Shown here in pieces: positions 1 through 32,811 of a stretch of DNA of 32,811 nucleotides (the first letter of the stretch is position 1; the number at the start of each line of letters is the position of its first letter). The stretch is from Chloroflexota bacterium. Its GTDB lineage: Bacteria > Chloroflexota > Limnocylindria > Limnocylindrales > CSP1-4. Below the pieces are notes generated by a model. The model did not search any database, was not told the origin of the DNA, and saw nothing but the letters and a program-made list of their open reading frames with translations. Made by a program: the position numbers and the translations under genes. The stretch spans positions 12,155-44,965 of the forward strand of contig VBFZ01000124.1 of NCBI GenBank assembly GCA_005880805.1, given 5' to 3'.

Positions 1-467
1 CCCTCGAGATGGTCGGTCGTCATGATGAGGGCGTCCTCGCCGTTGTCGCTGTAGTAGCTGGGACGCAGTCCGACTGGTCTGAAGCCGTACTTCTCGTACA
101 GCCGGCGGGCGGGCAGGTTCGAGAGCCTCACTTCCAGGGTGGCCTCGCGCGCGTGGCGCGCCAGGGCGAGGTCGAGCAGCGCGAGAAGCAGCCGCTCGCC
201 GATTCGCTGGCGGCGCCAGGGCGGATCGACGGCAAAGGTGGTGATGTGGGCTTCGTCGACCATCAGCCACATCCCGGCGTAGCCGACGACCTCGTCATCG
301 ACGCGAACCACCAGATACGTCGCGAGACGATTGGTCTCGATCTCCGTCCGGTACGCGTGCGGCGGCCACGGTGTGCTGAAGCTCCGCCGTTCGATGTCGT
401 GGACGGTCGGCAGGTCGGCGAGGCCCATCCCGTCGATGACAAACCTTACGGGCGGCCGTGCGACCAC
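1..467 (-). CDS. rimI: Ribosomal-protein-alanine N-acetyltransferase RimI (GNAT); 3' end truncated by the window edge
   Basis: Not in the ORF track; translated by hand from GTG at 467 behind SD AAGGAGAG: MVARPPVRFVIDGMGLADLPTVHDIERRSFSTPWP...GYAGMWLMVDEAHITTFAVDP...ATLEVRLSNLPARRLYEKYGF...YYSDNGEDALIM. Follows tsaE-tsaB as usual. Confidence 0.93.
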   Translation of the reverse strand, partial: MVARPPVRFVIDGMGLADLPTVHDIERRSFSTPWPPHAYRTEIETNRLATYLVVRVDDEVVGYAGMWLMVDEAHITTFAVDPPWRRQRIGERLLLALLDLALARHAREATLEVRLSNLPARRLYEKYGFRPVGLRPSYYSDNGEDALIMTTDHLE

Positions 468-1141
468 GCGATCTCTCCTTCGACGCGAGCGACCCCGCGC
501 GGCAACGTCACGTAATCGGGCACGAGCGCTGCGAGGTCGTCACCGCCCCGCTCCGCGAACCTCGCCGCTCCGAGCCGGACCAGCGCGCTGCCGAGGGCGG
601 CGACGGCCGCACCGCCAAGCTCGACGGCGTCGCTCGGTGCGCGTCCGTCGAGATCGACCGCGACGAGGCCTGTCCCGGGGGGCAGCTCGGGCTCCGTTCC
701 CCCTGGGAGGAGCGTGGCAGTCCCCTCGTTGACGAGAACGCGATCCGACGGACCGGCCGGAACCAGCAGGGCCAGCGGCGGCGCGGCGTGGCCGAGCTCA
801 CGGGCTGCAGCGTCGAGGAGCGCGGCGGCGGTAGACACCCCGACGATCGGGCGGCCCAGGCCGACCGCCAGGCCCTTCGCCGTGGCGAGGCCGACACGCA
901 GTCCCGTGAACGCGCCGGGGCCGGTTCCCACAATGACAGCCACGATCCGGGAAAGCCGGAAGTTGTTCTCGCTGACCACCCGCCTGATCGTGGGCAGGAG
1001 CGTTTCGCCGTGGCAGAAGCCCGGCAGCCACCAGGTTTCCGCGAGTCGCGTTCCATCACGAGCGCCCAGGGCGACCACGGCCTTGTTCGTTGCCGTATCG
1101 AGCGCCAGCAGGGCGTGCCGTCGTCCGTTCGCCTCGGCCAT
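446..1141 (-). CDS. tsaB: tRNA threonylcarbamoyladenosine biosynthesis protein TsaB
   Basis: LLALDTAT N-terminus, HGETL, VGTGPGAFTGLRVG motif; sits between tsaE and rimI. Confidence 0.93.
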   Translation of the reverse strand: MAEANGRRHALLALDTATNKAVVALGARDGTRLAETWWLPGFCHGETLLPTIRRVVSENNFRLSRIVAVIVGTGPGAFTGLRVGLATAKGLAVGLGRPIVGVSTAAALLDAAARELGHAAPPLALLVPAGPSDRVLVNEGTATLLPGGTEPELPPGTGLVAVDLDGRAPSDAVELGGAAVAALGSALVRLGAARFAERGGDDLAALVPDYVTLPRGVARVEGEIAWSHGRP

Positions 1142-1142
1142 G

Positions 1143-1619
1143 TCAGGAGGCCGCCTCCAGGAAGCGGACGTACGAATCGTCGCGAGCCTGGATGCGGATC
1201 TCGCGTGGATCGTCGCCGGTGCCCTCGAGCGTCACGTCCAATCGTGCCGCGGGCAGCGCCCCCGCCAGCCGATCCGCCCATTCGATGACGGTCACGCCCT
1301 CGGCCTGGCGCTCATCGAGGAGTCCGCCCGCCAGTGCCTCGGAAGCGTCGGCCAGGCGGTAGAGGTCGAGGTGGAACAGAGGCAGGCGTCCAGGGTATTC
1401 GGCCATCAGCACGAAGCTCGGCGAGTTGACGGTCTGCTGCACGCCGAGGCCCTTCGCAAACCCCTTCGCGAGCTGGGTCTTCCCGGCTCCGAGCTCGCCA
1501 TACAGCGCGATGACGTCGCCAGCCCGAGCCTTCGACGCGAGCGCGGACCCGAGCCTGCGCGTCGCGTCGGCGTCGCGGCTGGGAACGGCTCGCTCGAGGC
1601 GATCGAGGGTGGTCGACAT
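1143..1619 (-). CDS. tsaE: tRNA threonylcarbamoyladenosine biosynthesis ATPase TsaE
   Basis: Walker A GELGAGKT, VNSPSF, HLDLYRL, VIEWAD; start placed at ATG 1619, 6 nt below a TACCCT -10 box. Confidence 0.95.
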   Translation of the reverse strand: MSTTLDRLERAVPSRDADATRRLGSALASKARAGDVIALYGELGAGKTQLAKGFAKGLGVQQTVNSPSFVLMAEYPGRLPLFHLDLYRLADASEALAGGLLDERQAEGVTVIEWADRLAGALPAARLDVTLEGTGDDPREIRIQARDDSYVRFLEAAS

Positions 1620-1625
1620 GCGACG

Positions 1626-1631
1626 AGGGTA
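1626..1631 (-). promoter_or_regulatory. Putative -10 box (TACCCT) of a leaderless promoter for tsaE-tsaB-rimI
   Basis: TANNNT exactly 6 nt upstream of the ATG; no SD visible. Confidence 0.6.
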
Positions 1632-1673
1632 CCGGAAGCGCCTCCGGACGCCGCACACAGAGCGTCGGCGAGC

Positions 1674-1733
1674 CGGCCTCGGTCAGACGAAGACGAAGCC
1701 CTGGAGTCGGCCCGCGGCTTCGGTCAGACGAAG
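1674..1733. repeat. 19-nt direct repeat (18/19) duplicating the stop-codon region of the upstream hypothetical gene, with a 7-bp stem in the same region
   Basis: cggcctcggtcagacgaag (1674-1692) vs cggcttcggtcagacgaag (1715-1733); stem cgaagcc 1694-1700 / ggcttcg 1716-1722. Confidence 0.6.
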
Positions 1734-2716
1734 CGCTCGAGGTCGGCCAGCGGCACCGGCGTCGGCGGACCGTCGTCGAAGCGGACGAAGCCCGCCTCCA
1801 GGTGGACGGCCGCCCCGAAGCGTCGTGGCCCGGCGGGACCGGCCCAGCGACCCTCGCGACCCGCCATCGGCCCACTCGCCACCCTGACCCAGTCGGCGGG
1901 TGGCGTGGGTACCGATTCCACGCGACGGAAGAGGAGCTGTGGCGGATCGCCGACGATCGCCACCTCGTTGCCCTCCAGCGACGCGAGCAGCTCCATCACC
2001 GGCGAGGCAATCCGGCGGCGGAGCACGCCATCGAGGACGAGCACGGCGAACGGCGCCAGCTGGTGCACACTCGCGCGCTGCCGGCGCTCCGACGCCTCGA
2101 AGTCGCGCAAGTCCTTGCCGGACAGGGCGGCGACGACCACACCCCGAACGCCCATCGCGCGGGCCCGGGTCAGCGTCTCGGCCTCGACGCGCGACCCGAC
2201 CACCAGGATCGAGCCCGATCGACCGACGTCGAGGGCAGCCGGGCGGAGCTCGCCGTCGGCCCCGGTCGCGATTTCCAGCCGGCCGCGGCTCGGCCCGCCG
2301 ATCGCGAGGACGCCGGCGAGGGAGTCCGCGGCGGCCTCGACCACCAGCCCGGTCGCCGTGTCGGCCGAGCGGACGATGCCGCTGATCGGCGATTCGAGGG
2401 GCTCTCGCTGCCCGCCGCTCAGCAGCCACGTTCGCTGGCCCGCGCTCAGGAGCGGGCTGTCTCCGGCCTCTTCGCGGCGTCGCCGGCCAGTTTCCTCGAC
2501 GAGCGGGTCGCGGAGCCGGTCGGCCAGCAGGATTCCGGCCGAGATCGTCTGCCCGGGGGCGACCCGGACCGTGTCGGCCATCGAGAGCGGAAACCGGAGC
2601 GTCGGCGATCGCTGAACCAGCGGTCGAGCTGTCACCAGCCCGAGCCCGTTGGCCATTGCCACGCCGCCGCCGGTCCCGTTGTTGCCAGACGCGGGGTGAC
2701 CGATTGGTCCCGTCAT
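1724..2716 (-). CDS. Conserved hypothetical protein (330 aa): barrel-sandwich-hybrid-like N-terminus, central alpha/beta domain, C-terminal KOW/SH3-like motif; probable partner of the GlmL-like protein
   Basis: ATG 2716 overlaps the upstream stop (ATGA); VRVAPGQTISAG..LA and SPISGIV resemble biotinyl/RnfC-N half motifs; WVRVASGPMAGREG is KOW-like; ends VPLADLERF. Confidence 0.75.
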   Translation of the reverse strand: MTGPIGHPASGNNGTGGGVAMANGLGLVTARPLVQRSPTLRFPLSMADTVRVAPGQTISAGILLADRLRDPLVEETGRRRREEAGDSPLLSAGQRTWLLSGGQREPLESPISGIVRSADTATGLVVEAAADSLAGVLAIGGPSRGRLEIATGADGELRPAALDVGRSGSILVVGSRVEAETLTRARAMGVRGVVVAALSGKDLRDFEASERRQRASVHQLAPFAVLVLDGVLRRRIASPVMELLASLEGNEVAIVGDPPQLLFRRVESVPTPPADWVRVASGPMAGREGRWAGPAGPRRFGAAVHLEAGFVRFDDGPPTPVPLADLERFV

Positions 2717-4344
2717 GCTTCGAGGTCCGGCCACAGCGAGCGCTGCCATTCGGCGAGCTGGTCGCGCCGCCGATCCGAGCCCTCCGGGAGCCGGAGCGGA
2801 ACGTCGCGCAGGTCCACGATGAGACCGGCCAGTCCTCCGCTGACCTCGATCCCGAACTTGCGCCCGCGGGTGCCGACCGTGACAGGCTCCCGGAACTCGA
2901 GTTCGGCACTCGCCAGCTGACCGGGCGGAACGTCCACGATCTCGAGTCCTCCAGGGACCAGCTCCCGTTCCTGGGATCGCCCGTCCGACCGAACCGCGAT
3001 GCGCCCGATGGGCCGACCGCCCTTGAGGCCCTGCGCGACGACGACGCTCCCCACCGGAAGGAGCACTTCGTCCAGCAGGTCGTCGATGAGCTGGCGCCGT
3101 TCCCCGTCATCGTCGAGCGTCCCGAGTGGACCGAGAAGCCGGGCGTGATCGATGGCGAGCTGGGCCGCGCCGGATCGGCGGCGGATGTCGGCCAGCGCCA
3201 GGGCGATTGCCGGCGCAGGGCCCGAGGACCAGACTCCGCCGGTCGCCACGACCAGATCGGCGGGAGGCAGCGCGGAGATCGCCGGCGTGGCGTCGATCAG
3301 GCGCGAAACCGCGACTCGTGCCGCCGCCAGCCGCAGGAGCGCGCCGTCGCCCTGGGCATCCGCCCATGGGCGAAACCGCAGTTCGCGGAGCCTGTCGCGA
3401 AGCCGCGTGCGATCGAGCGGCAGCGTCGACCAGGCGAGGACCGCGTCCACGGTCGCCTCGTCCGGTTCCGGCGGGAACAGCGCCGCGGCCGCGCTCTCGG
3501 AAGCGAGCGATCCAGCTCCGGAGGGCTCCCCGGCAGAGGGCCATGCTGCCGCACGGAGGCCGCCGTCGAGGCCGATCTCGAGCGCTTCGACTCGCCGGTC
3601 GACTACTGCAGCCAGCGACTTCGTTGCCTGCGCAATCCCCTGTCGCCCGTCGTCCGGACGCGCGCGCAGTCCGCCCAGGAAGATCGTCAGCGGGGCTCCG
3701 GGAGGGTCCCCCGCGTTCGGCGCGGGCGCAAACAGGCGCTCGGGGGCCGGCCTGGCAGGAGCGGCCTCTGCATTCGACTCGGTGGTTCCGCTTTGTCCGC
3801 CGGACGCCGCGACTGCGCCGGACAGCACGAGTGGGAGGCCCGGCCGACGCTCAGCGATGGCGTCGGCGACGAGGTTGAGCTCCTCGAGCCGGCGGCGCTC
3901 GTCGCCGAGCGGCGGGTCGGCACATCCGATGAGGGCGGCGTCGACGCCTGGTGCGAGCGCGGCATCCACGAGCTTCAGGAGGTCGCCATGCTCGAGGCTC
4001 GCGGGGCGAACGCGCCATCCAGCCCGATCCGCCGCCGCGGCGAGCGAGTCGCGCCGCGCGTTCGTTGGGGCAAGCACGGCCAGCAGGCCTCGTGGCGCAG
4101 TCCGGGCGACCAGCCTGCCGATCGCGCTCGCTCTCGCGGGGATGGCAAGCTCTTCGACGATCTGCGGCGATGCCTCGCGAAGCCGGGCCAGGAGGAGGTC
4201 GAGCATCGGCTCGGGATCGCTGGTCGCCGGCATGGCCAGGCTGCCGAGGAGCCGCCATTGGCCCTGGAGGCGGCCGATCAGGGCTGCGGCTGTGGTGGCG
4301 GCGCCCAAGTCCAGCGTCAGGAATACGCGCGGGTCGCTCGTCAC
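2713..4344 (-). CDS. Glutamate mutase L (GlmL/MutL)-like actin-fold protein, divergent
   Basis: Phosphate-1-like LTLDLGAATT; degenerate phosphate-2 EIGLDGG; VVATGGVWS; extra C-terminal beta-rich domain ending GGLAGLIVDLRDVPLRLP...W; family recognised from memory. Confidence 0.7.
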   Translation of the reverse strand: MTSDPRVFLTLDLGAATTAAALIGRLQGQWRLLGSLAMPATSDPEPMLDLLLARLREASPQIVEELAIPARASAIGRLVARTAPRGLLAVLAPTNARRDSLAAAADRAGWRVRPASLEHGDLLKLVDAALAPGVDAALIGCADPPLGDERRRLEELNLVADAIAERRPGLPLVLSGAVAASGGQSGTTESNAEAAPARPAPERLFAPAPNAGDPPGAPLTIFLGGLRARPDDGRQGIAQATKSLAAVVDRRVEALEIGLDGGLRAAAWPSAGEPSGAGSLASESAAAALFPPEPDEATVDAVLAWSTLPLDRTRLRDRLRELRFRPWADAQGDGALLRLAAARVAVSRLIDATPAISALPPADLVVATGGVWSSGPAPAIALALADIRRRSGAAQLAIDHARLLGPLGTLDDDGERRQLIDDLLDEVLLPVGSVVVAQGLKGGRPIGRIAVRSDGRSQERELVPGGLEIVDVPPGQLASAELEFREPVTVGTRGRKFGIEVSGGLAGLIVDLRDVPLRLPEGSDRRRDQLAEWQRSLWPDLEA

Positions 4345-4350
4345 CCCGTA

Positions 4351-4356
4351 ATGCTA
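4351..4356 (-). promoter_or_regulatory. Putative -10 box (TAGCAT) of a leaderless promoter for the GlmL-like gene pair
   Basis: TANNNT 6 nt upstream of GTG 4344, within a 32-nt spacer. Confidence 0.6.
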
Positions 4357-4376
4357 CCCGCCAGCGGCGGGAGCTC

Positions 4377-4667
4377 TCAGGCGTCCCAGGCGATCTCTTC
4401 TTCGATCTCCTCGAGACGGGCGATCAGTTGCTCGATGCCGTCGTCGTCGGCCAGGATCTCGCTCGCCGACGCGAACTCGCCGCCGAACAGGCCGCGCAGC
4501 ACCGGATCGAAGAACAGCATCGCGTTCGGCCCGAGCGGCCGGTATGGCCGGCTGGCCTGCAGGAAGTGGACCGCGGGAGCGGTCAGTCCGCGCAGCTGGA
4601 TCTCGCGGGCCACCTGCTCCACCAGGTCGTCGCGCTGCTCCTGGACCTGCTCCGGCGGGAGAGTCAT
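4377..4667 (-). CDS. Small acidic helical hypothetical protein (96 aa)
   Basis: ATGA overlap with the macro gene stop; amphipathic helical pattern, GC3-rich codons. Confidence 0.8.
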   Translation of the reverse strand: MTLPPEQVQEQRDDLVEQVAREIQLRGLTAPAVHFLQASRPYRPLGPNAMLFFDPVLRGLFGGEFASASEILADDDGIEQLIARLEEIEEEIAWDA

Positions 4668-5227
4668 GCGCCCGACCCGCTCGATTGCCCGGCGATCGCG
4701 CCAGGCGGTTGCTCGGAGGCCGTGCTCGGTTCGGCCAGTGCCCGCTCGAACACGTGGTAGGCCGTCGCCCCGCGGAGGGCGAAGATCACGGCGTTGAGGC
4801 TCGGGGTCGCCGGAAGCTCCTCGCGCACGGTGCTGACCGTGATGCGCGCCCCCTCTTCGAGGGGGAACCCGCCTACGCCGGTGCCGAGCGCCGGGAAGGC
4901 GATGCTCGTCACGTTGTTCTCTCTCGCGCGCGCCATGGCGCTGCGCACGGCCTTCTCGATGACGGGCCCGCTCGTCCGCCGATCACGATCGAGCGAGACG
5001 GCATGGATCACGAGTCGGGCGGCCAGGGTGCCGGCGTTGGTGACGACCGCTTCACCGAGATCGATGGGACCCTGTCGAACGGCCGCGAACTCGATCGAGT
5101 CACCGCCCGCGCGCTTGATCGCCCCCCCGACGCCGGTGGCCATCCAGAGCGAGGGGTTGGCGGGGTTCACGATCGCGTCCACCTCGAGGTCGCAGATGTC
5201 TCCGTTCCAGAGTTCGATAGGCGCCAC
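4664..5227 (-). CDS. Macrodomain (ADP-ribose-binding / O-acetyl-ADP-ribose deacetylase-like) protein
   Basis: GDI, DAIVNPAN, GVGGAI, VIHAV, SIAFPALGTGVGGFP; GTG start with SD GGAGGAG. Confidence 0.92.
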   Translation of the reverse strand: MAPIELWNGDICDLEVDAIVNPANPSLWMATGVGGAIKRAGGDSIEFAAVRQGPIDLGEAVVTNAGTLAARLVIHAVSLDRDRRTSGPVIEKAVRSAMARARENNVTSIAFPALGTGVGGFPLEEGARITVSTVREELPATPSLNAVIFALRGATAYHVFERALAEPSTASEQPPGAIAGQSSGSGA

Positions 5228-6426
5228 GCGTAGGTCTCCTCCGTGAGCGTCCTCAGACCCACGGGTACGGCCGAGCGATAGTACACCCGGGCTACCCGCC
5301 GAGCCATCGCGGTCACCACCTCGTACGAGATGGTGGTGCGCCTCTGCGCCAAGTCCAGCGCCGTGATCCGATGCCCGTCCTGCTCGCCGAACAGCACGAA
5401 TTCGTCGTCCACGCCGACCGGTGGGCCGGGGACGTCGGTCACCTCGGCCATGACGGCGTCCATCGCGACCGTTCCGACCAGCGGGACGCGGACGCCGCGC
5501 ACGAGGGCCTCGGCGCGGTTCGAAAGCTCTCGGGGCCAGCCATCCCCGTAGCCGATCGGCAGCGTCGCAATGCGGCTGGGGCGGGAGGTCTCGAAGCTCG
5601 GCCCATAGCTCACCCCATGGCCGGCGGGCAGATCCACGACGCGGACCGCACGAGCGTGGAGTGACATGGCCGGCTCGAGGCGCTGCGCGGCCGCGATAAG
5701 GCTCGGATCCGCGGTCAGCCCGTCGGGGATGAGGCCGTAGGTCGAGAGGCCGAGTCGCACGCTGTCGAACGGCGGGACGCTCGCGGCCAGCAGGCCGCCG
5801 CTGGCCGCGATGTGGCGCAACGCGACGTCAGGATCCGAGGTACCCAGGGTTGCCAGGGCGCGCTCGAAGCGGGCGTGCTGCGCCGACGTCCGGCTCCGGT
5901 CACCGGCGGCCGAGAGGTGCGACCAGATGCCTGCCAGCCTCACGTCGGGTGCGTCGGCGATCGCGGCAAGCGCGTTTGGCAGATCGCCCTCGTCGAAGCC
6001 TCCCCGGCCCAGGCCCGTCTCGACCTCCACCTGAATCGTGAGAGGGTGACTCTGACTCGATCCCCCACCTCGACCGCGTCGGATGGCGGCGAGCGTCCGG
6101 GCGAGCAGGTCCATGTCGCCCGCGGTCAGTGCGACGTCGAGACCTGCGGCGTCCGGAGCGAGATCGGGCGGAACCGGGTAGAGGACGAGGATCGGGAGGC
6201 GGATTCCGCCTCGACGAAGCTCTACCGCCTCGTCCAGGGTCGCGACGGAGAAACCGTCCACGCCGCAGGTCTCGAGCCAGCTCGCCGTCCCGAGGGCGCC
6301 ATGCCCGTACGCGTCGGCCTTGACGACCGGCTCGAGGCGGACGCCGTGGGGCAGGCCGGATCGGATGGCGGCAGTGTTCGCCGAGAGGCGATCGAGGTCG
6401 ATCGCGAGCCACGCGGTGCGCGGCAA
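5167..6426 (-). CDS. alr: Alanine racemase (start uncertain: TTG 6426 or CTG 6504)
   Basis: AWLAIDLDRL, PLP-lysine motif VVKADAYGHG, catalytic Tyr in GVSYG, GYGDG, TISYEVVT. Confidence 0.93.
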   Translation of the reverse strand: MPRTAWLAIDLDRLSANTAAIRSGLPHGVRLEPVVKADAYGHGALGTASWLETCGVDGFSVATLDEAVELRRGGIRLPILVLYPVPPDLAPDAAGLDVALTAGDMDLLARTLAAIRRGRGGGSSQSHPLTIQVEVETGLGRGGFDEGDLPNALAAIADAPDVRLAGIWSHLSAAGDRSRTSAQHARFERALATLGTSDPDVALRHIAASGGLLAASVPPFDSVRLGLSTYGLIPDGLTADPSLIAAAQRLEPAMSLHARAVRVVDLPAGHGVSYGPSFETSRPSRIATLPIGYGDGWPRELSNRAEALVRGVRVPLVGTVAMDAVMAEVTDVPGPPVGVDDEFVLFGEQDGHRITALDLAQRRTTISYEVVTAMARRVARVYYRSAVPVGLRTLTEETYAWRLSNSGTETSATSRWTRS

Positions 6427-6500
6427 CGGTGGCAGGTCCGGGGCGGCCGTAGCGGTGACCGCCCCAGCTTCGGGTCGCGCCTGCCGTGACGGCTTCGGGA

Positions 6501-7622
6501 TCAGGAGCGACGACCGACCGTGGCCGGCGGCCGAACCTCGGCCGGAGTCGGAGCCTCGGCAGCCGCGGATTCGCGCCCCTCGGCCGATGCCTCCCGCACG
6601 CCGAACCCGACCGGCTTGCGAGTCTTCGGCAACAGGGCGGCCAGTCGCTTGCGTGCGAACGCGACCTGGTCGGGCAGATCCGAGGCGAGCAACCCGGCGT
6701 CTCCGAGGCGGTCGCGCACGGCCTCGCCTGCAAGCCCGTGGAGGTAGACGCCCAGGCGAGCCGCGGCGAACGGATCGAGTCCCTGGGCCAGGAGCGCGCC
6801 GATCACCCCCGCCAGGACGTCCCCGGTGCCGCCGCTGGCCATCGCCGGGTTCTCGAACGGCGCGACGGCGAGCGACCCGTCCGGCGAGGCGATGACCGTC
6901 CGCGCCCCCTTCAGGACCACGACCTGGCCCCATTCGGCCGCGGCCGCCCGGCTGACGCTGGCTCGCGCCGTGTCGTCGGCGACCAGGTCGCCATCGGTGT
7001 CGGCTTCGTGGCCGCTGCCGGCACGCAGGCGCGCGAACTCGCCCGCGTGCGGTGTCAGGACCGCGTGGCGTCGGGTGTTCTCCCACCAGCGGTCGGTCGA
7101 GGCGAGCGATCGCAGCGCCTCCGCGTCGAGAACGACCGGCGCGGGCGTTTGCTCGTCGGGCACCGCCAGCAGCGCTGCAATGAGCTCGCGGGTGGAGAGC
7201 CCCGGCCGCAGCCCGGGGCCGACGACCATCGCGTCGTGGTCGTGGTCCAGGATCCTGGCCAGGGCCTCCTCCGGCTCGACCTCCTCGACGTCGTCCTCCG
7301 GCAGTCCCATCGTGGTCGCCTCCACGACCTTTGCCGCGAAGAGCGGCTGGAGCGACTCGGGTATCGCCAACGTGACGAGGCCGACACCCCCGCGGCCGGC
7401 GGCGCGGCACACGAGGAGCGCCGCCCCCGCGTAGTCGAGCGAACCGGCAACGACGAGGAGCTTTCCGAAGGTGCCCTTATGGCCACGTTCGGGACGCTTG
7501 GGCACGAGCTGGGCGGCGGCGGCATCATCGAGCGTGACGGCCCCTTCGACGACGGGAACGGCCGCGGGCGACGTCGGATCGTCATGTCGCCGGCCGAACC
7601 CGAACGGTCCCCGGTCAGGCAC
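6501..7622 (-). CDS. nnrD: ADP/ATP-dependent NAD(P)H-hydrate dehydratase, stand-alone (no epimerase domain)
   Basis: HKGTFG..VVAGS..YAGA, GPGL, VLDAEAL, LTPHAGEFARL, VLKG, ASGGTGDVLAG; GTG 7622 chosen for SD GGAGG. Confidence 0.93.
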   Translation of the reverse strand: MPDRGPFGFGRRHDDPTSPAAVPVVEGAVTLDDAAAAQLVPKRPERGHKGTFGKLLVVAGSLDYAGAALLVCRAAGRGGVGLVTLAIPESLQPLFAAKVVEATTMGLPEDDVEEVEPEEALARILDHDHDAMVVGPGLRPGLSTRELIAALLAVPDEQTPAPVVLDAEALRSLASTDRWWENTRRHAVLTPHAGEFARLRAGSGHEADTDGDLVADDTARASVSRAAAAEWGQVVVLKGARTVIASPDGSLAVAPFENPAMASGGTGDVLAGVIGALLAQGLDPFAAARLGVYLHGLAGEAVRDRLGDAGLLASDLPDQVAFARKRLAALLPKTRKPVGFGVREASAEGRESAAAEAPTPAEVRPPATVGRRS

Positions 7623-8190
7623 GGGAGCCCTCCGCATGGGTGGCAGCGTCGGGGATCGCCGTGTCACCGCTGGCCGCCCCGGTCGGGCCTGCTCCGTCCG
7701 CGGCCGCGCTCATTGCCCGCAGGCGCTCGAGGCGGGCGAGAATCCGGCGCTCGCGCTCGTCCAGCCGCTCCTCGATATCGGGCGGGAACAGGAAACGTCC
7801 GCCCGCGGTTCGAATGCCGAACGCGATCGCGACCGCATAGTCGGCTTCGTGGCTGATCGACACGGCAATCCGTTCCATGCCGAGCTGCTCGGCGCGGGCG
7901 GCGGCGCGACCGTGGAGCCGGATGGCGGGCTGACCGGTCGGGAGGCGCTCCACCTCGATCTCCCGCCAGCCGATACCGCGCACGCCGAGGCCGAGGACTT
8001 TCGACGCGGCCTCCTTCGCCGCCCAGCGGCCGGCAAGCGTCTCCGGCCGGTCGCGTACGTAGCGGTGCTCCGATGGCGTCAGCACGCGTGCGGAGAAGCG
8101 CGAACCGAACCGTTCGAGGGTCCGCCGGATCCGATCGACCTTGATGATGTCGATCCCGAGTTCGCTGGTCTGCGGGGGCGCGCTCGACAT
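7615..8190 (-). CDS. acpS: Holo-[acyl-carrier-protein] synthase with a C-terminal extension
   Basis: GIDI, AGRWAAKEA..K.LG.G, GQP, SISHE..YAVA. Confidence 0.94.
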   Translation of the reverse strand: MSSAPPQTSELGIDIIKVDRIRRTLERFGSRFSARVLTPSEHRYVRDRPETLAGRWAAKEAASKVLGLGVRGIGWREIEVERLPTGQPAIRLHGRAAARAEQLGMERIAVSISHEADYAVAIAFGIRTAGGRFLFPPDIEERLDERERRILARLERLRAMSAAADGAGPTGAASGDTAIPDAATHAEGSRA

Positions 8191-8193
8191 CGC

Positions 8194-9965
8194 CTACTCC
8201 ACCGTCACGGACTTGGCGAGGTTGCGCGGCTGGTCGACGTCCGTGCCGCGCGCCACCGCGGTGTGGTAGGCGAACAGCTGGAGCGGGATGACGGCCAGGA
8301 TCGGGGATAGCGCCTCGTGGGTATCCGGTACCCAGCAGACGTCGTCCGCGAAGCGCTCGATCTGCTCGTCGCCCTCGGTCGCCACCGCGATCACCTTGGC
8401 GTCGCGCGCGCGGCCCTCCATGACGTTGCTGATGAGCTTCTCGTACACCGACGAGCGTGTGGCGACAGCGACGAGCGGGCACTCGGCGTCCAGCAGCGAA
8501 ATCGGGCCGTGCTTGAGCTCGCCGGCAGCGTACCCCTCGGCATGGAGGTAGCTGATCTCCTTGAGCTTCAGCGCGCCCTCGAGCGCGGCCGGGTAGCCGT
8601 ATCCGCGCCCGACGAACATGAAGCCGCGCGAGTTGACGTACCGCCGCGCGAGCTCCGAAGCGCCGGCCGCCGAATCCAGCGCGCGCTGGGCGGCTTCGGG
8701 GAGGCGGCGCAGCGCGCCCGCCAGTTCACGCTCCTCGTCCTCGGGGAGCGTCCCCCGAATCCTGCCGATGCCGGCGGCGAGCACGATGAGCGTCGTCACC
8801 TGCGCCACGAACGTCTTGGAGGCGGCCACCGCGATCTCCGGCCCGGCCTGCAGGAACAGGACCGCGTCGGCTTCGCGCGTGATCGCGGAGCCCACGGTGT
8901 TGGTCACCGCGATGACGGGGCAGCCGCGCTCGCGCGCAAGGCGCGTCGGGGCGATCGTGTCGGCGGTTTCGCCCGACTGGGTGACGGCGATGACCAGCGT
9001 GTCCGGGCCGAGCGGCGGGGGGCTGTAGCGGAACTCGGAGCCGATGGTCGCCCGTGCCGGCAGCCCGGTCCAGTCCTGGAGCGCCGCCGCTCCGACGAGC
9101 GAGGCGTAGTAGGCGGTGGCTCCTCGACGCGGATCCGGTCGTCGCGTCCGACCCGGCCGGCGATCGATTGGCGGAGTGCCTCCGGCTGCTCGTGGATCTC
9201 CTTGAGCATGAAGTGCTCGTAGCCGCCCTTCTCGGCCATCTCGGCCGACCAGGAGATCGTCGTGACCGATCGATCGACAGGCCGCCCGGCGATGTCGGTG
9301 ATCGTCACCCCGCTCGGGCGCAGGTCGGCGACGTCGCCCTCCTCGAGGAAGATGACCTGGTCGGTGTGGGCGAGGATCGCCGCGACGTCGCTCGCCAGGA
9401 AGCCTTCCCCGTCGGCCACGCCGACCACCAGCGGCACGTTCATCCGCGCCCCGACGAGGCGGTCGGCCTCGCCACGATGCATGACCGCGATCGCGTAGGC
9501 ACCTTCCAGTCGGGCGAGCGCGGCTCGCGTCGCGTCGGCGATGTCGCCACCGTAGGCGTCCTCGATCAGGTGGGCGATGGCCTCGGTGTCAGTCTCGGAT
9601 GCCAGCTTGTGGCCTTCCTTCTCGAGCTCATCGCGCAGCTCCCGGAAGTTCTCGATGATCCCGTTGTGGATCACCGTGATGTCGCCCGTGCAGTCCTGGT
9701 GGGGATGCGCGTTGAGATCGTTCGGCCGCCCGTGCGTCGCCCAGCGGGTGTGAGCCAGCCCGATCGCCGCATGGGGCGTGCGGTCCTCGATGGCGGTCTG
9801 AAGCACCGCCAGCTTGCCGGCCCGCTTCTCCACGAACAGGTCGCCCTGCTCGTCGACGAGCGCGATGCCGGCCGAGTCGTAACCGCGGTATTCGAGCCGG
9901 CGAAGGCCTTCGATCAGGATCGGACCGGCTTCGCGCGGTCCGGTGTAGCCAACGATGCCGCACAT
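8194..9965 (-). pseudogene. glmS: Glutamine--fructose-6-phosphate transaminase GlmS, interrupted by a frameshifting deletion at ~9118-9119 (real lesion or assembly artefact)
   Basis: MCGIVG, EYRGYDSAG, HTRWATHG, HNGIIEN, MLKEIHEQP in one frame; TAYYA..SEFRY..QSGETADT..ALEGALKLKE..PRNLAKSVTVE in another frame; the conserved ..ACG segment is missing. Confidence 0.9.
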
Positions 9966-9977
9966 GCGGGTGCTGTT

Positions 9978-9997
9978 CTCCGTGGTCGCCCGCGGAG
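9978..9997 (-). promoter_or_regulatory. GNRA-capped hairpin covering the likely glmS Shine-Dalgarno
   Basis: mRNA CUCCGCGG-GCGA-CCACGGAG, 7 of 8 pairs; the 3' arm holds GGAG 12 nt before the ATG. Confidence 0.35.
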
Positions 9998-10013
9998 GAA
10001 CCGCAAGGCGGGG

Positions 10014-11348
10014 CTAGTTTAGTCGCTGGCCTGCGAGGTCAGCCAAGGTGTCGGCCAGCTCGCCGACGAGCGATTCGTCCTCCCCCTCGACCATGACCCG
10101 CAGCGCGGGCTCCGTCCCCGAAGGCCGGACGAGCACGCGACCAGACGGACCAAGCCGGCCCTCCGCTGCTCGAATCGCGCGCTGCAGCTCCAGATCGCCC
10201 TCCCACTGGTCCTTGTGCCTGGCCGGGACGGCTCGCTGCTGCTGGGGCAGGAGCGGAATGTCCGCCGCCAGCTCTGCGAGGGTCGCGCCGCGGCGGGCCA
10301 TGACGCGCAGCACCTCCAGGGCCGTGACGATGCCATCGCCCGAAGTCGTGTGCTCGAGCACGATGACATGCCCGCTCTTCTCCCCGCCCAGACCCGCGCC
10401 GCTCACGAGCATGCCGTCGAGGATGTACTTGTCGCCGACCGGCGTCCGGATGACCTGGCCGCCGGCGGCCTCGACCACTGACTGCAGGCCGCCGTTCGAC
10501 AGCACGGACACGACGAGGCCGCCCTTCGGCAGGGCCTGCCGGCCAAGACGGTCGAGGGCCAGGATGCCCAGCACCTGGTCGCCGTCGACCACCGCCCCGG
10601 ACGCATCGACCGCGATCAGCCGATCCGCGTCGCCGTCGAGCGCGAAGCCGACGTCGGTGCCCCGCGAAACCACCGCCTGGGCGAGGACCTCCGGGTGCGT
10701 CGCGCCGGAGTTGACGTTGATGTTCACCCCGTCGGGCTCGTTGTGGATCACCTCGACCGACGCACCGGTGGCAGCCAGAATCTCAGGCCCGACGACGCCG
10801 CCGGAGCCATTGGCGCAATCGAGGAGGACGCGTGTCCCGCTCGCGCCGACCGTCCGCGCGAGCTCCATCCGATGCCGGCGGTAATCGTCGAGCAGGCGGG
10901 TGGCATCGAACGAGCGGCCGAGCTGCTCGTTATCGACGCCACCCAGCTCGTCGGCGCGCCAGATGAGCTGCTCCAGCTCGTCCTCGACCGCATCGTCGAG
11001 CTTCAGCCCACGTTCGTCGAGGACCTTGAGCCCGTTGTCCTCGGCGGGGTTGTGCGACGCGGAGACCATGATCCCCGCCGCGAAGCTGCCGTTGCCGGCG
11101 AGGTAGGCCAGGGCCGGCGTCGGGACGATCCCGGTACGGTGGACGTCCACCCCCATGCTGGTCGCCCCGGCCGTGATCGCGGCCACGAACATGTCCCCGG
11201 AACGTCGCGTGTCCTGGCCGACGACGATCGCGTTGCCGGGTCGCACGAGCCGTTTTGCGGTGGCGCGCCCAAGCGCGAATGCCGTGGTTGGGCGCAGGTC
11301 GACGTTGGCGACGCCACGGATCCCGTCCGTGCCGAACAGGCGAGGCAT
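10014..11348 (-). CDS. glmM: Phosphoglucosamine mutase
   Basis: LFGTDGIRG, phosphoserine loop SASHNP, DGDADR, GGEKSGH, RPSGTEP. Confidence 0.97.
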   Translation of the reverse strand: MPRLFGTDGIRGVANVDLRPTTAFALGRATAKRLVRPGNAIVVGQDTRRSGDMFVAAITAGATSMGVDVHRTGIVPTPALAYLAGNGSFAAGIMVSASHNPAEDNGLKVLDERGLKLDDAVEDELEQLIWRADELGGVDNEQLGRSFDATRLLDDYRRHRMELARTVGASGTRVLLDCANGSGGVVGPEILAATGASVEVIHNEPDGVNINVNSGATHPEVLAQAVVSRGTDVGFALDGDADRLIAVDASGAVVDGDQVLGILALDRLGRQALPKGGLVVSVLSNGGLQSVVEAAGGQVIRTPVGDKYILDGMLVSGAGLGGEKSGHVIVLEHTTSGDGIVTALEVLRVMARRGATLAELAADIPLLPQQQRAVPARHKDQWEGDLELQRAIRAAEGRLGPSGRVLVRPSGTEPALRVMVEGEDESLVGELADTLADLAGQRLN

Positions 11349-11351
11349 CGG

Positions 11352-12590
11352 CTATGGACCGCTGGGTGAGGGACTCGGACCGGGCGGCAATCCGACGGTG
11401 ACGGTGACGTGCGCCGGGCTGAGGGCCATGAGCACCACGCCGGTGGGCAGGTTCACCTTGGGCACGACGTCGTGACTCCCGACCCCAAGCCCGTCGACGT
11501 CGACGGTCAGCGTGAAGCCGCTGCCTTGCAGGGCGTCGAGGTCGCTGACGTTGCCGCCGAGGGTCACGATGACCTGGTCGGTGGACAGCGCGTAGGTACG
11601 GTCATCACGGGCCCCGGAAAGGACCATGCCTGCACTGAACGAGCGCGTCCCCTTCACGGCGCCGATGTGGATGCTCACCTGGACGTCCGACGAGCCGATT
11701 GGCGAAAGGCCGGATGGCAGGTTGAGGGTCACCGTCTGGTTGACGTCGGCGGAGGCGCCGGAGACGGAGATGGGCGCCGTGTCGACCTTCGCGAGAGAGG
11801 CCAGGACGAGCGCGTCGCCCTCGATTGAGACGACGAGCGGCTTGACCGTCACGGACAGCACGTTGAAGCCCGTGGCGGGCGTGCCGTTCACGACGGGGTT
11901 GACGGGCAGCGACTTCGACTCGAGCTGGCTTCCGACGAGGATCTTCACGTGGACGCTCGAGGGCGACAGCCGGACGGGCGCGACCGGCTCACCGCGGGCG
12001 TCGACCGCGATCAGGTCGACCGACTGGTCTACGGAGACGCCGGACCGGTCGATCCGCACCTGGGCGACGGCGTCGGTCACCTGGCTCACGACCGATTCGG
12101 ATCCTGACACGCCCACCTCCGTGACGTCCAGGACCGGATCGCGTACCTGAAGGTTGTTGGGCACCGTCCCGTGGTCGACGACGACGGGCACGGTCTTGGT
12201 TCGCAGCGGGTCCAGACGGACGCGGATCTGCCGCGGCGACCAGTCGATGACCCTGATCGCCCCGTCCGACGAGTCAACGGTCACGGGGACGTCGACGAAG
12301 CCGCTCGGGTCGGGCGCCGCATCCGCGAGATCGACCTGGGCGTGGAAGGTGGCCCGGGAAACCCGGGTCGCCGCATCGGGCGGTGCAAAGTAGCGGACGT
12401 TGGTGACCGTCGGCAGGGGTCCGAGCAGGACGGCCGACTCGGGCTGATGGACGACGTCGATCGTCAGCTCGCCGGGCCACTCGCGCGCGTTCGTCGAGAG
12501 CGCGAAGACGCCGTAGAGGACCGTTGCCAGCACGACGGCCGCGACCTTGAGCGGCCAGTTATGGAAGAGAAAGGCGACCAGCCTCGTCAA
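11352..12590 (-). CDS. cdaR: CdaR/YbbR-like regulator of diadenylate cyclase
   Basis: N-terminal NWPLKVAAVVLATVLY anchor, repeated beta-rich YbbR-like domains; TTG start overlaps the cdaA stop; lies between cdaA and glmM. Confidence 0.88.
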   Translation of the reverse strand: MTRLVAFLFHNWPLKVAAVVLATVLYGVFALSTNAREWPGELTIDVVHQPESAVLLGPLPTVTNVRYFAPPDAATRVSRATFHAQVDLADAAPDPSGFVDVPVTVDSSDGAIRVIDWSPRQIRVRLDPLRTKTVPVVVDHGTVPNNLQVRDPVLDVTEVGVSGSESVVSQVTDAVAQVRIDRSGVSVDQSVDLIAVDARGEPVAPVRLSPSSVHVKILVGSQLESKSLPVNPVVNGTPATGFNVLSVTVKPLVVSIEGDALVLASLAKVDTAPISVSGASADVNQTVTLNLPSGLSPIGSSDVQVSIHIGAVKGTRSFSAGMVLSGARDDRTYALSTDQVIVTLGGNVSDLDALQGSGFTLTVDVDGLGVGSHDVVPKVNLPTGVVLMALSPAHVTVTVGLPPGPSPSPSGP

Positions 12591-13537
12591 TGGCTGGGCC
12601 TCACCGAGGCGGCGGCGGCTGAGTCATCTTCCGCGGGTGTCGCCTCGCGCCGTAGGCGCCGTCGCGCGACCATGCCACCGACCTGGCTGAGCCGCGGGGC
12701 GCGACCGCCGGAGCCCTCAGGCCGATCAGGGCCCCGACCGAACAGCGTGCGCCGGCTGCCGGACGGGTTCAGGAGCGCGGTGATCGCTCGCGTGAGCTGG
12801 CTCTCATTCAGGTTGCGCACGATGCGCGCCCGCTCGACGAGGCTGATCTGCCGGTTCTCCTCCGAAACGACGATGACGACCGCGTCGGTCTGCTCGGTGA
12901 TCCCCAATGCCGCGCGGTGACGGGTCCCGAATCGCTCCGTGTGGACGGTCGTCTCGGCAAGTGGGAGCAGTGCGCCGGCCGCGACGATCGTCTCGTCTCG
13001 GATCACGACCGCGCCGTCGTGGAGCGCGCTGCGGGGCATGAAGATCGTCGCCAGCAGGTCGGCGGAGAGGTCGCCGTGGATCATGACGCCGGTCTCGGCG
13101 ATCTCCTCGAGACCCGTTTCGCGCTCGATCACGATGAGCGCGCCGTGGCCCTCCACGGACAGGACGGCCGCGGCACGCGCGACTTCGCGCGCGACGCGCT
13201 CGGCCATCCGCTGGGCCGCCGGTGAGGCCAGCCACGACAGCGACCCGACCCGGCCGATGCGTTCCAGGGCACGTCGCAGCTCGGGCTGGAACACGACCAC
13301 GAGGGCGAAGACCCCGACGACGGCGCCGGTCTGGAGGATCTGCGAGAGCAGCCGCAGCCCGAGCGCCTGCGCTGCCGCGTAGACGAGGAACAGGACGCTG
13401 ACACCGATCACGAGGCGGACCGCGCGCGTCCCGCGGATCAGGCTGAAAAGCCAATAGATGAGGAGTGAGGTGATCCCGATGTCGATCAGCGTGGTCGGTC
13501 GAACCTGATCGAGGATCGACTGGATGAGCTGCGGCAT
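12587..13537 (-). CDS. cdaA: Membrane diadenylate cyclase CdaA (DacA)
   Basis: Three N-terminal TM segments, FQPELRRALE, catalytic HDGA and GTRHRAA, VSEE. Confidence 0.96.
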   Translation of the reverse strand: MPQLIQSILDQVRPTTLIDIGITSLLIYWLFSLIRGTRAVRLVIGVSVLFLVYAAAQALGLRLLSQILQTGAVVGVFALVVVFQPELRRALERIGRVGSLSWLASPAAQRMAERVAREVARAAAVLSVEGHGALIVIERETGLEEIAETGVMIHGDLSADLLATIFMPRSALHDGAVVIRDETIVAAGALLPLAETTVHTERFGTRHRAALGITEQTDAVVIVVSEENRQISLVERARIVRNLNESQLTRAITALLNPSGSRRTLFGRGPDRPEGSGGRAPRLSQVGGMVARRRLRREATPAEDDSAAAASVRPSH

Positions 13538-13546
13538 CGTCTGGAA

Positions 13547-13552
13547 AGTGTA
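13547..13552 (-). promoter_or_regulatory. Putative -10 box (TACACT) for the cdaA operon, very short leader
   Basis: TANNNT 9 nt upstream of the cdaA ATG; no SD. Confidence 0.45.
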
Positions 13553-13630
13553 GCCGACGAGGCTTGGGCGGTCGCCGGTGAGCGGGCTCAGATGGCCTTG
13601 CGCCAGGCTCGTCGGGCGTTCACCCGGCGC

Positions 13631-13677
13631 TCGTCAGGCAGTCGTCAGGCGGCGCGCGAGGCGGTCGTCAGGCAGTC
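13631..13677. repeat. 13-nt direct repeat duplicating the TPR-gene stop region, plus a third partial copy
   Basis: tcgtcaggcagtc at 13631-13643 and 13665-13677; tcgtcaggc at 13642-13650. Confidence 0.55.
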
Positions 13678-14603
13678 AGGGCGGCCAGGCGCGGATCGTC
13701 CGCGAAGTTCGTCGCCGCGAGCTCCAGAACCCGATCCCGGACCTCTGCGTCGCCGGTCAGCTCCGCCATGCGGGCCAGCAGCGCCAGCTTCTCGGCAGCG
13801 TGGGGGCGCCACCCACGCGTGAGGTACAGGTCGACCAGGGCCAGGTGCGTCTCCGAGTCGTCCGGGGCGAACGACAGAACGAGATAGCAGCTCTCGAGTG
13901 CCGCGTCGGTCTCCCCTGCCCTCGCGTGCGCCCGTGCCGCTGCAACGAGCCCTGTGCGCGCGGCGTCACGGTCGCCGGCGTCAAGCGCGCGCATCGCATC
14001 GGCCGCCAGCTCGACCCCACGTACGACCGGCTCTTCAGCGCCTGCCTCCGCCTCGCCAACCGTCTCTTCCTGGTCGTCCGCTGCGCGACCTGCTGGCGTC
14101 CCGCGCCTGGGCGGTTCGAGGACCGCCATGGCTCGGGCGATCGCAGCTTCGGCGCCCTGGCCGTCCATCTCGTGCAGGCGCGCGACAAGGTCCTTGACAT
14201 GCCGGCGTCGGCTCCGGGATTCGGCCTGCTCGAGCGCGCGTCGGGCAGAGTCGCACGCGTCGGCCACGCGCCGGGACGCCTCCTGAACTTCAGACAGCCG
14301 GTCGAGCGTCTCGGCCGCCTCGACCCGCCGGCCGGCTGCCGCCAGCACGTCGGCGCGACCCCCAAGGGCTGCCTCGTCACGTGGAGCCCGGTCGAGGGCG
14401 CGATCGTAGGCGACCAGCGCGTCGTTCAGCCGCGCGAGACGGACGAGGACGGCACCCAGGCCGACATGCGGCACCGGACGGTCGGGCGCGAGTGTCGCGG
14501 CCTCGGCATAGGCGTCGATCGCGAGGTCGAGCCGGCCTCGCTGCGCGGCGACGTGACCGCGCCGCAGGGCCTCCTTGTACTGCTCGAACACCGCCTCGTT
14601 CAT
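13668..14603 (-). CDS. Tetratricopeptide-repeat-like protein
   Basis: Repeated A..AY..A..L.P units (AIDAYAEAATLAP, ALVAYDRALDRAP, ALESCYLVLSFAP). Confidence 0.82.
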   Translation of the reverse strand: MNEAVFEQYKEALRRGHVAAQRGRLDLAIDAYAEAATLAPDRPVPHVGLGAVLVRLARLNDALVAYDRALDRAPRDEAALGGRADVLAAAGRRVEAAETLDRLSEVQEASRRVADACDSARRALEQAESRSRRRHVKDLVARLHEMDGQGAEAAIARAMAVLEPPRRGTPAGRAADDQEETVGEAEAGAEEPVVRGVELAADAMRALDAGDRDAARTGLVAAARAHARAGETDAALESCYLVLSFAPDDSETHLALVDLYLTRGWRPHAAEKLALLARMAELTGDAEVRDRVLELAATNFADDPRLAALTA

Positions 14604-14610
14604 GGCCTCG

Positions 14611-14616
14611 AACCTA
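14611..14616 (-). promoter_or_regulatory. Putative -10 box (TAGGTT) of a leaderless promoter for the TPR gene
   Basis: TANNNT 7 nt upstream of ATG 14603; no SD. Confidence 0.55.
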
Positions 14617-14707
14617 ACGCGCGGCGGTGCGAGCCGTCACCCTCCCGATGGTCATGGCTCTCGCTGAAAGCCTCCCTAAGGCCATGCCCGGATGCGGGAG
14701 ATTGCGC

Positions 14708-14805
14708 GCCTCGCCGCCGTCCTGAACTGGCACCCTCAGCAGGGTGCTGCCGCTCGCGCACCGAAGGCGGAGGCGAGGCTCCGGCGAGCGATCCGCCTGA
14801 GGTTT
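14708..14805 (-). repeat. Structured intergenic repeat, copy A (related to 32227-32316)
   Basis: 48/61 identity by hand alignment to 32227-32287; stem gcctcgcc 14708-14715 / ggcgaggc 14772-14779; inner hairpin 14730-14747. Confidence 0.65.
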
Positions 14806-15204
14806 TTAGCGCTTCGTGTACTGCGGGGCTTTCCGCGCGCGCTTGAGGCCGTACTTCTTGCGCTCCTTCATCCGCGGATCGCGGGTCAGGAGGCCCGCCT
14901 GGCGGAGCGGAAGCCGGTGCCCTTCGGGATCGAGCTGCAGCAGCGCCCTGGCGATACCGTGCCGGATCGCCCCTGCCTGGCCCGTCACACCGCCACCCTC
15001 GACCTTGATCATGGCGTTGAAGCGGCCTTCCGTGCCCGTGACGCGGAACGGCATGCGCACGTCGGCCTCGTTGACCGCGTTCCCGAAGTGCTCGTCGAGG
15101 GTCCGGCCATTGATCACGATCTCGCCTTCGCCGGGAAGCAGGCGGACGCGAGCGATCGCCGTCTTCCGGCGGCCCGTCCCGAAGTAGAACGCAGGCGTCG
15201 TCAT
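14806..15204 (-). CDS. rpsI: 30S ribosomal protein S9
   Basis: [45 protein letters not shown]. Confidence 0.98.
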
Positions 15205-15638
15205 CGTGCTCCTCGTGTGTCGAGCGGCTGCGGCCGCTGTGCCGTGTGCGGGTGGTCCGATCCGGCGTAGATCTTGAGCTTGCGGAGCTGCTGCGTGCCG
15301 AGCTTCGTGCGCGGCAGCATCCCCTTGACAGCCCGCCGGATCACCTCTTCGGGCCGGCGCTCAAGGAGATGACCGAGGGTCTCCTCCTTGAGGCCCTGGG
15401 GATAACCACTGTGACGGACGTAGACCTTGGAATCACGCTTGTCACGCGTGACCGCGACCCTGGCGGCGTTGACGACGATCACGTGATCGCCGGAATCGAG
15501 GTTCATGGCGTAGTAAGGCTTGTGCTTGCCTTCGAGCACGCGCGCGATCCGCGACGCGAGGCGACCGAGGGTCTGGTCCGTCGCGTCCACGACGTACCAC
15601 CCGCGCTCGATGTCGCTCTCGGAAAGCTTCGCAGTCAT
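15201..15638 (-). CDS. rplM: 50S ribosomal protein L13
   Basis: WYVVDA..LGRLAS, GKHKP, HSGYP.G, AVKGMLP; ATG 15638 overlaps the truA stop. Confidence 0.97.
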
Positions 15639-16426
15639 CGCGTCTGCTGCTCTCCCTGATGTGTTGCCGTTTGTGTTTCGCGGCTGGTGCGGAAGCGTCG
15701 TCCCAGGACGACGCGTCTGAGGCACAAGCCCTTCGCAGGGGCCGTCGCCCCGTCGAGTGCCGGCCGCCTGTCCTTCAGCGCTTGCGCGACCGACGCTTGA
15801 TTTGTGTTACCGCGACCAACCTCGATGAGAACCGCCGCGATCCGACGGACCATCCCCTGCAGGAATGCATCGGCGGCGACGTCGATCGTCACCTCCGAGC
15901 CTCTGCGCCCGATCCGGATCCACTGAACGGTCCGAACCGGAGAAGAGCCCACCGGCGCCCCGAAGGCGGTGAAGTCGTGCCGGCCCACCAGGACCGACGC
16001 AGCATCCGCCATCGCTGCAGTATCGAGCGGGACCCGAACCGCGAACGCATAGCGCTCGCGAAGCGGGCTTCGCGGTCCGTTCCACACGGTGTACCGGTAC
16101 TCCCTGTACCGTGCCGCGTGGCGGGGGTGGAACCCTGCCGCCGCCGTTCGCACGTTGCGAACCGCGACGTCCGCTGGAAGGAGCGCGTCCAACGCTCGTC
16201 CCAGCTCCTCGGCCGAGAGACGTCCCGGATAGGTGAACGCGATCACCTGGTCCGAGGCATGCACCCCGGCGTCGGTCCGGCCGGCTCCATCGACTCGCAG
16301 CCGCGCTCCGCCGTTGAGCTTGGCGAGTGCCGCTTCGAGCTCCCCCTGGACCGTCCGCACTCCAGACTGGGCCTGGAACCCGGCGAAGTCTGTCCCATCG
16401 TATTCAACCCTTGCGGTGTAACGCAC
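15635..16426 (-). CDS. truA: tRNA pseudouridine(38-40) synthase TruA
   Basis: YDGTDFAGFQ, AGRTDAGVHA, FHPR, HDFTAF, FLQGMVRRI, APAKGLCL; GTG 16426 with SD GAGAGGA. Confidence 0.96.
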   Translation of the reverse strand: MRYTARVEYDGTDFAGFQAQSGVRTVQGELEAALAKLNGGARLRVDGAGRTDAGVHASDQVIAFTYPGRLSAEELGRALDALLPADVAVRNVRTAAAGFHPRHAARYREYRYTVWNGPRSPLRERYAFAVRVPLDTAAMADAASVLVGRHDFTAFGAPVGSSPVRTVQWIRIGRRGSEVTIDVAADAFLQGMVRRIAAVLIEVGRGNTNQASVAQALKDRRPALDGATAPAKGLCLRRVVLGRRFRTSRETQTATHQGEQQTR

Positions 16427-16458
16427 GGGGGCGTCCTCTCGAACGCCTTTACTGCCTC

Positions 16459-16578
16459 GTCGCCGCTCAGGCGAGCTCAGTGCAAGGCGCCGCCGAGCAG
16501 GGAGCGCGAGCGCACTTGGTGGTGCGTGAGCGCTTGCGCGGAGGCGGCAACGCGAAAATGAGCCGTATGAGCGGCGAC
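16459..16578. repeat. 120-bp imperfect palindrome resembling ERIC/IRU-type elements
   Basis: Perfect 11-bp terminal IR gtcgccgctca/tgagcggcgac; inner stems gctca/tgagc and gccgcc/ggcggc; core gagcgc-GA-gcgcac-ttggtg-gtgcgt-GA-gcgctt. Confidence 0.7.
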
Positions 16579-16580
16579 TG

Positions 16581-16934
16581 TCATACAAGCTCCAATTGAA
16601 CGATCTGGGCGGCGTCGCCGGCGCGCTGGCCGACGCGCACGATACGCGTGAAGCCTGACGTTCGGTCGGCGTACTTCGGGGCGATCTCGTCGAACAGTTT
16701 GCTGATCACGAGAGGCTCGTTCGGGAACTCCGAGCGGACGGCCCGACGAGCTGTCAGGTCGCCGCGCTTCGCGATAGCGATCACGCGCTCGATCTGCCCC
16801 CGAACCTCCTTCGCCTTGGCCTCCGTGGTCCGGATCTTCTCATAGCGCAGCACCGAAACCGTCAGGTTCCGATAGAGCGCCATTCGGGCGCCGTGCCGGC
16901 GCCCGAGCTTGCGGCCGTCGATCCGGTGGGCCAC
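16581..16934 (-). CDS. rplQ: 50S ribosomal protein L17
   Basis: RKLGR, KIRTTEAKAKE, GFTRI, RAGDAA. Confidence 0.97.
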   Translation of the reverse strand: MAHRIDGRKLGRRHGARMALYRNLTVSVLRYEKIRTTEAKAKEVRGQIERVIAIAKRGDLTARRAVRSEFPNEPLVISKLFDEIAPKYADRTSGFTRIVRVGQRAGDAAQIVQLELV

Positions 16935-16937
16935 CGA

Positions 16938-17930
16938 TCAGGCCTCCTCGTCTCCGTCCTCGAGCGTCTCGTCGCCCAGGCCGTCGAGCTCGTCGGACTC
17001 GGTCTCGGGGACGATGAAACCTCGCATCCGGAGCCGCTCCTTCATCTCGTCGAGCGACTTCTTCCCGAAGTTGCGCATCCGGAGCAGGTCGTCGTCCGAC
17101 AGCTGCAGGAGCTGCCCGACCTTGACGATGTTGTTCCGCTTGAGGGAGTTGTACGCCCGCATCGGCAGGTCCAGCTCCTCGATCGGCATGTCGAGCATGT
17201 TCGGCGGGAGCTGCGGCACACCTGCGGCGGCGCGATCGCCGGGCCCGACCGGCATCCCGATGCTCACGAAGTTCTGGAACTCGCGGACCAGCCGCTCGGC
17301 TGCGCGCGACAGGGCCTCCTCGGGGCTGATCGTGCCGTCCGTCTCGATCTCGATCGTCAGCTTGTCGTAGTTCGTCATCTGGCCGACGCGGACGCTGTCG
17401 ATCCAGTAGTTCACCTTGCGGACCGGCGTGAAGATCGCGTCGACGGCGATGACCCCGATCGGCAGGGCCTCTGTCCGCTCGGCGCCGAGGTAGCCCACCC
17501 CGCGCTCGACGGTCAGGTCCATCTCGATCGTCACATCATCCTTGTCGATCGTCATGAGGACCAGCTCGGGATTGACGATCTCGACGTCCGCGGATTCGGT
17601 GATGTCGCCAGCGGTGACCGCGCCTGCTCCGCTCTTCATGAGCCGGAGCGACACGGGGTGGTTGGCGAAGCTCTTCAGGCGGAGCTTCTTGACGTTCAGG
17701 ACGATCTGGGTCACGTCTTCCTTGACGCCCGGGATGGTCGAGAACTCCTGGTACACGTCGCGGATCTGGATCGACGTGACCGCGGCGCCTTCGAGCGAGG
17801 ACAGCAGGACGCGCCGCAGGGCGTTGCCCAGGGTGACGCCATAGCCGGCCTCGAGCGGGCCGGCCTCGTACTTGCTGTAGGCGCCGAGCTCCTCGACGCT
17901 TTCGATGTGGGGTGCTTCGAGCTCGATCAT
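16938..17930 (-). CDS. rpoA: DNA-directed RNA polymerase subunit alpha
   Basis: PLEAGYGVTLGNALRRVLLSS, EFSTIPGVKEDV, CTD RAYNSLKR..NFGKKSL. Confidence 0.98.
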   Translation of the reverse strand: MIELEAPHIESVEELGAYSKYEAGPLEAGYGVTLGNALRRVLLSSLEGAAVTSIQIRDVYQEFSTIPGVKEDVTQIVLNVKKLRLKSFANHPVSLRLMKSGAGAVTAGDITESADVEIVNPELVLMTIDKDDVTIEMDLTVERGVGYLGAERTEALPIGVIAVDAIFTPVRKVNYWIDSVRVGQMTNYDKLTIEIETDGTISPEEALSRAAERLVREFQNFVSIGMPVGPGDRAAAGVPQLPPNMLDMPIEELDLPMRAYNSLKRNNIVKVGQLLQLSDDDLLRMRNFGKKSLDEMKERLRMRGFIVPETESDELDGLGDETLEDGDEEA

Positions 17931-17940
17931 CGTGTGGGGC

Positions 17941-18567
17941 TTACCTCGAGTAGTACTCGACCACGAGCTGCTCGTTGAGATCGAGCGGCATCTGGTCTCG
18001 ACGGGGCAGGGCGGACACCGTGCCGGACAGCGTGGCGGGGTCCACGCTCAGCCAGTCCGGGGTCTGCTGGGACTTGAGTGTTTCGCCGGCCAGCTTGAAC
18101 GGCTCGCGGCTTCGTCGTCCTTCGCGGACTTCGACCCGGTCGCCGGAAGCCAGCTGGAATGACGGGATGCTGGTCGGCCGGCCGTTCACCGCGAAGTGAC
18201 CGTGGCCAACGAGCTGGCGGGCCTGCGCACGCGACGTGGTGAAGCCCATCCGGTAAACGACGTTGTCGAGCCGCAGCTCCAGTATGCGCAGGAGGTTCTC
18301 GCCGGTGACCCCCGGGCGCGACTCCGCGCTCTCGAAATAGTTCTTGAACTGCCGCTCAAGGACGGCGTAGACGCGGCGCACCTTCTGCTTCTCGCGCAGC
18401 TGGAGACCGAACTCGCCGACCTTGCGGCGTCGGACGCCGTGCTGGCCGGGCGGCGTCGGGCGCCGCTCGAAGGCGCACTTCTTCGTGTAGCAGCGGCTGC
18501 CCTTCAGGAAGAGCTTGGCGCCTTCCCGCCGGCACAGGCGGCAGACGGCTTCGGTGTAACGGGCCAT
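17941..18567 (-). CDS. rpsD: 30S ribosomal protein S4 (Cys-containing type)
   Basis: [41 protein letters not shown]. Confidence 0.98.
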
Positions 18568-18575
18568 CGCGAGGC

Positions 18576-18971
18576 CTAGACCCGGCGCCGCTTGGGGGCG
18601 CGGCAGCCGTTGTGCGGGATGGGTGTCACGTCGGTGATCGCGCTGACCTCGAGGCCCGCCGCCTGGAGCGAGCGGATTGCCTGCTCACGGCCCGCGCCGG
18701 GACCCTTCACGTACACCTCGACCTGGCGCATGCCGTGCTCCATCGCGCGGCGGGCGGCGCCGTCGGCCGAGAGCGCGGCCGCGTACGGCGTGCTCTTGCG
18801 GGAGCCCTTGAAGCCGGCCACTCCGGCCGACCCCCAGCTCACCACAGCACCCGTCGGGTCGGTGATCGTAATGATCGTGTTGTTGAACGTCGCCTGGATG
18901 TGGACGTGTCCGGCGGGGACGTTCTTGCGTTCGCGGCGGCGCGACTTGACCGCCTTCTTGCGATCGGGCAT
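18576..18971 (-). CDS. rpsK: 30S ribosomal protein S11
   Basis: [31 protein letters not shown]. Confidence 0.98.
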
Positions 18972-19004
18972 TCCCTGGCAGGTTCCTCGCTGCTTCTTGC
19001 GGCG

Positions 19005-19376
19005 TTACTTCTTGCGGCGGACGCCGACGGTCCGCTTCGGGCCCCGCCGCTGGCGGGCGTTGGTCTTCGTACGCTGGCCGCGAACCGGCAGGTTGCGGCG
19101 GTGGCGCACCCCGCGGTACGAACCGATCTCGATGAGGCGCTTGATGTTGAGTGCCACCTCGCGGCGGAGGTCGCCCTCGACCTTGTAGCGCCGGTCGATC
19201 AGCTCGCGCAGGCGGTTGACCTGCTCTTCCGTCAGGTCGCGCACCCGTGTGTCGGGGTTGATGTTGCTCTGCGCCAGGATCTTCCGGCTTGTGGGCAGGC
19301 CGAGGCCGTAGATGTAGGTCAGCGCAACTTCGACCCGCTTTTCGCGCGGGACGTCGACACCGGCGATTCGCGCCAC
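19005..19376 (-). CDS. rpsM: 30S ribosomal protein S13
   Basis: [26 protein letters not shown]. Confidence 0.98.
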
Positions 19377-19380
19377 TCGC

Positions 19381-19494
19381 TCAGCCCTGCCGCTGCTTGT
19401 GCTTGGGGTTGGTGCAGATGACCATCACGGTGCCGTGGCGACGGATCACTTTGCAGTTGTCGCAGCGGGCCTTGACGGACGCTCTGACTTTCAC
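19381..19494 (-). CDS. rpmJ: 50S ribosomal protein L36 (zinc-ribbon type)
   Basis: GTG 19494: [37 protein letters not shown] (37 aa). Confidence 0.97.
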
Positions 19495-19513
19495 GATTCC
19501 TCGAATCAGTTGG

Positions 19514-19732
19514 TCACCTGAGCCGGTACGTGATCCGGCCCCGGGTGAGGTCGTAGGGCGACAGCTCCACCCGGACACGGTCGCCGGGCAGAATCCGGAT
19601 GAAATTCATCCGCAGCTTGCCGCTGATGTGGGCGAGAACCCTGTGGCCGTTCTCGAGCTCGACCGCGAACATCGTGTTGGGAAGCGGCTCGATCACCGTT
19701 CCTTCCACTTCGATCGCGTCCTTCTTGGCCAC
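19514..19732 (-). CDS. infA: Translation initiation factor IF-1
   Basis: GTG 19732: [11 protein letters not shown]...[38 protein letters not shown] (72 aa). Confidence 0.97.
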
Positions 19733-19802
19733 AGGCGCTAAACGTTCCCTTTCTCGCATCGAATGCCGGTCCCTGACCGGCACACGAACGTGCAGAGTAT
19801 CA
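19733..19802 (-). promoter_or_regulatory. Internal extended -10 promoter and structured leader of infA
   Basis: TGaTACTCT (19802-19794) overlapping the map stop; perfect 8-bp hairpin 19764-19782; purine-rich GAAAGGGA before the start. Confidence 0.5.
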
Positions 19803-20612
19803 AACGGAGCGGTCTCCGGCAAACGCCGGAGCTCCGACGGTGGTCAGGATTTCCGGTCCATCCTCGGTGATCGCGATGGTGTGCTCGAAGTGCGCGGCGA
19901 GCGCGCCGTCGCGGGTCACCACCGTCCAGCCGTCAGCCTCGACGTCGACATCGTCGCCCCCCAGCGTGAACATCGGCTCGATCGCCAGGCACATGCCGGG
20001 CTCGATCACGCGCCCGCCGTCACCGCGCGCCCGGAAGTTGGGGATCTGCGGGTCCTCGTGCATGCAGGTGCCGATGCCATGGCCGACGAACTGGCGGACC
20101 ACGCCGTAGCGGGCCGACAGCGCGACGTCCTCGATGGCCGCACCGATGTCGCCGATCCGGTTGCCGGGCTGGGCGGCCGCGATGCCGGCCATCAGGGCCA
20201 GCCGCGTCGCGTCGACGAGTGCCTTGGCCTCAGGCGCGACACCGCCGACCGCAAAGGTTCGGGCCCCGTCACCGTGCCAGCCGTCGACGATCGCGCCCGC
20301 GTCGATGGAGACGAGCTGGCCCTCGCGGATCTCGCGCCCGTCCGGGATGCCGTGCACGACTTCGTCGTCGATGGAGATGCACAGGCTCGCCGGGAACGCG
20401 CGTGGGCCGCGACCGTAGCGGCAGCCACCGAGGTAGCCCTTGAACGACGGGACCGCGCCGGTCGCTTGCATATGGCGTTCGGCGAGCTCGTCGAGACGGG
20501 CCGCCGTCACGCCCGGTCGCAGCTCCGACTCGACCAGCGCGAGCACTTCGGCGACGACTCGGCCGGCGCGCCGCATCTTCTCGATCTCCTGGCGGGACTT
20601 GCGGGTCACCAC
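19800..20612 (-). CDS. map: Methionine aminopeptidase type I
   Basis: [44 protein letters not shown]. Confidence 0.97.
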
Positions 20613-20613
20613 G

Positions 20614-21279
20614 TCAGCGCGCGCTCCCGCTCGCCTGCGTGAGCGCGGCGACGAGCTCCTCGGTCACCTCGTCGATCGGGCGGGTACCGTCGACCGACCG
20701 CAGCTTGCCCTGGGCCCTGTAGTGGTCGCAGACCTCGAGCAGGTCGGGGACCTGCTGCCTGAGGCGCGCACGGATCGTCTCGACCTTGTCGTCCTCTCGC
20801 TCGTACAGCTCGGAGCCGTCGATGTCGCAGATGCCCGGGACCCGCGGCGGCTTCGAGATCTCGTTGTAGATATGGCCCTCCGCGCGGCAGACGAGGCGGC
20901 CCGACAGGCGACGCACCAGCTCCTCGGGCGGGACATCGATCAGGATGGCCTCCTCGACGCGGGCGTTGCGCTCAGCGAGGGCGGCATCCAGCACACCAGC
21001 CTGAGCGGGAGTACGCGGGAACCCGTCGAGGAGCACGCCCTGCCTGGCGTCCGGGGCCGTCAGGCGCTCGAGCAGCATCCTGACGGTCACGTCGTCGGGG
21101 ACGAGCTCGCCTCGGTCCATGTACGCCTTCGCCTCGAGGCCGATCGGCGTTCCCTGCTCCGCGGCGGCCCGGAACATGTCGCCGGTAGCCAGGTGGAGGA
21201 GGTTCAGCCGAGGAGCGAGGATCTCGGCCTGGGTCCCCTTGCCGGCGCCCGGCGCGCCGAGGAGAACCAGCACCCTCAA
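20614..21279 (-). CDS. adk: Adenylate kinase
   Basis: GAPGAGKGTQA, GDMFR, GELVPD, LDGFPRT, LID domain; TTG start overlaps the secY stop. Confidence 0.97.
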   Translation of the reverse strand: MRVLVLLGAPGAGKGTQAEILAPRLNLLHLATGDMFRAAAEQGTPIGLEAKAYMDRGELVPDDVTVRMLLERLTAPDARQGVLLDGFPRTPAQAGVLDAALAERNARVEEAILIDVPPEELVRRLSGRLVCRAEGHIYNEISKPPRVPGICDIDGSELYEREDDKVETIRARLRQQVPDLLEVCDHYRAQGKLRSVDGTRPIDEVTEELVAALTQASGSAR

Positions 21280-22565
21280 CGTATGAACCCCTCGTAGTTC
21301 CTCATCATGAGTTGGGCTTCGATCTGCTTCATCGTTTCCACGACCACGCTGACCACGATCAGGAGGCCTGTGCCGCCGAGGCCGATACCGCCGAGGGTTG
21401 GGAAGATCGCGGCGACCACCTGCGGTGAGACCGCGACGATGCCGAGGAACAGCGCGCCGGCCACGGTTATCCGGAAGGCAACCTTGGACAGGTATTCCTG
21501 GGTCGGTCGGCCCGGGCGTATGCCGGGTATGAAACCCCCGTTCTTGCGGAGTTGCTCGGCCGTCTCATCGGGCTTGAACACGAATGCCGTGTAGAAGTAG
21601 GTGAAACCGACGGTCATCAGGAAGTAGAGCACGAGGTACACCGGGCGTTGCGGGCTCAGGAATTCGACGATGCCGCTGGAGATCTGCGCGACGAGCGGGA
21701 CCTGGGAGTTCTGGAAGTAGCTGGCGACCTGCTGCGGGAAGAGCAGGATGCTGATGGCGAAGATGATCGGGATGACGCCGGCCTGATTGACCCGGAGCGG
21801 GAGGAAGGTCGAACCGCCCTGGTACATACGCCGCCCACGGACGCGTGACGCGTACTGGATCGGGATCCGCCGCTGGCCCTCCTGGATGTAGATGATCACG
21901 AACACCGCGAGCACGCCGATCACGGCAAAGATCGCGAACGCCGCGAGGTCGGGGCTGCCGAGGAAGTTGCCGATCGCGTTGGGAATGCGGCCGACGATCC
22001 CGGCGAAGATGATGAAGCTGATCCCGTTCCCGATGCCCTTCTCGGTGATCAGCTCGCCCAGCCACATCAGCAGGATCGCGCCCGCGGTCAGGGTCACGAT
22101 CTGGGTCAACGTCTCGAAGCGCGAGATGTCGAACGGCGTGGTCAGGATCGGCGGGTTGGACTGCGACGCGAGCAGGGCCAGAAAGCCGTACGACTGGAGC
22201 ATCGCCATCGGCACGGTGAGGTAGCGCGTGTACTGGTTGATCTTGTTGCGCCCGTACTCACCCTCGCGGCTCAGCTCCTGGAGCCGTGGGATGACGCTGG
22301 TCATCAGCTGCATGATGATCGAGGCGTTGATGTAGGGGTTCATGCCCAGGCCGACGATCGAGAAGTTCGACAGGCCGCCACCCGAGAACAGGTCCAGCAG
22401 GCCGAACAGGGCGCTGCCCTGGAAGAACGCCTGCAGCGCGTCGCGGTTGACGCCCGGAACCGGGACGTGGGCGAACAGGCGGAAGACGATCAGGGCCCCC
22501 GCCACGAACAGGATTCGGCGCCGAATGTCGGGCGCGCGAAACGCGTTGATCAGCGCGTCGAACAC
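21276..22565 (-). CDS. secY: Preprotein translocase subunit SecY
   Basis: FSGG, LGMNPYINASIIMQL, GIGNGIS, GVIPIIFA, IPGIRPG, GGTGLLIVV. Confidence 0.98.
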   Translation of the reverse strand: MFDALINAFRAPDIRRRILFVAGALIVFRLFAHVPVPGVNRDALQAFFQGSALFGLLDLFSGGGLSNFSIVGLGMNPYINASIIMQLMTSVIPRLQELSREGEYGRNKINQYTRYLTVPMAMLQSYGFLALLASQSNPPILTTPFDISRFETLTQIVTLTAGAILLMWLGELITEKGIGNGISFIIFAGIVGRIPNAIGNFLGSPDLAAFAIFAVIGVLAVFVIIYIQEGQRRIPIQYASRVRGRRMYQGGSTFLPLRVNQAGVIPIIFAISILLFPQQVASYFQNSQVPLVAQISSGIVEFLSPQRPVYLVLYFLMTVGFTYFYTAFVFKPDETAEQLRKNGGFIPGIRPGRPTQEYLSKVAFRITVAGALFLGIVAVSPQVVAAIFPTLGGIGLGGTGLLIVVSVVVETMKQIEAQLMMRNYEGFIR

Positions 22566-22568
22566 AGG

Positions 22569-23555
22569 TCAGGCGTCGCCGCTGGGCTGGGATTCGGTTT
22601 CTGGCCCGGTCGCGTCGTCCGACCCGGTCGACTCGGCCCGGGGCGCGGGCTCGCTGGACTCGGGCTCACCGGACTCGGGCTCGCTCGAGCCGCCTATGGA
22701 GGCCCGTCCGCGAGCGCGCGATCCCCGTGTAGAGGATTTCTGAGGCGCCGCGCTGCCGGCCTCCGCCGCGGGCTCAGTGGCGGCCGGCTCGGCGGAAGCC
22801 CCGGCTGGCTCGGCGGAAGCCTCCGCATGCTCCTCGGCCCGCTCGGCGGTCGTTGCACGCGGCTCCCTATCGCGGGGATGAGCCTCCTCCGCACCGCTTG
22901 CGCGCCGGCGCGCTCGTTTCTCAGGCGTTTGCGCCTTCGCGGGACGCTCTTCGACGGCCGCGTCGGTCGCGGCCGCGGGGGTCGCGACCTCCGGAGCTGC
23001 GGTCTCAGCCGCCTCGCGAGGCCGCCGTTGTCCGCCCGGCTGCGGCATCTCGATCACAGACACTGTGCCTCCGGCTGCCTCGATCTTCGAGGCGGCGCTC
23101 TTGCTGAAGGCGTCGGCAACGACGAACAGCGGCCGGGTCACCTCTCCCTGGCCGAGGACCTTGAGCGGCTTGTCGAGGCTGCGGACGAGGCCCACGGACT
23201 TGAGGATCTCCTGGTTGACCGTTACCGGCGCGGCCTTGCTGCCTGGCTTCGGCGCCCGGCCGGGAAGATCGCCGGCTTCGAGCGCGCCGAGCTCGACGAG
23301 CGCGCTGATGCGCTCGAGGTTCACGACCTCGTATTCGAGCTTGAATGGGTTCCGGAACCCGCGCAGCTTCGGGATGCGCTGATGGAGCGGCGTCTGGCCG
23401 CCCTCGAACCAGGGCGGGATCGAGGCCCCGGCTCGCGCCTTCTGGCCCTTCGTTCCGCGACCTGCCGTCTTGCCCTTGCCGGCGGCGATGCCTCGCCCGA
23501 CCCGGGTCCGAGCCGTCCGCGACCCGGCGGCGGGTCGCAGCTCGTGCAGCTTCAT
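22569..23555 (-). CDS. rplO: 50S ribosomal protein L15 with a ~157-aa low-complexity C-terminal extension
   Basis: [44 protein letters not shown]. Confidence 0.96.
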
Positions 23556-23809
23556 GACTTCTCCGGTTTCGTGTCGCCGGAGTTCGCTGGACTTCTCCGG
23601 CCGGCCTTCTCCGGTGTCCTCTCGCCGTCGATCTCCTCGACCGAAACGAGGAAGCGCACCTGGCGGACCATGCCCCGGGTGGCTTCGTTGTCGGGGATCT
23701 CGACGGTGTCGCCGATCCGGCGCAGCCCGAGAGCGCGGACGGTCGCCCGGTTGCGGGCGACGTGGCTGATCGTGCTCTTCGTCTGGGTCACCCGCAGCTT
23801 ACCGGCCAT
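23552..23809 (-). CDS. rpmD: 50S ribosomal protein L30 with a short C-terminal tail
   Basis: ATG 23809: [25 protein letters not shown]. Confidence 0.95.
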
Positions 23810-24332
23810 TCGTGGCCTCCGGGGCGGACTGGCCGGGGATGAACGAGCGGAGCGTGACGCCGCGCCGCGCCGACAGCTCATCGGCCGAGTGCAGGCCGCG
23901 GAGCGCTTCCAGCGTCGCGCGAACGACGTTCACCGGGTTGGTCGACCCGTGGGTCTTGGCCAGGATGTCGCGGATGCCGGCGGCCTCGACCACGGCGCGC
24001 ACCGACCCTCCGGCGATGACGCCGGTGCCCTGCGAGGCGGGCTTCAACAGCACCCTGCTCGCGCTGAACTGCTGGCGAACCTCGTGCGGGATCGTCGTCC
24101 CCACCATCGGGATCCGGATCAGGTTCTTCTTCGCGTCCTCGACACCCTTGCGGATCGCCTCGGGCACCTCACCGGCCTTGCCGAGTCCGGCGCCGACATG
24201 CCCGGCGCGGTCGCCGACCACGACCACGGCGCTGAACGAGAAGCGCCGACCGCCCTTGACGACCTTCGCTACCCGGTTGATCTGGACCACGCGCTCCTCG
24301 AGCGTCAGCTTGTTGGGATCGATCCTGGCCAC
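23799..24332 (-). CDS. rpsE: 30S ribosomal protein S5
   Basis: [31 protein letters not shown]. Confidence 0.98.
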
Positions 24333-24347
24333 GTGTGCTCCCTTCGG

Positions 24348-24710
24348 TCAGAACTCGAGGCCGGCTTCGCGGGCGGCATCGGCGAGCGACTTGATGCGCC
24401 CGTGGTACCGGAACCCGGCCCGATCGAAGACGACGGCGCGTACGCCCGCCGTCCTGGCTCGTTCGGCAAGCAGCCGACCGACGATCCTGGCTTCCTCGGT
24501 CTTGGTCCCCGAGGAGCCTCGCAGCTCCTTCTCGACCGACGAGGCGGCTGCAAGCGTCCTGCCGGACGAGTCGTCGACGACCTGCGCGTAAATGTGATTC
24601 AGGCTGCGGAAGACCGCCAGGCGCGGTCGCCCGCCCGTGCCCGCCAGGTTGAGGCGGATTCGGGTGTGGCGCTTGGCTCGGGCGGCGCCGCGGGTTGCGA
24701 CCTGCGTCAT
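24348..24710 (-). CDS. rplR: 50S ribosomal protein L18
   Basis: [33 protein letters not shown]; ATG 24710. Confidence 0.97.
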
Positions 24711-24738
24711 CGTTCGGAATTCCTCGGTTGGTTCGTTG

Positions 24739-25290
24739 CTACTTCTTGCCGCCGATCTTGCCGGCCTTGCCAGCCTTGCGACGGACCTGCTCCCCGGCGT
24801 ACCGGACACCCTTGCCCTTGTACGGCTCCGGCTTGCGGCTGGAGCGCACCGCGGCCGCGACCTCGCCCACGAGCTGCTTGTCGATCCCGACCACCGACAG
24901 GTGGGTCGGGTTCTCGAGCTCGAAGGAGATTCCGGGCGGCGGCGCGATCTCGACCGGGTGGCTGTAGCCCAGGCTCAGCTGGAGCTTCTCCCCGATCTTC
25001 TGGGCGCGGTAGCCCACACCGGTGATCTCGAGGCCCTTGCGATAGCCGGTCGTGACGCCGGTGACCATGTTGGCCACCAGCGTTCGGGTCAGGCCGTGCA
25101 ATTCGCGGTGATTCTTGGCGTCACTCGGGCGGCTGACGACGATGCGGCCGTCCTCCGTCGCCACGCGCATCTCGGCCGGCAGGGTCTGCTCGAGCTTGCC
25201 CTTCGGCCCGGATACGGCGATCCGGCGGCCGTCGATGGTGACCTCGACCCCGCTCGGGATGGCGATGGGAAGTCGTCCGATTCGAGACAT
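24739..25290 (-). CDS. rplF: 50S ribosomal protein L6
   Basis: [23 protein letters not shown]. Confidence 0.98.
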
Positions 25291-25296
25291 CGCGAG

Positions 25297-25695
25297 CTAC
25301 CAGACGAAGGCGAGGACTTCCCCGCCCAACTGTGCCTGCTTGGCCTTGTGGCCGGTCATGATTCCCCGGCTCGTGCTGACGATCACGATGCCCAGCCCGC
25401 CGAGCACGCGCGGAATGTCGGTCTTGCGCGCATACACCCGCAGACCCGGCTTGCTGATCCGCTTCAGCCCGGAGACGACGGGGGCCTTGCCGTCGACGTA
25501 CTTCAGCGTCAGCCGCAGGACGATCGACGGGCCCTGGCGCTCCTCGGCGACGTCGGCGATAAAGCCCTCCTCCACGAGAATTCGGGCGATCTCCCGCTTC
25601 GTCCGCGAGGCCGGGACGACGACTTCCGTGTGACGCGCGCGTGACGCGTTACGGATCCGCGTGAGCATGTCCGCGATCGGGTCGGAGATGTTCAT
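25297..25695 (-). CDS. rpsH: 30S ribosomal protein S8
   Basis: DPIADMLTRIRNA, SKPGLRVY, GGEVL. Confidence 0.98.
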   Translation of the reverse strand: MNISDPIADMLTRIRNASRARHTEVVVPASRTKREIARILVEEGFIADVAEERQGPSIVLRLTLKYVDGKAPVVSGLKRISKPGLRVYARKTDIPRVLGGLGIVIVSTSRGIMTGHKAKQAQLGGEVLAFVW

Positions 25696-25703
25696 GGTCC
25701 CCC

Positions 25704-25889
25704 TTACCAGCTCGACTTCGTGATGCCGGGCAGCTCACCCTGGAGCGCCCGCTCCCGGAAGCAGATCCGGCACAGTGCGAAGCGACGGATGAAGGCACGA
25801 GGGCGGCCGCACACCGTGCAGCGGTGGTAGCCGCGCACCTTGAACTTGGGTGGCCGCTTTGCCTTGGCGATGAGTGATTTCTTGGCCAT
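25704..25889 (-). CDS. rpsZ: 30S ribosomal protein S14 type Z (zinc-binding, 61 aa)
   Basis: RCTVCGRP...LCRICFR, PG..KSSW. Confidence 0.97.
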
Positions 25890-25916
25890 CGGTTTCCTCC
25901 CGCCCCTAGAGCCCGT

Positions 25917-26459
25917 TCATGAGGCGAAGGGCATGCCGAGGAGCTCGAGCAGGCGCTTCGACTCCTCGTCGGACTTCGCCGTCGTCACGATGCTGATCTC
26001 CAGCCCGCGGAGGCGGTCCACTTTGTCGTAGTCGATCTCCGGGAACGCGAGCTGCTCCCGCAGACCGAGTGAGAAGTTGCCGCGACCGTCAAACGACTTC
26101 GACGGAACGCCGCGGAAGTCGCGGATGCGTGGGAGTGCCAGCGTCATCAGCCGCTCGAGGAAATCCCACATCCGCTCGCCGCGCAGGGTGACCTTCGCGC
26201 CGATCGGATTGCCGGTCCGCAGCCGGAACTGCGAGATGGAGCGCCGGGCACGGGTGATGATCGGCCGCTGGCCGGTGATCATCGCCAGATCGCCGACGGC
26301 GGCATCGATCGCCTTGGCGTTAGTCAGCGCCTCGCCGAGGCCGATGTTGATGACGACCTTGCTGACCCGCGGGACTTCCATCGCGTTGCCGTAGGCGAAT
26401 TGCTTGGTGAGCGCGGCCACGACCTCCTGGCCGTACCGCTCGCGCAGGCGGCCGCTCAT
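25917..26459 (-). CDS. rplE: 50S ribosomal protein L5
   Basis: [38 protein letters not shown]; ATG 26459 overlaps the rplX stop. Confidence 0.98.
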
Positions 26460-26899
26460 GCCTTCTTCGCCTCCAGCTGGTGCCCGTTCCGGCACACGCG
26501 GACGCGGTCGCCGTTGGGCAACCGGACGTGTCCGATCCGCGTCGGCTCCGAGCACTCCGGGCAGACCAGCATCACCTTGCTCGTCGCGATCGGCTGGGCG
26601 ATGTCGATGATGCCGCCCAGCTGCGACGCGGGAACGCGCCCCGTCGTCGTCTGGTCCGGGCGCGGCGGGCGGCCTTTCTGGTGGCGCTTGGCGATGTTGA
26701 GGCCGGTCACCACGACGGCGCTCTCGGCGAAGGGCGTCGTGACCTTCCAGGTCTTTCGCGAGCCCATCAACCGGCCGCGCGGCTCGCGCAGCACGCGCTC
26801 GACGACGCCTCGCTTGCCTGCGTCCTTGCCGGCCAGCAGCACGACAGTGTCGCCCGAGCGGATCTCCGGCACCTTGGTGACTCTCGACGCGCGCGGCAT
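26456..26899 (-). CDS. rplX: 50S ribosomal protein L24 with internal insertions
   Basis: [35 protein letters not shown]; SD GGAGGT; position between rplN and rplE. Confidence 0.95.
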
Positions 26900-27267
26900 C
26901 ACAACACCTCCGGCGCGAGCGAAACGATCTTCATGTAGTTGCGGTCCCTGAGCTCGCGCGCCACGGGACCGAAGATTCGCGTCCCGCGCGGGTTGCCCTG
27001 GTTGTTGATGAGCACTGCCGCGTTCTCATCGAAGCGGATGTAGCTGCCGTCCGAGCGGCCGTACTCCTTCGCCGTTCGGACGACGACGGCACGCACGACG
27101 TCGCCCTTCTTGACCGCGGCGTTGGGAATGGCCTGCTTGACGCTGGCGACGATCACGTCACCGACGCCGGCCGACGTCTTCTGCGAGCGGCCCATGACCC
27201 GGATGCACTGGATCGTGCGGGCGCCCGTGTTGTCGGCGACCTTGAGACGGCTGTACGGCTGGATCAT
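26899..27267 (-). CDS. rplN: 50S ribosomal protein L14
   Basis: [29 protein letters not shown]. Confidence 0.98.
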
Positions 27268-27785
27268 CGGCTCGCCTCGGCCGCCTCCGACTCGCCGCCA
27301 GGCTCAGACACCCCGCCAGGCTCCGCTTCACTTGCTGCCCCGCCGGCCGACGCGTCGGCAGCCGACTCGCCCGCCGCGCCCGATTCCCCAGCTCCGGTCT
27401 CCGCGGCTGCCTCCGTTTCGGCCTGCTGGTGCCGACCGGGATGGGCGGACGCGTGGATCGCCTCGGACGTCGCGGCTTCCTCGGCGACGATCGTCTCGCC
27501 GGCCTGCGCGCCGGCGCGCGCGACCACCTCGACCAGGCGCCACCGCTTGGTTGCCGACAGCGGACGGGACTCCTCGATGAGGACCGTGTCGCCGACGTGT
27601 GCGTCGTTGGCCTCGTCGTGGGCCTTGAACTTGGTCGTGAGACGGATGACGCGCTTGTACAACGGGTGGCGGGCCAGCCGCTGGACGGACACGACGATCG
27701 TCTTGTCCATCCGGTCGCTGACCACGTGGCCGACCTTCGTCTTGCGCTTGCCGTTTACCCGGCTGATGGGTGGTGCTCCTGTCAT
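27264..27785 (-). CDS. rpsQ: 30S ribosomal protein S17 with an ~80-aa Ala/Glu/Gly-rich tail
   Basis: [35 protein letters not shown]. Confidence 0.96.
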
Positions 27786-27798
27786 CTGGTCCTCGCGC

Positions 27799-28005
27799 TC
27801 AGGCCGTCCTGGCCCGTTCGGTGCGCCGCTCGAGCTGGACGGTCAGGATCCTGGCGATCGTCCGGCGGGCGGCGGGAATCTGGCTGTAGTCCTTGAGCTG
27901 CCGGGTCGACAGCGCGAAGCGCGCGCCCCACAGCTCCTGCTTCGCCTCGCGGAGGGCTTCCTCCAGCTCGGCGTCCGACATCGCGCGGACCTTATCGATG
28001 TCCAT
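27799..28005 (-). CDS. rpmC: 50S ribosomal protein L29
   Basis: Size and position; [14 protein letters not shown]. Confidence 0.95.
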
Positions 28006-28432
28006 CTGACGTCGCCTCCCTCACGCCTTCCCGGGTGACGACCCGTGTCGAGACCGGCAGCTTGTGGCCGGCCAGGCGCATGGCCTCGACAGCCTCGTCG
28101 TGGGCGATGCCGGCCATCTCGAACAGGATCCTGCCGGGCTTGACGACGGCAACCCAGTGGTCGGGCGCGCCCTTGCCGGAACCCATGCGGGTCTCGGCAG
28201 GCTTCTTGGTCGCGGGCTTGTCGGGGAAGATCCGGATCCAGATCTTGCCGCCGCGTTTCACCGAGCGCGTCATCGCCCGGCGAGCGGCCTCGATCTGCCG
28301 GCTCGTGATCCACGCCGGCTCGAGCGTGGCGAGCCCGTAGTCGCCGAAGGCCACGTCGTGGCCGCCCTTGGCGAGCCCGGACATTCGACCGCGCATGACC
28401 TTGCGGTGCTTGACGCGTCGAGGCATCAGCAT
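27992..28432 (-). CDS. rplP: 50S ribosomal protein L16
   Basis: MLMP..VKHRK, QIEAAR, RIFPDKP, RMGSGKG. Confidence 0.98.
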
Positions 28433-28435
28433 GGC

Positions 28436-29119
28436 TCAGGCCGCTCCTGCAGCGGCCGCAGAACCGGTCGCTGCGAGTTCGCGCGGCGCGCGCTCGGGCG
28501 CGATGTCGCCGCGGTAGATCCAGACCTTGACGCCGATCCGGCCGTACGTCGTGTGCGCGTGGACCTGCCCGTAGCTGATGTCCGCGCGCAGCGTGCCGAG
28601 GGGAATCCGCCCTTCGCGATCCCACTCGCGGCGGCCCATCTCCGAGCCACCGAGTCGGCCGGCGACTGCGATCTTCACGCCCTTGGCCCCGGCCTTCATC
28701 GTCCGCTGAATGGCCTGCTTCATGGCCTTCTTGAAGGCAATCCGGCGACTCAGCTGCTGGGCGATGTTGGTCGCAACCAGGTAGGCGTCGAGCTCGGGCT
28801 GGCGGATCTCCTTGATCTCGAGCTTGACCTTGCTCTTCGAGAGGGCGCCGATCTGCTGGCGGAGCACCTCGACGTTCGCACCGCCCTTGCCGATCACGAT
28901 GCCCGGCTTGGCCGTATGGATCGTGACGGTCACGTGGTTGATACCCCGCTCGATCTCGACCATGCTCACGCTCGCGTTCGCGAGGCGACGCGCGACGAGC
29001 TGGCGGATGGCGATGTCCTCCTGCAGCAGCTCGGTGTATTCCTTGTCGCGGTACCACTTCGCGGTCCAGGTGCGTGAAACGCCCAGCCGGAAGCCGTACG
29101 GATGAACCTTGTGTCCCAT
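28436..29119 (-). CDS. rpsC: 30S ribosomal protein S3
   Basis: MGHKVHPYGFRLG, PGIVIGKGG, GRLGG, TLRADI, GVKVWI. Confidence 0.98.
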   Translation of the reverse strand: MGHKVHPYGFRLGVSRTWTAKWYRDKEYTELLQEDIAIRQLVARRLANASVSMVEIERGINHVTVTIHTAKPGIVIGKGGANVEVLRQQIGALSKSKVKLEIKEIRQPELDAYLVATNIAQQLSRRIAFKKAMKQAIQRTMKAGAKGVKIAVAGRLGGSEMGRREWDREGRIPLGTLRADISYGQVHAHTTYGRIGVKVWIYRGDIAPERAPRELAATGSAAAAGAA

Positions 29120-29120
29120 G

Positions 29121-29459
29121 TCAGGCCTCCCGGTCCTCGACGACGACCGTGATGTGGGTCATCGGCTTGTGGATCGGAAATGCCCGACCCTGGGCCCGCG
29201 GCTGATAGCGCTTCATCGTCGGGCCCTCGTTCGCGTGGGCCTCGGCGACGAAGAGATCTTCGGCCGACAGGTTGTGATTGTTCTCGGCATTGGCGGTTGC
29301 GCTCTTGAGCACCGCGGCGACGTCCCGCGCGGCGTGCTGGGGCATGAAGCGCAGCAGGGCAACTGCTTCCTCGACCGGCTTGCCCACGATGACACGGGTG
29401 ACAAGGTGGGCCTTGCGGGTCGAGCCGCGGATGTACTTGGCAGTGGCGGATACGCGCAC
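29121..29459 (-). CDS. rplV: 50S ribosomal protein L22
   Basis: SATANAENN, GPTMKR..PRAQGRA, HITVVV. Confidence 0.97.
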   Translation of the reverse strand: MRVSATAKYIRGSTRKAHLVTRVIVGKPVEEAVALLRFMPQHAARDVAAVLKSATANAENNHNLSAEDLFVAEAHANEGPTMKRYQPRAQGRAFPIHKPMTHITVVVEDREA

Positions 29460-29476
29460 GAGTCTGGCTGCTCCTG

Positions 29477-29761
29477 TTACTTGAGTGCGGTCGAGCGCTC
29501 GGTGTGCTTGCCGTGCCCGCGGAACGTGCGGGTCGGCGCGAACTCGCCGAGGCGGTGCCCGACCATGTTTTCGGAGATGTAGACCGGGATGTGCTTCTTG
29601 CCGTTGTAGACGGCGATCGTGTGGCCTATGAAGTCGGGGAATATCACCGACGCGCGAGACCAGATCTTGACGACCTTCTTCTCGCTGCGCTTGTTCATCT
29701 CCTCGACGCGACCCTTGAGCCGCTCCTCGACGAACCAGCCTTTCTTTACCGATCGGGACAT
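29477..29761 (-). CDS. rpsS: 30S ribosomal protein S19
   Basis: [30 protein letters not shown]. Confidence 0.98.
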
Positions 29762-29779
29762 GCCGCTACACCTTCCCCA

Positions 29780-30607
29780 CTACTTGCGATGTCGGGAGCG
29801 GACGATCAGCCGCCCGGTCGTCTTGGCTCGCCGCGTCCGGTAGCCCATGGCAGGCTTGCCCCACGGCGTCTTGGGTGGCATGCCGGCAGGCGACTTGCCT
29901 TCGCCGCCGCCATGTGGATGGTCGCGCGGGGTCATCGCCACGCCGCGGACCTCGGGCCGCTGGCCCATGTGTCGAGCCCGGCCGGCCTTGCCGAGGTTCT
30001 GGTTCTCGTGATCGAGGTTGCTGACCTGGCCGACCGTGGCCATGCACTTGACGGACACGCGACGGACCTCGCCCGACGGCATGCGGATCTGCGCGAAGTC
30101 GCCCTCCTTGGCCAGCAGCTGAGCGGCAGATCCGGCCGACCGGACGATCTGGCCGCCGCGCCCCGGGACGAGCTCGATGTTGTGGATCGTGGTGCCGAGC
30201 GGGATGTTGGCGATTGGCAGCGCATTGCCGACTCGAGCCTCCGCACCCGGGCCCGCCACGACCACGTCGCCGACGCGCAGTCCGTGCGGCAGCAGCATGT
30301 AGCGCTTCTCGCCGTCGCGGTAATGCAGCAGTCCGATCCGCGCCGACCGGTTGGGGTCGTACTCGATCGTGGCCAGCCGCGCGGGCACGCCATGCTTGTC
30401 GCGTCGGAAGTCGATCCGTCGGTAGTGCTGCTTCTCGCCGCCGCCGCGGTGGCGCACGGTGAGTCGGCCGGCATTGTTCCGGCCGGCGCCGCGCTTCTGC
30501 GGCTCGAGCAGTGGCTTGTAGGCCTCGCGGGTGGTGATCTCCTCGAAGGTCGGGCGCGTCATCCCCCGAAGGCCGGGCGAGGTTGGCTTGTAGCCGCGCA
30601 GGGGCAT
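29780..30607 (-). CDS. rplB: 50S ribosomal protein L2
   Basis: [38 protein letters not shown]. Confidence 0.98.
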
Positions 30608-30609
30608 GC

Positions 30610-30933
30610 TCAGACTCCCTCGAAGAACTCGATCTTCTGGCCCGCGGCCAGGGTGACAATGGCCTTGCGCCAGGGGGTCGTGTAGCCCGTGATCCGGCCG
30701 CGCCGGGTTCCTCGTCGCTTCTCCTTGCGCTTGGTGGTCAGCACGTTCACCCCCACGACGGTGACGGCCTCCTTCTTGTAGAGCTCCTCCACGGCCGCCT
30801 TGATCTGGATCTTGTTCGCGTCCGGGTGCACCTGGAACGTGTAGCGGTGCGCCGGCTCGCGGCCGGCCAGGTCAATCGACTTCTCGGTGATGACCGGGCG
30901 GATGATCACTTCCTGTGCGGTCAGCACGCTCAT
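30610..30933 (-). CDS. rplW: 50S ribosomal protein L23
   Basis: [24 protein letters not shown]. Confidence 0.97.
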
Positions 30934-31553
30934 GCGTACACCTCCGCCATGCGCTCGAGAGCGGGTTGTTCGATGAGCACCACGTCGGCATTGAGCAGGT
31001 CGACGACGTTGAGCGAATCGGCCAGGATGACGTCGACGTCGGGCAGGTTGCGGGCCGAAAGCACGAGCTTCTCGTCGCGTCCGGGAGCCACCACCAGCAC
31101 CCGACCGTCGGCCTTGAGCGCGGCCAGGATGGCGAGCAGCTCGCGCGTCCGGATCTCTTCCAGGCCGAACCGGTCGACGACGCGAATCGCGTCGTCCGCC
31201 AGCTTCGCGGTCAGCGCGCCACGGAGGGCGAGCCGCTTCATCTTCCGCGGCAGTCGCTGCTCGTAGGAGCGCGGATGCGGACCGAAGACGACGCCGCCAC
31301 CGGCGTAATGAGGCGCATTGGTCGAGCCCTGCCGGGCGCGGCCGGTGCCCTTCTGGCGATAGGGCTTGTGACCGCCGCCACGAACCTCGCCACGGGTTTT
31401 CGTGTCGTGCGTCCCGAGGCGGCGCGCAGCCAGCTGGGCAACCGCGGCCTGGTGCAGGATGGCCTCGTTGACCGGCGCCGCGAACAGCTCCTCCGCCAGG
31501 GTCACGTTGCCCACGGCCGCGCCCGTCCGATCGTAAAGGGTGGTTTCGGGCAT
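30930..31553 (-). CDS. rplD: 50S ribosomal protein L4
   Basis: TKTRGEVRGGG.KP.RQKGTGRARQGS, GGGVVFGP, SARNL. Confidence 0.98.
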   Translation of the reverse strand: MPETTLYDRTGAAVGNVTLAEELFAAPVNEAILHQAAVAQLAARRLGTHDTKTRGEVRGGGHKPYRQKGTGRARQGSTNAPHYAGGGVVFGPHPRSYEQRLPRKMKRLALRGALTAKLADDAIRVVDRFGLEEIRTRELLAILAALKADGRVLVVAPGRDEKLVLSARNLPDVDVILADSLNVVDLLNADVVLIEQPALERMAEVYA

Positions 31554-31555
31554 CG

Positions 31556-32164
31556 TCAGGCCTTCTTCAGCAGGATGAGGGCGTTGCGGGCACCGGGCAG
31601 CGTGCCCTTGACGAGCACGAGGTTCCGCTCCGGATCCGTGCGGACGATGCGCAGCTTGCGGCTGGTCGCGCCGCGGTCGCCCATGTGGCCCGCCATGCGC
31701 ATGCCCTTGTAGACGCGTCCCGGCGTGGTGCCGGGTCCGATCGAGCCCGGCTCGCGATGGTGGTCCGAACCGTGGGTCTTCGGCCCGCGCTTGAAGTGGT
31801 GGCGCTTGATGTGGCCGGCGAAGCCCTTGCCCTTCGAAACCCCCGTGACGTCCACGAGGTCACCCTCCGCGAACAGGCTCACGTCGAGGGTCTGCCCGAC
31901 CTCGTACTCGTCCACGCTGTCGACGCGGAACTCGCGCAGGGTCGACACCTTGGGCAGGTCGCCCAGCTGGCCGGCGCGGGGCTTGGACAGGCGCGCGCTG
32001 GGCTCGATGCCGAGCTGCACCGCGGTGTACCCATCGCGCTGCGCCGTGCGCAGCCGCGTGACCGTATTCGGTTCCACGGCAACCACGCTGACGGGCACCA
32101 TCGTGCCGTCAGACTGGAACACCGACGTCATCCCGAGCTTCCGCCCGATGAGGCCGATCGCCAT
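31556..32164 (-). CDS. rplC: 50S ribosomal protein L3
   Basis: GRKLGMT, DGYTAVQ, SKGKGFAG, THGS..HR.PGSIG, MAGHMG. Confidence 0.98.
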   Translation of the reverse strand: MAIGLIGRKLGMTSVFQSDGTMVPVSVVAVEPNTVTRLRTAQRDGYTAVQLGIEPSARLSKPRAGQLGDLPKVSTLREFRVDSVDEYEVGQTLDVSLFAEGDLVDVTGVSKGKGFAGHIKRHHFKRGPKTHGSDHHREPGSIGPGTTPGRVYKGMRMAGHMGDRGATSRKLRIVRTDPERNLVLVKGTLPGARNALILLKKA

Positions 32165-32191
32165 CAGCCTCTCCCCCGCACCGCGCGAGCG

Positions 32192-32335
32192 GGCGCGCTC
32201 AGCGCAAGGCGCACGCGGGCACCCCCAAACCTCGGGCGGATGGCGTCGGCGGCGCTCCGCCTCCGACCTCGGTGAGCGAGTAGCGGCTCGGCGATGAGCT
32301 TGCCGACGCCGGAGCGGGGTCGAATCAGCGTGCGC
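32192..32335 (+). repeat. Structured intergenic repeat, copy B, in the 175-nt rpsJ-rplC spacer
   Basis: 32227-32287 matches the reverse complement of 14746-14805 (48/61); 32192-32212 matches 16470-16490 (19/21); stems gcgcacgc 32209-32216 / gcgtgcgc 32328-32335 and ggcgtcggc 32242-32250 / gccgacgcc 32302-32310. Confidence 0.65.
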
Positions 32336-32339
32336 GTCA

Positions 32340-32648
32340 TCACATCTTGATTTCGATGTCGACGCCGGCGGCCAGCGACAGCCGCATCAGGGCATCGACC
32401 GTCTTGGAGCTCGGATCCAGGATGTCGACGAGCCGCTTGTGGGTGCGGATCTCGAACTGCTCCCGGCTGTCCTTGTCGATGAACGGCGAGCGAAGGACGG
32501 TGAACTTCTCGATGCGCGTCGGCAGCGGCACGGGACCGACGACGTCGGCGCCGGTCCGCTGGGCCGTCTCCACGATCTGGGCCGCCGACTGATCGAGCAG
32601 TCGGTGGTCGTAGGCCTTGAGGCGGATCCTGATCCGCTGCTTTGGCAT
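32340..32648 (-). CDS. rpsJ: 30S ribosomal protein S10
   Basis: ATG 32648: [33 protein letters not shown] (102 aa). Confidence 0.98.
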
Positions 32649-32652
32649 CGGC

Positions 32653-32811
32653 TTACTCGGTGATGCTGGTGATGGCGCCGGCACCGACGGTCCGGCCGCC
32701 CTCCCGGATGGCGAAGCGCTGGCCGGTTTCGAGGGCGATCGGGGTGATGAGCTCGACGGTCATCTCGACGTTGTCGCCGGGCATGATCATCTCGGCGCCG
32801 GCGGGCAGGCC
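32653..32811 (-). CDS. tuf: Elongation factor Tu, C-terminal 52 aa (5' part outside the window)
   Basis: Translated by hand: [52 protein letters not shown]. Confidence 0.96.

Follow-up and report, generated by a model that had tools for sequence, protein, structure and literature searches.

A far-diverged MutL/GlmL-like protein, a three-domain partner and a small helical protein as a candidate conserved module of Chloroflexota

MutL/GlmL proteins are classified as accessories of B12-dependent mutases, yet within Chloroflexota the family model PF13941 is matched in 167/301 genomes and glutamate mutase (GlmE) is found in 6/301. This disparity suggests another role of the family, one that may be larger or older than the known one or at least runs parallel to it. 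What that role could be is the question raised by a window of 32,811 nucleotides, the whole stretch of DNA from a soil Chloroflexota bacterium analyzed here, in which a MutL/GlmL-like protein (A) is encoded together with a partner (B) and a small protein (p96) (Table 1). As the preliminary description had stated, the window is devoid of mutase and cobalamin genes: Pfam scans of 18 and 24 ORFs identified rimI, tsaB, tsaE, macro, alr, nnrD, acpS, glmS, glmM, ybbR, cdaA, TPR, rpsI, rplM, truA, rplQ, rpoA and the S10-spc-alpha ribosomal cluster.

Table 1. Features of the A-B locus, in positions of the window.
Feature	Positions	Strand	Extent	Description
Gene B	1724-2716	-	330 aa, ATG start	Three-domain partner, no family
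KOW/SH3-like C-terminal barrel of B	1730..1891	-	residues 276-329	
Swivelling beta/beta/alpha domain of B	1916..2329	-	residues 130-267	
Barrel-sandwich hybrid domain of B	2330..2605	-	residues 38-129	
Stop/start overlap (ATGA) between A and B	2713-2716	-		Read directly from the sequence
Gene A	2713-4344	-	543 aa, GTG start	Long-form MutL/GlmL-like ASKHA protein
Extra C-terminal beta domain of A	2812..3057	-	residues about 430-511	Strands in AF2 model
Flavodoxin/CheY/B12-binding-like Rossmann domain of A	3652..4095	-	residues 84-231	Inserted in ASKHA subdomain I
p96	4377..4667	-	96 aa	Small s80-family protein

The two genes overlap as previously described, with the ATG of B lying on the TGA of A. 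An in-frame ATG at 2749 is a possible alternative start that would give a B of 341 aa, and either start overlaps A. The earlier view of the pair as a self-contained unit, with its own -10 box and a stem after the last stop, fared less well. A sigma-70 scan of positions 1400-5400 returned no promoter-like site, and the proposed box, TAGCAT at 6 nt above the GTG of A, agrees at 4/6 positions and lacks a -35 element. The RNA past the stop of B folds no better than shuffled sequences (z -0.33, equaled by 69 of 200) and has no T run; the sole terminator-like site in the 1400-5400 scan lies at 4898-4910 on the plus strand. As all genes of the window run on one strand with short gaps, and neither promoter nor terminator was confirmed, a self-contained unit is unsupported. 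RNA-library contigs from one metatranscriptome study fall on tsaE, on A (3543-3693), on the p96/A junction (4283-4433) and on p96/macro, with none from that study on B or on most of A; such contigs are no proof of transcription.

The structural part of the preliminary description of A, which combined an actin-like fold and an additional beta domain at the C-terminus, is borne out by an AF2 model (pLDDT 84.1, pTM 0.83) that matches ASKHA proteins in both Foldseek and VIA and has the two RNase-H-like subdomains around a nucleotide cleft that characterize this fold. The C-terminal beta domain is followed by a conserved DLRDVPLRLP tail and then a helix. In long-form homologues this beta region lies outside the 450-position PF13941 model, and it is the best-conserved stretch between the class of the window and distant long forms.

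The family assignment of A, which had been introduced as an orphan GlmL/MutL relative, is upheld by an indirect route. A does not match PF13941 at E<=1 (gathering cutoff, 27 bits), nor the NCBIfam models TIGR01319, NF040745 and NF040744 (cutoffs of 204, 475 and 600 bits), and at E<=1e-3 any PF13941 match occurs in 1 of 15 genomes of f1, the family to which the genome of the window belongs. Sequence-profile searches of the PDB gave best E values of 0.24 for A and 0.11 for B. Long-form homologues, by comparison, score 61-239 bits against PF13941, and profile-profile alignment (hhalign) of the A profile (A1) with long-form PF13941 proteins reached 99.4% (E 3.9e-21, 521 columns). The tie of A to the MutL family is transitive, because comparison of the same profile with five canonical MutL proteins gave only 1.3%. 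The gradation is also visible in the NCBIfam models, where the long-form A of one operon locus (L120) scores 76.6, 92 and 60.7 bits against TIGR01319, NF040745 and NF040744, and a canonical protein (L136) reaches 486.7 and 620.3 bits in the GlmL models. By these profile comparisons, A is a remote relative of PF13941 that falls below model-level membership. A quick tree left the branching of long-form and canonical MutL, including monophyly of the long forms, open.

Within the class of the window, the nucleotide-binding motifs of A are partly eroded. In phosphate-1 the D-x-G is kept (D12/G14) and the T-K is lost, phosphate-2 reads E/D-I-G-x-D-G-G-L-R in place of DxGGxTT, the canonical EGDLG motif has disappeared, and the adenosine motif retains its GG. 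Given this erosion, A may bind ATP without hydrolyzing it, or may do neither.

The AF2 model of B (pLDDT 82.0, pTM 0.77) agrees with the proposed succession of a barrel-sandwich domain, an alpha/beta core and a KOW-like end, and refines the core to a swivelling beta/beta/alpha domain. No Pfam or NCBIfam family has this three-domain combination. The C-terminal barrel is SH3-like in the model; Pfam KOW (PF00467) on residues 275-289 reaches 13.7 bits (E 0.06), below the cutoff of 22.3 bits, and two B homologues score 22.6 and 21.2 bits. A distant B-like paralogue carries a weak NQRA_N match (21.8 bits). Invariance in the B family is confined to nine Gly, two Val, one Pro and the initiating Met; His, Cys and Lys show no family-wide conservation, and among 15 diverse B proteins no Lys of the barrel-sandwich domain is invariant or nearly so. 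H218 is invariant in the class alignment only and is not conserved across the phylum, which does not qualify it as a phospho-His. Longer B forms were considered as fusions (10 proteins, nine single-member clusters and one with three); several extend into TsaE or TsaB domains, and we read them as probable read-throughs of gene calling or assembly rather than fusions.

Of 80 class-level loci, 73 have room for B downstream of A, and 72 of these show it there; in the single exception the A match is truncated and B stands where it is expected. B also follows A in 65/65 metagenome loci with room. Across the phylum, the distance between a long-form MutL and B is at most 4 kb in 79 of the 111 Chloroflexota genomes with both among the matches listed. 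Of the 32 exceptions, 28 fall in four families, each of which keeps both genes apart; among the listed B matches, the long form is either beside B or unlinked but kept. The earlier statement that similar pairs occur in Chloroflexota holds, the pair being conserved and adjacent in other members of the phylum. For other lineages there are ESM Atlas leads only: a putative long relative in Cloacimonadota (a cluster of 876 aa with PF13941) and candidate clusters resembling B in Bacillota, Planctomycetota and Fidelibacterota.

A natural A-B fusion makes it most likely that the two proteins work together in a stable complex. The fusion is a single ORF of 556 or 558 aa in two species with genomes of 1.1-1.2 Mb, located between alr and tsaE, and the two proteins are 41% identical to each other. 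The fusion aligns to positions 227-511 of A (95.2%) and 116-330 of B (98.7%), so that the flavodoxin insert of A and the barrel-sandwich domain of B are lost together. The small protein upstream should be added to the pair. An HMM built from eight s80 proteins, a family without Pfam or NCBIfam entry that opens a conserved operon in other Chloroflexota, retrieved only p96 from 30,010 ORFs of the genome of the window (E 6.7e-12, HMM positions 7-84 of 88), and p96 lies upstream of A in 72/72 loci of relatives with room. Going by this genomic association, p96 is a conserved third member that was underrated in the preliminary description. With A single-copy in its own genome, B (wide profile A3) in 169/301 Chloroflexota genomes and in 31 of the 32 sampled from the class of the window, and the fused form persisting in such small genomes, the module looks like a housekeeping function.

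Taken together, it can be hypothesized that p96, A and B form one conserved protein module, the soluble, nucleotide-switched engine of a Chloroflexota-wide system, a proposal that we make tentatively and rate at slightly under even. A would be a long form that has diverged far within the MutL/GlmL branch of the actin/Hsp70 (ASKHA) fold, B a non-enzymatic adaptor made of a barrel-sandwich hybrid, a swivelling domain and a KOW-like barrel, and p96 a small helical accessory protein. Our best guess for the trio is a cytoplasmic chaperone or assembly engine, presumably switched by nucleotide. In most other classes this engine would be wired to membrane and cell surface proteins, with an envelope client being presumed, and Limnocylindria-type genomes would have retained the soluble trio only, between alr and tsaE.

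The membrane connection is suggested by gene order outside the class of the window, where a fixed operon of eight genes joins the trio to four membrane proteins and to a surface protein with an LPxTG signal. The order s80-DUF6754-p207-zinc-ribbon 'big'-p220-A-B-p181 is complete in 23/80 metagenome loci and rearranged in none; the full eight-gene operon is present in several complete single-contig genomes of the sample, and portions of it recur in further Chloroflexota families. TM segments are predicted in the operon proteins, an LP[NGQ]TG sorting signal is found in 6/6 p181 proteins, and 'big' has a cytoplasmic, disordered region that contains as many as 31 D/E/S/N-W-L/V/I/F motifs. B, p96/s80, p207, p220 and 'big' are families absent from Pfam and NCBIfam, and DUF6754 gains a context here. 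PADLOC assigned no family to A, B, p96 or seven operon proteins of locus L120. Literature searches on DUF6754, PF20539 and PF13941 found nothing, and those on GlmL, MutL and glutamate mutase and on ASKHA proteins and reactivases found nothing on an orphan MutL or on B, the excerpts of PMC5597319 and PMC4682846 included.

It is conceivable, if rather doubtful, that the trio is the soluble engine of an unrecognized Chloroflexota-wide envelope machine, in which a repurposed MutL/GlmL-type protein, clamped by B, drives assembly or export of surface components. Such a machine would add DUF6754, a 6-TM protein, the zinc-ribbon membrane protein, polytopic p220 and the sortase-signal surface protein to the trio, and retention of the minimal fused form by 1.1-Mb genomes would point to a core activity that is essential and independent of the membrane parts. 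In the genome of the window itself (85.5% complete), HMMs of DUF6754, p207 and p181 found no member, a p220-like protein (C135) gave a weak partial match (E 3.4e-4), and 'big' was matched via its zinc ribbon only. Since the membrane partners were not found there, the envelope link may fail in this genome.

The same operon partners could suggest a membrane-tethered actin-like scaffold, in which A polymerizes or docks at the membrane like FtsA or PilM and binds short peptides of membrane partners; candidates would be p96/s80 or the D-W-L motifs repeated in the zinc-ribbon protein. We consider this unlikely, as sequence homology places A in the non-polymerizing MutL/hydantoinase branch rather than with FtsA/PilM, superposition on FtsA leaves an rmsd of 9.7 over 240 residues, and no membrane partners were found in the genome of the window.

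GlmL is thought to repair or load glutamate mutase, and by analogy the A-B pair could act as a reactivase in trans for an AdoCbl enzyme encoded elsewhere, for example a methylmalonyl-CoA-type (MCM) mutase. The superfamily of A fits such a role, as does the presence of two MCM-type genes and two B12-binding domains in its own genome; all six Limnocylindria-class genomes tested have an MCM-type mutase, and 5/5 class relatives, both reduced genomes included, have both MCM and a B12-binding domain. The distribution across the phylum, however, separates the two, with B in 15/17 and MCM in 0/17 genomes of one family (f20) and MCM in 38/40 and B in 0/40 genomes of four others (f7, f16, f17 and f22). 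Nor does the pair track glutamate mutase genes, GlmE being absent from its own genome and from all 32 genomes of the class. The prediction that the pair is independent of glutamate mutase can be extended to MCM-type enzymes, the other AdoCbl mutases covered by the phyletic survey. None of the three observations that, according to the preliminary description, would overturn its proposal was made. No mutase adjoins A or B in any locus examined, the operon partners in other classes are membrane proteins, and where MutL loci contain aminomutase families, the MutL is the canonical form. MCM enzymes, moreover, use G-protein chaperones. Repair of a mutase in trans is decidedly unlikely in view of this evidence, although less clearly so within the class of the window, where every genome tested has an MCM-type mutase. 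Judged from gene content and neighborhood, the A-B pair does not serve glutamate mutase or ornithine aminomutase as an accessory factor.

An enzymatic function is very improbable. A and B could form an ATP-dependent enzyme of hydantoinase/oxoprolinase or carboxylase type, or a small-molecule kinase, with the swivel of B as mobile carrier as in PEP-utilizing enzymes; A obtains its best Foldseek E values with sugar kinases and with chains of N-methylhydantoinase, acetophenone carboxylase and acetone carboxylase, and the swivel of B is nearest to PTS enzyme I and rifampin phosphotransferase. The carrier would, however, lack a conserved His, Cys or Lys and the catalytic motifs of A are eroded, while a HyuB-like partner is missing and no metabolic genes are co-conserved with the pair across the phylum. 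Least probable of all is a translation or tRNA-modification factor tied to tsaE, tsaB and rimI whose KOW-like barrel touches ribosome or RNA, as had been suggested from the neighboring genes, for tsaE does follow B in 69/71 class-level loci with room and also adjoins the fused form, and B combines its weak KOW signal with a NusG-like match, but the window's B scores below the KOW cutoff, the glmM...rimI region is wholly syntenic throughout the class, which leaves adjacency little weight, and outside the class the pair is beside tsaE in 0/40 loci examined and keeps company with membrane proteins.

Comparison with known systems places the proposed module as an undescribed variant of a known family. 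Thermotoga maritima NusG (barrel-sandwich hybrid plus KOW), the top Foldseek match of B, together with RnfC_N/NqrA_N and the swivel domains of PEP-utilizing enzymes and RraA, matches the individual domain folds of B, which differs in having no NGN domain, flavin/FeS modules, biotinyl/lipoyl Lys or phospho-His. FtsA and PilM share with A the overall ASKHA topology with an insert in subdomain I, and membrane proteins are operon partners of A elsewhere, whereas the inserted domain of A is different and no sequence relation was detected. Pfam notes a likeness of MutL to the hydantoinase branch, and hydantoinase A and the acetone and acetophenone carboxylase subunits give Foldseek E values of 3.7e-7 to 3e-5 against A, although with TM scores of 0.22-0.27, no Pfam Hydantoinase_A match and no HyuB-type partner. 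With DdrA-DdrB, the diol/glycerol dehydratase reactivase (PDB 2d0o), A matches the ATPase core of chain 2d0o_A and B matches the swivel domain of that chain, which makes the composition of the pair reactivase-like. GlmL/MutL accessory proteins (PF13941; NF040745, NF040744 and TIGR01319) have the same ASKHA fold with an inserted Rossmann-like domain as A. In their canonical short form (443-483 aa, scoring 490-568 bits with PF13941 and 490-620 bits overall), they adjoin GlmS-GlmE or OraS-OraE in the same phylum, whereas A, at 543 aa and with its extra beta domain, has B and p96, and no mutase, as its partners.

The genes for p96 (a 96-aa protein), A (an actin-fold protein resembling MutL/GlmL), and its partner B form one unit. 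A motif scan that took one genome per species gave 347 relative-encoding stretches. In the best 80 of these loci, nearly all titled as Limnocylindria-type or Chloroflexota metagenome-assembled genomes and with three otherwise-titled loci sharing the gene order, 72 of the 73 with room have B after A, which bears out the conserved pairing suggested in the preliminary description; the single exception is a truncated A match. Among the same best 80, p96 precedes A in all 72 loci with room, B is followed by tsaE in 69/71, and 60/71 contain the macro gene. Across one fixed sample of 301 Chloroflexota genomes, used for all phylum tallies, a wide B profile matches 169 and PF13941 (MutL) matches 167; these tallies and that of MCM include five genomes flagged as unpublished (G038, G272, G227, G145, and G173), none of which bears a claim by itself. 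MutL proteins other than the short, canonical form lie within 4 kb of B on the same contig in 79 of the 111 genomes with both places listed, a count taken without G038 and G227. The 32 others comprise 28 genomes of families f13, f30, f52, and f63, which keep both genes at separate loci (MutL 18/18 and B 18/18 in f13), three contig-end fragments, and one weak match. The unlinked B of f30 and f52, a longer paralogue or orthologue of 383 to 424 aa, adjoins a hybrid histidine kinase/response-regulator gene (L134:9143-11958 and L135:7280-10241).

Within the window (69.6% G+C), all ORFs passing a codon-position G+C filter are on the minus strand, bar one 111-aa ORF within secY. The overlap described for A and B is present, with ATGA at 2713-2716 combining the TGA of A and the ATG of B, and an in-frame upstream ATG at 2749 is also a possible B start. 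The -10 box and terminal stem ascribed to the pair were not recovered: a scan of 1400-5400 turned up neither a sigma-70-like site nor a terminator on the minus strand, and the RNA 3' of the B stop is no more stably folded than its shuffled versions (z -0.33). The 32-nt p96/A spacer holds a perfect 6-bp G+C hairpin at 4357-4371 (CCCGCC AGC GGCGGG, plus strand) with no T run. The 14-nt sequence TCGGTCAGACGAAG occurs as an exact direct repeat at 1679-1692 and 1720-1733, 41 nt apart (chance expectation 0); one copy is over the B stop codon, and the other, in the B-tsaE spacer, looks like a small duplication of the B 3' end. The window glmS (8194-9965, minus strand) is split over two frames. As residues 1-339 of GlmS are read from 8949-9965 and residues 242-607 from 8197-9285, the predicted frameshift is located between 8949 and 9285; it stems from a broken gene or from an error in the assembly, and the glmS of relatives is a single intact gene (607 to 609 aa).

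Gene order and features of the p96-A-B unit and its relatives
Feature	Position	Strand	Description
Coding-strand order, first part			S10-spc-alpha ribosomal cluster with secY, adk, map; then rpoA, rplQ, truA, rplM, rpsI
Coding-strand order, after rpsI			TPR protein, cdaA, ybbR, glmM, glmS, acpS, nnrD, alr, macro-domain protein
p96	4377-4667	minus	96-aa ORF, after macro-domain gene
Gene A	2713-4344	minus	GTG start; 543 aa
Gene B	1724-2716	minus	330 aa; ATG in the 2713-2716 overlap
Coding-strand order, after B			tsaE, tsaB, rimI
B SH3/KOW-like barrel	residues 276-329		Assigned from structural matches
Eight-gene operon example	L120:2930-10940		Long-form MutL as A

A, B, and p96 have no family in Pfam or NCBIfam, where the one match, to KOW, scores 13.7 bits and 22.3 are required, and PDB sequence-profile searches with A and B found nothing. 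Structures of A and B were predicted with good confidence from 30-sequence alignments (pLDDT 84.1 and pTM 0.83 for A; 82.0 and 0.77 for B). The model of A has the ASKHA fold, and its 198 Foldseek matches (E ≤ 1e-3) agree, with N-methylhydantoinase, acetophenone carboxylase, PilM, glycerol kinase, Hsp70, and FtsA at the top. The extra C-terminal beta domain noticed earlier spans residues ~430-511 and is followed by a conserved tail and helix. An FtsA/PilM-like scaffold is a rival reading; set beside the MutL kinship described next, we regard it as distinctly unlikely.

On profile comparison, A is a remote, unannotated branch of the MutL/GlmL family, since it matches no family model, the NCBIfam GlmL models included, and its profile reaches only 1.3% (hhalign) against the canonical set. 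A profile search with A gave 777 representative clusters (E ≤ 1e-3), and among 24 distant relatives scanned, two reach or approach Pfam MutL (P0387, 56.6 bits; P0373, 23 bits). In other Chloroflexota, the B-adjacent gene encodes a long form of 563 to 686 aa that matches PF13941 at 61 to 239 bits over model positions 1-450 and carries a ~120-aa C-terminal extension beyond it. An hhalign alignment of the A profile with these long forms takes in the C-terminal domain and runs to 521 columns (99.4%, E 3.9e-21). Canonical MutL of the same phylum has 443 to 483 aa and scores 490 to 568 bits on PF13941. The long form scores well short of the NCBIfam GlmL cut-offs (92 versus 475 bits and 76.6 versus 204 bits). 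Canonical MutL at the glutamate-mutase-linked L136 exceeds the NF040745 and TIGR01319 cut-offs; that at the ornithine-linked L138 exceeds TIGR01319 and is slightly under NF040744. Both forms coexist in G076 at separate loci and in G184 ~7 kb apart on one contig. A quick tree recovers the canonical clade as a whole (SH-aLRT 100) but does not place it among the long forms, and the phosphate-binding motifs erode stepwise from canonical to long-form to Limnocylindria proteins.

Canonical MutL directly adjoins GlmS-GlmE (L136, L137) or OraS-OraE (L138, L139). At L138:48-8785 and L139:2811-7818, it adjoins a complete ornithine-fermentation cluster (2,4-diaminopentanoate dehydrogenase, OrtA, a PLP enzyme, OraS/OraE, and racemase-like genes), and the same genomes have the long-form pair elsewhere. 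The window lacks mutase and cobalamin genes, as first described, and the own genome (85.5% complete) has no GlmE. The proposed independence from glutamate mutase is upheld by GlmE occurring in only 6/301 phylum genomes and 0/32 of the class, adjoining canonical MutL where found. MCM-type mutases (232/301 genomes) and the A-B pair each occur without the other: B is in 15/17 f20 genomes, with A adjacent in checked loci, and MCM in 0/17, and f7, f16, f17, and f22 have MCM in 38/40 and B in 0/40. A-B is probably not an accessory of GlmE or MCM-type mutases. Against this, MCM and a B12-binding subunit are present both in the own genome and in each of the five class relatives checked, and f20 genomes do carry B12-binding domains of other kinds; even so, we give a trans-acting B12 reactivase a slimmer chance than a scaffold.

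Structure comparison divides B into three domains. Among 15 diverse B proteins, Gly is invariant at nine positions, Val at two, and Pro at one, as is the start Met, with no Lys, His, or Cys conserved, and B is therefore read as a putative adaptor, neither enzyme nor carrier. A small-molecule enzyme would suit the hydantoinase, carboxylase, and glycerol kinase matches of A; with such a B as partner, it is less probable still. A translation-linked factor would suit the KOW-like barrel and the tsaE and tsaB neighbors, and with the membrane and surface neighbors found elsewhere it is the least probable reading. In two sister-family species (1.1- to 1.2-Mb genomes, 92 to 93% complete), alr and tsaE flank one ORF of 556 or 558 aa, a natural A-B fusion; the two fusion proteins share 41% identity. 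The alignment of this ORF covers A positions 227-511 (95.2%, E 2.5e-8) and B positions 116-330 (98.7%, E 2e-16), and the ORF lacks both the flavodoxin insert of A and the barrel-sandwich domain of B; this joint loss suggests that the two work together. The fusion loci (L141:6527-8194 and L142:6924-8597), from relatives in the same taxonomic order, no longer have nnrD, the macro gene, or p96.

Outside the class, A and B belong to an eight-gene operon of which no part has been characterized so far. Its order (s80, DUF6754, p207, zinc-ribbon "big," p220, A, B, p181) is fixed in 80 metagenome loci (L165-L244), with no alternative order among them, all eight genes visible in 23/80, and B after A in 65/65 with room. 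The s80 protein is the p96 homologue, its HMM matching p96 alone among 30,010 own-genome ORFs (E 6.7e-12). Transmembrane segments lie at each end of the DUF6754 protein, number about six in p207 and four to six in the polytopic p220, and in "big" flank, as a pair, a ~200-aa domain; "big" also has a long acidic, proline-rich region with repeated D-W-L-type motifs and, in most members, a zinc ribbon at the N terminus. At its C terminus, p181 has a sortase-type sorting signal in 6/6 proteins, made up of LP[NGQ]TG, then a hydrophobic stretch, then RRLR. Parts of the operon also occur in f5, f24, f28, f33, f34, f50, f59, and f68, and a zinc-ribbon protein immediately upstream of A in f6, f18, f27, and f45. 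DUF6754, p207, and p181 were not found in the own genome at its 85.5% completeness.

The literature searched holds no mention of DUF6754, PF20539, or PF13941 and nothing on an orphan MutL or its partner B; PF13941 reaches its cut-off in 0/14 control genomes, which fits this lack of study. The findings fit A and B forming a two-protein complex on a MutL-type ASKHA core, with p96 as a small third subunit, and in our reading Limnocylindria retain just the soluble part. That p96-A-B belong to a new envelope machine is a bolder and rather doubtful proposal. We tentatively prefer A-B as a nucleotide-switched module for chaperoning or assembly whose client is probably envelope associated, because the family has been proposed to provide repair chaperones, the domain set would be DdrA/DdrB-like, and membrane and surface genes are neighbors elsewhere. 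Repair chaperone is the sole role so far proposed for MutL/GlmL. With the DdrA/DdrB reactivase, A and B would share an ATPase core, a swivel domain, and a flavodoxin-like element.
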